Shown piece after piece: positions 1 through 64,000 of a DNA stretch of 64,000 nucleotides. The notes beneath the pieces are model-generated. The model did no database searches. It was not told the origin of the DNA and worked only from the letters and a program-made list of their open reading frames with translations. The stretch comes from an uncultured cyanobacterium (lineage in GTDB: Bacteria > Cyanobacteriota > Cyanobacteriia > Pseudanabaenales > Pseudanabaenaceae). Numbering within the stretch: position 1 is the first letter of the stretch; every line of letters starts with the position of its first letter. The position numbers were made by a program, and so were the translations under genes. Location of the stretch: the NCBI GenBank assembly GCA_963703315.1, contig OY969811.1, forward strand, positions 2,400,001-2,464,000, in the 5' to 3' direction.

Positions 1-853
1 AACCTTGAAAGAGCAAACGATTTAAATCAAAAGTTGCCCCACCTTCACGCCCAATCCCCGGTGCTGTCAGTCTTTGGGCGGCTAGTTCGACATATTCAGC
101 TTTACCCGCGACATAGCCGCCTGCGGTGGCGATCGTCCCACCAGGGTTTTTAATTAAAGACCCTGCAATGATATCGGCTCCAACGGCAGTGGGTTCGCGA
201 TCGCCAATAAATTCACCATAGCAGTTATCCACAAAGCAGACCGTATTCGGATTTTGCTGTTTTACTAAGTGGATAATTTTCTCAATGTCTTCAATCGATA
301 AACTTTGTCGCCATGCATAGCCACACGATCGCTGGATTAAAACCATACGGGTTTGAGGTTTGACGGCTTTTGCGAGAGCTTCCCAATTTACGCCGCCTTC
401 AGGGGTAAGTTCCACTTGACGATAGGTAATACCAAAGTCCTTAAGTGAACCTGCGTAGGTAGTGCCTTGACTGTCGGAGGTGAGGGGATAGCCGATTACT
501 TCTTCAAGGGTATCGTAAGGCGCTCCGACGACTGATAACAGTTCATCAAGGGGGCGTAAAATGCCAAACAAACAACAGGCGATCGCATGAGTTCCTGAAA
601 CAAACTGCACCCGCACGGCAGCAGCTTCTGCGCCCATCACCTGCGCGAAGACCTCATCTAAGACATCACGCCCCATGTCGCCATGTCCATAGCCTGACAC
701 ACTAGCAAAATGATGCGCTCCCACACGGCGATCGCGAAACGCTTGCAATACTCGTTCGAGATTGTTTTTTATATGCAGGTCGATTTCGGTAAAAGTAGGT
801 GCGAGGGCAGTCACTGCTTCTGCAACTAGCAACTTCATTTTGTCAGAGGTCAT
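1..853 (-). CDS. Methionine gamma-lyase family / aluminium-resistance (YnbB-like) PLP protein, 3' end outside the window
   Basis: Manual translation from ATG at 853: MTSDKMKLLVAEAV...HHFASVSGYGHGDMGRDVLDEVFAQ...AVRVQFVSGTHAIAC...GAPYDTLEEVIG...IQRSCGY...FVDNCYGE...GSLIKNPGG. Confidence 0.85.
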   Translation of the reverse strand, partial: MTSDKMKLLVAEAVTALAPTFTEIDLHIKNNLERVLQAFRDRRVGAHHFASVSGYGHGDMGRDVLDEVFAQVMGAEAAAVRVQFVSGTHAIACCLFGILRPLDELLSVVGAPYDTLEEVIGYPLTSDSQGTTYAGSLKDFGITYRQVELTPEGGVNWEALAKAVKPQTRMVLIQRSCGYAWRQSLSIEDIEKIIHLVKQQNPNTVCFVDNCYGEFIGDREPTAVGADIIAGSLIKNPGGTIATAGGYVAGKAEYVELAAQRLTAPGIGREGGATFDLNRLLFQG

Positions 854-1023
854 GTGTCTTCAGGATTTTTTGGCGGTTTATGATCCTACGCGAAAATGAA
901 TAATTTTGTCTAGCAATATCTTTAAGCAAAGAGACTGAAAACACTGCTTCTGCTTTCTAGGCTTGAATTTGTTCTAGTATCATATAAACATAATCAACAC
1001 CAATACTTTTTGAGGAAAAAGAC

Positions 1024-1740
1024 TTGCCTACGCTTGGAGTAAATATTGATCACATTGCCACCATTCGCCAAGCGCGTCGAGGAGTTGAACCAGACCCCGT
1101 TGCGGCAGCAGTGATCGCTGAATTAGCAGGAGCTGATGGTATTACTGTGCATTTGCGCGAAGATCGTCGGCATATCCAAGATCGAGATGTACGTCTGCTC
1201 AGACAAACTATTCGTACTCATCTCAATTTGGAAATGGCGGCAACTCCTGAAATGGTAGCGATCGCCCTTGATGTTAAGCCCGACTATATTACGCTCGTAC
1301 CTGAACGCCGTGAAGAAATTACCACCGAAGGCGGCTTAAATGTTAAAGCTCAATGCGATCGCTTAGGTAAATTTGTGCATCAACTGCAAAATGCAGGCAT
1401 ACCTGTAAGTTTATTTATTGATGCAGAAACAGAGCAAATCCAAGCTTCAGCAAGGACTGGTGCAAAATTTGTAGAATTACATACAGGAACCTATGCTAAT
1501 GCCAAAAATGAAGCGGAGCATCAGCGCGAATTAGCAGTATTAACTAAAGGTGGAGAGTTAGCAATTAGTCTAGGGCTTAGATTAAATTCAGGTCATGGAT
1601 TAACCTATTGGAATACTCGTCCTGTGGCTCAAATTAATGGGATGGAAGAGTTAAATATTGGACACAGCATTATTAGTCGGGCAGTGTTAGTCGGCTTAGA
1701 TAGAGCGATTCGAGAAATGAAAGAGCTAATCAATCCATAA
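1024..1740 (+). CDS. pdxJ: Pyridoxine 5'-phosphate synthase
   Basis: [34 protein letters not shown] and ELNIGH motifs; TTG start. Confidence 0.97.
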
Positions 1741-1772
1741 AAGAAGGGGTTGCAAAAGCAGCCCCTTCTTTT

Positions 1773-4700
1773 TTATAGAGATTTACTATCTTCCTGCGGC
1801 TTTTCTGACGTATCACTATGATCGCGATCGCCATTTATTGACTCACCATGAACATTATGCAAGTGATGAGTATAACTATCACCATACTCAGCAACTAGTG
1901 CGGAATCAACCATTTTGGCAGTTTTGGGATCATGAACATCTAATTTCATCCGTTTCTCAATAGTCTTCACGACAATATACAGAATGGGAACGATGAATAG
2001 ACTTAACAATGTCGCCACACACATACCACCCATAACCGCAGTCCCAATCGACTGACGGGCGGCAGCTCCTGCTCCTGTAGCGATTACCAGAGGAAAAATT
2101 CCGATAATCGTCGAGAAAGCTGTCATTAAAATGGGGCGTAATCTCTGTTGAGAAGCTTCAATTACGGATTTAGTAATACTCAATCCACTTTCATGGAGCT
2201 GATTGGCAAACTCTACAATCAAAATCGCATTTTTACTTGCCATACCAATGAGCATGACTAATCCAATTTGGGTATAGACATCATTAGAGAAATTGGGATT
2301 GGCAAATCCACGCAAAAACACGGCTGAAAGCGCCCCTAAGACTGCAAGTGGGACTGTGAGCATGATGATTGTGGGATCAATATAGTTTTCGTATTGAGCC
2401 GCTAGTACTAAAAATACAAAGACAATCCCTAAACCAAAGATAAAGAAGGCACTATTACCCGAACCAATTTCTTCTAAAGATAAGCCAGACCATTCATAGC
2501 TAAAGCTTTTGGGTAGGACTTCTTGAGAAATTTTGTTCATGATATCGATCGCCTGTCCTGAACTGACTCCCGGAGCAGTATTGCCTGTAATTTGGACAGA
2601 ACGGAAGAGATTGTAATGGTTAATAATCGAGGGACCCACGGTTTGGGTAACCTTGACGAGATTACTGAGAGGAATCAGTTGTCCTGTACGCGATCGCACA
2701 TAGAGTTTATTGATATCGTCAGGATTAGCACGGAACTGCGCGTCGGCTTGGACATAAACACGATAGGTACGCCCAAAGCTGTTGAAGTCATTGACATATT
2801 GCGAACCGAGCAAAGTCTGCAAGGTGTTGTAAATATCTTGCAGAGATACTTGTAACGCATTTGCCTTAACGCGATCGACATCAACGGTTAATTGCGGAGT
2901 GTTCCCATTGAAACTAGGGCGTAAGCCAGCCAACATCGGACGACTGGGATCGGGATAGGTACTAGCCTTGCCTAATAAAGCACCCATAGTCTGTTCGATT
3001 ACAGGGAAACCTTGGTTAGCCTTGTCTTGCAACTGGTATTCAAAACCACCATAGTTACTCAAACCTTGAATTGCTGGCGGTGGAAAGGGAACTACAAAAG
3101 CATCTTGAATGGAAATTAGGGAAGGCAATAAACCAAATGGTTTTGGTGTAAATCCACCAATAATTTCACTAGCCGATCTCGACCTCTCTTTCCAAGGTTT
3201 TAGTGTCGTGAAGACAATGCCATTATTAGGTGTATTACCACTAAAGCTAAAGCCCGCGATCGCAAAAATATTCGAGATTTCAGGATAAACAGGATCACCC
3301 TTTTCGTCTTTGCGGCGCATGATTGCTTCCACGTTTTCCAGCACCTTTTCGGTGTAGTTAAGAGATACACCTTCAGGAGCTTGGACAATCGTAATGAAAT
3401 AGCCTTGATCTTCCTGTGGCAAGAAACCTCGAGGCACAATCGTATATACCCAATAGGTCGCAAACAGGGAAATCACAAATAGCAGCATCATCAAGCCTTT
3501 TAAATGAGTTGCTGTGGTGAGAATCTTTTGATAGCGATTCTTTGTACCATCAATTACCCAATTAACGCGATCAAAAAACCAATTGCTATGGGCTGGCTCC
3601 TGTTTTAGTAAAAATGCTGCTAAGGTTGGCGAAAGGGTCAAAGCATTAAAAGTAGAAACAGTGATCGAAAAGGCGATCGTCAACGCAAACTGTTTGTACA
3701 ATTGCCCCGTCGTCCCGGGGAAAAAGGCAACAGGCACAAACACCGCAATCAATACCATCGAGCTAGCAATGACTGCGCCTTGCAATTCATTCATCGCCGC
3801 GATCGCCGCTTTAACAGGTGTTTCTCCTTTTTCTTGAATGCGGCGCGTCACATCCTCCACAACCACGATCGCATCATCGACTACTAGCCCTGTGGCAAGG
3901 GTCAAGCCAAATAGGGTCAGAGTATTGATATTAAAATTCAGCAGTTTAATGAAAATAAATGTGCCAATTAAAGACACAGGAATGGCGATAGCAGGGATTA
4001 ATGTCGAGCGCCAATTTTGCAGAAATAGGTAAATAATCACGATTACGAGGACGATCGCAATCAGTAGTGAGATAATGACTTCCTCAGTTCCCGCTTCGAT
4101 GAAACTGGTGGTATCGAAGGCAACCTCATAATTTAACCCTGGCGGAAAAGTTGGTTTTAACTCCTTTAGAGCAAGTTTTACAGCATGAGCTACATCTAAA
4201 GCATTCGCATCAGGTAATTGTGATACACCTAAACCAATGCCACGAGTACCATTAAATCGCAATGCAGAGCCATAGTTTTCTGCACCCAATTCCACACGCC
4301 CAACATCACGAAGTTTAATTAGTGAGCCATCACTGGCAGTTCTAATAACAATTTCTGAAAATTCTTCAGTGCTTTTTAATCGACCTGTCGCGGAAATCGA
4401 TAGTTGATATTGTTGGTCAGGTAAGTTGGGTTGCTGTCCAATTTGCCCAACCCCTACCTGTAAGTTTTGCTGCTGAATTGCAGTAACCACATCTTGAGCC
4501 GTCAAGCCTCTTGCTGAGAGACGATTGGGGTCAAGCCAGACCCGCATCGCATATTTACGCTCACCAAAAATGATGACATTGCCAACTCCCTTGACTTTCT
4601 TAATCGCATCAACAATGTAGAGATCAGCATAATTACTTAAATACAGATCGTCATATTCTCCTTTTTCAGAATACACACCGATCGCAAAGAGGAAGCCTGA

Positions 4701-5111
4701 AGATTCTTTGCTAACCCTGACTCCCGTTTGTTGCACTGGGGCAGGTAGTTGGGATTGCACACTAGAGACACGGTTTTGGACATCCACCGCCGCAATATCT
4801 TTGTTTTTGCCTAAGTCAAAAACTAGGTTGACAGAACTAACTCCATTATTAGCACTAGTGGAAGTGATGTAGCGAACTCCCTCAATTCCATTCAATTCTC
4901 TTTCGAGAATATTGGTAACTGTGGACTCCACAACTTCGGCGTTTGCTCCAACGTAGTTGGCAGTAACAGTCACCTTTGGGGGCGTAATTTCAGGATATTG
5001 GGCAACAGGCAAAAGAAAAATGCAAGCTGTTCCCAATAATGTAATCACTACAGAACAAACTGTTGCAAATACAGGTCGTCTGATGAAGAAGTCAGAAATT
5101 GATAGCAGCAT
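1773..5111 (-). CDS. RND efflux transporter permease (AcrB/HAE1 family)
   Basis: FFIRRPVFA start, GLVVDDAIVVVE, KNAILIVEFA and RLRPILMT motifs; ~1110 aa. Confidence 0.95.
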   Translation of the reverse strand: MLLSISDFFIRRPVFATVCSVVITLLGTACIFLLPVAQYPEITPPKVTVTANYVGANAEVVESTVTNILERELNGIEGVRYITSTSANNGVSSVNLVFDLGKNKDIAAVDVQNRVSSVQSQLPAPVQQTGVRVSKESSGFLFAIGVYSEKGEYDDLYLSNYADLYIVDAIKKVKGVGNVIIFGERKYAMRVWLDPNRLSARGLTAQDVVTAIQQQNLQVGVGQIGQQPNLPDQQYQLSISATGRLKSTEEFSEIVIRTASDGSLIKLRDVGRVELGAENYGSALRFNGTRGIGLGVSQLPDANALDVAHAVKLALKELKPTFPPGLNYEVAFDTTSFIEAGTEEVIISLLIAIVLVIVIIYLFLQNWRSTLIPAIAIPVSLIGTFIFIKLLNFNINTLTLFGLTLATGLVVDDAIVVVEDVTRRIQEKGETPVKAAIAAMNELQGAVIASSMVLIAVFVPVAFFPGTTGQLYKQFALTIAFSITVSTFNALTLSPTLAAFLLKQEPAHSNWFFDRVNWVIDGTKNRYQKILTTATHLKGLMMLLFVISLFATYWVYTIVPRGFLPQEDQGYFITIVQAPEGVSLNYTEKVLENVEAIMRRKDEKGDPVYPEISNIFAIAGFSFSGNTPNNGIVFTTLKPWKERSRSASEIIGGFTPKPFGLLPSLISIQDAFVVPFPPPAIQGLSNYGGFEYQLQDKANQGFPVIEQTMGALLGKASTYPDPSRPMLAGLRPSFNGNTPQLTVDVDRVKANALQVSLQDIYNTLQTLLGSQYVNDFNSFGRTYRVYVQADAQFRANPDDINKLYVRSRTGQLIPLSNLVKVTQTVGPSIINHYNLFRSVQITGNTAPGVSSGQAIDIMNKISQEVLPKSFSYEWSGLSLEEIGSGNSAFFIFGLGIVFVFLVLAAQYENYIDPTIIMLTVPLAVLGALSAVFLRGFANPNFSNDVYTQIGLVMLIGMASKNAILIVEFANQLHESGLSITKSVIEASQQRLRPILMTAFSTIIGIFPLVIATGAGAAARQSIGTAVMGGMCVATLLSLFIVPILYIVVKTIEKRMKLDVHDPKTAKMVDSALVAEYGDSYTHHLHNVHGESINGDRDHSDTSEKPQEDSKSL

Positions 5112-5165
5112 TGGCAAATTTAAGAATTAAAAGTTGAGAAATTAAGCCTTGCCACTGACTGCTAA

Positions 5166-5266
5166 TACCAAAACTAAAAATGGCGTAGCCATTTTTAGTT
5201 TTAAAAACCCTTACTGGGTTTGTTTTTTAATTCACGAAAGTGTGACAACACTTTCATGAATTGGTA
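5166..5266. repeat. Palindromic MITE-like element, family E (TACCAA...TTGGTA)
   Basis: Two hairpins, CTAAAAATGGCGTAGCCATTTTTAG and AATTCACGAAAGTGTGACAACACTTTCATGAATT; related pieces at ~20038-20078, ~27600-27675 and ~58847-58885. Confidence 0.7.
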
Positions 5267-5311
5267 TAAAACCTAGAAATAGCAGAAAATGTCATTAATG
5301 TCATTCATGCT

Positions 5312-5408
5312 CTAAGACATAAAAGCGATTCATAGAGTTGTGGTGCTAAGCACCACAACTCTATGAATCGCTTTTGGTTTTGTCCTAACATAACTGGCTA
5401 CCGCTATA
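5312..5408. repeat. MITE-like element, family C (partial)
   Basis: TAAGACATAAAA-[long hairpin]-TTTTGGTTTTGTCCTAACATAACTGGCTACCGCTATA; ends shared with 39203-39311 and 20077-20191. Confidence 0.75.
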
Positions 5409-5438
5409 TTTATTTCTGTGCTGAGGAGACAGAGCAAT

Positions 5439-5954
5439 TTACAAAAATGCTGTCAAGATATTGGGCAACAACAACACAATAGCAATAATTAAAGCAGCGA
5501 TCGCCGCAATTAGCACTGCACCAGCCGCACAATCCTTAGCAATCTTGGCTAACTGATGAAATTCACGCCCCACCGTTAAATCAACTACTGCTTCCAAAGC
5601 TGTATTCAACAACTCTAGTACCAAAACTAGGGCGATCGTTAAGCTGATAATCGAGCAAGCTACGGCTGAAAGTTGGAAATAAAGACTGAGGGATAGGGCG
5701 ATCGCACCAATGATCACATGAATCCGAAAATTGCGCTGGGTACGAAAAGCGTAGCCCACGCCTTGTCCCGCATATTGAAAGCTCAGTAGTAAATTTGTGG
5801 CAATTTTAAAAGAGGCACTGCGCTTGGCGGCACTTTGTTCAGTCTCATCTGTTTCCAATTCATCAGTCTTTGTCATTTGCTCGAATAAAAAAGGCGATTT
5901 CAACAAAAATAGTCTTGGTAGCGATAAATCATTGTTCATGGAGATTATTCCCAA
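5439..5954 (-). CDS. dgkA: Diacylglycerol/undecaprenol kinase (DgkA family)
   Basis: QRNFRIH, ELLNTALEAVVDL and AKIAKDCAAGAV motifs; true start may lie downstream. Confidence 0.9.
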   Translation of the reverse strand: MGIISMNNDLSLPRLFLLKSPFLFEQMTKTDELETDETEQSAAKRSASFKIATNLLLSFQYAGQGVGYAFRTQRNFRIHVIIGAIALSLSLYFQLSAVACSIISLTIALVLVLELLNTALEAVVDLTVGREFHQLAKIAKDCAAGAVLIAAIAALIIAIVLLLPNILTAFL

Positions 5955-6042
5955 TAGACTTTGCTAAGCAATTGCCAAAAACTTTAAAGATTTTAACGCT
6001 AAAAAATTAGTTTACTCAAATTACGCACACAAATAGTTAAGT

Positions 6043-6128
6043 TACAGCGCTTTGCGCTGAGTAAAAACCCAGAGAAATTATTGAAAGCGCCACTTCGCGG
6101 CGCTTTCAATAATTTCTCTGGGTTACTG
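6043..6128. repeat. Palindromic repeat, family D (TACAGCGCTTTGCGCT end)
   Basis: Long inverted repeat ACCCAGAGAAATTATTGAAAGCGCC...GGCGCTTTCAATAATTTCTCTGGGT; similar end motif at ~14831, ~16013, ~18030-18045 and 45373. Confidence 0.65.
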
Positions 6129-6129
6129 C

Positions 6130-6231
6130 TAAGTAGGTTGTTGGAATTAAATGTAGGATGGGTTACGCTGTCGCTAACCCATCATCTTTACCCAATTGAT
6201 GAGTTACGTTGCACTAACGCATCCTACAAAT
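6130..6231. repeat. GTAG-type REP doublet (REPIN-like)
   Basis: GTAGGATGGGTTA...TAACCCATC ... GATGAGTTACG...TAACGCATCCTAC; near-identical copy at 16066-16186. Confidence 0.8.
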
Positions 6232-6232
6232 G

Positions 6233-6724
6233 TCAAAGTGAAATTAGCTGCAACATTAGGTCTTGTTGGTTTAGCATCGCTTCTAAACTTTCATCGTCAG
6301 GATGATCCCAGCCGAGTAAATGCAATAAACCATGAGCAGCAAGCCAAGCTAATTCATAAGTTAGCGAATGACCACGTTCCTCTGCTTGACTAATTGCTGT
6401 GGTTTGAGAAATGATAATGTCGCCCAGATAAGTTGGCTCAATATAATCAGAGTTTTCGACAGGAATATCTGGCACTTCAGATTCCAAAGCCGAGAAGGAC
6501 AACACATCAGTTGGGCAATCCTGTTGTCGATATTGCAAATTTAATTTTTGAATTCTCAAGTCATCGGTAATTGCTAGAGATAACTCATACTCTCCGTCAG
6601 CGATCGCCTGTTGATCTTGGAGGTATACCTCCCATCTGGCAAACCATGCTTGCCATTGCTCTAATGCGATCGGATGCTGATCAACAACTTCAGGATGGAT
6701 TTCACAATACAAATCTATACTCAA
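6233..6724 (-). CDS. ybeY: rRNA maturation endoribonuclease YbeY
   Basis: LNxxYR, PTDVLSF, LGDIIIS and HGLLHLLGWDH motifs. Confidence 0.95.
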   Translation of the reverse strand: MSIDLYCEIHPEVVDQHPIALEQWQAWFARWEVYLQDQQAIADGEYELSLAITDDLRIQKLNLQYRQQDCPTDVLSFSALESEVPDIPVENSDYIEPTYLGDIIISQTTAISQAEERGHSLTYELAWLAAHGLLHLLGWDHPDDESLEAMLNQQDLMLQLISL

Positions 6725-7212
6725 CGCTTTAAAACCCCATCATCATAAGTGGCAAGATTAAGTGGCAAGAAAAATAAAAAAGCAATTTTAGGACTGTTTC
6801 TATTCAAGAATTAATCAGCTTTATTAATAAAAGCAAACAATAGTTGTAGGAGAGTTTTATTGTTTTTTATTGTTTTTTATTGCTTGATTTAGAGAATCAT
6901 CTTAAGGTAATAGTGACAACAATTATCCTATAGAAATAGATTTAATCGGCAATTGCAAATCCAAACAAAGCATAGCTCAGAGATAAAAGCAACACAAATA
7001 CTTTGATTGTTAATCTATAAATATTATCTTGCCAACAATTATTTCTAATCAGTAATTTTGATATAGAAAGTCCTAAAAATTGATAATTAAGTCCTAAGAA
7101 CAGAAAATGACTAAATCAATCATTTGCTTCGCTATATATTTTAGTGATTGCTACATTAACAATATAACAGTTGTTTAAATGTTTGAGATAGTCTTAGGAA
7201 AGCACTAAATGT

Positions 7213-7437
7213 CTAATGAAAAGCTATTGCCAAACCTAGCAATGCCCCAATCACTCCAAAAACAGTGAGTGCGAAGTGAAATAGGGATGTGCTGCCTTTT
7301 TTGACCATATTTCGCATCGCAAGTTTAACAAAGCTATCTTGTGCTTGTGACTTGTTAGTAGTAGAAACTGGATTGCTATCATTATTACTAGCACTTTTGG
7401 AGTTAGAAGTTGAGGCAGAATTTGGATTAATATTCAT
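7213..7437 (-). CDS. Small conserved cyanobacterial membrane protein (DUF3285-like)
   Basis: SFVKLAMRNMVKKGSTSLFHFALT motif followed by a TM helix; ATG at 7437. Confidence 0.8.
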   Translation of the reverse strand: MNINPNSASTSNSKSASNNDSNPVSTTNKSQAQDSFVKLAMRNMVKKGSTSLFHFALTVFGVIGALLGLAIAFH

Positions 7438-7845
7438 AGTCTTATAGATAATTTGTAAGAATTTAATAATAAATTTTAAGGGAACTAATGAAGAACAACT
7501 AACTTTCAACCGATGTAATTACGGATACATGATTTAGCTTGATGTATAACTTAGCTAAGAGTTAATAGGGACTGGCTTACTAATTGAAGAAATCAATCAT
7601 CAATGTTACTTGACAGAAAAAACATTCACTTATAAATATTTATTTATCTAGCCACATTCTCTTAAAGAAAGTTTATCATCGACATACACGATATCTTATA
7701 GAATTAAGAGTGTTATCTTCATAACTAAGATAACTAATGCAAAAGAACTAATGCAAAATCAGTATAAGTAATTTTGCTGTTGTATAGTACAGTCTGCAAA
7801 GGCAAAATTTAAAGGCCTAACATAGTTAACTCGGAGAACATTACT

Positions 7846-8064
7846 ATGGCTGTCGAAAAAGTCAATTCTTCCTCTAGTCTAGCGGAAGTTATCGATCGCA
7901 TTTTGGATAAGGGCATTGTTATTGATGCATGGGTAAGAGTCTCTTTGGTGGGAATCGAACTATTGTCAATCGAAGCTCGTGTTGTTATCGCCTCGGTAGA
8001 AACATACCTCAAGTATGCTGAAGCAGTTGGTCTAACAGCATCGGCGGCAGTACCTGCTGCTTAG
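7846..8064 (+). CDS. gvpA: Gas vesicle structural protein GvpA
   Basis: [47 protein letters not shown] upstream. Confidence 0.99.
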
Positions 8065-8148
8065 TCTCATTTACGACTAGCATTGCTAGCAGTAAGTCAC
8101 TAAACAATAGATTATTAGCCTACCGATTTCTTTTCTACCTCCTTCCGA

Positions 8149-8198
8149 CCAAAAACTATCTTGTCAGTTTCTTGCTGACCAAGCAATAGATTTTTGGC
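8149..8198 (+). terminator. Stem-loop in the gvpA-gvpC spacer (partial terminator or mRNA stabiliser)
   Basis: CCAAAAACTATCTTGTCAG...CTGACCAAGCAATAGATTTTTGG imperfect inverted repeat. Confidence 0.45.
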
Positions 8199-8317
8199 AA
8201 GGTAGTTTATACGGTGGGAAGGGGGATCACTACATGAAACTTGCGACGCTGAAACAGTCTGATTTTGAGTTTGATTTAGAATTTTGATTTAGAAAGAGTG
8301 AATTTGAGGTTAACGTT

Positions 8318-9361
8318 ATGGCTTCTTTGATGCAAGGGTTTGCAGAAGCAAGACAGAGACGATTACAGGATCGGGCAAACTTTCTAGCTGAACAGCAGCT
8401 AGCACGAGAGCAAAGGGAAAGAGAGTTACAAGCTCAATCAGAAGCAACTGCAAAGTATTTAGCTCATGCTGAGCAAACACGTCTTGCATGGGAACAGGGC
8501 AGGCAGGCGATCGCTGAGAATGCGTTAGAATCTCGCAAGCAAGAAATCCAAGATCGGGCGGCACAAGTATCAGAATATTTAGAAAATCTAAATATTAATC
8601 GTATTGAGCAAGCTATTGAAGACAATGCTCAACGCGCTCAAGAAGTCAGAACTCGTACCTTTAAAACGCGATCGCAGCTAAAACATATTCACAAAGCGCG
8701 GATTCGTGCAGGTAAGGCTGATTTGGCACAACGTCAACAAGTGGTACGCGATCGCGCCGCTTTAACACAAATAGAAATCGAAGATCTTACCAAAGTCCGT
8801 CTTGCCAACGCTGTTGCTGCTGCTCAACAAAGAGCGCAAGAATTTAGCGATCTCGTGGCTAATGTCCAAGCATCCCTAGAGGAAATTACATCTAATCGCC
8901 TTGCAGAAGCTGAAGTTCAGGCTACTAACTTACAAGCTTTTCGTTCACAATTAGCTATTTCAGTTTGGGCTGGCTCCCGTTCTGTAGCGGTTAGCGCACC
9001 TCCAGCAACACCTAAGCAAGACAATAAAACAGCGTCTGATACTTCTGAAAGCTCTAGCTCGAAGCCTAAAAAGAAAAACACTAAAGCTGAAAGTGTCGTC
9101 GCATCATCACCTGAACCAGCGATCGCTAAGCCCACTGAAGTCAAAGAAGCACCCAAAGAAACTCCTAAACCTTCTGGCAAAATCGAGCAGTTTGTGGTTG
9201 ACTATGTTGCCCAATTATCGACAAACTCTAGCTTGTTAGAAGTCGTCAATGATCGCGATACGGTCAGAGATTTACTAGCACAAGGAGCCAACACCTTAAA
9301 AGTTGATCCCTCGGATATCCTTAATACCCTGCTACAAATGGCAGAAGGCACTGCAACATGA
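8318..9361 (+). CDS. gvpC: Gas vesicle protein GvpC (divergent, with C-terminal extension)
   Basis: Lies between gvpA and gvpN; helical Ala/Gln/Arg-rich repeats at exact 33 aa spacing (RIEQA.., RIRAG.., RLANA.., RLAEA..). Confidence 0.8.
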   Translation: MASLMQGFAEARQRRLQDRANFLAEQQLAREQRERELQAQSEATAKYLAHAEQTRLAWEQGRQAIAENALESRKQEIQDRAAQVSEYLENLNINRIEQAIEDNAQRAQEVRTRTFKTRSQLKHIHKARIRAGKADLAQRQQVVRDRAALTQIEIEDLTKVRLANAVAAAQQRAQEFSDLVANVQASLEEITSNRLAEAEVQATNLQAFRSQLAISVWAGSRSVAVSAPPATPKQDNKTASDTSESSSSKPKKKNTKAESVVASSPEPAIAKPTEVKEAPKETPKPSGKIEQFVVDYVAQLSTNSSLLEVVNDRDTVRDLLAQGANTLKVDPSDILNTLLQMAEGTAT

Positions 9362-10239
9362 CCACCGTTCTCCATGCCAATGCGCGTCAGTTTGTTAGCA
9401 CTGACTTCACCAAGCAAATAGTGCGTCGGGCTTTACGCTATTTACAATCAGGCTTTGCGATTCATTTGCGGGGACCCGCAGGGACGGGTAAAACCACCTT
9501 AGCTATGCATCTTGCGGGTTTAGTTGGTAGACCGATGGTATTGATCTATGGTGATGAGGATTTGCGATCGTCGCAACTGATCGGCTCTAACTCAGGTTAT
9601 TCGCGCAAAAAAGTTGTCGATAACTATATCCACTCAGTCTTGAAAGTTGAAGACGACCTGCGCCAAAGCTGGACAGACTCACGCCTGACTTTGGCTGCTA
9701 AGGAAGGCTTCACCCTGATTTACGATGAGTTCAACCGATCTCGCCCCGAAGTAAATAACGTTCTACTCAGCGCTCTCGAAGAAAAACTGATTGTATTACC
9801 GCCTGACAGTTCCCAATCGGAATATGTGCGCGTACATCCTTCTTTCCGAGCAATCTTTACTTCCAATCCCGAAGAATATGCTGGTGTGCATCCCACTCAA
9901 GACGCACTACTCGATCGCATGATCACCATTAACGTCGGTGAAGCGGATGTGGAAACCGAAAAGCAAATTTTGGTCAATCGGGTAGGACTAGATCGCACTC
10001 AAGCCCTAAAATTAATTAACTTAATTCGTGGCTTCCGCCGTCAAGTGGAATGTAGTAAAGCTTCGAGTTTACGGGCTTGTCTACTGATTGGCAAAATTTG
10101 TCACGAACATGAGATTCCTGTCTCTGGTAAAGATGAGGATTTTCGCGATCTTTGTTTTGATGTCCTGATTTCTCGCTATGGTGATGGTAAGCCTGAGTCA
10201 GAACTCGGACTCGCTAAATTATTGGATCAGATACCTTAA
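9358..10239 (+). CDS. gvpN: Gas vesicle AAA+ ATPase GvpN
   Basis: GPAGTGKT Walker A, YDEFNRSRPE, TSNPEEYAGVH and QDALLDR motifs. Confidence 0.97.
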   Translation: MTTVLHANARQFVSTDFTKQIVRRALRYLQSGFAIHLRGPAGTGKTTLAMHLAGLVGRPMVLIYGDEDLRSSQLIGSNSGYSRKKVVDNYIHSVLKVEDDLRQSWTDSRLTLAAKEGFTLIYDEFNRSRPEVNNVLLSALEEKLIVLPPDSSQSEYVRVHPSFRAIFTSNPEEYAGVHPTQDALLDRMITINVGEADVETEKQILVNRVGLDRTQALKLINLIRGFRRQVECSKASSLRACLLIGKICHEHEIPVSGKDEDFRDLCFDVLISRYGDGKPESELGLAKLLDQIP

Positions 10240-10565
10240 TGTCTCAAGCTCTTAAACCTCAAGCAATTAAAACCAGCACTACTGGCTCCTCCTTAGCAGA
10301 TATTCTGGAAAGAGTATTAGATAAGGGAATTGTCATTGCGGGTGATATTACAGTGTCTGTGGGCAGTGTGGAGTTATTAAGCATCCGCATTCGCTTATTA
10401 GTTGCCTCGGTGGATAAGGCTAAGGAAATAGGGATTAACTGGTGGGAATCTGATCCCTATTTATCTTCCAGAACGCAGGAATTACTCGCGTCTAATCAAC
10501 AATTACTAGAACGAGTCAATCTCCTAGAGCGAGAGTTAGCAGCAACTAAACAACTAACCAATTAA
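10239..10565 (+). CDS. gvpJ: Gas vesicle protein GvpJ
   Basis: SLADILERVLDKGIVIAGDI...GINWWESDPYLS. Confidence 0.95.
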   Translation: MSQALKPQAIKTSTTGSSLADILERVLDKGIVIAGDITVSVGSVELLSIRIRLLVASVDKAKEIGINWWESDPYLSSRTQELLASNQQLLERVNLLERELAATKQLTN

Positions 10566-10613
10566 AAAAAGAAGGCTCAAATGAGCTTTCTTTTTTTAAT
10601 TGCAACTAGCTAT

Positions 10614-10853
10614 TTAGCTGTAATCGTAAGAGAGAAATCCATGATCTACCTTGTCGCGGATGAGTTGACGCATAAGTGTCATTTCTTCTATCGAAACTTT
10701 GCCATCATCATGAATGGTATGTTCAATTCGCTCCATTTCATATTTAGAAATTTTGCCATCAGCGATCGCTTGATCGATCATGTTGCGGAGTTGCTCTAAC
10801 TTTTGCAACTCATTAGGTGTTAGTTCTTTATGGTTGGGACGCTCAATTAACAT
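10614..10853 (-). CDS. Small hypothetical protein with two EF-hand-like DGxIS/VSxxE motifs
   Basis: IADGKISKYE and HDDGKVSIEE repeats. Confidence 0.65.
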   Translation of the reverse strand: MLIERPNHKELTPNELQKLEQLRNMIDQAIADGKISKYEMERIEHTIHDDGKVSIEEMTLMRQLIRDKVDHGFLSYDYS

Positions 10854-10929
10854 TTGCGTAAGTCCAAACTCAACTATTTCTATGATATCGCGTTTTCTAG
10901 ATAAGGGCGGCGCGAAGCGCCGCCCTTAT

Positions 10930-11574
10930 CTATAGTGAATTTTTACGAGCTTCTTTCAGTTGATCGTCAATGCGACGCAAAACACCATTGATAAATCTAT
11001 ATCCGTCTTCACTGCTATAGCGTTTTGCTAATTCGACTGCTTCATCGATCGCCACTTTACTCGCCACATTCATAAACATCATTTCCGCAGTTGCAATTCG
11101 CAAAATATCCTTGTCCACTTGAGCAAGGCGATCAATTTGCCAGTTCACCAAAGCGCTACTAATAGTTTCATCAATTTGCGATCGCTTAGTATTGACAGTT
11201 TTGAGAATATCAATCGTATAGTTACGCACTTCGGTACGTTGAGACAGGACGAGCGTGATCGGAAATTCTAGGGCTGCGCCAATATTATTAATCGCATTTT
11301 TGGTGAGTTCGATCGCTTCGCGTACCATGCCCTCAACAGCTTGGATGTCTTGGCGAACATCACCAGTACGAGTTTCGCTAGCAGATACACGCTCTTGACC
11401 ACGTTGTAACTCAGCACTAGCGGTTTGTAATAATTCTTTGGTTTCATCCTGTAGCGATCGCACTACAGCAGTAACGATGTCATCTAAGGTTTTGGACTCT
11501 AGCTTTTGAGGCTGGCTAGGTAATTGGTTAATACTAAAAAGTGCGAGTTCGCGGGCGATGTGGCGGGGTTGCAT
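10930..11574 (-). CDS. nusB: Transcription antitermination factor NusB (cyanobacterial long form)
   Basis: MQPRHIARELAL; WQIDRLAQVDKDILRIA; AIDEAVELAKRYS; FINGVL. Confidence 0.95.
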   Translation of the reverse strand: MQPRHIARELALFSINQLPSQPQKLESKTLDDIVTAVVRSLQDETKELLQTASAELQRGQERVSASETRTGDVRQDIQAVEGMVREAIELTKNAINNIGAALEFPITLVLSQRTEVRNYTIDILKTVNTKRSQIDETISSALVNWQIDRLAQVDKDILRIATAEMMFMNVASKVAIDEAVELAKRYSSEDGYRFINGVLRRIDDQLKEARKNSL

Positions 11575-11691
11575 AGGAAGAGATAAAATTAAGCCAATTG
11601 CACATCGTATCATTTTCTAGGCGTTTATTTTGAGCGGTGTGGCAAGTCCATCTCTCAAAGACAACTCATTTAGCGAAATTTTAAAGAAAAA

Positions 11692-12021
11692 ATGACTCAG
11701 ACCTTTACAGCTACACTTCATCATCAAGGACAAACCTTTACCGTGTCCGTACCCGAAAATCAATCAATCCTCGATGCGGCGATCGAGCAAGGGCTAGATT
11801 TGCCATGCTCATGTTATGCAGGGGTATGTACGACTTGCGCTGCCCAAATTGTTAAGGGACAGGTCGATCAAAGTCAGGGTATGGGTATTGGCGGCATGGG
11901 TGAAGAGCTAGATGCCAAAGGTTATATTCTCCTATGTGTGTCGCATCCTACGTCTGATGTCGAAATCTACACTGACAAGGAGCAAGACGTATACGCGATT
12001 CGCTTTGGGCATAGTTCTTAA
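11692..12021 (+). CDS. Plant-type 2Fe-2S ferredoxin
   Basis: LPCSCYAGVCTTC...LLCVSHP. Confidence 0.92.
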   Translation: MTQTFTATLHHQGQTFTVSVPENQSILDAAIEQGLDLPCSCYAGVCTTCAAQIVKGQVDQSQGMGIGGMGEELDAKGYILLCVSHPTSDVEIYTDKEQDVYAIRFGHSS

Positions 12022-12096
12022 CTTCAAAGAATAAGCTTTAATTAGTGGTGTGCGGCTTTGCCGCACACCACTAATTAAAGCTAGATGGTATAAGCT

Positions 12097-13728
12097 ATGA
12101 CAGCGATCGCTATTGATTTTGGTAGTAGCAATACGGTGATTGCGCGATGGAATATTGCTACCGATCAGCCTGAAACTTTAAATTTTGAACATCTGAATCG
12201 CCCCGCACCTTTAGATAGTCTTGTGCCTTCCTTGGTATATATCCAAGATGCTCAAGCAGAAATTGTCGAAATTGGTCAGCTTGTGATCAATCAGGGAAAA
12301 GATCGCCATCAGTCAAGATCTTTTAATCAAATCAAACGGCGATTAGTGGCAGATGTAAATTACATTCCTAAAATTGATGGTGTAAAAATTACTCCTGAAT
12401 GGCTAGGCAAACAGTTCTTACGAGAACTATCACAGCAATTGCGATCGCAACAGATTTTTCCATCGGTCATCATTGTGACGGCTCCAGTCCAAGCCTATGA
12501 AAAATATTTACGTTGGCTCGAAGCTTCTAGTGCGGAGATATTCACCGCCGATTTACCAACCTTACAAACACCGCAAATTCGGATTATCGATGAACCCACT
12601 GCTGCTGCCTTAGGCTATGGAGCCATCCATCCCAGTGATTTAGTACTAGTAATTGATTTTGGAGGCGGTACATTAGATTTATCACTGGTGCGGTTACCTA
12701 AAAGCGAGAGTATCAGCAAATGGGGAGACCAGATTGGTGTCAATCGCAGTGAATGGACAGAATATAAGGCTGAGGCGATCGCTAAGACGGGATATACAAT
12801 TGGCGGTGAAGATATTGACCAGTGGTTAGTCCAAGATTATCTCGAAAATTATGCTGAGAGTCCTCATCGCGACTCAGGAAATAATGTCAGCATTCTCAAG
12901 TTTTTAATGGAACGCATCAAGGTCAAACTTTCAGAAGTGGAAACGGTATCGGAAATCTTTTTTGATATGGCTACGCAATCCGCAACGGAAATTAGCTATA
13001 CCCGTCAACAATTAGAACAGTTACTAGATCGTAAGGGATTTTATCGAGTTCTCCAAGCAGCGATCGATGAATTAGTTAATCGCTCTTTTAGTAAAGGAAT
13101 TCTCAAAGGTGACATTAAGCATATTCTTTTAGTCGGTGGCTGTACGCTGATTCCCTCAGTACGTTCCTTTGTGGAAAATTATTTCAAGATGGGGAAAGTA
13201 TATAGTCACAAACCCTTTGAGGCGATCGCGCATGGGGCGTTGATGCTGAGTCAGGGAGTTAGTGTTCAGGACTATTTATTTCATGCCTATGCCATTCGTT
13301 ATTGGGATCGCACGACCGAACAATGGAAATATCAACCCTTATTTCGGCGTGGTCAAGTCTATCCAACCCGCCGCCCTGTAGAGCTATTACTCAGAGCCAC
13401 TCAGCCAAATCAGCCTGAAATTGCACTGACCATTGGCGAACTCGAAAGTCGCCCTACAGGTGCAGCCGAAGTTAGTTTTGTTGGAGATCGCCTGATCATG
13501 AATTTTGCTCAAAAAGCCAAAGAAACCTTTCAGCCATTACAAATGGATAGTAAAGGTGAAGGTGTTCCACAGGCGATCGCCTTACTTAATCCTCTAGGTC
13601 AACCCGACTGCGATCGACTCAAAGTGTTATTTAACATCAGTGCTAACCGAGAGCTATTAATCACGGTGATTGATTTGCTTACAGAGCGCCAATTGTTGAC
13701 CGATTATCCTGTGGCGAAATTGCATTAA
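12097..13728 (+). CDS. Hsp70/DnaK-like ATPase family protein (non-canonical)
   Basis: AIDFGSSNT, IIDEPTAAALGY, VIDFGGGTLD, GGEDID and LLVGG motifs. Confidence 0.88.
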   Translation: MTAIAIDFGSSNTVIARWNIATDQPETLNFEHLNRPAPLDSLVPSLVYIQDAQAEIVEIGQLVINQGKDRHQSRSFNQIKRRLVADVNYIPKIDGVKITPEWLGKQFLRELSQQLRSQQIFPSVIIVTAPVQAYEKYLRWLEASSAEIFTADLPTLQTPQIRIIDEPTAAALGYGAIHPSDLVLVIDFGGGTLDLSLVRLPKSESISKWGDQIGVNRSEWTEYKAEAIAKTGYTIGGEDIDQWLVQDYLENYAESPHRDSGNNVSILKFLMERIKVKLSEVETVSEIFFDMATQSATEISYTRQQLEQLLDRKGFYRVLQAAIDELVNRSFSKGILKGDIKHILLVGGCTLIPSVRSFVENYFKMGKVYSHKPFEAIAHGALMLSQGVSVQDYLFHAYAIRYWDRTTEQWKYQPLFRRGQVYPTRRPVELLLRATQPNQPEIALTIGELESRPTGAAEVSFVGDRLIMNFAQKAKETFQPLQMDSKGEGVPQAIALLNPLGQPDCDRLKVLFNISANRELLITVIDLLTERQLLTDYPVAKLH

Positions 13729-13759
13729 AAGAAGATGGCTGCACCACAGGCATCTTCTT

Positions 13760-14788
13760 TTAATAACGAATCCTCGGATCAATCCATGCATTGATGATGT
13801 CCACGAAAATACTAACAATGGTGACAATAATCGCAAAAAATACCACAATCCCCTGCACCACTGGATAGTCCCGTCCAATAATTGCTTCAAATAATCGGTT
13901 GGCGAGTCCCGGCCAAGAGAAAGTAACTTCCGTTAATACGGCTCCCCCTAACATCGAAGCTAGGGTCAAGCCTAAAATCGTAATTACGGGAATCATGGCA
14001 TTTTTGAGGGCATGATTAAACAAAATTGCTCTCGGCGTAATTCCTCTTGCCTTAGCCGCTTCCACATAATCCGATTGCAAAGTTTGTCGCAAATTGACGC
14101 GCACAATTCGCTCAAAAATACCACTAATAACAATCCCTAAACTCATCGCTGGAAGAAATAGATATTGAATACTTGTCCAGAGACTCGTCCAATCACCTTT
14201 GACCAAAGAATCGATCGTATATAGCCCAAATACCCGTACTGGCGGTTCCATACTAGCGGGAAACCTCGTGCCAATGGGTAGCCATCCTAACTGTACCGAA
14301 AATACTAATTGCAACAGCATCCCTACCCAAAACAATGGTAATGAATAGGTAATAATTCCAAATAATCTACCTCCCACATCCCATTTAGAATTTGGGCGCA
14401 ACGCAGCAATGATCCCCACCGTTAAGCCAACAATTAGAGCAATGATCAAGGCATAAAGTGCTAACTCGGCTGTGGCGGGGAAAAAGTTTTTAATAATTTG
14501 CCAAACGGTTTGCTCACGAGTACTGATTGACTTGCCAAGATTAAATCGCAGCAAATCTTGAATATATTTACCATATTGCACCAGTAGAGAACCTGTCAGT
14601 CCCACTTGCTCACGTAATGCGACTTTGACCTCTTCAGGAGCGCGAGGTCCTAAAATGGCATCGATCGGATCACCGGGGGTAGCTCGCATTAACAGAAATA
14701 CGACTGAGGCGATCGCCCATAGCATAACTGGGGCAAGTAGTAATCGGGCTGTAATGTAATAGAACAGCGCTTTGAGGCGACTAGACAT
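13760..14788 (-). CDS. Peptide/nickel ABC transporter permease (DppB-like)
   Basis: TPGDP, DYVEAAKARG EAA loop, TEVTFSWPGL, RDYPVVQG and DPRIRY motifs. Confidence 0.92.
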   Translation of the reverse strand: MSSRLKALFYYITARLLLAPVMLWAIASVVFLLMRATPGDPIDAILGPRAPEEVKVALREQVGLTGSLLVQYGKYIQDLLRFNLGKSISTREQTVWQIIKNFFPATAELALYALIIALIVGLTVGIIAALRPNSKWDVGGRLFGIITYSLPLFWVGMLLQLVFSVQLGWLPIGTRFPASMEPPVRVFGLYTIDSLVKGDWTSLWTSIQYLFLPAMSLGIVISGIFERIVRVNLRQTLQSDYVEAAKARGITPRAILFNHALKNAMIPVITILGLTLASMLGGAVLTEVTFSWPGLANRLFEAIIGRDYPVVQGIVVFFAIIVTIVSIFVDIINAWIDPRIRY

Positions 14789-14888
14789 AGACAGGTTTAC
14801 TAGGTACTGGACTAGGCAAATTTCTTAACTATAACGCTTTGCGTTCAATCTAAGCATGAATTGCGGCGCGAAGCGCCGCAATTCATGC

Positions 14889-15983
14889 TTACAGAAGTGG
14901 CTCAATTTCTCCAACATAGGTTCCTAATCCGATCGCTGTACGGATTAATGTGCCATGTACATCAACGGCGCTATATTTGGCGATCGCCTCACTAATTGGT
15001 ACATCAATTACTTCACGGTTGACCCATGCCACCATGCGATCGTATTTCTCCTGAGCTACTAAATCTAGGGCGGCGACTCCAAAAGCAGCACCCAAAATCC
15101 GATCCAATGGGGATGGCGTACTCCCCCTCTGCACATGACCCAAAATCGTAACGCGGCTTTCCATACCTGTGCGTGTACTAATTTGATCACCGAGATATTG
15201 ACCAATACCTCCATAAAGACTTTGACCGAGACTATTGGTATATTTGACTGGCTCCCCCGTTGGCGTTTTCACAGCTTCTGCCACAACCATCGTACTGAAA
15301 GGGAAGCCCCGCAATGCTCGATTCATCAAGCGATCGCATACTTCATCAAGACTATAGGGAATCTCTGGAATCAATACAACATGAGCGCCTCCTGCAATTC
15401 CTGCGCTCACCGCAATATGCCCTGCATCACGTCCCATTACTTCCAAAATCATCACACGACTGTGACTAATGGCAGTATAGGTCAGGCGATCGAGAGCTTC
15501 CACCGCCACACTCACCGCCGTATTAAATCCAATTGAGTTTTCTGTCGTTCCCAAATCATTATCAATAGTTTTGGGAACTGCCACTAAATTCATATTTCCC
15601 TGCTGAGCCAGACGGCGTAAAATCGCCAAACTACCATCACCACCAATCCCAATCAAGGCATCCAAACCGAGCTTGTGATAGCCTTCGATTACCTCTTCAG
15701 AGCGATCAGCGATCGCACCATCAGCCATTGGATAGGCAAAGGGATTACCTTTATTGACTGTTCCCAAAATTGTGCCGCCATAACGGAGAATTCCTGAAAC
15801 TCGTTTAATATCTAATAGTTCTGCTTCCACTGGACGATTCATCAGTCCTTGAGTTGCGCCTTTAATTCCATAAATTTCCATATCATAGTCACGAGCGCGG
15901 CGCACCACTGCTCGAATGACGGCATTCAAACCACCACAGTCTCCACCACTTGTCAAAATACCAATGCGCTTAGTCTTAGTCAT
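14889..15983 (-). CDS. pfkA: 6-phosphofructokinase
   Basis: TSGGDCGGLNAVIR, IGGDGS, PKTIDND, EVMGRDAG and LGHVQRG motifs. Confidence 0.96.
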   Translation of the reverse strand: MTKTKRIGILTSGGDCGGLNAVIRAVVRRARDYDMEIYGIKGATQGLMNRPVEAELLDIKRVSGILRYGGTILGTVNKGNPFAYPMADGAIADRSEEVIEGYHKLGLDALIGIGGDGSLAILRRLAQQGNMNLVAVPKTIDNDLGTTENSIGFNTAVSVAVEALDRLTYTAISHSRVMILEVMGRDAGHIAVSAGIAGGAHVVLIPEIPYSLDEVCDRLMNRALRGFPFSTMVVAEAVKTPTGEPVKYTNSLGQSLYGGIGQYLGDQISTRTGMESRVTILGHVQRGSTPSPLDRILGAAFGVAALDLVAQEKYDRMVAWVNREVIDVPISEAIAKYSAVDVHGTLIRTAIGLGTYVGEIEPLL

Positions 15984-16065
15984 AAATCTGATTCTAGATG
16001 CCTTGTTTTACAACACTTTGTTTGCGCTCAAACTTAAACCAAGAAAAATTTTAAAAGCTTTGCTT

Positions 16066-16186
16066 TAAGTAGGTTGTTGGAATTAAATGTAGGATGGGTT
16101 AGCGACAGCGTAACCCATCGTCTTTACCCAGTTGATGCGTTACGTTACACTAACGCATCCTACAAATAATCAACCCTTCCTACTTA
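16066..16186. repeat. GTAG-REP doublet element (TAAGTAGG...CCTACTTA) nested inside a family-D palindrome (~16011-16235)
   Basis: Copy of 6130-6231; flanked by the split arms CAAGAAAAATTTTAAAAGCT / AGCTTTTGAAATTTTTCTTG. Confidence 0.8.
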
Positions 16187-16418
16187 CAGAGCTTTTGAAA
16201 TTTTTCTTGTATTTGTTCTGCTCGAAAATTTCTTTAATTATGTCGCCGAATCTGACTAGTGTTTGTAACAATTATGCAAGGTGCGACCATTTAGACATCT
16301 GAAACCCCAAAAAGAGGGGCGGCGCTTTGCGCCGCCCCTCTTTTTGGGGTTTCAGAAAGTTACTGCTGAAAGATATTAGAATAGGACAGCAATCTTTTCG
16401 GCTTGGTTAAACACTTTC

Positions 16419-17771
16419 ATGACTGCTCAGAAATATCACATCGTCACCTTCGGCTGCCAAATGAATAAAGCTGACTCCGAACGCATGGCAGGCGTTTTGG
16501 AAGATATGGGCTATCAGTCAACTGAGGAAAGCGAAGAAGCCGACCTGATCTTGTATAACACTTGCAGCATTCGCGACAATGCTGAGCAGAAAGTTTATTC
16601 GTACTTAGGCAGACAAGCCAAACGCAAACGGGAAAATCCTAATTTAACTCTAGTGGTCGCTGGTTGCGTTGCTCAACAGGAGGGTGAAGCATTGCTCAGG
16701 CGGGTTCCTGAACTCGATCTCGTGATGGGACCTCAGCACGTTAACCGTCTTGGCGATCTATTGGGGCAAGTTTTTAATGGTAATCAAGTTGCGGCAACCG
16801 AAGAAGCCTACATCGAAGAAGACATCACCACACCACGCCGTAATAGCTCAGTGTCAGCATGGGTCAACGTGATTTATGGCTGTAACGAAAATTGCACCTA
16901 TTGCATTGTCCCCGCAGTGCGTGGGCGTGAACAATCTCGCACGCCTGAAGTGATCCGTAAGGAAATCGAAAATCTAGCGGCTCAGGGTTACAAAGAAATT
17001 ACCTTGCTTGGTCAAAATATCGATGCCTATGGGCGCGACCTACCCGCAGGTGGCATTGGCGCTGGTGTCGGTGGCAAGATTACCTTCACGGATTTACTAT
17101 ATTACGTCCATGATGTTGAAGGTATCGATCGCATTAGATATGCCACCAGTCACCCTCGCTATTTCAGTCCCAGACTGATCAAAGCCTGTTACGAGTTACC
17201 AAAGGTTTGCGAACATTTCCATATTCCTTTCCAGTCAGGCGATAACGATATCCTCAAAGCGATGGCGCGGGGCTATACCCATGAGCGCTACCGCCGCATT
17301 ATTGATGACATTCGGGCGATCATGCCTGATGCCGCGATTACTGCTGATGCGATCGTCGCTTTTCCGGGGGAAACTGAGGAGCAGTTTGAGCGCACAGTGC
17401 AGTTGGTGAATGATATTGGCTTTGATCTGGTCAATACTGCCGCCTATTCGCCTCGTCCAGGGACACCTGCGGCGGTTTGGGAAAATCAATTAAGTGAGGA
17501 GATTAAAAGCGATCGCCTCCAACGCTTAAACCATGTGGTTAATCAAAATGCGGCTGAGCGCTCTAACCGTTATGCAGGGCGCATTGAAGAAATCATGATC
17601 GAAGGCACTAACCATAAAAATCCTGATCAAATCATGGGGCGCACCCGCACCAATCGCATCGCTTTTACCACAAATACTACAGGCAAGTCATTATCTGAGC
17701 TAATTGGTCAAACTTTTTCGATAAAAATTACTGAAGTAAGACCTTTTAGTTTGACTGGTGTAATTTGCTAA
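16419..17771 (+). CDS. miaB: tRNA-2-methylthio-N6-dimethylallyladenosine synthase
   Basis: [18 protein letters not shown], CxxxCxxC radical-SAM motif, TSHP and TRAM C-terminus. Confidence 0.97.
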
Positions 17772-17858
17772 AGCTGTGTTAGACTAGTCAAGCGCGTAAA
17801 AAACGGTTGTGCGAAACATAACAAAACTTTACGCTAGCTAGTTAAAGACTAGTTCAAT

Positions 17859-17930
17859 GGGTCACTAACTCAATGGTAGAGTACTCGGCTTTTAACCGAT
17901 TTGCTCCGGGTTCAAATCCCGGGTGACCCA
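17859..17930 (+). tRNA. trnK: tRNA-Lys(UUU)
   Basis: GGGTCAC/GTGACCC acceptor stem, anticodon loop CTTTTAA, T-loop TTCAAAT. Confidence 0.95.
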
Positions 17931-18116
17931 TAAAATAGCTCAAATACATCAAAAAAGCTAGCACTAAGTGCTAGCTTTTTTGAAAGTGTTGCAAAGCAAC
18001 ACTTTCAAAAAATGTCTTGGTCGGGGTTGAGCGCAAAACAATGTAAAGATATCCGCAACACTTCGCGCTGCCGCTAGTTTTGATATTATACGTCTGGTAT
18101 TAATGTGGTGTAGCTC

Positions 18117-19286
18117 ATGCATATTGCATGGTTAGGTAAGAGATCCCCTGCTTGTGGCAACGTGACCTATAGTCGCGAAATTACGAATGCATTACTCGAT
18201 CGCGGACATCGTGTGAGCTTTATGCATTTTGCGCCTGAGTCAGATAGTGATCACCCCGATCATGAGGAATTGGAAGAACATTCTCAAGAAGCGCAGGATG
18301 TGGCTCTACCATTTCTGTATAAATCCACTATTTATACGGTTCCATCTCTACGAGCCAATAAAATTTTGGTCGATTCTTTGCGATCGCTCAAGCCAGATCT
18401 AGTTCATGCCTCCCTTGCCATATCGCCCCTTGATTTCCGTTTACCAGAAATTTGTGCCGAGCTAGATTTGCCCCTTGTTGCTACCTTTCACCAGCCTTTT
18501 GACGTTAAACGGCGTAATCTTGCCTCTAGCACCCAGCAACTTACTTATCAGATTTATGCGCCATCTCTAGCTGATTACAACCAAGTTATTATCTTTTCCA
18601 ATATTCAAAAGGAACTGCTCAATAAGTTAGGTGTTCCCAATACTCGAATTGCAATTATTCCCAATGGTGTCGATAGCGATCGCTATTCCCCCGGTTATTC
18701 AAACATTAAGGAAGAACTCAAGGCTGATGTGCTATTTCTCTATCAAGGACGACTAGCTGCCGAGAAAAATGTTGAGGCTCTACTCAAGGCATGGCGCAAA
18801 TGTCGGATGCCAGAGCGTTGCAAATTAGCGATCGTGGGAACGGGACCACTCTTAGCAGGTTTAAAAACTTTTTATGGTAATGACCCCACCATTGTGTGGA
18901 TGGGGTATATTGCCGATGAACAGCGCCGTATTGAGATTTTGCGCGGTACAGATGTGTTTATCTTGCCTTCGCTAGTGGAAGGTTTATCTTTATCTTTGTT
19001 AGAAGCGATGTCCTGTGGTGTTGCTTGTATTGCCACTGATGTCGGTGCAGATGGTGAGGTGATTGAAAATGGCGCAGGGATCGTTCTCGATTCCCATAAG
19101 GTAACGTCTCAACTTTCTACACTTTTGCCGCTATTTGTCGATCATCCTGAACTCGCCAAAATCATCGGCATCAAGGCAAGACAGAGAGTTTTAGATCGCT
19201 ATACGCTAGTTAAAAATATTGATCAATTAGAAGCACTCTACGAGCAAACCATGAGTCAGCAATGGGTTCGCGTCAGTGCATTCTAA
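18117..19286 (+). CDS. dgdA: GT4 glycosyltransferase, probable digalactosyldiacylglycerol synthase
   Basis: MHIAWLGKRSPxCGNVTY N-terminus recalled from cyanobacterial DgdA; GRLAAEKN and EGLSLSLLEAM GT4 motifs. Confidence 0.7.
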   Translation: MHIAWLGKRSPACGNVTYSREITNALLDRGHRVSFMHFAPESDSDHPDHEELEEHSQEAQDVALPFLYKSTIYTVPSLRANKILVDSLRSLKPDLVHASLAISPLDFRLPEICAELDLPLVATFHQPFDVKRRNLASSTQQLTYQIYAPSLADYNQVIIFSNIQKELLNKLGVPNTRIAIIPNGVDSDRYSPGYSNIKEELKADVLFLYQGRLAAEKNVEALLKAWRKCRMPERCKLAIVGTGPLLAGLKTFYGNDPTIVWMGYIADEQRRIEILRGTDVFILPSLVEGLSLSLLEAMSCGVACIATDVGADGEVIENGAGIVLDSHKVTSQLSTLLPLFVDHPELAKIIGIKARQRVLDRYTLVKNIDQLEALYEQTMSQQWVRVSAF

Positions 19287-19358
19287 AAAAGGGAGGGAGC
19301 GCAGAGCGCTCCCTCCCTTTTTTATAAAAAGAATGCGGCGCTCTGCATCGCATTCTTT

Positions 19359-19928
19359 TTATTTCAGGTCTGGAGGAAGTAGTACGGTATCGATAACGTG
19401 AATGACACCATTGCTAGCTTTTACATCGGCGGCAGCAACTTTAGAGTTGTTGATCGTGACGCTATTACCTTTTTTGGTAACTGTAATCGAACCACCTTCG
19501 ACAGTCTTAACTGGGGCAGAACCAGTTTTAATGTCTTTAGCCAAAACTGCACTTGGCACAACATGGTAGGTCAAAATTTTCACTAAAACAGCTTTATTTT
19601 CTGGCTTTAGGAGCTTTTCTACAGTTCCTTTAGGCAACTTGGCGAATGCAGCATCAGTTGGGGCAAATACGGTGAAGGGGCCTTTACCAGAAAGGGTATC
19701 TACGAGTCCCGCAGCCTTAACAGCAGCAACTAAGGTTTTGAAAGATCCATTAGCAACAGCGACTTCAACAATATTTGACTTTTGGCTAGTGCTAACTTTA
19801 GTTGGTTTTGTGGAAGTAGAAGGGTAAGACTCACCAGCTAAAACTGGAAGACTGACGAGAAGACTTGCCACAGCGATCGCCACACTGACAGTCTTAATTA
19901 AAAATTTGCTTGATGTGTTTGCTTTCAC
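19359..19928 (-). CDS. Secreted fasciclin (FAS1) domain protein
   Basis: Signal peptide; [17 protein letters not shown] and [11 protein letters not shown] motifs. Confidence 0.93.
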
Positions 19929-20076
19929 GAGAGCATCCTTAAAGTTTTAATAAGTTTTGTTGCCTATACTTAATAATACGTTAGGGATCTGAGATTGTCG
20001 GTATTCTGCAATGCCAAAACCTCAAACAAGTTAGTAATACCAAGACTAAAAATGGCGTAGCTATTTTTAGTCTTGG

Positions 20077-20191
20077 TATAGCTATAGTCAGTTATGTTAG
20101 GACAAAACCAAAACCCAAAAGAGAAGTGCGGCGCTTTGCGCCGCACTTCTCTTTTGGGTTTTATGTCTTAACTTGCTTGGCTATGGCTATA
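20077..20191. repeat. MITE-like element, family C (TATAGC...GCTATA)
   Basis: Terminal inverted repeats and a central hairpin; inverted copy at 39203-39311. Confidence 0.8.
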
Positions 20192-20575
20192 TTACAGGGG
20201 TGGGATACGCGCAATGACACCACTTTTTAGAGGTTCAGGTCTTTCCTTCCAAGCCAGCATTCCATTGGAGCGATCGCCATATATTTCTGCACAAGCCAAG
20301 ATTGCTGATGCAGTGATGGGAATATTGGCGGCATCGCTGGGCAAATCACCAAAGAGGTATGAGTATTTACCTGCACAGGCAAACGTTACCACACAAGCAT
20401 GGCTACAGGCACTCATGCATGAGACTTCACGAATTTCAAACTGCGATCGCCTGTCCCAACTTTGGTGTAATTTAGCAAGGTGATCAAGCAGTATTTCACC
20501 ACCACTAACACCTACTTTTTTGCCATCTTGCCAAGTGCTAGCACAGGTAGTACAAACTAATAAACTATGGGTCAT
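20192..20575 (-). CDS. DUF1636-like metal-binding thioredoxin-fold protein
   Basis: VCTTC, CMSACSHAC, YLFGDL and IARIPP motifs. Confidence 0.8.
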   Translation of the reverse strand: MTHSLLVCTTCASTWQDGKKVGVSGGEILLDHLAKLHQSWDRRSQFEIREVSCMSACSHACVVTFACAGKYSYLFGDLPSDAANIPITASAILACAEIYGDRSNGMLAWKERPEPLKSGVIARIPPL

Positions 20576-20587
20576 CCTTATCTCAAT

Positions 20588-20869
20588 TTAATATTTGTCA
20601 CCACTAGGTGAAGAATTGTAGAGAGCATCAAGTCTGGAACGTGCATCATCGACATTAATTGATTTGATGACCATCAATGGCTCATCGATATATTTGCCGT
20701 CTTTATCCCACAATTCAGGATGGGCAAACTGGGGAGACACCCGACGATTGCGGTTAGTTTGATAGCTACGTGCATCATTTTGAGAAAGCGATATCATGCT
20801 ACGGATGAGATTGCTAATTGCAAAAATTGAGAGGATCGTAAAAGCGAGTATGTAAAGAATCTGTACCAT
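20588..20869 (-). CDS. DUF2973-like cyanobacterial protein
   Basis: N-terminal TM helix; HPEL, EPLMV and DARSRLDALY motifs. Confidence 0.8.
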   Translation of the reverse strand: MVQILYILAFTILSIFAISNLIRSMISLSQNDARSYQTNRNRRVSPQFAHPELWDKDGKYIDEPLMVIKSINVDDARSRLDALYNSSPSGDKY

Positions 20870-21070
20870 GTCTGCTTTCCTAAAAAATTTTATATAAACT
20901 AAACGGGTTATAAGGTGAATGAACTAAAGGGGTTGTGATTAGAAGTTTTGAAAATGTTGGAAGTTGACACTTGGATCAAGTCTTATCCACTAAATCTACA
21001 TTTTCAAATTTTTATAGTGAAATTTTTATAGTGATAGTGAAGGGAGAGCCTAAAATCTCAAATCAAAAAA

Positions 21071-21388
21071 TTAAGTTGTTTGATTACGATAGTAGCGCAT
21101 TCCCACAGCTTGACACTCTAAAAGTAGTTGGTGCCAAGGTCTCATTGTTGCCATATCTACGCCAACCTGATGTCCTGTCGCCTGAAACATAGAAATTGCT
21201 ACATTTACTTCTTTGAGAGCATTTTCAACTCGTGCTAGTAAACTTTGTTGATCTGCTTCCGTTAAGAAGCTTATTTGTTCCTTAGAGAGAAGTTTTTGAG
21301 AGCGATCAAACCAATATGTAAAGTCTTCTAGTAATGGCTCTAGGAGTTGTCTGAGCATTGCAGGATCAGGGCTGGAGGTATTACTCAT
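21071..21388 (-). CDS. DUF2605-like cyanobacterial protein
   Basis: LEPLLEDFTYWFDRS...PWHQLLLECQ. Confidence 0.8.
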   Translation of the reverse strand: MSNTSSPDPAMLRQLLEPLLEDFTYWFDRSQKLLSKEQISFLTEADQQSLLARVENALKEVNVAISMFQATGHQVGVDMATMRPWHQLLLECQAVGMRYYRNQTT

Positions 21389-21501
21389 GGGGCAGATCTT
21401 AAGCGACAATTTTAGCGCTAGGTATAGTTTGGTAAAAACAACATTTTTAATTAAGAGTGATTATAGCATTTTGTTACTTTTCTTAACATTAAACAAATCT
21501 T

Positions 21502-22323
21502 ATGAATTTTGATCTAAATGCCGATACCTCGGCAAATTTAATTGCGTTACAACATTTAATCGAGGTGGTGGCAAAGCTACGATCGCCCGATGGTGGTTGT
21601 CCTTGGGATTTGGAGCAAACCCCTCAAAGTTTGATCCCATATATCATTGAGGAAGCCTATGAGGTGGTGGACGCAATTCAAAGCGGGGATAGCAAAGCGA
21701 TCGCTGAGGAATTAGGCGATCTCTTGATGCAAGTGGTTTTACAGTCACAAATTGCCAACGAGACTAATCAATTTGCGATCGCCGAAGTTGCAGAAGGGAT
21801 TGCCCAAAAGTTAATTCGTCGTCATCCCCATGTATTTGGTGATGTGAAGACCGAGAATATGGAGGAAATTCATCAAAACTGGGAAAAAATTAAAGCCGAG
21901 GAAAAAGGTGAAGATTTAGCGACAACTCAAAAATTGAGCTATAAACTTAAACGCTATGCGCGATCGCTACCGCCCTTAACCGCAGGTATGAAAATCTCTC
22001 AAAAAGCGGCGGCAAGTGGTTTTGAGTGGGACAATGCCGATGGAGTCTGGGCAAAATTTCATGAGGAATTGGATGAGTTGCGTCATGCTCTCGAGCATGA
22101 GTCTAAGGAAAACCAACAAGCTGAGTTAGGAGATTTGCTATTTACATTGATCAATGTGGCGCGTTGGTACGATCTCGATCCATCGGAGGCATTGCAGTCC
22201 ACTAATCGGAAATTTATTCAGCGATTAGAAACCATTGAAACTTTAAGCGATCGCCCAATCAACAGCTTTACGACTGAAGAATTAGACAATCTGTGGAAAC
22301 AAGCAAAGGAAAAACTCAAATAA
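21502..22323 (+). CDS. mazG: Nucleoside triphosphate pyrophosphohydrolase MazG
   Basis: GCPWD, EEAYE, EELGDLL and KLIRRHPHVF motifs; second ELGD domain. Confidence 0.95.
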   Translation: MNFDLNADTSANLIALQHLIEVVAKLRSPDGGCPWDLEQTPQSLIPYIIEEAYEVVDAIQSGDSKAIAEELGDLLMQVVLQSQIANETNQFAIAEVAEGIAQKLIRRHPHVFGDVKTENMEEIHQNWEKIKAEEKGEDLATTQKLSYKLKRYARSLPPLTAGMKISQKAAASGFEWDNADGVWAKFHEELDELRHALEHESKENQQAELGDLLFTLINVARWYDLDPSEALQSTNRKFIQRLETIETLSDRPINSFTTEELDNLWKQAKEKLK

Positions 22324-22356
22324 AAAAAGAGCGCTAGGCGCTCTTTTTTATTTTTA

Positions 22357-22437
22357 TGCGGTCAGAGAGACTCGAACTCTCACAGCTTTCGCCACCACCA
22401 CCTCAAGATGGCGTGTCTACCATTCCACCATGACCGC
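22357..22437 (-). tRNA. trnL: tRNA-Leu(GAG)
   Basis: Reverse complement GCGGTCA-TGGTGGAATGGTAGACACG-CCATC TTGAGGT GGTGG-variable arm-GAGAGTTCGAGTCTCTC-TGACCGCA. Confidence 0.95.
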
Positions 22438-22591
22438 AATTGCTTTTTTAGTGCTTAACTATATTACAGCAATTGTGCAAACGTGCAATATTTTTTCAGC
22501 GATTAAAATCTAGAAAAGAAATTCGCTAGACTTTATATTGCTGCCAAAGCTCTCCAACTCATAACTGAACAAATCAACACTGCAAACTTCC

Positions 22592-23512
22592 ATGTCTGAA
22601 TCATCTTTAAGTGCTATCCAACAGCAACAGAGCCAAAAGCGATCGCCTAGAAAGTGGATACGTCCTGTTGCGATTACAGGAATAGCGATCGCCAGTTTTT
22701 ACGGTTCAGTTTGTGCAGGACTATGGTTTGGACAAACAAGACTGGTATTTTCTCCTGAGAAGGAAATCACCACCACACCTGCAAAATTTAATGCTAAGTA
22801 CGAGGATGTCTTAATTCCTGTAAAAAAAGATGATGGCACGAGCGAAAATATTCATGGTTGGTGGTTGCCGAATGCCAAACAGGAAGCGAAAAATGATTTG
22901 GGCGATCGCAAAGTGATCTTGTATTTACATGGCAAGGGCAAAAATATTAGCGCCAATGCGAAACACGCTAATCGCTTGATGCGAATGGGGTTTTCGGTCT
23001 TATTAATTGATTATCGTGGCTATGGCAGAAGTGAGGGAGGCTTCCCAAATGAATCATCTGTTTATACCGATGCTCAAACTGCTTGGGACTATTTGATTCA
23101 AAAAGGATTTAAGCCTAGTCAAATTTTAATTTATGGTCATTCATTAGGTGGGGCGATCGCGATCGATCTAGCAGTAAAACATCCAGATGCATTAGGAATG
23201 ATTGTCGATGCATCCTTTACGTCTATGAGCGATATGGCTCAACTAGATCCTAAATATCGAGTATTTCCCATTGATTTGTTAATTCATCAAAGATTTGATT
23301 CGTTAAGTAAAGTGCGATCGCTAGCGATTCCAGTTTTGTATATTCACGGCACTGCTGATGAATTAATCCCTGCGGCAATGGCTCAGCGCTTGTATGAAGC
23401 CACACCAACCAAAAAGCAAATTGTGCTTATTCCCAACGGTGGACATAACAATAATGCAGCAACTAACGAGCCGCTATATTTAAACTCTATTAGCAGTTTC
23501 TTTAATTTATAG
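22592..23512 (+). CDS. Alpha/beta hydrolase (ABHD13/BEM46-like)
   Basis: LYLHG, DYRGYGRS, GHSLGG nucleophile elbow, IHGTADE and GGHN motifs. Confidence 0.9.
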   Translation: MSESSLSAIQQQQSQKRSPRKWIRPVAITGIAIASFYGSVCAGLWFGQTRLVFSPEKEITTTPAKFNAKYEDVLIPVKKDDGTSENIHGWWLPNAKQEAKNDLGDRKVILYLHGKGKNISANAKHANRLMRMGFSVLLIDYRGYGRSEGGFPNESSVYTDAQTAWDYLIQKGFKPSQILIYGHSLGGAIAIDLAVKHPDALGMIVDASFTSMSDMAQLDPKYRVFPIDLLIHQRFDSLSKVRSLAIPVLYIHGTADELIPAAMAQRLYEATPTKKQIVLIPNGGHNNNAATNEPLYLNSISSFFNL

Positions 23513-23604
23513 CTGTCGCCAGTCTAAAACCCATAAGACGAGTTGCGGCGCGAAGCGCCGCAACTTGTCTATTAAAAAGGGAGGCGCAAAGCGCCTCCCT
23601 TTTC

Positions 23605-24219
23605 TTATGCACCAGCTAGAGCATTAACTAATACATAAATGCCACCGAGAATGATGCCTCCTCCTGCAAGACGCACCAATCGATCTTTTAGGAGTTGATT
23701 CATTAACATCGCAATACCAACACCTGATAGATGTAATGCGGCAGTTGCCACCATAAATCCTGCGGCATATTCTAAAGCGGCAGCATTTCGGGGCATTTCT
23801 TCACCATGAGCATAACCATGAAATATTGCCAACAATCCCACAATGCTCATACTTGCCGCTAAAGGTAAACGGGTTGCCATCAGTACCAATCCACCCAATA
23901 GCAAATCAGAAGCAATAATTCCCTGTTCGACAAAAGGAATAGGTACGCCATTAATACCGAAAAGTCCACCCAAAGCCATGACGCTCACAAAAGTGAGAGG
24001 CACTGACCACACTGCATGACCACCTAATTGGGCAGCCCAAAGCCCTACTGCTAGCATTGCCAAAATATGATCTAAGCCACCCATAGGATGCTCTAGACCA
24101 TGTAAAAAGCCTACTGTTTCTCCATGACCGACATGGGCTTGCGCGATCGCTGGTAATGAAATCGCCAAGGCAAAAGTACCAATTGATAGCAAGAACCGCT
24201 TTACGAAATTACTGGACAT
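23605..24219 (-). CDS. HupE/UreJ family Ni/Co transporter
   Basis: AHVGH, HPMGGLDH and FHGYAHG motifs. Confidence 0.92.
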   Translation of the reverse strand: MSSNFVKRFLLSIGTFALAISLPAIAQAHVGHGETVGFLHGLEHPMGGLDHILAMLAVGLWAAQLGGHAVWSVPLTFVSVMALGGLFGINGVPIPFVEQGIIASDLLLGGLVLMATRLPLAASMSIVGLLAIFHGYAHGEEMPRNAAALEYAAGFMVATAALHLSGVGIAMLMNQLLKDRLVRLAGGGIILGGIYVLVNALAGA

Positions 24220-24296
24220 TTATTTGTCTCTCTAAGATAAGGGTATTCACTAAGTTTATCGTTAGTCCAGAAAACACTTTATCCCAGTATTAATTG

Positions 24297-24938
24297 TTAC
24301 AAGATACTTTGGCTAAGCTGAAAAATTGTGTCAGTCATGAGATTTAGCTCAGGAAAGATATCTGATTCAATACGTTTCCCTGAAGTATAAAGAAATAATT
24401 GATATTCTCCCTCGATTAATTTGCAAACTGTCACCGTTGGCTGCTTTGGCTTACCAATATGTCTCACTGCGCCTAAAGCTCGATAGTCCACAATCCAATA
24501 TTCCGCAACTCCCATTGCTTCATACTGCGTTAGCTTGATAGCATAATCGTCGCTCCAGTTAGTACTGACAACTTCAATAACTAAGGGAATAGTTTTACCG
24601 TTTTGAATTACTGAAGCTCTTTGCCAAAGAGGTTCAGTGACAAGTTCACGCCGATCTATCACTACCAGATCAGGTATAAAACCTGTCTCAACCATCTCTG
24701 GCTTTAGTAGACACATTCTGCTAACAAGATAGTGAGGATGTTTACTACGGACTTCTAAAGTTAACTCTTCTGACAAGAAACTACTAGTCAATTCATGATC
24801 ACCAATAGGCATCATCTCTCTGACAACTCCTCTGTATAGCTCATAGCGTTTACCATCTTCGGGATACCAGTCGATAAACTCAGCAAAACTCATGCGATCG
24901 CTGTTAGCCAATGTGCTGTCAATTAATGCTTGGATCAT
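24297..24938 (-). CDS. Uma2 family (PD-(D/E)XK) endonuclease
   Basis: YEL, PDLVV, LVIEVVST and KxxxYExxGVAEYWIVD motifs. Confidence 0.9.
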   Translation of the reverse strand: MIQALIDSTLANSDRMSFAEFIDWYPEDGKRYELYRGVVREMMPIGDHELTSSFLSEELTLEVRSKHPHYLVSRMCLLKPEMVETGFIPDLVVIDRRELVTEPLWQRASVIQNGKTIPLVIEVVSTNWSDDYAIKLTQYEAMGVAEYWIVDYRALGAVRHIGKPKQPTVTVCKLIEGEYQLFLYTSGKRIESDIFPELNLMTDTIFQLSQSIL

Positions 24939-24993
24939 CGCTACACCTCTAACTTTTCAGCTTTGATTGTCTTATTATATTTAGCGATCGCCC

Positions 24994-26193
24994 ATGAGTG
25001 TTTCTGGAATGCAACGAAAACGGGTCTTATTTATTAGCAATGGTCATGGTGAAGACCTGAATGCTTGCGAAGTGCTGAAGGCTTTGCGGCGCAAATCAGA
25101 AGTGGAGGCGATCGCTTTGCCAATTGTGGGAGAGGGTAAGGCATATCGTCAGGCAGGAGTGGCGATCGCAACGCCGACAAAAGCACTACCATCAGGGGGC
25201 TTTGGCTATCTGAGTTTGCGAAAACAAATCGCGGATTTTCAATCAGGATTAATCAATCTCACTTGGCAACAAATTCGCGCTGCTAGGGAATGTGGCAAAA
25301 CCTGTGATTTTGTGTTTGCGACTGGGGATGTGGTTCCTGCGATTTTTGCTTACCTAACGGGATTGCCCTATAGCTTATTTTTAGTCGCTTCATCGGGTTT
25401 TTATGAAAATCGCTATGTGCCGCGTTGGGAACAATCCTTAATCATGCGATCGCGGCGATGTCGCCAGATTTTTGCAAAGGATGACTATAGCGCTCAACTG
25501 CTGCAACAGGGCGGCTACCAAAATGTGAGTTGTTTGGGCTATCCGATTATGGATGTTCTCGAACCAACGGGCAAAGATTTGTGTTTGACACCTAATGTAC
25601 CGATGATTGCGTTACTGACAGGTAGCCGTTTACCTGAAGCCGCCGAAAATTTAGTTTTGCAATTACACCTATGTGTGGCGATCGCCCAAGAATTTGCCCC
25701 CGATCCTGTACAGTTTCGGGCGGCGCTTGTGCCTAGTCTGATGCCGTTATTGCCTGAACTGGCGATCCAAGCTGGTTGGCAATATGCTGATGGCAAACTG
25801 TATTATGAAAATTTAGGTGTTAGCGTTCTCTGTTTTAGTGATGCCTTTCCTGATATTTTGCAGCAATGCGATCTCGTAATTGGCATGGCAGGTACAGCCG
25901 TTGAGCAAGCGGTGGGACTAGGAAAACCAATTGTGCAAATTATCGGCAATGGTCCCCAATTTTCCTATCGATTTGCGGAAGCTCAACAAAGGTTACTGGG
26001 TTTATCAGTACAAACTATTGGCAAAGAACCTGCGACAACTGAGATTTTGCTAGAAGCAGCCAGTTGTATCAAACGGACTCTAGGCGATCGCGAATATCTC
26101 CAACGCTGTCAACAAAATGGATTAGAACGACTTGGCACAAAGGGCGCTTCTGAAAGGTTAGCCGATGCGATCGCTCAACAGTTAGCCAAATAA
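24994..26193 (+). CDS. Lipid-A-disaccharide synthase-related GT-B protein
   Basis: ISNGHGED, LLTGSRxPEA, GMAGTAVEQAVGLGKP and GPQF motifs. Confidence 0.85.
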   Translation: MSVSGMQRKRVLFISNGHGEDLNACEVLKALRRKSEVEAIALPIVGEGKAYRQAGVAIATPTKALPSGGFGYLSLRKQIADFQSGLINLTWQQIRAARECGKTCDFVFATGDVVPAIFAYLTGLPYSLFLVASSGFYENRYVPRWEQSLIMRSRRCRQIFAKDDYSAQLLQQGGYQNVSCLGYPIMDVLEPTGKDLCLTPNVPMIALLTGSRLPEAAENLVLQLHLCVAIAQEFAPDPVQFRAALVPSLMPLLPELAIQAGWQYADGKLYYENLGVSVLCFSDAFPDILQQCDLVIGMAGTAVEQAVGLGKPIVQIIGNGPQFSYRFAEAQQRLLGLSVQTIGKEPATTEILLEAASCIKRTLGDREYLQRCQQNGLERLGTKGASERLADAIAQQLAK

Positions 26194-26227
26194 TCCCCAC
26201 GTAGATACTGTCTTGAGTACCAAAAAG

Positions 26228-27214
26228 TCAAGAGGGAATTTGAACAAAATTTGGGTCGAAAGAACGCTGAGACTTGAGAACGCCAAAGACCTGTCGTAAC
26301 AGCTTGTGCATGACAGCCCCAATGACAGACATTTTGGACTTACCCTTAGCCGTAAGGCGAGCGCAGAAAGCAGCAATCGGCAAATTATAACGACGGGCAA
26401 CAATCGCAGGCATAAACAAAGCTTTACGCAAACGCGAATTACCAATTTTAGATAAACGTGGCTTACCATGAATCGAAGAACCAGATGAGAACTCACGGGG
26501 AGTTAAACCCGCAAAAGCTGCCAGTTGATCAGCAGTATCAAAGGCAGAAATATCCCGAATTTCCGCCAGTAATATAGTTGCGGTCAGTTCAGCAATACCA
26601 GGAATAGAAGTCAACAAATCCCGTTGAGATTTCAAATGAGGGTGTTGATCAAAGTGCTGACGGATCAATTTTTTGGTCATCTCAATTTGCTCTTTGAGAA
26701 AATCAATGTGAGCATTAATTGCCTCAACCAAAATTGGATCAGCCGTAGCAAGACGATTCTGCTCTTGCTGCTGCATAGCAGTTAAGCTATCTAAACGATG
26801 CACCAATGCTTGTAGTTGCTCAATTTCTAATGCTGGTGGTGTCCAAAGAGCAGGTTTTAAGGCTGCACAAAATCTAGCAATGACTTTAGCATCAGCACGG
26901 TCAGTCTTTGTACGACTTAACTCACTCTTGCCAAAGGCTTTGGGACGGGATGGATTAACAATACTTACTTTGTATCCTGCCTCTACTAAGAATCTAGCTA
27001 ACCCATTGCCGTAAGTGCTGGTAGCTTCCATACAACTATGCAAGTTTGTCACATTTTGAAGGTTTAGCCATTCTTGTAATTCAGCAAATCCTTCAGGATT
27101 GTTGGCAAATACTTTGCTCTTGATTTTGGCGTTGCCTTGGATTAGAGCAACATCAAATTTGGCTTTGCTGATATCTATTCCTAAAACATCATATACTTCA
27201 TTGTTATTGTTCAT
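26228..27214 (-). CDS. IS110 recombinase/transposase (DEDD RuvC-like domain plus Tnp20 domain)
   Basis: GIDISK, MEATS, KTDRADA, SIPGIA, AFAGLTPREFSSG (catalytic Ser loop) and GNSRLRKAL motifs; intact 328 aa. Confidence 0.97.
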   Translation of the reverse strand: MNNNNEVYDVLGIDISKAKFDVALIQGNAKIKSKVFANNPEGFAELQEWLNLQNVTNLHSCMEATSTYGNGLARFLVEAGYKVSIVNPSRPKAFGKSELSRTKTDRADAKVIARFCAALKPALWTPPALEIEQLQALVHRLDSLTAMQQQEQNRLATADPILVEAINAHIDFLKEQIEMTKKLIRQHFDQHPHLKSQRDLLTSIPGIAELTATILLAEIRDISAFDTADQLAAFAGLTPREFSSGSSIHGKPRLSKIGNSRLRKALFMPAIVARRYNLPIAAFCARLTAKGKSKMSVIGAVMHKLLRQVFGVLKSQRSFDPNFVQIPS

Positions 27215-27249
27215 TGGGGGCAGTCCTCTTGCTAGATTTGTCCATCAAG

Positions 27250-27455
27250 CAATCAGTGGTATTGAACTATCCTTGTGAATGCAGGTTTACCCGTTGGGCG
27301 ACCTCTGATACTGTCCAGTCTTTACTTGTTTCCACTGTTTAAGCAGAGACGACTCTATCTACAAAACGGGCTTGGTGTCCCTAGGGGCAGATCGAGTTTA
27401 TCTCTGCTTTTGCTTTTTCGGATTGTAGTAAAGATTTTATCCTTTACTTTTCCTC
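27250..27455 (-). ncRNA. Putative IS110 bridge RNA (5' hairpin, target-binding loop, donor-binding loop)
   Basis: Minus strand: AAGCAGAGA..ACTC-GA-TCTGCCCCT-AGGG..CCC-GTTT-TGTAG-ATA-GAGT..TCTCTGCTT, then CAGTGG..ACTGG-ACAGTATC-AGAGGT..ACCT-GCATT-CACAAG-GATAGT..CCACTG; guides match target and donor; transcript ends approximate. Confidence 0.85.
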
Positions 27456-27464
27456 CTAGATACA

Positions 27465-27535
27465 AGGGGCAGAGCATTCCTATAGAAATCAACAAAATTT
27501 CAGGCGATTTTGATTTGGGAATGCTCTGCCCTAAC
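27465..27535. repeat. GTAG-REP doublet interrupted by the IS110 (its left GT lies at 26201-26202)
   Basis: AGGGGCAGAGCATTCC ... GGAATGCTCTGCCCTAAC inverted repeat. Confidence 0.8.
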
Positions 27536-27571
27536 CTCGCAACGCAGGGACAATTGATCCCTGAAATCATA

Positions 27572-27722
27572 AAGGGTTGAGCATTTGCATTGCCAATTTA
27601 TACCAATTCACAAAAGTGTTGTCACACTTTTGTGAATTGGAGACCAAACGCAGTAAGGGTTTTTAGTTCTGGTATTTAGAGGCGTGAGTATAAAGATATT
27701 GGTGCAAATGCTCAACCCCTAT
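27572..27722. repeat. REP-like inverted repeat with a nested family-E element
   Basis: AGGGTTGAGCATTTGCA ... TGCAAATGCTCAACCCCT flanking TACCAATTCACAAAAGTGTTGTCACACTTTTGTGAATTGG. Confidence 0.7.
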
Positions 27723-27801
27723 GAGTTTGTTGTTATAAATTAATGATGCGAATAATTTATGACAGTAACGACTTTTTGAATTTTTTAATATAATAAAAAT
27801 C

Positions 27802-27987
27802 ATGCAAAATTCAGATTATTTTGAAGGCTTAACTTGGACAGCCGAAGCCAAGATCAAATATAAAAACATTCCCTACTTTGTGCGATCGCAGGCTCGTCAA
27901 CGCATCGAACAGCTAGCAGTAGCGGCGGGTAGTGATACGATTACGGCTGAAATTGTCGAAAAAGCAAGGGTTGAGTTCGGGCAGTGA
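27802..27987 (+). CDS. Stand-alone PCP_red (ChlB C-terminal-like) small protein
   Basis: [28 protein letters not shown]...ITAEIVEKA. Confidence 0.82.
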
Positions 27988-28901
27988 CAGAAACATCAGG
28001 AAAATCAACGGGCGATCGCGGCTATTTGTTAACAGAACAAGCCAATCCCCACAGCCACAATTTAGATCGGCTCAGTCCTCTCGAAATTGTGGAACTGTTT
28101 AACCAAGAGGATGCTAAAGCTGTTGCCGCCGTAGGACAGGAAAAAGAAGCGATCGCTCAAGCGATTAGTGTCATTGCCGACGCGCTATCCAATGGCGGCA
28201 GATTGTTTTACATTGGCGCTGGGACGAGTGGCAGACTGGGCGTGTTAGATGCGGCGGAATGTCCACCGACTTTTTGCAGTGATCCTGAATTAATTCAGGG
28301 CATCTTAGCGGGCGGTATGAATGCAATGGTGCGTAGTTCTGAAGCCCTTGAAGATCGTGAAGATGATGGCGCAAAGGCAATTTCTGACAGAAATATTAAT
28401 GCCCATGATGTCGTGTTTGGGATCACCGCAGGGGGAACCACACCTTACGTGCATGGAGCGCTCAAAGAAGCTAAAAAACGGGGCGCAAAAACAATCTTTT
28501 TCTGTTGTGTGCCACCTGACCAATTTCCGATCCAGTACGATATCGAGATTCGCCCTCTTGTTGGGGCAGAAATTTTGGCGGGATCAACCAGACTCAAGGC
28601 AGGTACGGCGACGAAATTAGTATTAAATACGATTTCCACAGGCGTAATGGTACAACTGGGCAAAGTTTACGGCAATCGCATGATTGATGTCTCGGTGACA
28701 AATAGTAAACTCGAAGACCGTGCAATTCGGATTATTGGCGATCTCACCTCCCTAAGTCGTGACGATGCTGCAAAATTATTAGAGCGATCGGGCAAGCGGG
28801 TAAAGCTCGCATTGTTAATGCATTGGAAAAGTGTTGATGTTGCTACTGCTGAGAAAATTTTACAAGCGAATCATGGACATTTAGGAAAGGCGATCGCTTA
28901 A
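27984..28901 (+). CDS. murQ: N-acetylmuramic acid 6-phosphate etherase
   Basis: [20 protein letters not shown] and [16 protein letters not shown] motifs. Confidence 0.96.
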
Positions 28902-28989
28902 TCCCAAAGTAGATGGACGCAAAGCGTTCATCTACTTATGAGTTTTTGAGCCATTAAGATAAAATATGTTAATTAAAAATGTAGAAACT

Positions 28990-29301
28990 ATGACAGGCGC
29001 AGAACTCCGTCAAGCGATCGCTAATAAATGGGATTATTCCTATGATGTGCAGTTACGCAAAACCCAAGGCAAAATCTTTTTACAAGTAATGTGGCGCTAC
29101 CAAGAGCAACAGTCTTTCTCTATGAGTGAAACAGAATTTATTGAACATCTAAATGCGATCGCCTCCTATTTAAGTGATTGGGGCGTAGTTGAACAAGTTC
29201 AAAAATTTATCGAAATCACCAAAGAGAAACCAAGACTTGGCAAAGCCGTAAGTATTCCTCTACAAATTGGCGAGCGATCGCTAGAGTGGTTAGTCGATTA
29301 A
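28990..29301 (+). CDS. DUF3067-like cyanobacterial protein
   Basis: KWDYSYDVQL...LQVMWRYQEQQSF...PRLGKAVSIPL. Confidence 0.85.
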   Translation: MTGAELRQAIANKWDYSYDVQLRKTQGKIFLQVMWRYQEQQSFSMSETEFIEHLNAIASYLSDWGVVEQVQKFIEITKEKPRLGKAVSIPLQIGERSLEWLVD

Positions 29302-29528
29302 TCTAAAGATATTCATAATAGTGGCAATCAATAATAGCCCTGAAAATTTATAAAAGTATGACGTATTGCTGACTTTCCAGACTAAAGATTGTACGCTTAT
29401 GATGAAATAGAATTTTCTAACAGTAATTTCAAGAAATATTCTTTAAAATGTTTGTAAATTATTTAGTGAAAAAGTTTCTTACGGTACGCCGCTAACCATA
29501 CCTAAGTCAAAAGCATAAGGACAAAAAT

Positions 29529-32309
29529 ATGAGTCAAGCAGGAACTAACCCATGGGATCGCCAATTTGTTAACCTTGGGCGAATCATGCAGTTCTTGCGT
29601 GATGAAGATAGTATCGACAATTTAGTATCGGCAACCCTCGATTATCTTCGAGACAATTTTGAGTACAAACTACTCTGGATTGGACTCTATGATGCAGAAA
29701 ATCACCGCCTCAATGGGAAAGGTGGCACTACACCTGCGGGAGAGATCAAGTTTTTAAAAGAAAGATTTGGGCTGAATGCAGGGGATCTCCTTGATCAGGT
29801 GATTTTGCAACGTAAACCTGTACCTATTTCCGATCTGCGGCAAGAAAGACGGAGTGGCGAATGGCAAAAATTAGCGCAAAAGTTCGATATTCAAGGCACT
29901 TTACTCTGGCCGATCTATCATCGCGATCGCAGCTTTGGGGTAGTCCTCTTAGGCTCAACCCAATGGAATGTAACTCCCCGCAACGACGAAAGAGCTAGAC
30001 TATCCGTTGTGCTTGGTGCTTTGGGTGCGACACTGAGCCGCCTTGATGATGAGTGGCACTACCACAATGCTAAGCATCCTGATGAACCCTTACTCCAAAT
30101 TCTTTCTAAAATTCGGAATGTCCCTGCACTCAACGATAGGCTAGAAGAGATTGTGCAGGAAACCCATAGCTTTGTGATGCCTGCTCACACAAATATTTAT
30201 TGGTTTGAGCGCGAACATCAATATTTTTGGCGCAGAATTGCCAATCGTCAACCAGGTCCTAAGTCTAAGCAAGCAGTTGACAATACAGCTGGCGTAACCG
30301 TCCAGAACGCTCCGAGTTTGTATCAGGCGCTATCTAAAGATCAAATCGTGGTGGTGGTTGATGCCAAATCCATGACTAAGGGCGAAGTAAGCAATCGCGT
30401 CATGGAGCAGTTTGGGGCAGTTTCGATCATTATTGCGCCCATATTTTTCCAATCAGAACTTTTAGGATTTTTGTCAGTAGAAGGTGATGAACCCCGTCTT
30501 TGGACTGACGATGAGTTGAATTTTGTGCGTGGTGCAGCACAACTAGCCGCGATTACGGCTCCCTTAGAAGAAATGGAAGTAACCCTCGATCGCATTGCTT
30601 CCGATCAAATTCTCACCGCAGGGATTGCCAGAGCCATTTATTCGGATAATGATTGGCAAAGTGCCTTAGATCAAGCTGCCGAGCAGCTATGTCAACGCTT
30701 AGGACTAGAAAGATTTTGGGTTTCTACCTACGATCAAGACAATGATGTATTTCGGGTCAATTTTCAGTATCATCCTAAAAATCGCCGTCCCTTACCCACG
30801 CTGCTGCCTGGACTAGCTCCTGTTGATATGCAAATGATGGAGCAATCAACCGATGCAGCCACTGTAGAAAATCTCGATAGTGATTTTAAATTTCTTTCTT
30901 GGCGCAATGCCTTACTTGACCTTGATGTGCGATCGATGATTGTCAGTAGTACTGCAAGTGGTAAATCCTTAGAGGGAGTTCTTGCCGTCGCCCATGAAGC
31001 TCCGCGTACATGGTCTCGACCAGAACGAGAAATGGTGCAAGCTGTTGCCCAGCAAATTGGCTTAATTGTTCACCAAAATGAGTTACAGCGCTTAGCTGAT
31101 GAACGTCAAAAGTTGCATCAATCTGTCCAGTTTGGATTAGTGGCTCTGCAACAGGCTAATACCCTTGAGAAGCTGCATCACACGGCTACACAGTTAATGG
31201 CTCAAGTTACGCAGTCTCCTTTGGCTGTGTTAGTAGTATGGCTACCAGGACGACAAGGTGGACAAATTGCTTCGGTATTTGCCAGTCGCGATGAATATCA
31301 ACTTAGTGTTAACGAAACTCTACTGGCGATCGAAGATGATCCTCTTGTCCAGTGGGCAACCCAAAGTGAGGGGATTTTGCCTCTCAGTATTCACGACTTA
31401 CCAGAACAGACTAGGGCTTGGCTCAATGCCCCCGCCCTAGGACATTTGATGGTGACTGCTCTACGCACAAGTCCTGAACATCAGCCAACAGGAATGATTT
31501 TGGTAGCCGATCGCGTAGGCAGACGGTGGATTGATCGCCAATTGCAAGCTTTTAATATGTTGGCGAACCAACTATCTTGGTCACGTCGCCATCTATTACT
31601 AGTCGATCACCTCAAGCACAACCGCCAAGAACTCGAACGCCTCAACTGGTACAAGCATCGGCGGTTGGAAGATATCTATCGTACCGTTAGTTCTGGAGTG
31701 CAGCGCTTATTAGATACAGATGCCCGTGCGAATGGTACAGGAGGCATCAACAACATTACTTTGCAAAGTTCTCTCAAACAATTGCAAGGTTCTCTCTCTC
31801 CACTCCCACAGATTATCCGCAAGGAGCAATGGCGGTTACGTCCTAACTATGAGACTGCGCCCCTAGCAGGTATGCTCAAGAGAGCTTTAGAGCGCATTGA
31901 TTCGCTGGTCAAACAACGCCAAATTTGGTCACAGGTACATAACCAAGCCAATGTGGTCGTCGGTGGTGACATCGCCAAGATGGAAATGATTTTAAACGAG
32001 TTACTTCTATTTGCCTGTGGGCGATCGGAAGTTGGTGGCAGAATCGATCTCTGGTGTCGCCAGATTGATGAGAAACTGTTGGAACTATCGATCACGGATT
32101 ACGGTGTAGTTGATGCCTCTCTATTGCAAGAGTTACATCAAGGCAGAGCGATCGATCCTCTATCTCCTTCGTTACTGGATCAGCCACCTGGTCTACACCT
32201 CGCTATTTGTCAAAGTCTCATGCTCGAAGCAGGGGGCGAACTTTCTCTCTATCAATTAGAAGATAATCGCATCCTCAGTCGGCTCATTTTGCCTCTTTCG
32301 AGTTCATAA
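29529..32309 (+). CDS. Multi-GAF sensor protein with a degenerate histidine-kinase-like C-terminus
   Basis: Four GAF-like repeats (e.g. IIIAPIFFQSELLGFL, PRTWSRPEREMVQAVAQQ); C-terminal ITDYG...GLHLAICQSLM..GGEL. Confidence 0.8.
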   Translation: MSQAGTNPWDRQFVNLGRIMQFLRDEDSIDNLVSATLDYLRDNFEYKLLWIGLYDAENHRLNGKGGTTPAGEIKFLKERFGLNAGDLLDQVILQRKPVPISDLRQERRSGEWQKLAQKFDIQGTLLWPIYHRDRSFGVVLLGSTQWNVTPRNDERARLSVVLGALGATLSRLDDEWHYHNAKHPDEPLLQILSKIRNVPALNDRLEEIVQETHSFVMPAHTNIYWFEREHQYFWRRIANRQPGPKSKQAVDNTAGVTVQNAPSLYQALSKDQIVVVVDAKSMTKGEVSNRVMEQFGAVSIIIAPIFFQSELLGFLSVEGDEPRLWTDDELNFVRGAAQLAAITAPLEEMEVTLDRIASDQILTAGIARAIYSDNDWQSALDQAAEQLCQRLGLERFWVSTYDQDNDVFRVNFQYHPKNRRPLPTLLPGLAPVDMQMMEQSTDAATVENLDSDFKFLSWRNALLDLDVRSMIVSSTASGKSLEGVLAVAHEAPRTWSRPEREMVQAVAQQIGLIVHQNELQRLADERQKLHQSVQFGLVALQQANTLEKLHHTATQLMAQVTQSPLAVLVVWLPGRQGGQIASVFASRDEYQLSVNETLLAIEDDPLVQWATQSEGILPLSIHDLPEQTRAWLNAPALGHLMVTALRTSPEHQPTGMILVADRVGRRWIDRQLQAFNMLANQLSWSRRHLLLVDHLKHNRQELERLNWYKHRRLEDIYRTVSSGVQRLLDTDARANGTGGINNITLQSSLKQLQGSLSPLPQIIRKEQWRLRPNYETAPLAGMLKRALERIDSLVKQRQIWSQVHNQANVVVGGDIAKMEMILNELLLFACGRSEVGGRIDLWCRQIDEKLLELSITDYGVVDASLLQELHQGRAIDPLSPSLLDQPPGLHLAICQSLMLEAGGELSLYQLEDNRILSRLILPLSSS

Positions 32310-32362
32310 ATTTAAAAGTCCTGTAGTAGTTGCCATTTTGCCTACGGCAAAATGGCAACTAC

Positions 32363-32477
32363 TACAGCAAAGCAAGTTTTGCTTAGGACATAAAACAAGA
32401 AGTGAGTGGCGGCGCAAAGCGCCGCCACTCACTTCTTGGGTTTTGGTTTGTACTAGCTAACTCTTTATTTTGCTATA
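32363..32477. repeat. MITE-like element, family C' (TA(C/T)AGCAA...TTGCTATA)
   Basis: Copies at 52983-53096 (inverted), 58046-58158 and ~50034-50145 (partial). Confidence 0.8.
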
Positions 32478-32479
32478 TA

Positions 32480-35098
32480 TTACTCTGCGGAATTTTCAGG
32501 AAATAGCTTACGATCTAGAAGTGCTTCAAGGTCAGCAAACTCATCAATATTAGGTTCTGAAGTATTAGGATTAGGCTCTACGGAACTTTCTACAGGTTGT
32601 TCATTGGCGGCTTTATTGGATTTGTCCACATTGTTGAGTTCTTCTAATCTTGCTAAAAACTTATCAACTAGAAATTCTTGAACTAAGTACTTAGAATCTT
32701 TCGCGGCTTGATCATTACTGATTTCTTCAGAACTATCTTGAGAAACTGGAGTCTCCAAGTCTGGTAGATTTTCGCTAACCGTCTGCACATTGTCTGTGGC
32801 GATCGCTTCTATAACAGCCTCATCCGTTACTATCGATGCGGAAATATCATCGGCATTAGTATTTTCAGTTTCTTCGTCAGCATCTTCGAGATATTCTTGG
32901 AGAATATTTTCAACATAATTGTTGAAGGCAATCAACTCATCCAATTCATCATCAAAATCTTGAATTTTGTCATCTACTAGTTCTTGCTCAATAGGTGCAG
33001 CGATCGCTTCAATCTCAGTTTTTTCAAAACCCTCATTTATTATTTCTAGCTCTGAGATCGTCGGTGAAACATCTTCTAGCGCAATCTCAACTGCATCTTC
33101 TGCGATAACAGGCTCATTAGTTTGAAACTGATCAGATATTTTTGTAGCATCAGATTCTGTGTTTTCTGGACTGGATTCAACATTGTGATGCCGTTTAACG
33201 GATTTGCCAAACCCATGTTTTTTCTGGGAAATCCCTGATTTGCGTGTCTTTTTTAGAAAATCTAGTGCTTTTCGTTCAGGGCTTTGTGCTGTATTATTCA
33301 AATCCTTAGTTAAAGATTCCTCACTAGCGATCGCCTCTATCTCTAATTCTTCACTTTGTTCAACCCGTAGTTCTGTTTCAGGAATTCCTGAAACTATCTC
33401 AGTGGAAGATATATCAGTTTCTGAGGCTAAATTAATTTTAGTTTCTGAGATATCTGCTACTACTTCAGAATCTGCAATAGGATCACTAGGTTCTAAAACT
33501 GCTTCGACTAAAGCTTCTTCAATATTTTCTAAGGGATTTACCTCTTCAGATTCTTGAATAGTTTCTTCTGCTAAAATCACCTCAGTAGGTTCTAAATTTA
33601 CTTCAACTAGAGATTCTTCAGCAACAATTTCACTTATTTCTAGCTCTTCAGCCTCTTCCACAAGTTGATCATTAGCCTGTTCTGAAATAGTTTCAGATGC
33701 GATCGCTTCAGGCTTAATCTCTAAGATAGGCTCTAAAGATGTCTCAACTTCAGGTTCTACAAAAACATTCAAACTTTCATCTAAATCTTCAGATTCTTGA
33801 GCAATTTCGCCCTCTAGTAAAGACTCAACCTCTATTATTTCAACAGATTGATCAACTTCATCCTCAGAAAACTCATCAACTAAAGACTCTTCAGCAATAA
33901 TTTCACTTATCTCTAATTCGTCACCTTCTTCTTCAACTTGCTCATCTAAATTGATATCAAGCAATTCTGAAGTAATTTCAGCATTAGGTTCTTGAGACAA
34001 ATCAGAAACTTGAGATAAATCAGGCTCTTCAGTTTCTGGCTCCGAGGTCGTCTCAGTGTCTAAGACTTCATCGATTTCAGGTTCTAAAATCAAGGCTAAA
34101 GGCTCTAACACCTCATCTGGTTGACTAGCTTCTGTATCCAGAACTATCTCAGTAGGTGCTAGATTCTCATCAAGATCAGGATCTATAGTCAATTCCAAAG
34201 ATGTTAATTCTTCTGAATTCTGAATTATTTCATCGCCTGTCGCATCTTGAGTTATTTCAATCGGTTCTAATTCAGCAATCGGTTCTTCTGGATTATCAGC
34301 GATCGCCTCTTGTTCCAATTCTTGTTCTAATAACGTTTCTACAGACTCATCAGAGTCATTAATTTCTAAATCTGCATCGGTCTGCTCATCAGCAACTGCC
34401 GAATTTTCTTCTTGAGACGGATCAGTGAAGACAATCGCCTCTTCTTCAAAAAACTTCAATAACTCAGGCGATCGCCAACCAATATTTGTAAAACTGTTTT
34501 TGACTTTTTCGGCTGTAAAGGGCTGCAAATTGTTTAACTCTGACGCATCAGTTAGCAGTACTCGTAAATTAGAAATTCCTGATTGCAGCAAAACATTACT
34601 TAACAAAAAGAAAAATTCAGCCCAGATAATGCCAAACAAGCGTAGTCCCGAAGGAAATGGGGCAATCACCTCCGCTAAAGGTGCAGCTACATAAATCTTG
34701 CAAAACATAGCGATGGTTACGACTGCAACCGCGATCGCCATCCACCCTGTTGTATACCAACCGTTACTATTTTGCTTAATTAAGGTCAGGATGCGGCGAT
34801 CGCTTTCACTGAGGCTTTCTGGAGGCTTAGCCAAAACCCATAAACTAAAGGGAGAAAAAGGCTGTTGCCACTGTACCCAAGTGACTAAAGCGATCGCAGG
34901 GAATCCTAATATAAAAATTTCAAACCATGCAGGAAATACAGGATCACCGACTGCCAATCCCGCCATACTCATGACTAATAACCAAGGTACACCTGCGATG
35001 AGGGCAATGTTTCCCAAAATAAAAAAATTATTTTGGGGATTACTTTTGGGATTATTTTTTACAGTTATGTCGTCTGTGATGGGATTGGGGGATGTCAT
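32480..35098 (-). CDS. Cyanobacterial low-complexity-tail membrane protein (4 TM helices plus ~650 aa acidic tail)
   Basis: N-terminal TM domain (LAVGDP, WVQWQQPFSPFS) followed by a Glu/Asp-rich region. Confidence 0.8.
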   Translation of the reverse strand: MTSPNPITDDITVKNNPKSNPQNNFFILGNIALIAGVPWLLVMSMAGLAVGDPVFPAWFEIFILGFPAIALVTWVQWQQPFSPFSLWVLAKPPESLSESDRRILTLIKQNSNGWYTTGWMAIAVAVVTIAMFCKIYVAAPLAEVIAPFPSGLRLFGIIWAEFFFLLSNVLLQSGISNLRVLLTDASELNNLQPFTAEKVKNSFTNIGWRSPELLKFFEEEAIVFTDPSQEENSAVADEQTDADLEINDSDESVETLLEQELEQEAIADNPEEPIAELEPIEITQDATGDEIIQNSEELTSLELTIDPDLDENLAPTEIVLDTEASQPDEVLEPLALILEPEIDEVLDTETTSEPETEEPDLSQVSDLSQEPNAEITSELLDINLDEQVEEEGDELEISEIIAEESLVDEFSEDEVDQSVEIIEVESLLEGEIAQESEDLDESLNVFVEPEVETSLEPILEIKPEAIASETISEQANDQLVEEAEELEISEIVAEESLVEVNLEPTEVILAEETIQESEEVNPLENIEEALVEAVLEPSDPIADSEVVADISETKINLASETDISSTEIVSGIPETELRVEQSEELEIEAIASEESLTKDLNNTAQSPERKALDFLKKTRKSGISQKKHGFGKSVKRHHNVESSPENTESDATKISDQFQTNEPVIAEDAVEIALEDVSPTISELEIINEGFEKTEIEAIAAPIEQELVDDKIQDFDDELDELIAFNNYVENILQEYLEDADEETENTNADDISASIVTDEAVIEAIATDNVQTVSENLPDLETPVSQDSSEEISNDQAAKDSKYLVQEFLVDKFLARLEELNNVDKSNKAANEQPVESSVEPNPNTSEPNIDEFADLEALLDRKLFPENSAE

Positions 35099-35103
35099 AG
35101 TAT

Positions 35104-36246
35104 TTATCCTAAACCTGTGGTTAAGCGTGTCCAGAAACCTTCATAAATTTGGAGAACTTCAGCATCGAGCTTAGCAATGCGATCGCTTTTAGCAACAATT
35201 GCTTCTGATGGTTCTAGCGCCTTAATTGCTTTTAAGTCATCAGGGAGCATTGATTTTGCCAATTTGTTAGTTGTACCAAAACTATTAGAATCACTAATTT
35301 TGGCAGCTACGTCAGGTCGCATTACATAATTGATCCATGCATGAGCGCCTTCGATATTTGCGGCTCCCCTAGGTATTGCCATCGTATCTGTCCAAATTGA
35401 TGTCCCGTTACTTGGCAAAACATACTTAATATTAGGATTTTGTCTTGCCAAACTAATTCCGTCTCCCGAAAATGCCATACACATCATCAAATCACCTGAA
35501 GCCAGAGGATCGCGCCATGCATCCGTCGTAAAATTGGCGATCGCAGGCATCAGTTCCCGTAATTTTTGAAAAGCTAACTCAATCTTTGCGGGTTCTTTGG
35601 TGTTGTATGAGCTACCAAGAATATGTAACGCCATTCCCATCACTTCACGAGGGTCATTAACGAGCGTAATGCGTAAATTATCTTTATGTTCCCAAAGGTA
35701 ACTCCAATCAGTTGGCTCTTCCCCAATGATGGACTTAACCGCCTCGACATTATAAGCAATCCCTGTTGTCCCTAAACTGACAGGGATACTGAATATAGCA
35801 CCGCGATCGTGGGGGAGATCTAGGTAATTTGCCGCAATATTATTGATATTTGGTAATAACTTTTTATTAAGCGGGGCAAGGAGCTTGAGATCCCGCATCT
35901 GTGTCACCATATAGTCGCTAGGATAAATGACGCTATAGCCCGATCGCCCACCTGAAGCTTCTAACTTGGCGAGCATCACTTCATTGGAGTCATAGGCATC
36001 CCCCACAACTTTAATGCCAGTCTCCTTAGTAAATCCTTCTAAAACTTCTTGGTTGTTAACATAAGTCGCCCAACCATAGAGATACAAAGTGCGCTTATCT
36101 TGCGTAACAGGTCGCGGCACTTCATCCGTGTTCTCATTAGCATTTGGCTTATCAAAAATGCCACAGGATGTAAGCGTTGATACCCCTGCTAGTGCTGATG
36201 TTGCATAGACAGTCTGTTTAAGAAATTTACGCCGAGAGATACTCAT
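35104..36246 (-). CDS. potD: Spermidine/putrescine ABC transporter substrate-binding lipoprotein
   Basis: RRKFLK Tat/lipobox LTSC; YDSNEVMLAKL, PSDYMV and WTDTMAIP motifs. Confidence 0.88.
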   Translation of the reverse strand: MSISRRKFLKQTVYATSALAGVSTLTSCGIFDKPNANENTDEVPRPVTQDKRTLYLYGWATYVNNQEVLEGFTKETGIKVVGDAYDSNEVMLAKLEASGGRSGYSVIYPSDYMVTQMRDLKLLAPLNKKLLPNINNIAANYLDLPHDRGAIFSIPVSLGTTGIAYNVEAVKSIIGEEPTDWSYLWEHKDNLRITLVNDPREVMGMALHILGSSYNTKEPAKIELAFQKLRELMPAIANFTTDAWRDPLASGDLMMCMAFSGDGISLARQNPNIKYVLPSNGTSIWTDTMAIPRGAANIEGAHAWINYVMRPDVAAKISDSNSFGTTNKLAKSMLPDDLKAIKALEPSEAIVAKSDRIAKLDAEVLQIYEGFWTRLTTGLG

Positions 36247-36263
36247 ATATTAATGATTATTAA

Positions 36264-37424
36264 TCATGTAGCTGTAGCGATCGCAGTTTTGGGAAGAGCC
36301 ACACAGTCTTCAGGTAGCCATGACACATATACCTGACTATCAAAGGGTGGTGTTTTTTCGCCCTGATGATTGGAACGTACCAGCATGACCCTCACAGGTG
36401 GGACATTCTCACTAGCGTGTAAGTCCACTACAAACTGCGAGTGATCACCTAAATACAACACATTATTGAGAATACCGCGATAGGTATTGTAAGGCTGGTT
36501 TGGATATTCGGTAGAGAGGCGAATTTTTTCGGGACGGACACTAACGACGGCTTCAGCAATGGGGAGCCAGTGTCTTGGCTTGGCAGCAACGATCGCGAGA
36601 CCTGTTGAAGAGCGCAACTCTACAAAAGCGCCATCCTGCTCAATCACCCGACATTCAAACAAATTAGTCTCACCGACAAAATCGGCGACAAATGCGGAGG
36701 CAGGGCGATCGTAAACCTCTGATGGTGTGCCGATCTGCTCGATCCTGCCTTGATTCATCACCGCAATTCTCGAAGAAATTGCCAGAGCCTCACTTTGATC
36801 GTGGGTCACCATAATGAAGGAAATGCCCAGCTTATACTGCAAATTCGATAGTTCTACTTGCAGTTCTTTGCGGAGTTTAAAGTCAAGGGCGGCTAATGGC
36901 TCATCTAGCAAAATCACTTTCGGACGATTGACGAGGGCGCGAGCAAGGGCTACCCGTTGCTGTTGACCGCCAGAGATTTGACTAGGATAGCGATCGCTTA
37001 AATGATCGAGCCGCACTTGTTTGAGCGCATCTTTTACCCGTTGTTGAATTTCTGGTTTCGCTACCCCTTTGACCGATAAACCAAAGGCAACATTATTAAA
37101 AATGGTCATGTGACCAAAGAGAGCATAGCTTTGAAAAACTGTATTGACAGGGCGCTGATAGGCGGGAATATAGGTCATCGGCTTACCTTGAATCAGCACT
37201 TCACCTGCTGACGGCTCCTCAAAACCTGCAACTAGTCTTAGTAGCGTTGTTTTGCCACAACCTGACGGACCTAAAATACTAAAAAGCTCACCTCGCTGAA
37301 CTTGCAGATCGACACCTTGGACAACGGTATTTGTCCCGAACATTTTAAATACTCGTTGTAGCTCCACATCAGGGATCGTCCCCGTTGATGTGTCTAACGG
37401 TTTAGCAGTGGTTGACTGTGCCAT
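36264..37424 (-). CDS. potA: Polyamine ABC transporter ATP-binding protein
   Basis: GPSGCGKTT, VNTVFQSYALF, SGGQQQR and LLDEP motifs; TOBE C-terminus. Confidence 0.9.
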   Translation of the reverse strand: MAQSTTAKPLDTSTGTIPDVELQRVFKMFGTNTVVQGVDLQVQRGELFSILGPSGCGKTTLLRLVAGFEEPSAGEVLIQGKPMTYIPAYQRPVNTVFQSYALFGHMTIFNNVAFGLSVKGVAKPEIQQRVKDALKQVRLDHLSDRYPSQISGGQQQRVALARALVNRPKVILLDEPLAALDFKLRKELQVELSNLQYKLGISFIMVTHDQSEALAISSRIAVMNQGRIEQIGTPSEVYDRPASAFVADFVGETNLFECRVIEQDGAFVELRSSTGLAIVAAKPRHWLPIAEAVVSVRPEKIRLSTEYPNQPYNTYRGILNNVLYLGDHSQFVVDLHASENVPPVRVMLVRSNHQGEKTPPFDSQVYVSWLPEDCVALPKTAIATAT

Positions 37425-37466
37425 GTTATGTTCAAGCGTCTACTAATTTGTCACTTAATTTTGTCA

Positions 37467-39071
37467 CTAAGTCTCTCGCATTTTAGCGCGTTGTAGCTGA
37501 TAAATGAGTTGTAATGCTAGAGCAATTATTATGAAAATTTGTCCCGCAAATGCCAAAATAATATCGGAAAGTTTGACGTTTGACACGACAACCCAAGGAA
37601 ATCCAAAAAACAACCATAGTCCTGCATAGCGATCGGGACTTAGGGACAAGCTCAGCATTATCAAAACTGGTACAAAAATTAATGCTGCAATTGTTCCTGT
37701 CACCCATGCTGAGGGGTTGCGGGTTTTAAGTAAGTGAATTAGCTGAGCAATTACTGCAAACACCAACATGGAAAGGGCAAAGGAAATCACAATGATTAAA
37801 CCTTTAAGACGAGTTTCCGCATCAGTCCATGAATTCAACCAAATGATAATTGGCACTTGGGTAATGACGAGATTGATCGCGATCGCGATTGGTGCTGGAC
37901 TTTTATCTGCCCAAACTAGATCCCGTAATATATAGCCAAACCCTGATGGATGCTCTTCGGTAGTTGACAAAGCTCCAAATCTTACCCAGTCTAGTACCGC
38001 TTGTCTTTGGGGTGTCAAAGCCGCGATCGCCGCCAAAAATACAAAGAAGTTCGCAATATAAAGTATCAGTAATAGAATCAGTTGAATTTCTGAAGGATTA
38101 GAGACTTTGGCGTTTGCAATTCCTGACTGTAAACAAAATCCCAACATCAGGATCTCTACATAGGCAGTGATGAGATAGCTTTGCCTTTTACTAACTAAAG
38201 TGGCAGTGGGATTATGGAAACGTCGTTCTAAAATTCGCCAAATGGTAAAACTGACAATCACCAAGCTGGTAATTGTAAAAATATGTGAAGTCCAAATATT
38301 CGATGTGATGGGTAAATACCACCATTCTGTTTGAATAGGATCGAGTTTACCACCCACTAAAACCTTGCTAAAGGAACTCCATGTAGTGAAGATATTCCAC
38401 CACATAAAGGCGGGGGCAATCCAGATAAAGGTCAAAAAGGCAAAAACTAAGGCTCCTGCGGCGACTTGACCACCAAATTTAGCTTGCCAACCACTTAGTA
38501 GAGCAAGCAACAGTGCGGCACTAAATAACAGAAATGCTGTCCCAATTAGCAATATGTAAAAGCTGAATAAAAAGGCGATCGGCACATTGGCAGCGATCGC
38601 GGCGGTGAGTTGATAGGGAATTAATAAGCCCAAACCAATATAGGTCAGCAATGGCACACCCATGATTTTGCCCATCAGAATATTGAGGCTTGATCGGGGG
38701 CTAATCCGAATGAAGTTGAGTGTACCTTTGTAGTCCTCAAGCGAAAGATCGGCAACTAAACCATAGACACCAGCCAGAAACAGCACAAATGGCTCAGTCC
38801 AAGTAATAAATCGAAACTGCTCCAACCACCAGTTTTGCCAAGACGTAGCACAGCCAAAACCACGTACCTGTACATAACAATCTTCAGCGGGGATGCGTTG
38901 ACTATAAAACAACAGCAAGAGAATCTGGAATAGTGCAGACAAGCCGATCGCAACCATCAGATTACGCAATTTCAGCTTGCCCCGAATCTCCCGCAATAGC
39001 TGCGGATTCCAGTTGCCAATCTGATCAAGCCAAGATATTGCTTTTGGGGCATTGGGTGGAGAATTATGCAT
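37467..39071 (-). CDS. Conserved cyanobacterial multi-pass membrane protein (ABC-2 permease-like)
   Basis: WNPQLLREIRG and GTLNFIRISP..GKIMGVP motifs; ~12 TM helices. Confidence 0.75.
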   Translation of the reverse strand: MHNSPPNAPKAISWLDQIGNWNPQLLREIRGKLKLRNLMVAIGLSALFQILLLLFYSQRIPAEDCYVQVRGFGCATSWQNWWLEQFRFITWTEPFVLFLAGVYGLVADLSLEDYKGTLNFIRISPRSSLNILMGKIMGVPLLTYIGLGLLIPYQLTAAIAANVPIAFLFSFYILLIGTAFLLFSAALLLALLSGWQAKFGGQVAAGALVFAFLTFIWIAPAFMWWNIFTTWSSFSKVLVGGKLDPIQTEWWYLPITSNIWTSHIFTITSLVIVSFTIWRILERRFHNPTATLVSKRQSYLITAYVEILMLGFCLQSGIANAKVSNPSEIQLILLLILYIANFFVFLAAIAALTPQRQAVLDWVRFGALSTTEEHPSGFGYILRDLVWADKSPAPIAIAINLVITQVPIIIWLNSWTDAETRLKGLIIVISFALSMLVFAVIAQLIHLLKTRNPSAWVTGTIAALIFVPVLIMLSLSLSPDRYAGLWLFFGFPWVVVSNVKLSDIILAFAGQIFIIIALALQLIYQLQRAKMRET

Positions 39072-39100
39072 AGGTTATTTTACTGCGAGTTTCTTATGCA

Positions 39101-39473
39101 TAAGTAGCTAGGCTTAAAACCAGAGCTTGTGCCGCCAACTATGCGGGCGACACAAGCTCTGGTTTTTGGGTTTAACTATGCTGAGCTACTTAAGTTAGAT
39201 TTTATAGCCATAGCTAAGCAAGTTAAGACATAAAACCCAAAAGAGAGTGGCGGCGCCCGCCACTCTCTTTTGGGTTTTGGTTTTGTCCTAACATAACTGA
39301 CTACAGCTATATAATCGTTGATGTTTGGTATTACCATCAGCCTGTAAAAAAATTACATAAGAAATTACATAAGTATTTGGGCGCAATTAAATATAAAATC
39401 CAAAAACCTGTGGCGCTCGCTGCGCGAGCGCCACAGGTTTTTACTCTAGTTTTTAATTATGCCCAGCTACTTA
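39101..39473. repeat. Cluster of three MITE-like palindromes (39101-39192, 39203-39311, 39370-39473)
   Basis: TAAGTAGC...GCTACTTA (family B) and TATAGC...GCTATA (family C) termini, each with a long central hairpin. Confidence 0.8.
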
Positions 39474-39479
39474 ACTAAT

Positions 39480-40244
39480 ATGGAAAACGAAGTAGATCAG
39501 TCTGACTTAAAGGATAAGGATTTAGTGGTAGAGATAGATTCTCAAAATGATCAAAGTCCTCACAGTCACAAATTTCGCTTCGGATTGCTTGCTGTCTTAT
39601 TTGGTAGTAGTTTATTGATTTTGGGGCGATCGCTGATTGATAGCAATATTGGCAAACCGTCTCCTTTTACCTTTCCTGAGCAGATTGAATTTGCAAAAAC
39701 ACTAAAGGTTGTAGAACCTCAAAAATCAGAGGTAATTATTGATCATAAAAGCTTTTATGGCAAACCGAAGTATTTATATGGACAAAAATATAGCTATGTA
39801 ATCGAGAACATTCCTGTAGAGATTTCTTTACGGTATTTAGTGGGAACTGAAGCCGATCTTTTTATCTTTCTCAAAGAGCTAGGCAATATTGATCTTAAAG
39901 AAGATGAACTACGTCAAAAAGTTGTCCGTAAAGATCCTATCGGCTTCTATACTGCTTTTACCTATCAGGATCAGGCATATCTAAGCGCCTGTATTAATCC
40001 TCGTGGTATCTCTACAGTCACTCAAGAACAGTTTAATGATAATGCCAGCGATCGCGCCTTGGATCGAGAGGTGATCATAAGTTGGTTACTAGGACAGACA
40101 GATCTACGCGATCGGCGTTGTCTATGGACTTTGATCTCGACACCAATCACAGCCGATAGCAATCTCAAGGACACTAATCAAAAATTAGAGAAAATTTGGA
40201 TTTCATGGTATGAATGGTGGAAACCTCGGTTTCCTCAGCCTTAA
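39480..40244 (+). CDS. Cyanoexosortase A system-associated protein
   Basis: AYLSACINPRG..TVT..QF, DRRCLW and W..WW..RFP motifs. Confidence 0.8.
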   Translation: MENEVDQSDLKDKDLVVEIDSQNDQSPHSHKFRFGLLAVLFGSSLLILGRSLIDSNIGKPSPFTFPEQIEFAKTLKVVEPQKSEVIIDHKSFYGKPKYLYGQKYSYVIENIPVEISLRYLVGTEADLFIFLKELGNIDLKEDELRQKVVRKDPIGFYTAFTYQDQAYLSACINPRGISTVTQEQFNDNASDRALDREVIISWLLGQTDLRDRRCLWTLISTPITADSNLKDTNQKLEKIWISWYEWWKPRFPQP

Positions 40245-40313
40245 AATATCTTGTTTCTAAAGAGACGAGTGCTATTATTTCTCACTCCAATTTATGATGT
40301 TTCTTTAAAAAAT

Positions 40314-41111
40314 ATGACTAATACCAATTCAAATTCTACTGAGGTAATTACCGCCAATCTCCTGCGTTTTGCTGGTTATGGACTGTTGTTACTGGCACTA
40401 TCCAATTTTGCTGATGCCCTCATTCCCCCAAGATTTGGTAAAGACGCGACATGGGAATTTACGACATTGGGGAAACTAGTCGGTACTTCTCCAGTCCCAA
40501 TCATCGGTCTAGTTTTAGTATTTTATGGAGAATCAACAGCCCGTTCCGCGATCGGTAAAAATGTTCTTAAGTTTTTATCATGGCTCTCTTTATTGCTAAG
40601 TATTTTCTATGCTGTTTTTCTGCTGATCGGTATTAGTGCGGCAATTCGGATTAACAATGACAACAATACCCAAGCTAGTTTCACATTGTCTCAGCAAATT
40701 GCTCAATTCAATACGGCTAGGGAAAGTTTAAAAAATACTAATAATGCCAATTTAATTAAAGCGGCAGAATTTATTGAAAGGCGATCGCCAAATATTAAAT
40801 TGAATAAAACCAATCCAACAGAACTTAGAACGCAACTAGAAGCAGAAATCCTTAAAAATGAAAATGCCATCAAAAACAGTGTTCAGGATAGTCAAACTAA
40901 GGCATCTCGACAACTAGTTAAACAAGGAGTCAAATGGTATTTTGAAGCTATAGTATCAGCCTTTATTTTGTTTGGAATTTGGAGTCAAACTAAATGGACA
41001 AGAACCTCAGTTCGTCGCAAGAAAAAAGGATCTAAAAATGCAACTAGTCTGGGTGATATTGCCAGTACACCTACCCTTGATGTTGAATCCTCTAATTCTC
41101 AAGAAGACTAA
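40314..41111 (+). CDS. HpsJ-like membrane protein (cyanoexosortase-associated)
   Basis: LRFAGYGLL, LIPP, WEF..G.LV..PVPIIGLVLVFYGE motifs; coiled-coil region. Confidence 0.8.
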   Translation: MTNTNSNSTEVITANLLRFAGYGLLLLALSNFADALIPPRFGKDATWEFTTLGKLVGTSPVPIIGLVLVFYGESTARSAIGKNVLKFLSWLSLLLSIFYAVFLLIGISAAIRINNDNNTQASFTLSQQIAQFNTARESLKNTNNANLIKAAEFIERRSPNIKLNKTNPTELRTQLEAEILKNENAIKNSVQDSQTKASRQLVKQGVKWYFEAIVSAFILFGIWSQTKWTRTSVRRKKKGSKNATSLGDIASTPTLDVESSNSQED

Positions 41112-41214
41112 AAAATGGCTAGCACAAAACGTTGTATATCGCATTTTATATTCTAGTGAAGAGATTATTTACCCTTTACAAGGCGTGTCTGTTTCAAGAA
41201 ATAACCCTGCCTTA

Positions 41215-41319
41215 TAACTAGCTGGGTGCAATTAAATATAAAACCCCAAAACTTGTGGCGCACGCGCAGCGTGCGCCACAAGTTTTGGATTTGATTTTTT
41301 AATTATGCCCAACTACTTA
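41215..41319. repeat. MITE-like element, family B
   Basis: TAGCTGGGTGCAATTAAATATAAAA-[TGTGGCGCACGCGCAGCGTGCGCCACA]-TTAATTATGCCCAACTACTTA; copies at 39370, ~45390-45466 and 52355-52449. Confidence 0.8.
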
Positions 41320-41417
41320 AAGAGACTAGGGGTATCTCTTAATTAATGTTAGGTTGTGGTCAATTGCTATAGAATACTAGATCTAGTATTTAACCAAGCA
41401 TTACAAGATTTCGACTC

Positions 41418-42569
41418 ATGGAAGATAAGTTGATGTTGATGATTCCAGGTCCAACACCTGTGCCTGAACAGGCGTTGTTGGCTCTGGCAAAAGCTCCGAT
41501 CGGACACCGTAGCGGCGATTTTAGCAAAATCATGGCAGATGTGACTGCTAAGCTCAAATGGCTGCACCAAACCAACAATGATGTATTGATTCTCACCACA
41601 AGCGGAACGGGAGCGATCGAAGCAGGCATCATTAATTTCTTAAGCAAAGGCGATCGCGTCCTGATTGGTGATAATGGCAAGTTCGGCGAACGCTGGGTGG
41701 AAGTCGGTCAAGCCTATGGACTAAATGTTGAAGTAGTTAAAGCAGAATGGGGCAAACCCCTGAATCCTGAAGATTTCCGCGTCAAGCTAGAGGCTGATAC
41801 TAACAAGGAAATCAAAGCAGTAATCATCACCCATAGCGAGACTTCTACTGGTGTTCTCAACGATCTCGTTGCTATTAACCGCCATGTTAAAGCCCATGAA
41901 AAGGCACTGATCATCGTTGATGCTGTGACTAGCTTGGGTGCAATGAATGTTCCCATTGACGAATTAGGCTTAGATGTAGTTGGATCTGGTTCGCAAAAAG
42001 GCTACATGATTCCTCCTGGTTTAGGATTTGTATCGGTCAGTCCGAAAGCATGGGAAGCCTACAAAACCGCCGATCTACCTAAGTACTATCTCGACTTGGG
42101 TAAAGCTCGTAAGGATGCCGCTAAAAATTCCACTCCTTTCACCACTTCCGTGAATATGGTAATGGCGTTGCAAGCTTCCTTAGAAATCATGCAGCGTGAA
42201 GGTTTAGAAAATATCTTTGCTCGTCATATCCGCCATCGGGATGCGACTCGTGCAGCGATCAAGGCACTGAACCTCGGACTATTAGCTCCCGATGATGCCG
42301 CTAGTGCTTCGATTACTTCCGTTGTGCCTCCCGAAGGTCTAGAAGCAGAGAAGATTCGCGCCACGATTAAGAAGAAGTTCGATATTGTCATGGCAGGTGG
42401 ACAAGATCACCTCAATGGCAAGATCTTCCGTATTGGTCACTTGGGCTTTGTCAGCGATCGCGATATTCTCACGGCAATTGCTGCTCTCGAAGCATCCATT
42501 GCTGCACTGGGTTATACCAATTTCACCTACGGTGCTGGTGTCAAGGCAGCGATCGAGGTTCTCGGTTAA
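41418..42569 (+). CDS. Class V aminotransferase (alanine/serine-glyoxylate aminotransferase-like)
   Basis: LMIPGPTPVP, HSETSTG, VDAVTS, SGSQKG (PLP Lys) and FRIGHLG motifs. Confidence 0.93.
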   Translation: MEDKLMLMIPGPTPVPEQALLALAKAPIGHRSGDFSKIMADVTAKLKWLHQTNNDVLILTTSGTGAIEAGIINFLSKGDRVLIGDNGKFGERWVEVGQAYGLNVEVVKAEWGKPLNPEDFRVKLEADTNKEIKAVIITHSETSTGVLNDLVAINRHVKAHEKALIIVDAVTSLGAMNVPIDELGLDVVGSGSQKGYMIPPGLGFVSVSPKAWEAYKTADLPKYYLDLGKARKDAAKNSTPFTTSVNMVMALQASLEIMQREGLENIFARHIRHRDATRAAIKALNLGLLAPDDAASASITSVVPPEGLEAEKIRATIKKKFDIVMAGGQDHLNGKIFRIGHLGFVSDRDILTAIAALEASIAALGYTNFTYGAGVKAAIEVLG

Positions 42570-42629
42570 ATTTTAAAGTTTGGCTACGCCAAACTTTAAA
42601 ATAAAAAAGCCTCGCATTGCGAGGCTTTT

Positions 42630-43565
42630 TTAGGGATTAATTGTGATGTAAGCGTCTGGACAGCTATAGCCTTCATCTTGAATTTTAGGATTAGCTGGAA
42701 TTGTTTTGGTGGGAATATTACTTTCACAGAAAAGAGCCTTAGTATTTTTGGGATTAGCATCAGAACTCGCGATCGCATAGACAATGCCCGTATAAGCTTT
42801 CAGTCCATCCTTTAAGGGAATCGCACTGTTTTGTACCAATAACCCTGAAGCCTTATCTAGCAACGTAATTTTGTAACTATAGAATTCTGAATTTAGCGAT
42901 AATCCTGATCCCAATTGATTAATATCGGTTGAAAATTTTTCTGTCTCTTGAAATATTTGCTGCTGCGATCGCATGATGGCGCGAATATAGGACTTACTCT
43001 CGGCTTCACGGATTAATGTCGATGAACTTTCCAAATCAGGCGATCGCAAAATTTGGATATCACTAGCAAGATTTGTACTATCAGAAACTTTGGTTAATTG
43101 TTGGGGTTGTGGCTCTAACGTAATGGGGCGAGGCTGATCAGGCAGAGTATTCGCAATTTTTAACTGTCCACTACTATCCAATTCGTAAATGGTTTGAGTC
43201 GTGAGATTGCCAAAGTTAAGATCGAGTTGTCGTGGATTAGCACTATCGTTGACCTTATATTTCCCAGCGATCGCTGTCTTACCTGAAGGCAAATCATTAC
43301 TCAAGATATAAACATCGCCATCAATTCCATTTTTAGAATCAAAAATTGCCTTCCCTGTTTTGACTCCCTCTTGAGTTTTAAATTCCCACGTTCCCGATAG
43401 CTTTTGACTGTTTGCACCTTGAGAATCCTTTCCTAAATTATTACAGCCAATTAATAATTCCACAACGATCAATGGAATAAGCACAAAACAAACTGATCTA
43501 ACCGATCTTCTAACCGATCTAGTTGATCTATTGGTAAAAATCTTGCTAAAAATAAGTCTTTGCAT
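42630..43565 (-). CDS. Lipoprotein with a C-terminal type IV pilin-like G/H domain
   Basis: Lipobox LIGC; EAESKSYIRAIMRSQQ, LKAYTG and LFCES...C motifs. Confidence 0.7.
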   Translation of the reverse strand: MQRLIFSKIFTNRSTRSVRRSVRSVCFVLIPLIVVELLIGCNNLGKDSQGANSQKLSGTWEFKTQEGVKTGKAIFDSKNGIDGDVYILSNDLPSGKTAIAGKYKVNDSANPRQLDLNFGNLTTQTIYELDSSGQLKIANTLPDQPRPITLEPQPQQLTKVSDSTNLASDIQILRSPDLESSSTLIREAESKSYIRAIMRSQQQIFQETEKFSTDINQLGSGLSLNSEFYSYKITLLDKASGLLVQNSAIPLKDGLKAYTGIVYAIASSDANPKNTKALFCESNIPTKTIPANPKIQDEGYSCPDAYITINP

Positions 43566-43612
43566 ATCGTTATATAATTTAGCCTGATTAGATTTGATTT
43601 GAGAAGATACTT

Positions 43613-44398
43613 ATGGAGAACAGCTTTATACAAGGATTTTCTGAATATTTGGGGGGAGACAGATTCTTAGATCTAGTGAATATACCTGAAGGAAAGTTCA
43701 TCATGGGAACTCCTTATAATCAGGAAGGTTACGCCAATGAAAAACCATCACAGTTAGTTAGTATATCTTCGTTTTATTTGGGGAAATTTCCAGTTACTCA
43801 ACGACAGTGGCAAGCAATTGCTAAATTACCTAAAATCAATGTTTCTCTTAATGCTGATGTTTCCCATTTTAAGAATGAAGTTGCTCCTGTTGACAATGTT
43901 TCATGGGTTGATGCGATCGAGTTTTGCGATCGCCTTCGCGTACTGACTGGCAAGAATTATCGCTTACCGAGTGAGGCAGAATGGGAATATGCCTGTCTTG
44001 GTGGCAAATCCACCCGCTATTATTTTGGAGATAAGATTAGCTCAGATTTTGCTAACTATGACGGCAGACTCCAATATGAATCCGAGGCTTCCGTAAAATA
44101 TCGCGAAAAAACTACTCCCGTTGGCATTTTTCCTCCTAACAATTTTGGCTTATATGACATGCATGGCAATGTCTGGGAATGGTGTGCCGATCCTTGGCAT
44201 GAAGACTATCGAGGTAGACCGACAAACAGCTCGGTGTGGGAATTTGGCGGAGATCCCCAATATCGTGTCTTAAGAGGTGGATCTTGGAAAGACGATGCAT
44301 GGGAATGTCGGGCGACTAATCGCCGCAAAGATCCTATTGTAAATTGGTACAACTATTATGGATTTCGGATAGCATTGTCTAACAAGTTAGCCAAATAA
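43613..44398 (+). CDS. Formylglycine-generating enzyme (SUMF1) domain protein
   Basis: FIMG, PVTQRQW, YRLPSEAEWEYAC, NFGLYDMHGNVWEW, RGGSW and GFR motifs. Confidence 0.93.
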   Translation: MENSFIQGFSEYLGGDRFLDLVNIPEGKFIMGTPYNQEGYANEKPSQLVSISSFYLGKFPVTQRQWQAIAKLPKINVSLNADVSHFKNEVAPVDNVSWVDAIEFCDRLRVLTGKNYRLPSEAEWEYACLGGKSTRYYFGDKISSDFANYDGRLQYESEASVKYREKTTPVGIFPPNNFGLYDMHGNVWEWCADPWHEDYRGRPTNSSVWEFGGDPQYRVLRGGSWKDDAWECRATNRRKDPIVNWYNYYGFRIALSNKLAK

Positions 44399-44944
44399 GC
44401 GTAATTCAGAGGTTGGTGAATTAAGAAATAAATCGGCTCTTTTCAGGACTGATGGCGAAATAGTAATTTGCTTGAGCATAACTAAGCCTTCATCAATAAA
44501 GGACTGACAAAGCGCTGCATTATTCCCTTTATTGAAGGTAGTCTCGTAGTAAACTTCGCGAATACCCGATGATACTACTAACTTTAAGCAAGAAATACAG
44601 GGTTCCAAAGTTACATAAATACTCGCACCATCAGTGGAAATACCATGTTTTGCGGCTTGGGCGATCGCGTTGGCTTCTGCATGAACTGCCCTTGAGGGAA
44701 ACTCCTTACTAGCATCACAGGTACTAACATTTGGATAGCAATATCCTTGAGTAGTGCAATGGACCGATCCTGATGGTGAGCCGTTGTAACCTGTAGCTAA
44801 TACTTGTTTGTCCTTAACAATCACTGCCCCCACAGGAAAGGCTAAGCAAGTTGATCGCATGGCAGCAAGTTTGGTCAGCAACATAAAGTATTCGTCCCAC
44901 GTGGGACGTTGTTGGAATGCTGCATTGTCGATCAATTCGGACAT
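44387..44944 (-). CDS. dCMP deaminase (ComEB family)
   Basis: WDEYFM, RSTC, VGAVIV, TGYNG, HAEANA and PCISC motifs. Confidence 0.92.
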   Translation of the reverse strand: MSELIDNAAFQQRPTWDEYFMLLTKLAAMRSTCLAFPVGAVIVKDKQVLATGYNGSPSGSVHCTTQGYCYPNVSTCDASKEFPSRAVHAEANAIAQAAKHGISTDGASIYVTLEPCISCLKLVVSSGIREVYYETTFNKGNNAALCQSFIDEGLVMLKQITISPSVLKRADLFLNSPTSELRLFG

Positions 44945-45088
44945 GGGTAATAAATGATTGTTGTTGAGCTATAGCCCAAAACAGTTTACCGTAACCTTGG
45001 AAGTTATAGTTGTCGTCATTTGCATAGAGTTGTGGCGCTTCGCGCCGCCACTCTATTTGAGGTTTGTTAAAGTAGCGATCGCTAGAAC

Positions 45089-45265
45089 TTAAGGTAAGTC
45101 AAATTTATTCAATAATTTTAAAATGGCTGCCGTACCCACAATTTGGACAATTACCTGTACGGGACTTTGAGCATTACCACCGCCTTCTCCTGATTGAGCA
45201 AAAGCAGGAGAAGCAATACTTAGCAATAGCATTAGTACAATAATAAATTTGAGTCTAGTAAGCAT
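45089..45265 (-). CDS. 58 aa small protein with signal peptide (below the ORF-track cutoff)
   Basis: Manual translation MLTRLKFIIVLMLLLSIASPAFA-QSGEGGGNAQSPVQVIVQIVGTAAILKLLNKFDLP*. Confidence 0.6.
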   Translation of the reverse strand: MLTRLKFIIVLMLLLSIASPAFAQSGEGGGNAQSPVQVIVQIVGTAAILKLLNKFDLP

Positions 45266-45557
45266 TTGATTTTAAGGATTACAGATTGCCAATATTATTA
45301 AAAAAACACAGATTATGCTGGGAGATTGACCAATAGTACTAGTAAGTCCTACAAATTATAAACAAATTCCAGTACAGCGCTTTGCGCTAAATTAAAACCC
45401 CAAAACCTGTGGCGCACGCGCAGCGTGCGCCACAGGTTTTGGGGTTTTAATTATGCCAGCTACTTATAAGACACAAAAATCACTGTAGGATGTTAAAAAG
45501 TGCAGATTTTAGGCTGTGCAGATTAAACCTATAAATTTAGAATACTGAAGCAAATCA

Positions 45558-46208
45558 ATGGCTCCTCAACTGCGTGTCTATGTCCCACCTCATCCAATTA
45601 TTCGTCACTGGATTACCATTGCGAGAGAAAAACATACACCAGTCCCCCTATTTCGCACAGCGATGAGTGAGATGGGTAAATGGCTTACCTACGAGGCAGT
45701 TCGTGAATTTTTGCCCGTACAGGAAGTGGATATCGAAACTCCATTGGCAAATGCATCAGGACAATTGATCGATGCTTCTATCCCTTTAGCTTTTGTACCA
45801 ATTTTACGGGCTGGTTTATCCATGCTCGAAGGATGCCAGACCCTTTTACCAACAGCAAGTGTTTACCATCTGGGCTTAGTGCGTAACGAAGAAACCCTTG
45901 AGGCTAGTTGCTATCTCAATCGTTTACCCGATCGCTTTGAACCCCAAACCCATATTTTCATTGTTGAACCAATGCTAGCTACAGGGGGATCGATTATTAC
46001 AACCTTAAAATTACTTACAGAAAGAGGAGCCGATCCTTCCTTAATTCGGATTATTAACGCCCTCTGTGCGCCGCCAGCATTACAATTAGTCAATCAACAG
46101 TTTCCTACAGTACAAATCTATTCTGCTTGTATTGATGAAGTTGTCAATGAGAAAGGATGGATTGTCCCTGGATTAGGAGATGCAGGAGATCGCTCTTTTG
46201 GAACCTAA
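45558..46208 (+). CDS. upp: Uracil phosphoribosyltransferase
   Basis: VPILRAGL, RNEETL, PMLATGGS and IVPGLGDAGDRSFGT motifs. Confidence 0.97.
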   Translation: MAPQLRVYVPPHPIIRHWITIAREKHTPVPLFRTAMSEMGKWLTYEAVREFLPVQEVDIETPLANASGQLIDASIPLAFVPILRAGLSMLEGCQTLLPTASVYHLGLVRNEETLEASCYLNRLPDRFEPQTHIFIVEPMLATGGSIITTLKLLTERGADPSLIRIINALCAPPALQLVNQQFPTVQIYSACIDEVVNEKGWIVPGLGDAGDRSFGT

Positions 46209-46244
46209 ATAAAAAAGAAGACACGCTTTGCGTGTCTTCTTTTT

Positions 46245-47291
46245 TTATTGCAGAAACTTAATCAAAGCTTCGGCTTTGTCCCATGCAGCACCACTTTTCA
46301 GGATTTCTGATGCTAGCTTCACACCTTCAGTCCAAGTGCTAGCTGCACCACCAATGCGTAATGCCAAGCTACTATTCAATGCGACACAATCAGTTTGAGC
46401 GCGATCGCCTTTACCTTGCAACACCGCACGTAAGATCTCGGCATTTTCCTGAACATTCCCACCCTTGAGACTTGTCAATGGTGCAGGAGTTAATCCTAAC
46501 TCCTGAGGACTCAGTACTTCTTCGGTCACTTGACCATTACTTAAAAAGGAAATATCCGTTAGATCCCCTAAACCCGCTTCATCCATACCTTCACGGCTAT
46601 GTAAGACCACAGCTTGCTGGCGATCGAGTAATCTTAGAGCTTCTGCTACAGTATGCGTTAATTTCCTATTGTAAACCCCTAAAACCTGAGCAGTGGGATG
46701 CAGAGGATTTACTAAGGGACCTATCAAATTAAAAACAGTACGGACTCCTAAACTCTTGCGAATAGCACCTACTGATTTCATCGCTGGATGCCAATTAGGA
46801 GCAAATAGGAAGGTAATTCCCACCGCAGCGAGTGCTTCGTAAATCTTTTCAGTCGGTGATGCTAAATGAATTCCAATCGCCTCTAATACATCCGCCGATC
46901 CAGAGCGACTAGAAACTGCACGATTACCATGCTTTGCTACAGGTATGCCCGCCGCCGCCGTTACAAAGGCAACAGAGGTAGAAATATTAAAAGTTGAAGC
47001 CCCATCACCACCAGTACCACAGGTATCAATCAAAGGCTTGGAGCGATCGACAATATGACCAAACTGCTCCTTCGATTTCTGTCCTTCACTTTGGGATTGT
47101 AAGACATTAGCCATCGCTGCTAATTCAGAAGCTTCCACACCTTTAAATTGCAAAGCTGTCAAAATTGCCCCCGATAGTTCTGGGGCGATCGCACCTTCTA
47201 ACCATCCTTGCATCAAGGCTGTTGATTGTTCACTAGTTAGGGTTTGGCAATCAATAAGCTGTTTCAGCAGTTGTGACCAGTTTTGTTCCAT
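46245..47291 (-). CDS. trpD: Anthranilate phosphoribosyltransferase
   Basis: [32 protein letters not shown] and RTVFN motifs. Confidence 0.97.
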
Positions 47292-47348
47292 AGCTCTCTT
47301 TGGATAACGCTTTATATTGCTTCAAGGATACATTACTGCGATCGCTTA

Positions 47349-47443
47349 TATAGCGTTTCACAGTTTAGTGAGGTACGGGATTGTTGCCCCGCCGAAGGCG
47401 GGGCAACAATCCTCTGTACCTCGCTTGCTTGAAAAGCGCTATA
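47349..47443. repeat. MITE-like palindrome (TATAGCG...CGCTATA) whose end supplies the stop codon of the neighbouring gene
   Basis: TAGCGTTTCA..GAGGTAC..GGATTGTTGCCCCGCCGAAGGCGGGGCAACAATCC..GTACCTC..TGAAAAGCGCTA. Confidence 0.7.
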
Positions 47444-49589
47444 CTGCCTTATTATTTTTATCAAATAGAACTAGAACAGTTTGCACAATCAGTGTTAGAT
47501 CATACCAAACGCTCCAGTTCTTACGGTATTCAATGTCATAATTGACTACTTCCGCAAAACTTCTGACACTAGAACGCCCATTTACTTGCCATACTCCTGT
47601 AATTCCTGGTCTGACATCGAGGCGATTCCATTCGGTATAGCGTTCATCTTGATACTCAACCTCTAACTCATAGGAATTAATTTCGTTAAAAGTTGGTGGA
47701 CGAGTACCTACTAAACTCATATCCCCGATCAAAACATTCCAAAATTGAGGGAATTCATCCAGACTAGTTTTTCGCAAAAACTTACCGATTTTAGTGACAC
47801 GGGGATCGGCGGCATTTTTGAAAAACTTGTCATTCGCACTGGTGTTGGGTTGACCATTAGCTTGTGAATTGCCCGACTGTGTGGTTGCTGCAACTTGATT
47901 GGCAACTTTACCCTTGAGTTGCTCTGCATTCTGCACCATAGAGCGAAATTTCCAAATCTTAAAAGGTTTACTCAGTAATCCACAACGAACTTGGGCAAAC
48001 AAAACACCTCCTTCGCTTTCTACGATAATTAGAATTGCGATCGGAATGAACAAAATAGCGGTAAAGCCTAGTCCAATTAATGAGCCAACTATATCAATTA
48101 ATCTCTTAAGAGGGTCACGCACAGAAGGATGTACAGGTATCCCAGGATCGATATCAATACAGGGAAAGAAAAACTTGAGTATGGGATAAAAAACTCTGAG
48201 TACAGGAATTTTTTTGATAAGCCTCTGAAGGCGGAATAGAAACAAATTAAATGGGGTAATGTTACTGACTCTAGTTTTCTGAATTGAGTCAGAAAATCGA
48301 AAGGTATTCGTATCTTTCTCAATGATGAACAAATTGCTAAGGGAGGAAAGAGAAATCAAAGAATTTACAGCTTCACTCACACTCCATAGGACTAATTCAG
48401 TTTGGTTGACTGTAGCAATTCTCAAACAATTAGTTAAAGCTCCTAAGCCTGCACCATCCATAAAAGTGGTATGACTCATGTCAATAACAATCCTTGTATA
48501 ATATTCATCAGGATTGCAAATAGTCTGAAAATCGCCCAAAAATTCTCTAGCAGTAGAAAATTCTAGTCTTTCTGGACTATAAATAAATGCGACTTCATCA
48601 AAGGTAACGATGGAAGCTTGCTTATAGTCTCTACTTCTTTCTTTGCGCCCTTGAGTTGTGTCATCATTAACGGGAATGTAAACAGTTTGAGGATAAAGAT
48701 CGGCGATCGCCTGACTTCTAACTACTAGAAGATCAAGAATCCCTAATTTTAATAACAACCAAGCAGGTAAACTGAGATCTTGTAGTCTTGTTCTCGACTC
48801 TATATAAACAACTTCACTACGATAAAACCACTTGGCAATCATTAGATACGGAATCGCAAAACCTGACCCTGTAGAAAAAACTAATTCTGGTTTTTCACGC
48901 GGTACTACCTTAAACGCTAATATAAAATTGCGAATTATATTTGGGAAGTTATCCTTAACAGGAATATATGCCCAGTATCTACGATTATCTGTTATTTCTC
49001 TTTCAGTCGTAGGATTTTGAATTGATACCCAACTGCGATCGCGATGCTTTTCCCAAAATGGTTTTAGGCTTTGCATATAGCGAAAGAAACCACCCAAGGA
49101 GCAAACCAACATAATGCTCTGGGTTGGATATCTATTTTGCAAATATGCACATAATTTAGCCTCATCAACTTTAGGTGTTACCGATGAAGTTTGTTGTAAC
49201 TTAATAAACTTAACTAAATCCCCAGGGGAACGAGCGATCGCTACACCTCGACGTTCAAAATCATCAGCAACTTCCATTTGATGATTATCAATATGTTCTC
49301 GAAATCTTTGTAAACGTGGCACTAAAACAAAGGGAGTGTCTCTATCTTCTAATAACTGGACAACACCCTCATCACAATGGCTAATAACTAGGCTGATCCT
49401 GTCGATTATACTTAATAATTCTTGTTCGGATAAGTTGCTATAAGCTTTTACGCCATCAGGTAAATATGTTGAATAACCATGCTGCACTAATACGTCTTCG
49501 TTAATTAGTTGATACTTGATTAGCAGTTCAATCCAATGCATCAAGGCATTGAATTGGTATTGCTCTGTACCAACTGTGACTAAAAGCAT
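47439..49589 (-). CDS. Fusion of PssE/Alg13-like, PssD/Alg14-like, STAS and priming sugar transferase (WcaJ/CpsE-like) domains
   Basis: MLLVTVGT..QF, VPRL..FREHIDNHQ (PssE); VFSTGSG..YIES (PssD); IVIDMSHTTFMDGAGLG (STAS); KRLIDI, KFRSM, DPRVT..G.FLRKTSLDEFPQ, GDMSLVGTRP and PGITGVWQV (phosphoglycosyl transferase). Confidence 0.85.
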   Translation of the reverse strand: MLLVTVGTEQYQFNALMHWIELLIKYQLINEDVLVQHGYSTYLPDGVKAYSNLSEQELLSIIDRISLVISHCDEGVVQLLEDRDTPFVLVPRLQRFREHIDNHQMEVADDFERRGVAIARSPGDLVKFIKLQQTSSVTPKVDEAKLCAYLQNRYPTQSIMLVCSLGGFFRYMQSLKPFWEKHRDRSWVSIQNPTTEREITDNRRYWAYIPVKDNFPNIIRNFILAFKVVPREKPELVFSTGSGFAIPYLMIAKWFYRSEVVYIESRTRLQDLSLPAWLLLKLGILDLLVVRSQAIADLYPQTVYIPVNDDTTQGRKERSRDYKQASIVTFDEVAFIYSPERLEFSTAREFLGDFQTICNPDEYYTRIVIDMSHTTFMDGAGLGALTNCLRIATVNQTELVLWSVSEAVNSLISLSSLSNLFIIEKDTNTFRFSDSIQKTRVSNITPFNLFLFRLQRLIKKIPVLRVFYPILKFFFPCIDIDPGIPVHPSVRDPLKRLIDIVGSLIGLGFTAILFIPIAILIIVESEGGVLFAQVRCGLLSKPFKIWKFRSMVQNAEQLKGKVANQVAATTQSGNSQANGQPNTSANDKFFKNAADPRVTKIGKFLRKTSLDEFPQFWNVLIGDMSLVGTRPPTFNEINSYELEVEYQDERYTEWNRLDVRPGITGVWQVNGRSSVRSFAEVVNYDIEYRKNWSVWYDLTLIVQTVLVLFDKNNKAV

Positions 49590-49753
49590 ATCTCAATTCC
49601 TATTACATCTAAACAGAACAATATCCAAACAAGATCATTTTTTAGTATGCCTAGCATTTTATGCTTAGGACATTATAGTAACGCTAAAGTTATCCAGCTA
49701 AGTCTATCAAACATTACAATAACAAATGAAATACTTGTAAAAAACTCAAATTT

Positions 49754-50038
49754 ATGACCAAAGCTATTTGGAATGGGGCTGTCCTTGCTGAAAGCGATCG
49801 CTGTGAAGTTGTAGAGGGAAATCAATACTTCCCTGAGGACTCATTGAATCCAGAATATTTTAAACCTAGTAGTACCCATACAACCTGTGGCTGGAAAGGA
49901 GTAGCAAGCTATTACAGTATTGAAGTTAATGGCGAAACTAATAAAGATGCCGCTTGGTACTATCCCGAGCCAAAGGATGCGGCTAAACAAATTAAAGGTC
50001 ATGTCGCTTTTTGGCGCGGTGTAAAAGTTGAACTATAG
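49754..50038 (+). CDS. DUF427 family protein
   Basis: LAES..VEGNQYFP, CGWKGVASYY and AAWYYP..IKGHVAFW motifs. Confidence 0.9.
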   Translation: MTKAIWNGAVLAESDRCEVVEGNQYFPEDSLNPEYFKPSSTHTTCGWKGVASYYSIEVNGETNKDAAWYYPEPKDAAKQIKGHVAFWRGVKVEL

Positions 50039-50216
50039 CAAGGCAGGTTTTGTTTAGGACATTAAACCCAAATAAATAAAGGCGGTGCTTCGCACCGCCT
50101 TTATTTATTTGGGTTTTAATCAAAGCCATGCAAAGCGTGGCTTTGGTTATGGTTCTATGATTTATTTTTTGTGGCGCGGCTTGCCGCGCCACAAAAAATC
50201 TAGTTCTGCGAGTCCC

Positions 50217-51905
50217 TTATGAATTGATGGCTTTGATATGGGCTTGGCGTAAGGTGGGGGATACCACTCGATGCAAGGCACTGCGCGGTAAGACTCGCAA
50301 CACTTCTTCGCTGGTAGTTATGCCCAGATTTAGTTTGTCGATCGCCGCCACTCGGAACGAATTAAACTCAATTTCGTTGAGATAGCGATTCATTTGGGCG
50401 ATCGTACCTTCATAAATCATTTGCCGAAAAGCATCATCAATGTCAATTAGCTCAACTACAGCTTCACGTCCGATATAACCAGTGAAGAAGCATTTTTTGC
50501 AACCTTTGCCTTTGCGCCAACGACTGGGATCAATATCTTCAGGATCGAGCCGCAGAGCTTGTAATTCTGATGTAGTCGGACGGTAAGCAACTGAACAATG
50601 AGGACAGTTTTTGCGAACTAGTCGCTGGGCAATGACACCTAAAAGTGCATCACTGATTAGCCCAGGGTCGGGTCCTAGATCTTTGAGTCGGGGAATCGCG
50701 CTAGCAGCATCATTGGTGTGCATCGTGGAGAGGACTAAATGTCCCGTGAGGGCAGCACGGACAACGGTTTCTGCCGTTTCAGGATCGCGGACTTCGCCCA
50801 CCATCACTATGTCTGGATCTTGGCGCAGAATAGCCCGTAGTCCTGCGGCAAAGGTCATGCCTGCGGGTTCACAGACTTGAGTTTGGGTGATATTTGGCAA
50901 GATATATTCAACGGGATCTTCTACGGTGATCACGTTGACGTGTTCTTGGGCGATCGCCTGCAAGCTGGTATAGAGAGTACTGGTTTTACCCGATCCCGTT
51001 GGTCCTGTCATAATGATCAAGCCTTGGGGTTGTCGTAGCCAACTGTCATAAATTTTGAGGGCGCGATCGCTAAAGCCGAGACATTCTAAATGATTAGAAA
51101 AAGGATTATCACGGGGTAACAAACGAATTACGGCTTTCTCTCCACAGACGCAGGGTAATGTACTCACCCGCATATCCAGATTGAGATGCAAACTTTCTTC
51201 GCTAGTATATGCTTTACCGATCCGTCCATCTTGAGGGCGACGACTATCAGCAATGTCCATGTCAGACATTACCTTAAGTGCCACAATAATTTTGCGACTG
51301 ATTTCAAGGGGCAATGTTTTAATATCGCGCAAAATGCCATCAATCCGATAGCGCACCCGCAAACCTGTAGGTGTCGGCTCTAGGTGAATATCACTGGCGC
51401 GATGTTGCAAGGCGATCGAAATTAGGGCATTAATGCGGCGAGTCTGATCAACGGCTTGGGATAGATATAAGTCTGTGGCTTCGCCAATATCAACCTGTTC
51501 GGTTTCGCCAGTGAGGGGATTAATCGGCTGGGCAGAATGGATCTCATTAGGATTCGGAATATTTTGACGGCGGAACCATGTCCGATAGCTATCGGTAGAA
51601 ATCTTGATCACTTTAATTTCGGTCAAAGTGCGATCGCTGATTAGCTTGATCTGATCATTACTGACAGTTTGAGGACTACCAATATAAAAGCAATTGCGCC
51701 AGAGTAAGAGGGGAATTACTGGAGGCAAAATGTTGCGATCTTCAAATTCGCGAAAAAATCGATGGTTTAAATCTTGATCTAGCCAATCTAGATGGACATT
51801 GCCATCAATATCAATCAGAAACTGCAAAGCTTCTTCACAGGAAGCAATATTTCCATGACGTAAACGTTTCCAGACTGATTCCCCTACTGAAGGTGTTTGG
51901 CTCAT
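50217..51905 (-). CDS. GspE/PulE/PilB family secretion ATPase
   Basis: ASDIHLEP, RYRIDG, RRPQDGR, GPTGSGKT, EDPVE and LRQDPD motifs; CPHC..CKKC zinc site. Confidence 0.93.
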   Translation of the reverse strand: MSQTPSVGESVWKRLRHGNIASCEEALQFLIDIDGNVHLDWLDQDLNHRFFREFEDRNILPPVIPLLLWRNCFYIGSPQTVSNDQIKLISDRTLTEIKVIKISTDSYRTWFRRQNIPNPNEIHSAQPINPLTGETEQVDIGEATDLYLSQAVDQTRRINALISIALQHRASDIHLEPTPTGLRVRYRIDGILRDIKTLPLEISRKIIVALKVMSDMDIADSRRPQDGRIGKAYTSEESLHLNLDMRVSTLPCVCGEKAVIRLLPRDNPFSNHLECLGFSDRALKIYDSWLRQPQGLIIMTGPTGSGKTSTLYTSLQAIAQEHVNVITVEDPVEYILPNITQTQVCEPAGMTFAAGLRAILRQDPDIVMVGEVRDPETAETVVRAALTGHLVLSTMHTNDAASAIPRLKDLGPDPGLISDALLGVIAQRLVRKNCPHCSVAYRPTTSELQALRLDPEDIDPSRWRKGKGCKKCFFTGYIGREAVVELIDIDDAFRQMIYEGTIAQMNRYLNEIEFNSFRVAAIDKLNLGITTSEEVLRVLPRSALHRVVSPTLRQAHIKAINS

Positions 51906-52012
51906 TCCCGTTAGCCCATGATAGAACTTGCCAACATCTTAACAGCAATCCCAAAACTAAAAAGGGCTACGCCCTTTTTAGTTTTGGGATTGCTAGATTT
52001 GTTTATACAAAT

Positions 52013-52201
52013 TCACTTCATCTCGTTATATTTTTTGTTGAACTGCTTCTTCGCCTGTTCATAAACCTCAAGGGTAATTTCCGAAAAATTATTGTCTTGA
52101 GCATATTTTTCAATCTTTTTAAAAGCAAAAGGTCTGACAAAAAAAGGAATGTCCTTGAGTTTTGCTTCGGCTTCGGCAGTCCATATAATTTTTTCACTCA
52201 T
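52013..52201 (-). CDS. Second stand-alone PCP_red small protein
   Basis: WTAEAEAKLKDIPFFVRPFAFKKIEKYA...ITLEVYEQAK. Confidence 0.82.
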   Translation of the reverse strand: MSEKIIWTAEAEAKLKDIPFFVRPFAFKKIEKYAQDNNFSEITLEVYEQAKKQFNKKYNEMK

Positions 52202-52472
52202 TGATTTTTGGGTTGTATTTTGAAAGGTCGATTTTGAGAGGTTACTTAATTCTTTACAAAGTTTAAAGCATTACCTTTATTTGTTTTCATGCCAAGTTGC
52301 TAAAAGTTGCCATACCTCATCACCCCAATCAATCTAGCTTTTTTAATAGAAAATCAGTAGCTGGGCATAATTAAAACTCAGAGCTAAAACCTGTGGCGAT
52401 CGCGCAGCGATCGCCACAGGTTTTGGCTCTGGTTTTATATTTGCTACTTCTCATAAATTATCATCAAAACCT

Positions 52473-52937
52473 ATGAATATCATTGATCCTAGCCAAGTCC
52501 CTAGCCGCACAGGTTCTAACTATCCAGATATTTTTAAACCCGTAGTCGCTGGACGTGAAAAAAAACGTCTCGGTGATGCCGCAGGAATCAAAAACTTTGG
52601 TGTAAATCTAACCACACTCCCGCCGAAATCACGTTCGGCACTTCGTCATTGGCATACTAAACAAGATGAATTTATCTATGTGCTATCGGGAGAAATGACT
52701 TTGCTTACTGATGAAGGAAAATCAATTTTACAGGCTGGTCAAGCGGTTGGATTCCTTGCAGGAGAGGCAAATGGTCATTGTCTTTATAACCATACTGAGG
52801 CGATCGCTACCTATCTAGAAATAGGCGATCGCTCTCTCGATGATCAAGTAACCTATCCCGATGATGATCTAATGGCACACATGACAGAACAAGGATGGCA
52901 GTTTACTCATAAAGATGGAACATCTTATTTTTCATAA
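52473..52937 (+). CDS. Cupin domain protein
   Basis: FGVN, SALRHWHTKQDEFIYVLSGE, GHCL and YPDDDL motifs. Confidence 0.9.
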   Translation: MNIIDPSQVPSRTGSNYPDIFKPVVAGREKKRLGDAAGIKNFGVNLTTLPPKSRSALRHWHTKQDEFIYVLSGEMTLLTDEGKSILQAGQAVGFLAGEANGHCLYNHTEAIATYLEIGDRSLDDQVTYPDDDLMAHMTEQGWQFTHKDGTSYFS

Positions 52938-53167
52938 ATATCGCGATCGCCTTGCTTGTCTGGACAATCAAGGTGATTAAGATACAGCAAAGCAAGAGTT
53001 AGCTAGTACAAGTCAAAACCCAAGAAGTGAGTTGCAGCGCTTCGCGCTGCAACTCACTTCTTGTTTTATGTCCTAAGCAAAACTTGCATTGCTATAATCT
53101 AAAATCAATTAATGATGTTAGATTATTTTCTTTTGCCACAATCTAACAAATTTGTTGATAGTAAAAG

Positions 53168-53584
53168 ATGCCACCAAGGTTACAGCTTAAAACTGAAGAT
53201 TGTTCACCACTAGGGCTATACGTTCTGCAATATTTAGAAGAACAAGACATTAGTATGAACCATCTCGCCGAGTTGGCTGGTGTCCCCCAACCAAGACTAC
53301 GTGGTGCTTGCTTTAAAGGAACTTGTCCCACACCTGAAACTTTGCGAAAGTTGGCAAAAATTATGGGGAAGCACCATTTAGAGCTTTACACATTGGCATA
53401 TCAAGGCAGGATTGAAATGATTCCTGAAGATGTCGATGATAATTTGCTAGATATTTTAATCAGGCAAATGCTAGAAACTGCCCGCGAGTTAAACTTAGCA
53501 ATGCCTAAAGTCCAGCCATCAAAGGCAAAAATCCGTAAAGCATTAATAGAACTAGGCTTTAGAGAGAAGCGAGAAGAACTATAA
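53168..53584 (+). CDS. XRE-like helix-turn-helix protein
   Basis: SMNHLAELAGVPQPRL...PTPETLRKLAKIM. Confidence 0.7.
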   Translation: MPPRLQLKTEDCSPLGLYVLQYLEEQDISMNHLAELAGVPQPRLRGACFKGTCPTPETLRKLAKIMGKHHLELYTLAYQGRIEMIPEDVDDNLLDILIRQMLETARELNLAMPKVQPSKAKIRKALIELGFREKREEL

Positions 53585-53615
53585 CAAAGAAGGCTCGCTT
53601 TGCGAGCCTTCTTTG

Positions 53616-54431
53616 TTAATTAGCTTGCACGACCATAGCAGCTAGTTTCTGAAAACGCCGTGGATCACCTTCCTCTAAATTTGCTGCACGTTCCAGACGT
53701 TTAATTTCGTAAAGCTGATTGAGAATATCTTGCCAATCATCAGGGGTTAAAGGGGATTTTTTCGCTTCCGTTGTGGTTACTTCTGTAGAAATATGAGTAT
53801 TTGCTTGAATATTCTGTAGAGCAAGCCAAACACGAGCGCGAACAGCTACAGTTTCTTCACTATTTGCCATCTGTTCAAGTTGTGATTGAATTTGCGATCG
53901 CCATTGCGGATATGTATCAGCGATCGTAAGTGCCAAAGCCTGCAACCCAACAACCGCAGCATAGCGGACTACCCATTCATCATCCTGTTTCGCCACAAAT
54001 AGCAATGCTTCTAGTGCTTCCTCTTGGGCAATCTCGCGCAGTTCATCAGGGAACCAATGCCACTTCATCAAACCTAAACCCTTAACAGCAGCACGGCGCA
54101 CACTAAAAGCGAAATCCGCAGTTGCTACACCTAGCAAAGTGACTAATCCGCGCGGATCACCAATCCCTGCTAAAGCCCGAATTGCCCACGATCGCGCAGT
54201 GTAGTTGTGCCGATCCAACAGTTCTAACAAAGCGGGAACAGATGGATCACCTAGCCAAATCAGTCCATCGACAGCAGCAACGGCGGCTCCAGGATTGTTG
54301 TAGCTCAAAGCTTCAATCAAGGTGGAAATAGCTCCTTCTAATCGAGCGTTTGCTAGATTTTGAACTGCTTCGAGTAGTCGGCTAGAAGAATCTGCTTCGT
54401 CTACAGCCTGAATGAGTTGAGAAAGAGACAT
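53616..54431 (-). CDS. cpcF: Phycocyanin alpha-subunit lyase CpcF
   Basis: HEAT repeats; LSYNNPGAAVAAVDGL, DFAFSVRRAA and EWVVRYAAVVGL motifs; follows cpcE. Confidence 0.93.
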   Translation of the reverse strand: MSLSQLIQAVDEADSSSRLLEAVQNLANARLEGAISTLIEALSYNNPGAAVAAVDGLIWLGDPSVPALLELLDRHNYTARSWAIRALAGIGDPRGLVTLLGVATADFAFSVRRAAVKGLGLMKWHWFPDELREIAQEEALEALLFVAKQDDEWVVRYAAVVGLQALALTIADTYPQWRSQIQSQLEQMANSEETVAVRARVWLALQNIQANTHISTEVTTTEAKKSPLTPDDWQDILNQLYEIKRLERAANLEEGDPRRFQKLAAMVVQAN

Positions 54432-54470
54432 ATATGAGTAAAGTAATGGAACGCTTTACGCTTCTCTACT

Positions 54471-55286
54471 TTACAATAAATCATCCATCAGTGCCATGAT
54501 CCTAATTGCCCCTTCCGTAAGATTGGGCGGCGTAGTCAGGAGAATCTGTTTTTCTAATAGACCTTTTAGAGAAATTAACTTGAGGCTATTTTCTGCCATC
54601 GTATTGCTAATTGCTTCTGCTGCGCCCAAATAACCGATCGCCCCTAAATCTGAAAGTACTGTCCGCCGTAGTTGTAAGTCATCATTGGCAAGAGCCTTAA
54701 CCAAAATATCCCCATACTGATTTGCAAGTTCAGGCTCCGATGAAAGCTGATACATGGCACGCGCCGCCGCATACTTCACTCTAGGAATAGGATGTTCTAA
54801 AAAAGGCAAAATATGGGGAATTGCTGCTACTGCTCCTAAAGTTCCTAAAGCTTCAAGAACGGCATCGAAGGGTTGTTCTGTTTCGACACCCGATATATCT
54901 GATGTAATTGGAGTATTGAGCATTGACAATAATTTGGGGACACAAGCTACATCCCCCAGCATTTCCAATGACTGTGCCGCCGCCTCCCGCACATAAAAAT
55001 CGTCAGATTCCAATGATCGGATTAAGGCTGGTACAGCACTGCGATCGCTTAGTTTTCCTAAAGCTCTAGCCGCATTACGTCGTAATGGATAGCCCCCTGC
55101 TTCAGTGCGATCGGCTTCATCATCAAGAGCAGCAATTAAAAGAGCGATCGCTCTAGCATCTTTCACTCGAAACCGTCCTAACCACCATGCTGCATAAATC
55201 CGCAGCCCCAAATCTTCACATTGCAAATTAATGAGCGCCTGTTCTAAGGTCAACTGATTATCATCTGGAAGTTCGGATTCGCTCAT
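54471..55286 (-). CDS. cpcE: Phycocyanin alpha-subunit lyase CpcE
   Basis: YAAWWLG, GGYPLRRNAARALGK, DFYVREAAAQSL and AENSLKLISLKGLLE motifs. Confidence 0.95.
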   Translation of the reverse strand: MSESELPDDNQLTLEQALINLQCEDLGLRIYAAWWLGRFRVKDARAIALLIAALDDEADRTEAGGYPLRRNAARALGKLSDRSAVPALIRSLESDDFYVREAAAQSLEMLGDVACVPKLLSMLNTPITSDISGVETEQPFDAVLEALGTLGAVAAIPHILPFLEHPIPRVKYAAARAMYQLSSEPELANQYGDILVKALANDDLQLRRTVLSDLGAIGYLGAAEAISNTMAENSLKLISLKGLLEKQILLTTPPNLTEGAIRIMALMDDLL

Positions 55287-55432
55287 AGCTCTATCATTAA
55301 CAGGGTTTTAAGTCTTCATTTTAATAGTTTTTTGTAGCGCGACTTTGCCGCACGACAAAAAAAGTGGAATTAAAAAAGCACCCCTTGCGAGGTGCCTTTT
55401 TGTTAATCTGAAGAATCTACTTCAAGATAAAA

Positions 55433-55924
55433 CTAGATCAATGCGTTGATAGCATAATCGAGGTAGGAGTTTGCTTCGGAAGCAGCGTCACCGCTTAGAC
55501 CGTGGTTAGCCTTGATGAACTTCAAAGCTTCAACATACCAGCTAGGAGACAATTCAAAAGTACGGTTGATTTCAGCCAAACCACTGATGAGGTAGTCATC
55601 AAGAGGACCTGTACCACCAACAACCAACGCATAGGTTACGATGCGGAGGTAGTAGCCGATGTCTCTGGCGCACTTGTCCTTACCGCGTTGGTCGGCAGCA
55701 TAGTTAGCACCAGGAGTGCTGGTGGTGTAAGGGAATTTTTGGTAAACAGCATTAGCAGCACCAGATACCAATGAATCAGCCTTAGCGGTCAAAGCACGAG
55801 CAGCTTCTAAACCAGATGCTGCTTGACGGAAACGACCGAAAGCAACCTGCAATTCGCTGGAGCTGAGGAAACGACCTTGAGAATCTGCTGTAGCTAGAGC
55901 TTCGGTTAAAGGGGTCTTCGACAT
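55433..55924 (-). CDS. cpcA: C-phycocyanin alpha subunit
   Basis: [27 protein letters not shown] (bilin-binding Cys). Confidence 0.98.
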
Positions 55925-55973
55925 GATTTACAATATCTCCAAATAAATTTTTTAAACAATCAAAAGATTCAGA

Positions 55974-56495
55974 CTAAGCAACTGCTGCTGCTGCTCTATC
56001 AAAGTAGCTGCCGAGTTCAGCAATCAGGCTGCTGCAATCACCACGGGTAATGCCATTAGGATCGTTAGCGATTGCGATCGCTGCTTCCTTCATCTTTTGA
56101 ACGCCAACTGCAACTGAAGCACCAGGAGTACCAAGAGCCAAGTAGGTTTCTCTCAAACCGTTCAAGCAACGATCATCCAAGATGCTAGAATCGCCAGCGA
56201 ATACTGCATAGGTTACATAGCGCAAGATGATTTCCATGTCGCGCAAGCAAGCAGCCATACGACGGTTGGTGTAAGCATTTCCACCAGGAGCGATCAATGC
56301 AGGTTGCTCAGCGAACAAAGCACGAGCAGCGTTAGCAACGATTGTGGAAGAGCTACCAGTAATACGGTTTACTACGTCAATACGCTTGCTGCCATCAGCA
56401 ACAAGTGCATTCAAAGCATCTAGCTGAGAAGAGCTGAGGTATGCGCCACGTGAATCAGCTTGGGATACTACCTTGGCAAATGCATCTAATGTCAT
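55974..56495 (-). CDS. cpcB: C-phycocyanin beta subunit
   Basis: [34 protein letters not shown]. Confidence 0.98.
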
Positions 56496-56760
56496 GTTAC
56501 GTTTATCTCCAAATATGTTTAAGTGTCTTTTTAAAGACTAAGACTTGGCAAAGCCAGATCTATTTAATATCTAAACCCATAACATATTTCTGAATTTCAA
56601 TCATTTTTTAGTTAGAGTGAAAAATCAGAGCAGGCTAGGGAAAGTTTTTATTTTTAAATAGTTGGACTCGCTAGCTCAACCAGTTAAAGTCTTATCTTTA
56701 GCTCGTTTCGCTGGTTCGATTTCCAACTTCTATGTTTATACTATGTCGTTGGATCGTTTT

Positions 56761-56787
56761 TTGTTACGGATTGTCACAATTTATGAC
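56761..56787. promoter_or_regulatory. Three 10 bp-spaced imperfect direct repeats upstream of cpcB (candidate OmpR-type binding site)
   Basis: TTGTTAC-GGA-TTGTCAC-AAT-TTATGAC; a minus-strand TATAAA lies at ~56735-56740. Confidence 0.4.
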
Positions 56788-57080
56788 AGCTTATTTCAGC
56801 AATTGTATTTTCTGTATCATCTAGATACTTTTAAAACAAGTAAGTATAATTACTAAACTCTTTCTGGGTAAGTCTTTAAAGGTGATCATAAATGTTAAGA
56901 AACTTGAATATGATTTTTTTATAAAAGTATTTCTGAGTCAGCTAGGAAGCGATCTATATAATCTTCTGTTCACTAAGAACTATGCACTGCATAGATTTCA
57001 GAACTCATAACATAAAACCCTAAAAGTTTTAGAGCAGCTTGCTCTAAAACTTTTAGGGTTTTATATTTCATCAAGGGTTT

Positions 57081-57995
57081 TCAAACAGGTACTTTTAGCT
57101 CAGCACCTAGAGGAAAGCCCAAGGCTTCTCTTTGGTTGTAGTAGAGTTTGGCAACCTGTCGCGCAAGGTTACGGATACGTCCAATATATCGAGTGCGCTC
57201 AGTTACAGAGATTACGCCTCTAGCATCAAGCAAGTTAAAAGAATGCGAACATTTCAACACGTAATCAAAGGCGGGTAATACTAATTCAGAAGCTATTAAA
57301 TGTCCTGCTTCTTTTTCGTATTGCAAGAATAGTTGGAACAATAAATCAGAATCCTGTGGCTTGCCGCCAAAGTTACCGAAATTGTAGCCACTATGCTCAA
57401 CTTCGCTTTGGTGATGCACTTGACCATATTTAATGTCGCCGAGGGTGGGGTGCGATCGCCACACAATGTCATACACCGAGTCCACACCTTGCAAATACAT
57501 CACCAGCCGTTCCAGACCATAGGTGATTTCCGCAGAAACAGGACGACAGTCTAAACCTCCAACCTGTTGAAAATAAGTAAATTGGGTAACTTCCATTCCA
57601 TCAAGCCATACTTCCCAGCCTACGCCCCATGCGCCGAGGGTGGGAGATTCCCAATCATCTTCGACAAAACGTACGTCATGATCGGCGGGATCTATGCCTA
57701 AATGTTTGAGGCTATTCAGATATAGCTCTAAGACATCATCGGGAGATGGCTTGAGAATTACTTGAAATTGATAGTAATGCTGTAAGCGGTTAGGGTTTTC
57801 GCCATAGCGTCCGTCAGTGGGGCGGCGACATGGTTCCACGTATGCGACACTCCAAGGTTCAGGACCGATCGCTCTTAAGAAAGTATGCGGACTCATCGTG
57901 CCAGCGCCTTTCTCAATATCGTAGGGCTGAGCAATCAGACATCCGCGATCGCTCCAATATTTTTGCAACGCTAAAATAACCGACTGAAAATCCAT
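57081..57995 (-). CDS. glyQ: Glycine-tRNA ligase alpha subunit
   Basis: [36 protein letters not shown] and EITYGLER motifs. Confidence 0.98.
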
Positions 57996-58209
57996 GCTGT
58001 ACAGGGCAATAACACTAGTGTTTTTTATCCTATCAGCGATCGTCATATAGCAAAAAAGTTTTGCTTAGGACACAAAACCAGAAGCGAGTTGCGGCGCTCC
58101 GCGCCGCAACTCGCTTCTGGGGTTTTAGTTTGTACTAACCCACTCTTGCTTTGCTATAGGAAGTGCGGTAATGCTTTAGGCTATTAGGATAATTTTTTGG
58201 GGAAAAGTG

Positions 58210-58833
58210 ATGAGTCTTTTTTTACAAACCCTTGCTAGTGCTGATGCTATTTATGTCAGCCAAAAATTTGAACTTGCCGAAATATTTGGCTTTGAAACCC
58301 GCAATCGTTATGTCATCAAAACCGATGATGGTCAACAATTTGGATACTGCGCTGAACCAAAGGTAGGTTTTTTAGATGCGATCATGCGGCAGTTTTTAGG
58401 ACATTGGCGAGTTTTTAATATCGTGGGAACCGATATGCATAATCAACAGGTTTTTCGCGCTCATCATCCTTTTCGGTGGTTTTTCCAGCATCTTGATGTT
58501 TTTGGTGCAGGCGATCGCCCCTTAGGAAGTTTGCAACAAAGATTTGCGTGGTTCAACAAAAAATTTGATTTTCTTGATACTAGAGGTAGGGTGATCATGA
58601 CCATGAATTCCCCGATTTGGAAAATTTGGACATTTCCGATCCAAAAAGATAGTAGAGATGTATCAGTAATTGAGAAAAAATGGTCAGGATTTTCTAAAGA
58701 ACTATTTACAGATGCCGATAATTTTAGAGTGCGATTCACCGACCTCAAATTAACCTCTGACGAAAGGTTGTTGTTATTGGCTGGTGCAGTATTTGTCGAT
58801 CTTCTCTACTTTGAGACTAAAGCTTCTTCATAG
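58210..58833 (+). CDS. Phospholipid scramblase / tubby C-like protein
   Basis: GFETRNRY, IEKKWSGFSKELFTDADNF and LLLAGAVFVDLLYFE motifs. Confidence 0.85.
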   Translation: MSLFLQTLASADAIYVSQKFELAEIFGFETRNRYVIKTDDGQQFGYCAEPKVGFLDAIMRQFLGHWRVFNIVGTDMHNQQVFRAHHPFRWFFQHLDVFGAGDRPLGSLQQRFAWFNKKFDFLDTRGRVIMTMNSPIWKIWTFPIQKDSRDVSVIEKKWSGFSKELFTDADNFRVRFTDLKLTSDERLLLLAGAVFVDLLYFETKASS

Positions 58834-58895
58834 AGATAGTGTTTTCAAAGCTAAAAATGGCGTTGCCATTTTTAGCTTTGGTATTACTAGGTTAC

Positions 58896-58936
58896 TTGCG
58901 ATTCGATCGCACCTTTAGCATCATTAGCGATCGCCT
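58896..58936 (-). repeat. 41 bp direct repeat of the cobN 3' end (candidate att site)
   Basis: 39/41 identical to 63543-63583; encodes AIANDAKGAIESQ then VT-stop (TAG 58887-58889), versus cobN AIANDAEGAIESQT-stop. Confidence 0.85.
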
Positions 58937-59883
58937 AAATCCATCATCACAAATTAGTAAGGCGATCGCTATATGTCTCAATCATTTGATCGCTCAATTT
59001 ATTCGTAATTTCATCTGTTTGTGGATATCGTTCCTTTATTTCTTGTGCAAAAGAGAATTTTCATCCATTCACTAATTGCTGAAAGCGACTATCTTCTCTA
59101 ATTCCATTAAACTCAGGATCTCGTCTTGCTCGTTTTCTAGTCATATTTGGCTTCTGAGCAATAGCTAAATCCAGATATTTAACTGAATCTTCAACATTGT
59201 TCTGTAAGGCGTAACAACAAGATTTTGCATAGAGAACATCAACGTTATTAGGATTATTATCCAAAGCTATATCGCAAATTTCTAGAGATTTTTTGTGTTG
59301 ATCTATCCAAGCAAACAAAACGCCACGACTAACTTGTAATCTAATGTCATCTGGTGCTATTTCTAAAGCTTTATTGAAATCATTGAGAGCTTCCTTATAT
59401 CGGTTAAGCCTTGTCAGTGTAATAGCCCTATGAAGCCAAGCTTCAGCATGGTTTTCTTGCAGTTTTATGGCTATATCATATCTATACAAAGCTTCTTCAT
59501 ATTTTTCTAATAATGTAAAAACATACCCAGTATTCATAAATGCTTTATTATTGTCAGGCTTTAGCTTAATAGCTTTATCAAAATCCGCAATTGCCTCTTG
59601 GTATTTTTCTAAATTAGCCTTTGCTAAACCTCGATTATTCCAAGCGTCAATAAAATCTGCTTTTAACTTAATAGCTTCATTAAAGTCTATAATTGCTTCT
59701 TGATATTTTTCTAGATCAGCTTTTGCTAAGCCTCGATTATTCCAAACATCAATATAGCCTATTTTTAGATTAATTGCTTCATCATAATCCGAGATTGCTT
59801 CTTGATATCTCCCTAAATTAGCTTTTGCAACACCTCGATTATTCCAAGCTTCAGGAAGGTTTGACTTTAGCCTAATAGCTTCG

Positions 59884-60950
59884 GGCACTGGTCAGTTAAA
59901 TCGTGAGGGAGTGAAAGCCTCGTAGTGAAAGCAACTCCAGCATGGAAAGCGGTCGATGATATAGCCCGATCGCCATAACTGGAGTCTTATTCTTCCCTAA
60001 GCCCACATGAGGTCTCACCCAGTTGTGAACTAATCTTTGCACAGTGACTGCTCGTTGTAATCCTTCGGTATTCTTCGCATATAGGTTTTGTCTGCGACGA
60101 TAAGCACTACATCTCCTTCTCAAAGCACTGTTGTTAGCTTCATTGTGATTGGCATGAATGTCACACTTGTCGCTAATAGCCGTATAGGGATGCTCAGGTT
60201 TGAGCCATTCGACCCGACGATTTCCCTGTGAACTTTTAATTTTGATCGCAACTTCTAAGCCATGTCGCCATACCTTGCGATGTCTATACTCACGACTTAC
60301 TTCAGTGGATTTGAGGCGCACACTTGCCATTTGCCATAGTTGTTGGGCATAGCGTCTTTCGCCATCGGTAAACCATCGGATGTATTGACTTGCCTTTGCC
60401 CATTGCCATGCTGTTTTGGTTGCTTTAGTAAATAATTCAGTGGTTTTGAGTCCTACCCTTGCCTCAATCCAATAGCGACTCTTACGCTCAATGAATGTCA
60501 CTGTCCATCCTTTTGACTTTGAGGGGGGGAAGGTTCTCGCCTACGCGAGTGTAAACCTCATCTCCCTCGACTGTTATATCTCCTCCTGCTGGGGCATCTG
60601 GACTCCATTGCTGTGACTGGGTTGCCAATTTTTGCTCCCATCTCATGATGCTGACATGGGATTTTTCGAGGACTCTGCCACTGGCTCTGATTCCCATCCC
60701 TTCACTCCTCATCTTTAGCGCTAAGGATACGACACTCGCTGGTGTTCTCAGCCTTGACATTGGCGTTCCTGTCCTTTCACTAAATCTCTTGCCGCATCCT
60801 TTACACAAATAGTTCTGGATAGCTTTGCCATCTTGGTGATGATGTTTGCCATTTTTGATGATCTTTTGGCTCTGGCAGTGGGGGCATTCCATAGCTTTCT
60901 CCTTTCCTCTGCCTCTATTTTCTCATACCACTAATTCAATGACCAGTGCC
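59884..60950 (-). mobile_element. IS1-family insertion sequence, 1067 bp
   Basis: Terminal inverted repeats GGCACTGGTCA; 8 bp TSD TAGCTTCG at 59876-59883 and 60951-60958. Confidence 0.93.
59896..60892 (-). CDS. IS1-family transposase in two frames (InsA-like 60488-60892; DDE part 59896-~60525)
   Basis: CPHC..KNG..Y.CKGC zinc ribbon and HTH; EGDEVYT, FTDG and NHNEANNSALRRR motifs; frame change at the C7 run 60523-60529. Confidence 0.85.
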
Positions 60951-63536
60951 TAGCTTCGTCATAATCGGCAATCGCTTCCTCAAATTTTTTTAAATTACTC
61001 TTTACATTTCCTCGATTAGACCAAGCTTCAGAAAAGTCTGATTTTAACTTAATAGCTTCGTCATAATCATCGATTGCTTCTTCATGTTTGTTTAAATTAG
61101 CCTTTGCTAGACCTCGATTACTCCAAGTCTCAGGAAGGTTTGGCTGTAGCTTAATAGCTACATCGTAATTTGAGATCGCTTCTTCATACTTTTCCAAATT
61201 ATTTTTTGCAATTCCTCGATTATTCCAAGCATCAATAAGATTCGATTTTAGCTTAATAGCTTCATTGTAATCTATAATAGCTTCTTCATATTTCTCTAAG
61301 TTGGCTTTTGCAACCCCTCGATTGTTCCAAACTTCAGAAATATCTGGTTTTAGATTAATGGATTCGTTAAAACTAATACTTGCTTCTTCATATCTATGTA
61401 AACTCAAGTAAATAAGACCAACAAAATAAAATATGTGGCTGCTATATTCAGGTTTAATTTTGTTTTTAAGGAATTTAGATTGAATTTCTAAGTGCTTTAC
61501 TATTTCGATTTTTTGGAACTCATTACAACGAGATAATTTGCCAGCTAATCCCATATACTTGGATAATCCGTCAGGCAAGAAGTCTACATATTGCAAAAAC
61601 ATTTTTATAATATCTTCTATTTTCTCCACATCTCCTCGTGTTAACTGAGTCTCATCGACTTTGATCCCAGAAACAGGCTGTGAAATTATCATGAACCAGA
61701 CAACAGAGAAATATGGAGATATACTTTCTATGTTTTCTAAAAATTTTCGATTCTCATGGCTCAATAAATGATTGTTCGCTACTTCTGCTTCTGCGATAAT
61801 CGCAGCAACAGGAGCGAGCGCAACCTCAGTTTGATTGAAATATCGAGAGCTTAAGAAATGGTGGAGAAAACAAAGCTTTCCATCTTCTCCACGCAAACTA
61901 AAAAATGCGTGATAAATTGCTTCAGAAGTATATCTAATCCAATCAAAGTTTCCATATTTTTCTGATTCACAACTATTTAGCGGAACTTCTTGATTCGCTT
62001 CACCCTCAAAATGCTCTCTCAAAAGATAATGGATTGCTCGGAATTTACTACGGTCATCACTATATAAGGATTTTCTAATAGCATCTCGTGCTACATCTTT
62101 TAGACAATATTTGCCATCACTGTCTCTAATATATTCAACTGCATTAAACCGCTTCAGCCAGTCAAAGCAATCAAAAATCGGATCAACATCTGCTTTAAAG
62201 TCTAGATCTTGATAAGTAACCAATTTTTTTATCAACGATTTATCAAACCAACGACAACAAGCCGCTAGCTCAATTAGACGCTTTTGATTATCAGTTAGTC
62301 TCTTGAGTAATCGCTCAAAAATTTCTTCAGTGTAGTTAATCGATTCACCATCTTGATTATCTTGTCTAACTAGATCTAAGTGAAATGGGAATCCTTTAGT
62401 TGTATTGTGAAGACTGTTAATGATTCTTCTGTCAGAAATTCCGATAGATTCTAAGTATTTTGTTGTTTCCTCTTTCTTGAATAGTTCTAATTGAGCCTGT
62501 TGAACTAACTTTGTTCTTGATATTAATTCTTTCCAATTATCATTTTTAGATATATTGTCTTGACCAGCTATAACCAAGCGAATTTTGCTGGCTTTCAAAG
62601 CTTTATTTGTCAAAAATAATTGCCGTAGCCAAATGTCAATATCTGCCGAAGCTTTCTCATATGTATCTAAAATCAGTATAATAGGAGTATGTTTAGCTTT
62701 ACACACTATGCTTTCAACAAATGCCTGAGTTATTTTAGGCAAAGGATCTATTATCAATTCTCGTAATTTTTGTTCCGCTTTTGTTGCCTGATGTTTGAGT
62801 AAAAGATCTTTAAGGGATAAAGCACTAACAGCCCCATCTATGGCAAAATCCACAGTCTGATCAACATTTGTTTTTGTAGAAGTTGCAAACAAAGCCAAGG
62901 GGTTTCCTAAACCGCCTAAAAGGGCTTGACCTGCCAAAAAAGTATTGGCTCCAAGCTTGCTTAGTTTCTTAAATAGATCAATCTGCTCTTTTGTGACTAC
63001 ACCATTAGTCTCAACAGGCTGTGTACCTAGAGCATTAAGAGTTTTCTTGTAATTTTCACAAATTTTTTCAAACGGATCGCTCTGTCGTATTTTTGATATA
63101 TCTTTCTCGAAAAGCCCAAGCTGTGGAATCTCCTTGTAGAGCTTTTCCATAACACTCAAGGGATTTTCATCAACAGAGTTGAAATCAAATCTATCGAAAG
63201 AGATTTTAGCAAAACAAATTTTCTCTTTGTCTGTGCCATAAAGTTCTTCTTCAAGTTTGTCTAGCAACGTGGACTTACCGACACCACCAATCCCCCAAAC
63301 ATAAAACATAACAGGAGATGACTCTGGCTGAGCGATCGCCTTTTTGACATTATTTATTAAACTTTCTTCTTGCGGACGGACAATGTGTGGCTTTTGATTA
63401 GTCATCTAAGAAATTGCGGCTAAGTCACAAACTATTTTTGAAATTCTTGTATAAGTAATTCTAACCTGATTTTTATATGTTTGCTATGCATTAGCCTCTT
63501 ATACACAGCAAACATTAGTAATTATGGAAAGAACAT

Positions 63537-64000
63537 TTATGTTTGCGATTCGATCGCACCTTCGGCATCATTAGCGATCGCCTTTAAGCGATCCAACATA
63601 TCCGCAGTCACATCTTGCCACATCCCACGCTGATTCGCTTCTAGCAAGCGTTCCGACATATCTCGCAAAGCCCAAGGATTGCTAGATTTAATAAAATTCT
63701 GGACTTCAGGATTAAAGATATATGCCTCCGCAACCCCCTCATACATAAAGTCGGAAACGCAGTTAGTCGTAGCATCATAGGCAAATAGATAATCGAGCGT
63801 TGCCGACATCTCGAAAGCCCCTTTGTAACCGTGACGCATTGCCCCTGATATCCATTTGGGGTTAACGACACGTGATCGATAAACCCGCGCAATCTCTTCA
63901 CTCAATTTGCGAACCTTTGGCTGCGCCATGCGGGAATTATCGCCGAAGTACACTTCTGGCGCATTACCAGCTATGGATTTGACAGCCGTTGTCATCCCAC
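63537..64000 (-). CDS. cobN: Cobaltochelatase CobN, C-terminal part (5' portion outside the window)
   Basis: RSRVVNPKWI..MRHGYKGAFE; FAYDATT; NPWALRDMSERLLEA.QRG.W. Confidence 0.92.
   Translation of the reverse strand, partial: GMTTAVKSIAGNAPEVYFGDNSRMAQPKVRKLSEEIARVYRSRVVNPKWISGAMRHGYKGAFEMSATLDYLFAYDATTNCVSDFMYEGVAEAYIFNPEVQNFIKSSNPWALRDMSERLLEANQRGMWQDVTADMLDRLKAIANDAEGAIESQT

What the first reader, a model, noticed from the sequence alone, without database searches (positions are those of the whole stretch)
26195..27535. IS110 inserted at a CT core inside a GTAG-REP; donor junction conserved while the target guide differs
Seen: the left flank is CCCACGT-AG|ATACTGT and the right flank is TAGATACA|AG-GGGCAGAGCATTCC. 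The empty site is CACGTAGGGGCAGAGCATTCC, one arm of an inverted-repeat doublet whose partner is GGAATGCTCTGCCCTAAC (27518-27535). The partner arm reads TCTGCCCTAAC rather than TCTGCCCCTAC, so it mismatches the guide and is unoccupied. The predicted circle junction is ACAGTAT-CT-TGTAT, which as I recall is the E. coli IS621 donor sequence, and IS621 also targets GTAG-REPs. Inference: the donor loop is conserved across phyla while the target loop has been retuned to the host's own REP family, giving a repeated intergenic safe harbour.
Basis: partly seen in the sequence, partly recalled or inferred. Interest (0 to 1): 0.8.

Follow-up and report, generated by a model that had tools for sequence, protein, structure and literature searches.

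The report
Cyanobacterial IS621-type RNA-guided insertion sequence
This is an intact RNA-guided jumping gene of the known IS621 kind that lands on the ends of its host's small DNA repeats; its close relatives carry many different aiming sequences and often break or double exactly at the DNA that encodes that aim, which may hint at how such elements change target.

Summary
Observation confirmed; interpretation mostly right but largely known. Window 26205-27466 is a 1262-bp IS621-type IS110 element, one of 7 near-identical copies. Its predicted circle junction equals the IS621 donor. The left end encodes a bridge RNA with IS621-like donor guides and a target guide matching the GTAG end of a RAYT-associated repeat: 5 of 10 guide-perfect sites are occupied, against 1 of 55 other repeat ends. 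Two corrections: the 'partner arm' is the other strand of the same hairpin, not a second REP, and the harbour is not wholly safe, since one copy splits a GmrSD gene. A conserved donor loop with a variable target loop is already published (Durrant 2024). Beyond the finding: relatives carry 10 left-guide variants that track their own insertion sites, and 6 of 9 internal left-end breaks lie at the core of the guide-encoding DNA, one of them one base off, as excision scars or self-insertions. The guide's DNA copy looks like a half-target, a possible route to guide swapping; three searches did not find this described. Verdict: new member of a known kind, with a testable side lead.

The parts
26205..27466 (-). 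IS110 element of the IS621 clade, 1262 bp counting one CT core
   Evidence: 7 copies with the same ends in different flanks
26228..27214 (-). Bridge recombinase gene, 328 aa; D14, E63, D105, D108, S244 match IS621 D11/E60/D102/D105/S241
   Evidence: PF01548 + PF02371; NF033542 above cutoff; aligns to IS621 and ISCro4 chains; residues
26203..26204 (-). CT core at the right-end junction (left donor | right target)
26205..26231 (-). Short right end: left-donor half next to the core and a -35-like hexamer (26226-26231). In the circle a -10-like hexamer forms across the junction 18 nt away (inferred junction promoter)
   Evidence: promoter activity not tested
27465..27466 (-). CT core at the left-end junction (left target | right donor)
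27255..27410 (-). Predicted bridge RNA: target-binding loop (about 27341-27409) and donor-binding loop (about 27257-27337); ends approximate
   Evidence: fold z = -3.49, 0 of 200 shuffles as good; guides collinear with IS621
27383..27391 (-). Left target guide TCTGCCC+CT. As DNA it is also a left half-target with core; relatives break or duplicate at this point
27357..27365 (-). Right target guide GTAG (27359-27362), possible 3-nt extension and handshake bases
27307..27314 (-). Left donor guide, identical to IS621
27270..27281 (-). Right donor guide (ACAAG at 27272-27276 plus an upstream AT) and handshake bases
26201..26204 (+). GTAG tag of the interrupted REP (left remnant)
   Evidence: IS-free allele of a related strain continues GTAG then GG
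27467..27533 (+).
   Evidence: ssDNA fold of the empty site; family listing
27574..27722 (-). Second, inverted REP of the doublet; outer end mismatched and unoccupied; another repeat (about 27597-27665) is nested in its loop
24994..26193 (+). Upstream host gene (TIGR03492), intact, stop codon 10 bp before the core

Best explanation
An intact, recently spread IS621-clade bridge-recombinase element. It excises or is copied out as a circle. The joined ends form the IS621-type donor and probably a promoter for the left-end bridge RNA. The donor loop reads that junction. The target loop reads the invariant GTAG tag of the host's RAYT-associated REPs with its right guide and the first 7 bases of the REP stem with its left guide. 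The recombinase tetramer joins the two DNAs at CT. Shown here: boundaries, junction sequence, guide sequences, site preference, and guide-target covariation in relatives. Inferred from IS621: the RNA, the circle, the promoter and the chemistry.
For: Domains and catalytic residues. Seven copies with the same ends; targets are 5 perfect, 1 with the position-4 G-to-A change that IS621 also tolerates, and 1 with two mismatches. Occupancy 5 of 10 guide-perfect sites against 1 of 55 other repeat ends, Fisher p = 1.7e-4 (loose motif definition). Donor equals IS621's. Left end folds (z -3.49) with the four guides in IS621 order. Among 49 copies (7 own plus 42 of 49 relative loci whose loop could be read) there are 10 left-guide variants and GTAG in 48 of 49. 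Own-guide match at positions 1-4 is 2.87 against 1.73 shuffled (39 unique rows, p = 5e-5; by guide class p = 4e-5; kin are not independent). The single RAYT (NF047646 above cutoff) has 4 repeat ends within 700 bp.
Against: No transcript or circle shown. No circle joint in 4 runs held as contigs. 13 of 49 copies match their own guide at 5 of 7 or fewer positions, so the guide does not explain every site. No orthologous empty allele with the same REP was found: 3 of 19 relative loci are syntenic and lack both the repeat and the IS, and one related-strain contig supports only the left boundary.
Confidence: 0.93

Rival explanations
1. Site choice comes mainly from the REP hairpin structure or the GTAG tag recognised by protein, with the RNA guide secondary.
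For: 6 of 7 copies sit at hairpin ends; 13 of 49 copies match their guide at 5 of 7 or fewer positions. A preprint title and abstract start report sequence-structure matching for ISPpu10 (search listing only).
Against: Repeat ends with the same hairpin and one or two changed stem bases are almost all empty (1 of 55). Guides and targets covary in relatives. The off-target copy is in a gene, outside the repeat family.
Confidence: 0.06
2. (About the side lead.) The breaks at the guide core come from replication slippage between the 8-9-nt direct repeats formed by the left junction and the guide DNA 83 bp apart, from other IS elements that prefer TA or CTAG, or from misassembly, and not from the element's recombinase.
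For: Slippage gives the same tandem as in L160, L171 and L133. These lie at contig ends of short-read assemblies, and L133 has one extra T. L066 breaks 3 nt after the core. L117 breaks next to a transposase-like ORF and L147 inside one (family names recalled). The reciprocal junction was found in 0 of 71 genomes.
Against: L111 lies in a 6-contig genome (G405) and joins the guide core exactly to the right flank of the empty repeat (compare L149), with only 3 nt of microhomology. L077 (4-contig genome G441) and L147 join the guide core to sequences matching the right donor at 4 of 5 positions; the background for that is 1.7% per CT. The same stub stands at two different loci in one metagenome.
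Confidence: 0.3
3. (About guide diversity.) New left guides arise by point mutation plus ordinary homologous gene conversion among co-resident copies about 90% alike, with no special mechanism.
For: L109 equals L110 over about 1270 aligned bases except 5 positions, all in the target loop and all equal to a co-resident 7-copy family. Its first 60 bases are L110-type, which a single crossover at the core cannot give. Other copies look mosaic.
Against: It does not explain the precise scars and tandems at the core. A polishing error in L109 is not excluded.
Confidence: 0.55

Closest known systems
IS621 of Escherichia coli and its bridge RNA (Durrant 2024, PMC11208160: abstract, passages, sections 6 and 9; Hiraizumi 2024, PMC11208158: passages)
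   Same: Domain order, DEDD + Ser residues, long left end and short right end, CT core, identical 14-nt donor, identical left donor guide, GTAG right target guide, insertion at the GTAG end of host REPs, tolerance of a position-4 G:T pair.
   Different: About 44% protein identity. The left target guide differs. The right end is much shorter, and the predicted -10 box spans the core. The host is a cyanobacterium whose REPs are GTAG plus 60-70-nt hairpins in doublets.
ISCro4 / IS622 (PDB 9T56; bioRxiv 10.1101/2025.05.14.653916, passages)
   Same: Same clade and architecture; best structural-sequence hit (E 3.5e-76).
   Different: Enterobacterial, 88% identical to IS621; its target and donor were not compared here.
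REP-targeting IS elements (Tobes and Pareja 2006, PMC1525189, abstract only) and cyanobacterial GTAG REPs / REPtrons (Di Nocera 2013, PMC3733652, passages)
   Same: IS elements that insert into host REPs are known from several proteobacteria; GTAG repeats and RAYT genes are known in cyanobacteria.
   Different: Neither the abstract nor the passages read link a cyanobacterial IS110 to REPs. I did not check whether this repeat equals a catalogued GTAG family (figure not held).
Half-match recombination and tandem expansion of IS110 (bioRxiv 10.64898/2026.08.31.748434: abstract and section 8; 10.64898/2026.08.14.744561: passages)
   Same: A single left-target half-site suffices for IS621 recombination in vitro; tandem non-coding repeat units accumulate beside IS110 genes.
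   Different: The parts read do not name the guide-encoding DNA as the half-site, and report donor-type (LD) boundaries. Their supplements (for example Figs S9, S10 on guide usage) are closed and may cover it.
Natural re-direction of seekRNA, ISEc11 versus ISXne4 (Siddiquee 2024, PMC11187229, passages)
   Same: Related elements differ in the target-reading part of the RNA.
   Different: There the proteins are 72% identical; here 7 guides occur among 10 elements 87-97% alike in DNA.

Membership tests
IS110 family, IS621 clade | DEDD RuvC-like domain plus Tnp20 domain with catalytic serine | tested here: met
IS110 family, IS621 clade | Short protein (315-330 aa), long left end, short right end | tested here: met
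   328 aa; left end 252 bp, right end about 25 bp (size range)
IS110 family, IS621 clade | CT core at both ends, no other target duplication | tested here: met
   7 of 7 copies
IS110 family, IS621 clade | Left end encodes four guides in the order LTG, RTG, LDG, RDG matching target and donor | tested here: met
IS110 family, IS621 clade | Bridge RNA is expressed and bound by the recombinase | not testable with these tools
   One RNA run had contigs of related elements over part of the stretch; contigs cannot show transcription
IS110 family, IS621 clade | Circular intermediate with the predicted junction | tested here: inconclusive
   Not in the genome; no such joint in 4 contig sets
IS110 family, IS621 clade | Promoter rebuilt across the circle junction | tested here: inconclusive
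   -35-like and -10-like hexamers 18 nt apart, the -10 completed only in the circle; no activity data
GTAG REP / REPIN | GTAG tag followed by a palindrome, dispersed, in inverted doublets | tested here: met
   70 tagged ends in 37 loci; listing
GTAG REP / REPIN | Associated with a RAYT gene | tested here: met
   G000 C1:348762-349283, NF047646 85.3 bits, cutoff 80; single copy; 4 ends within 700 bp
GTAG REP / REPIN | Extragenic position | tested here: inconclusive
   True for the window copy; not tallied genome-wide
IS1111 group | Non-coding RNA downstream of the transposase, long subterminal inverted repeats | tested here: not met
   Guides lie upstream; right end about 25 bp (definition)

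The most novel reading that the evidence does not exclude
The DNA that encodes the left target guide is itself a left half-target with a CT core, so these elements recombine inside their own bridge-RNA gene. Recombination with the right junction leaves an 84-bp stub that is now a perfect target (seen: L111). A new circle inserting there gives stub plus full element (seen: L160, L171, L133), and this composite moves as one unit with a spare guide. Collapse of the tandem at the two cores would put the stub's guide into the working RNA. That would be a built-in, recombinase-driven route for swapping guides among elements that share one donor, and it would help explain how a clade with a fixed donor loop and a fixed GTAG guide retunes 4-5 bases to one host REP family after another. 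A shared donor may also let one element ride on another's RNA: L003 matches its own guide at 1 of 7 positions but the guide of co-resident L011 at 7 of 7.
Probability: 0.3. Interest if true: 0.78.

Novelty: new member of a known kind. Interest (0 to 1): 0.48.

Why it matters
The element itself confirms a published rule (donor loop conserved, target loop variable) in a cyanobacterium and adds a compact natural orthologue set: 10 natural left guides in close relatives. How bridge RNAs change target in nature is open as far as three searches show. If the guide's own DNA is a recombination hot spot, it gives a testable mechanism. It is also a practical warning for bridge-recombinase editing, because the plasmid that expresses a bridge RNA carries a half-target for that RNA.

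Tried and rejected
Rfam: no family matches 26100-27800 (two chance hits). Orthologous empty allele: among the top 19 relative loci (of 47 genomes with a hit), 3 are syntenic and lack both the repeat and the IS; the others have other neighbours. Circle junction in public runs: none among the listed joints of 4 of 24 runs, all contigs; not evidence of absence. RNA run X6: partial cover by related elements, no use for expression. Reciprocal junction (right end joined to the rest of the target loop): 0 of 71 genomes. Ancestral guide of L109: the genome behind L012 shares its right flank but holds no left end. Tree of 10 transposase genes: unresolved, 1 of 7 inner branches supported, so no statement on guide homoplasy. 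Extended right-guide pairing compensating for a poor left match: Spearman -0.44, p = 0.026, n = 25 non-independent copies; suggestive only. The metagenome motif scan gave 23 stretches, of which 10 were unrelated chance matches. (IS621 left end in E. coli genomes) could not show tandem forms and was not used. 'Partner arm is a second, mismatched target' rejected. 'Donor conservation is tied to REP targeting' rejected. No structure or complex prediction was run: solved close relatives exist.

Full report
Observation. A 328-aa ORF at 26228-27214 (-) carries PF01548 and PF02371, passes NF033542 and aligns to the IS621 and ISCro4 chains of solved structures, with D14, E63, D105, D108 and S244 in place. 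The nearest named relatives are Pseudanabaena records at 93-99% protein identity. The genome has 7 copies with identical protein. They share both ends at CT cores in different flanks; the element is 1262-1263 bp. The predicted circle junction equals the IS621 donor in a published oligo (PMC13396178, one passage) and in an annotated IS621 copy.

Bridge RNA. The left end folds better than 200 of 200 shuffles (z -3.49). Aligned with IS621 it shows the four guides in the same order: left target guide at 27383-27391, right target guide GTAG at 27359-27362, left donor guide at 27307-27314 (identical to IS621) and right donor guide near 27272-27281. A -35-like hexamer in the right end lies 18 nt from a -10-like hexamer whose last base exists only in the circle. 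This is a motif match only; for IS621 a junction promoter is shown (PMC13626964, passages).

Target. The targets of the 7 copies are 5 perfect matches, 1 with G-to-A at position 4 (the change IS621 tolerates, section 9 of PMC11208160) and 1 with two mismatches. In an IS-free copy of the genome all 10 perfect sites are ends of one repeat family and 5 are occupied; 1 of 55 other family ends is occupied (p = 1.7e-4). The family has 70 tagged ends in 37 loci, and 4 of them lie around the single RAYT gene, so 'GTAG-REP' is justified. Each REP is GTAG plus a long hairpin. The real partner REP ends at 27722 and mismatches the guide. At two other loci both ends of a doublet are occupied. The seventh copy splits a roughly 598-aa ORF with a GmrSD N-terminal domain, and its right flank matches a 3-nt extension of the right guide. 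A contig of a related strain in run X2 lacks the element and most of the repeat but continues from GTAG with GG, which supports the left boundary only (joint at 90% likeness).

Relatives. The left end was found in 18 of 48 genomes of the genus. I read the target loop in 42 of 49 relative loci (7 dropped: loop cut off or broken) plus the 7 own copies. There are 10 left-guide variants; GTAG stands in 48 of 49; 22 copies match their flank at 7 of 7 positions, 14 at 6, and 13 at 5 or fewer. Own-guide match at positions 1-4 is 2.87 against 1.73 shuffled (p = 5e-5), and p = 4e-5 by guide class; kin are not independent, so the p values overstate. Among 10 full elements 87-97% alike, the 5-nt window over the left guide is the most variable of 1263 windows, while the donor guides differ at one position in one element. 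In more distant relatives, read by eye, the donor is exact in other cyanobacteria and in IS621, has one-base variants in several proteobacteria, and is kept by members whose right guide is not GTAG. Durrant 2024 already reports a variable first loop and a conserved second loop across 103 orthologues, and IS insertion into REPs is long known. Two earlier notes of this scan describe similar cyanobacterial elements as known in kind (unchecked AI notes, not used as support).

Side lead 1: breaks at the guide core. Of 72 distinct left-end starts in all loci held, 42 run on in full, 21 end with the contig or locus, and 9 break internally. Six of the 9 break at the CT that ends the left guide, from 5 assemblies. 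L111 joins it exactly to the right flank of the empty repeat. L160 and L171 join it exactly to a second left end, at two loci of one metagenome. L133 does the same with one extra T. L077 and L147 join it to sequence matching the right donor at 4 of 5 positions (background 1.7%). A rough binomial for 5 of 8 independent breaks within one base of a fixed place is 1e-7 (computed after the pattern was seen). The other three: L066 breaks 3 nt later, L117 beside another transposase, L170 is an internal deletion. These junction types are the ones a bridge recombinase makes, and a single left-target half-site suffices for IS621 in vitro (section 8 of 10.64898/2026.08.31.748434). Against: slippage between short direct repeats gives the same tandems, three cases lie at contig ends, the reciprocal junction was found in 0 of 71 genomes, and none of the 7 copies in this genome shows the feature. 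That recombinase does this is inferred (about 0.7); that it swaps guides in nature is a further step (about 0.3).

Side lead 2: guide exchange. L109 equals L110 over about 1270 aligned bases except 5 positions, all in the target loop and all equal to a co-resident 7-copy family; 3 of them change the guide. It sits in the repeat family used by its own lineage. Short-tract gene conversion fits best; a polishing error is not excluded. L003 matches its own guide at 1 of 7 positions but the guide of co-resident L011 at 7 of 7. The L011-type site occurs 14 times empty in that genome, the L003-type site 4 times, below its control. This fits use of another element's RNA through the shared donor; it is one case, in a metagenome-assembled genome.

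Print check. Searches found no paper describing guide conversion, self-insertion at the guide or guide acquisition for bridge RNAs; none of the 15 papers listed of 51 in one search held the word Pseudanabaena; a term look-up in the half-match preprint gave no hit. The library lacks most subscription papers and ISfinder, and preprint supplements are closed, so this is 'not found', not 'unpublished'. One preprint reports tandem non-coding units with half-match boundaries, which may overlap.

Verdict. The finding is real and its main inference is right, but it is an instance of a published mechanism: a new member of the IS621 kind. The interest comes from the relatives, where the guide changes fast and the guide-encoding DNA is a breakpoint. 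Interest 0.48.

Noticed in passing
G000 C1:3867578-3870636: A roughly 598-aa ORF with a GmrSD (PF03235) N-terminal domain is split by the off-target IS110 copy; a possible defence gene knocked out.
   Followed up: partly
G000 C1:348762-349283: Single RAYT gene flanked by the targeted repeat doublets; an IS copy occupies the outer end of the upstream doublet.
   Followed up: yes
G000 C1:2714900-2717550 and 3075070-3077720: Two loci with inverted, divergent IS copies at both ends of one repeat doublet; possible substrates for inversion.
   Followed up: no
window 27597-27665: A different, highly repeated hairpin element is nested in the loop of the second REP; a related copy lies at 5202-5270.
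   Followed up: no
window, e.g. 16302-16364, 20111-20173, 32392-32454, 39369-39454, 41214-41299, 53017-53079, 58074-58136: Several other dispersed palindromic repeat families with long stems.
   Followed up: no
window 59366-59869 and 60951-61454: 102-bp-period repeats in two blocks, probably coding repeats of 34 residues.
   Followed up: no
G000 C1:3984970-3985820: Tandem run of 6-7 copies of the targeted REP at 131-bp spacing, none occupied; all mismatch the guide.
   Followed up: no
L170, L172, L180: Internally deleted, short non-coding derivatives that keep both ends and the target loop but lack the donor loop; they could be moved only in trans.
   Followed up: partly
L114 (G446 C1:3630890-3632790): Copy with only 3 of 7 left-guide matches whose right flank matches the 3-nt extended right guide fully, as in the off-target copy of G000.
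   Followed up: partly
L011: The donor-loop handshake base changes together with target position 7 (T against A), as the handshake model predicts.
   Followed up: partly
L026-L028, L030: A subfamily at about 60% protein identity has a longer left end preceded by short tandem repeats.
   Followed up: no

Follow-up and report, generated by a model that had tools for sequence, protein, structure and literature searches.

The stretch of DNA analysed here (the window, 64,000 nucleotides) comes from an uncultured, Pseudanabaena-like cyanobacterium and encodes an IS110-family recombinase preceded by 250 nt of non-coding DNA. The question raised by this locus is whether that non-coding left end of the element encodes a bridge RNA, like the 177-nt RNA that acts with the bridge recombinase of IS621 in E. 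coli (Durrant et al. 2024, PMC11208160; Hiraizumi et al. 2024, PMC11208158). The original prediction read it in this way, as the guide RNA of an intact cyanobacterial orthologue that is directed to a target of its own. We consider it very probable that an IS621-like insertion sequence of the IS110 group has its bridge-RNA gene in this left end. The element, its gene and the adjoining host DNA are located as follows:

26203..27466, minus strand: the IS110-family element in full, with the CT core of each junction counted in (from copies of ~100% identity and the divergence of their flanks)
26228..27214, minus strand: recombinase gene, 328 aa, whose product combines a RuvC-like DEDD domain with a Tnp domain that holds the catalytic serine (PF01548, PF02371)
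26201..26202, minus strand: right target AC, host DNA (from the flanks of the copies)
27467..27531, minus strand: host REP-like 65-bp hairpin, GGGCAGAGCAT ... ATGCUCUGCCC, in which the last 7 nt of the 3' arm are the left target

The genome is a single contig of 4.57 Mb and contains seven copies of the element (~100% identity). The element ends were set by the points at which the flanks of these copies diverge, and the same two points were obtained for all seven. Read on the minus strand, the left flank ends in ...TCTGCCC and is followed by the core CT at 27466-27465; the right end reads ...ACAGTAT at 26211-26205 and is followed by the core CT at 26204-26203 and then AC. The element starts with CT-TGTATCTAGG and finishes with ACAGTAT-CT, and the mobile unit, counted with a single CT core, measures 1,262 bp, of which the right end accounts for just 23 bp (26205-26227). 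Every copy reads ...CCC-CT-TGTATC ... ACAGTAT-CT-AC, with an identical CT core at both junctions and no longer target duplication. Terminal inverted repeats are absent: neither end, CTTGTATCTAGG or CAAGACAGTATCT, is an inverted repeat of the other. Among the copies, four do not differ at all, a fifth carries one substitution and the other two an extra C in the C-run before the ATG; the open reading frame of 328 aa is intact in all of them. As the flanks differ between the seven copies, they represent separate insertions. An empty site reconstructed from the left flank, one CT and the right flank aligns unbroken to unoccupied paralogous repeats for five of the seven copies (75-96% identity), which confirms the element boundaries. 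For the window copy and the copy at 3.87 Mb, no matching empty-site paralogue was found in the genome at the thresholds used. The element had no blastn match in E. coli genomes.

The two recombinase domains were identified at 8.5e-27 (PF01548) and 1.4e-26 (PF02371), and the protein scores 244.7 bits against a cut-off of 140 for the NCBIfam model NF033542 ('IS110 family RNA-guided transposase'). Its sole relatives with solved structures are ISCro4 (9t56, 3.5e-76) and IS621 (8wt6, 7e-73). A copy of IS621 (L031) was located by tblastn in E. coli plasmids, and its recombinase is 44% identical to that of the window over 310 residues, without gaps. D14, E63, D105, D108 and S244 (S244-G245) align with D11, E60, D102, D105 and S241 (S241-G242) of IS621, and these five residues are described as essential in IS621 (PMC11208158). 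The element is of the IS110/IS621 kind, intact and multi-copy, and the claim of an intact orthologue is upheld: all seven copies keep the full-length frame and the five catalytic residues.

The left end folds into three structural units, with these positions:

27427..27448, minus strand: predicted 5' stem-loop of the bridge RNA, AGUAAAGG ... UCUUUACU (from the fold)
27341..27409, minus strand: predicted target-binding loop module, with an outer stem, an inner stem ACUC/GAGU, an apical GGG/CCC hairpin and a guide-bearing internal loop (from the fold and the covariance model)
27254..27337, minus strand: predicted donor-binding loop module, with an outer stem CAGUGG/CCACUG, a stem GACU/AGUU and an apical AGGU..ACCU hairpin (from helix counts and the covariance model)

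In the single-sequence fold we found the 5' hairpin (arms AGTAAAGG/TCTTTACT) and the two stem-closed internal loops that had been described beforehand, namely a long stem around loop 1 (AAGCAGAGA at 27401-27409 with TCTCTGCTT at 27341-27349) and a CAGUGG/CCACUG stem around loop 2 (CAGTGG at 27332-27337 with CCACTG at 27254-27259). The fold energy is -68.7 kcal/mol (z = -2.47), and 2 of 200 shuffles fold equally well.

Relatives of the element show how these stems have changed. A scan with one genome per species recovered 23 loci, 11 of which include the gene start and upstream DNA. We set aside L014, a duplicate of L013 in left end and flank, and L015, where other DNA takes the place of the target loop. 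The nine other left ends and that of the window form an alignment of 10 rows (A1), on which eight helices were written by hand and then counted. Each helix is 82-100% paired, and 89.7% of all cells are paired, versus 30-53% when the partners are slid. Changes on both sides were identified in 10 of the 40 base pairs. They include compensatory changes in three of the seven pairs of helix 1 (the 5' stem-loop) and six pairs of helices 2-4 (the target-binding loop; 82-100% paired); helices 5-8 of the donor-binding loop are 88-100% paired. The covariation score of 0.212 was reached by none of 500 shuffles, a control that overstates the significance because the rows are few (n=10) and related. Folding and covariation across homologous ends had been proposed as a check on the original prediction, and the outcome is in its favour. 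The stems that frame the loops retain their pairing through compensatory changes, and this points to selection on a folded single strand.

An RNAalifold consensus pairs CTTGT, the first five bases, with ACAAG. We rejected this as an RNA helix: the pairing appears because the DNA end was included in the alignment, and it displays the complementarity between the right donor guide and the right donor. A search of Rfam 15 over window positions 25000-29000 identified no match to a bridge-RNA family, and the one hit, to PhrS inside the recombinase open reading frame, is due to chance (15.6 bits against a cut-off of 37).

The internal loops contain short segments that correspond to the DNA at the insertion site and at the element's own ends, and these are the candidate guides:

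27383..27391, minus strand: left target guide (LTG) UCUGCCCCU, a 9/9 match to the flank TCTGCCC-CT
27359..27362, minus strand: right target guide (RTG) GUAG, complementary to the core and right target, CT-AC (from the flanks of copies and relatives)
27357..27358, minus strand: target-loop handshake guide AU, able to pair, once strands have been exchanged, with donor positions 7 and 6 (T, A)
27306..27314, minus strand: left donor guide (LDG) ACAGUAUC and the next A, matching the right end ACAGTAT-C
27272..27280, minus strand: right donor guide (RDG) AU-UC-ACAAG, a discontiguous 9-mer (AUUCACAAG) of which 7 of the 9 letters pair with CT-TGTAT
27270..27271, minus strand: donor-loop handshake guide GA, of which the G can pair with target position 7 (C)

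We re-read all strings and coordinates of the original prediction from the window and found them correct; the window letters are TCTGCCCCT at 27383-27391 and ACAGTATC at 27307-27314. Its LTG, said to spell the left target plus core, matches the flank at every position. The LTG has the sense of this DNA, hence it would pair with the bottom strand. Among 200,000 mononucleotide shuffles of the left end (250 nt), 48 contain a 9-mer that matches the flank in this way. The RTG had been given as TGTAG (27359-27363); GUAG holds, and the preceding U is dropped because this position does not track the flank in relatives. For the same reason we rejected a longer right guide, in which the U-run preceding GUAG would be paired to a purine at target position 12: in relatives this position is not followed by the letter ahead of GUAG, and the purine present there in 7/7 copies is found in most of the REP-like repeat family anyway. 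ACAAG (27272-27276), proposed as the right donor guide, is part of a longer, discontiguous guide. All seven of its paired positions match the left end CT-TGTAT, and its bulged third or fourth letter varies among relatives (C, U, G). The LDG matches the element end as stated and is refined to 8 nt plus the following A, as in IS621. With these adjustments, the target read by loop 1 is TCTGCCC-CT-AC and the donor read by loop 2 is ACAGTAT-CT-TGTAT.

If these segments are guides, they should change with the DNA they read, and relatives with guides changing alongside flanks were identified in Pseudanabaena, Chamaesiphon, Phormidium, Leptolyngbya, Kovacikia and Deinococcus. In alignment A1, seven hypervariable columns (77-83) between invariant blocks (CUCG ... 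CUAGGGACACCAAGCCCG) are exactly the non-core letters of the LTG. Six different LTG classes (TCTGCCC, GCAGCCC, TAAACCC, ATTGCCC, ATTATGC and ACCGCGA) occur among the 10 left ends. Compared with its own flank, the LTG matches at 9/9 positions in five left ends, 8/9 in three, 6/9 in one and 3/9 in one, the last (L010) being the exception to the tracking of flanks by guides. When an LTG is placed on the flank of an unrelated class, 0-5 of the 7 non-core positions match; between guides and flanks of an identical or nearly identical class, the figure rises to as many as 7/7. At the right-end junctions of relatives, the core is followed by AC in 18 of 19, with the exception of an Armatimonadota fragment (L030, CT-CA). 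The donor loop and the element ends are almost invariant.

Four distant loci, obtained from plasmids, were read by eye:

IS621 (E. coli): LTG ATCGGGCCU on ATCAGGC-CT; RTG GUAG, in a stretch that stops before the right end; LDG ACAGUAUC (+A)
Leptolyngbya: LTG 8/9 on its own flank; RTG GAAG with CT-TC; LDG ACAGUAUC with ACAGTAT-CT
Kovacikia: LTG 9/9 on its own flank; RTG GUAG with CT-AC; LDG ACAGUAUA, 7/8 against ACAGTAT-C
Deinococcus: LTG 7/9 on its own flank; RTG GGAG with CT-CC; LDG ACGGAAUC with ACGGAAT-CT

Of the four guides, three change in step with the DNA they match, and the fourth, the RDG, is constant in all loci read by eye, as is CT-TGTAT, its counterpart in the left end. As for the handshake guides, the first position in the target-binding loop is A in 10/10 rows of A1. 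The letter in the donor loop is G in 9/10 rows and U in L018, in which target position 7 is A. The handshake guides are consistent with pairing to position 7 of the non-cognate DNA, the single covarying case being L018.

Homology to the experimentally proven RNA was evaluated with a covariance model (R1) built from nine cyanobacterial left ends (A2). IS621 was excluded from the model, and so was L009, in which a deletion throws the target loop out of alignment. The search covered seven loci and the window's own genome. The model matches the IS621 bridge RNA (L031, positions 433-588) over its full length (model positions 1-160) with 36.7 bits (rough E 1.4e-6), and aligns both loop modules with IS621's target-binding loop and donor-binding loop. 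Also matched were Leptolyngbya (L032, 62 bits), Deinococcus (L034, 22 bits, E 0.002), a full copy (L011, 185 bits) and a remnant consisting of the target loop only (L025, 77 bits). The score for Kovacikia (L033) is not significant (10.9 bits, E 0.49), and its guides are correct when read by eye; L030 gave no match. In the host genome the model identified only the seven copies and no orphan RNA. The full-length match argues that the left-end RNA is homologous to the IS621 bridge RNA.

The host genome provides a separate view of the target guide. Hairpins of 65-67 bp (GGGCAGAGCAT...ATGCTCTGCCC) form a family of 44 members, and they are polar, with CTAC continuing on one side and AAAACCTCGCAA on the other. 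Six of the seven element copies are located at the 3' foot of such a hairpin; the seventh is outside any hairpin, at a two-mismatch site (TATTCCC). Flanks of the other copies had been named as a check on the target, and all read ...CC-CT on the left and CT-AC on the right. The left flanks are TCTGCCC-CT in five copies (perfect), TCTACCC-CT in one (one mismatch) and TATTCCC-CT in one (two mismatches). The copy at TCTACCC has a G74A change, which is not a matching change of the guide; it strikes the conserved linker G just before it. Five perfect 11-mers are unoccupied, all at hairpin feet (composition predicts 1.17), and hairpins that are one letter off are many (TTTGCCC, TATGCCC, TCTACCC, TCAGCCC, TCTGTCC). 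Perfect sites are occupied in 5/10 cases, versus 1/31 for one-mismatch sites at hairpins (Fisher p = 0.0018) and 1/59 for one-mismatch sites with CT-AC genome-wide (p = 0.00013). A bias toward perfect sites would be expected of a guide that works by base-pairing and tolerates few mismatches. The genome is a natural experiment with 10 perfect and 59 one-mismatch sites set in nearly the same hairpin surroundings, in which occupancy is almost confined to the perfect ones, and it offers in-host evidence for an LTG that discriminates single mismatches.

How the RNA would be produced is suggested by the ends of the element. When the ends of IS621 are joined, a sigma-70 promoter is reconstituted at the junction (PMC11208160), and one putative component of such a promoter is present here in the right end:

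26226..26231, minus strand: TTGACT, a putative -35 box that lies in the right end and overlaps the stop codon (from a consensus scan)

TTGACT, an 18-nt spacer and TATCTT occur together only in the computed joined ends, where they score 9/12 as a consensus match only. TATCTT combines TAT with the core CT and the T that opens the left end, and scores 4/6 as a -10 box. In the integrated state the best promoter score is 7/12, and a scan of 26100-27650 identified no minus-strand promoter. In Chamaesiphon the right-end TTGACT is 8 nt nearer the junction, so the -35 reading is not transferable unchanged. By analogy with IS621, the junction may function as a promoter. Contigs of one RNA-library run (X6) cover 27163-27470, one of them continuing into a different flank, and neither the strand, nor the ends, nor even the RNA nature of the template can be read from them. 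Contigs of four public runs, one of which (X17) gives only partial coverage, contain no circle joint, no molecule end and no excised empty site; such contigs drop rare forms, so the missing circle joint says little.

We propose the following cycle, in which transcription, formation of the ribonucleoprotein and the chemistry are all modelled on IS621. The element is presumably excised as a circle. Joining of its ends would create the sigma-70-type promoter (TTGACT, 18 nt, TATCTT), from which an RNA of ~200 nt with a 5' hairpin and two internal loops could be transcribed from the left end. The first loop would read the 11-bp target TCTGCCC-CT-AC, with UCUGCCCCU on the bottom strand and GUAG on the top strand, and the second would read the joined ends ACAGTAT-CT-TGTAT via ACAGUAUC and AU..ACAAG. 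Both loops and both DNAs may be held by the DEDD/serine recombinase (D14, E63, D105, D108, S244) as a tetramer. Strand exchange would occur at the CT core, aided by the handshake dinucleotides (AU, G), and would result in insertion at the 3' foot of the 65-bp REP-like hairpin repeat.

One alternative is that the internal copies of target and element ends are DNA motifs, read by the protein or by DNA-DNA pairing, with the left end as a mere promoter or leader. The comparison of guides and flanks alone cannot separate an RNA guide from a DNA guide, and no transcript can be read from the RNA-library contigs. However, the compensatory changes in the loop-framing stems indicate selection on a folded single strand, and the left end is homologous in both sequence and structure to the IS621 RNA, which is needed for recombination in vitro and is base-paired to DNA in cryo-EM structures (PMC11208160, PMC11208158). 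We therefore regard the DNA-motif explanation as very improbable. A guide wired differently, as in a seekRNA-type (IS1111-group) element or another IS110 subgroup, appears still less credible, to the point that we give it almost no weight. Such elements belong to the same superfamily and share the same Pfam domains, but the guide RNA here is located upstream of the recombinase, in the left end, and aligns over its full length with the IS621 bridge RNA, and the best solved relatives of the protein are ISCro4 and IS621.

The remaining alternative accepts the bridge-RNA gene as real and holds that the element is now silent, a member of a recently frozen family, in which case the reading of the junction as a promoter would be wrong. 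It is consistent with the contigs of the four runs, which contain neither circle joint nor excised empty site, with the -35 spacing that is not conserved in Chamaesiphon, and with the -10 box that matches at only 4/6 positions. Against it, the seven copies differ by at most one position each, their open reading frames and catalytic residues are intact, their different flanks indicate separate insertions, and the contigs lose rare forms, so that a missing joint tells little. We consider a silent element unlikely. A bridge-RNA gene in a working element is the reading we prefer, and the bridge-recombinase system, which was active recently, is apparently active in this cyanobacterium.

If the guides are read in this way, the relatives suggest how such elements retarget in nature. 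One possible, tentative reading is that the lineage (recombinases 69-97% identical) has been naturally reprogrammed several times and that co-resident elements may also guide one another. It is likewise conceivable, with some doubt, that only the seven guide letters change, following the palindromic repeat of each cyanobacterial host, and that the donor is kept. Because the donor sequence is shared by all members, one co-resident element could be guided by the RNA of another. The candidate is L010, in a Phormidium lacuna MAG: its site is spelled 9/9 by the guide of that MAG's other element, L018, against 3/9 for the guide of L010 itself, and only one copy of each type is assembled there. If true, L010 would have been cross-guided in nature, by a foreign bridge RNA. 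As a compact series that differs only in guide letters, the relatives are useful for the study of natural retargeting.

Several known systems are close to this one. IS1111-group seekRNA elements, said to have been described by Siddiquee and colleagues in 2024, are reportedly RNA-guided DEDD/serine recombinases with target and donor guides, in which the guide RNA sits downstream of the gene. In contrast, the guide RNA here is upstream of the gene and aligns with that of IS621. The best solved-structure relative of the recombinase is ISCro4 / IS622 (PDB 9t56, 3.5e-76, residues 9-321 aligned), an enterobacterial element that has been engineered for human cells (bioRxiv 10.1101/2025.05.14.653916); this likeness concerns the protein only. 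ISPpu10 and ISPpu9 of Pseudomonas putida are multi-copy IS110 elements that insert at repeated extragenic palindromes (bioRxiv 10.64898/2026.03.19.712850; PMC12288879), and for ISPpu10 a stem-loop 5' of the paired target is described as a second specificity determinant (bioRxiv 10.64898/2026.03.19.712850). The placement here is similar, with six of seven copies and all five free perfect sites at a hairpin 3' foot, but one copy is outside any hairpin, at its two-mismatch site.

A search of titles and the beginnings of abstracts identified no paper on IS110 elements of Pseudanabaena or on a cyanobacterial bridge RNA. The bridge mechanism and the covariation logic have been in print since 2024, with thousands of orthologues (PMC11208160), and this element or a near relative may already be among those in the supplementary tables of that paper.

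The closest likeness is to IS621. Its published guides comprise a 9-nt LTG, a 4-nt RTG followed by the handshake A81/U82, and an RDG in which nine RNA letters are placed discontiguously on seven DNA letters, followed by the handshake G166/U167 (PMC11208160, PMC11208158). Next after its 8-nt LDG comes A131, whose pairing partner is a flipped-out U in the RDG (PMC11208158). Shared with it are the order of the RNA (5' hairpin, target loop, donor loop), the 9-nt length of the LTG, the identical letters of the RTG (GUAG), handshake (AU) and LDG (ACAGUAUC+A), the discontiguous nine-on-seven RDG (AUUUGCAAG in IS621), the CT core, the donor ACAGTAT-CT-TGTAT and a target at a repeated palindrome's foot. 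A junction-only promoter may be a further similarity, here as a consensus match only. The IS621-type bispecific architecture of the original prediction agrees with the protein, the RNA layout, the four guides, the handshake and the covariation of guides with flanks. The target differs, as had also been predicted (TCTGCCC-CT-AC here, ATCAGGC-CT-AC in IS621). The RDG here pairs through a canonical A at a position that is a G.T pair in IS621, and ~40 nt separate the donor loop from the ATG. The host is a cyanobacterium and the target is that host's 65-bp hairpin family, in a system known here from sequence alone. The element is a new example of a known system, and the mechanism itself is unchanged. 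It adds a well-documented bridge-recombinase system in a phylum in demand of site-specific insertion tools, and its main value lies in the occupancy pattern as a natural experiment, the compact set of guides retargeted in nature and L010 as a possibly cross-guided copy.

Polar hairpin repeats of 65-67 bp occur at 44 loci in the single 4.57-Mb contig of the host genome (G000:C1), for example at window positions 27467-27531. Their arms are GGGCAGAGCAT...ATGCTCTGCCC, with one side continuing into CTAC and the other into AAAACCTCGCAA, and stem letters 4-6 vary among family members. A tandem array at G000:C1:3985038-3985757 comprises six hairpin repeats with a 131-bp period, and CTACTGGTCTTT follows each. 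Adjoining the target hairpin, we read from the window sequence a second, longer palindrome (GGGGTTGAGCATTTGCA ... TGCAAATGCTCAACCC, 27574-27719), within which a perfect 17-bp inverted repeat is nested (CCAATTCACAAAAGTGT / ACACTTTTGTGAATTGG, 27603-27640). The arms are similar to those of hairpin repeats in the GCAAATGCTC subfamily.

The right end of the window element lies 9 bp past the stop codon of a convergent 399-aa ORF (24994..26193; window 26193-26203), and before the insertion the target hairpin therefore lay directly behind the end of that gene. This former place of the target hairpin, at the end of the ORF, is the position expected for a terminator.

At each of two genomic loci, two copies of the element are arranged head to head, the left ends pointing toward each other across 146-149 bp:

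G000:C1:2714877-2717573, head-to-head element pair
G000:C1:3075046-3077745, head-to-head element pair

Both loci have two hairpins standing back to back, and each of the paired copies has its insertion site at the outer foot of one hairpin. The flanks of the two loci differ, thus they are not a segmental duplication. An extra C before the ATG was found in two copies, one in each pair.

Two relatives of the element were identified in one Phormidium lacuna MAG, in which each type has a single assembled copy:

L010:1247-1500, element with a recombinase 92% identical in protein sequence to that of the window
L018:1258-1500, a different element (69% identity)

Both have the left flank TCTGGCGGTTGAAACCGCGA-CT, which the L018 guide matches at 9/9 positions and the L010 guide (GAAACCCCU) at only 3/9. 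The presence of L010 at a mismatched site could reflect cross-guiding by the RNA of L018; recent arrival of the element is also possible, as is a chimeric MAG.

Three other relatives are decayed. The locus L025 (1425-1529) retains a target loop, in which the guide is the same (UCUGCCCCU), and has lost the donor loop. In L015 (Chamaesiphon), foreign DNA of ~220 bp takes the place of the target loop. The bridge RNA of L011 (Pseudanabaena minima) is complete (16-175), and the match to the gene begins only at residue 47, ~1.3 kb further on.

Among the seven copies in the host genome, the only one at a one-mismatch site (TCTACCC), G000:C1:2716312-2717573, is also the only one with a substitution. 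The combination may be a coincidence. The change, G74A, alters the conserved linker G immediately before the left target guide, the counterpart of syn G48 in the Escherichia coli bridge recombinase element IS621 (PMC11208158).
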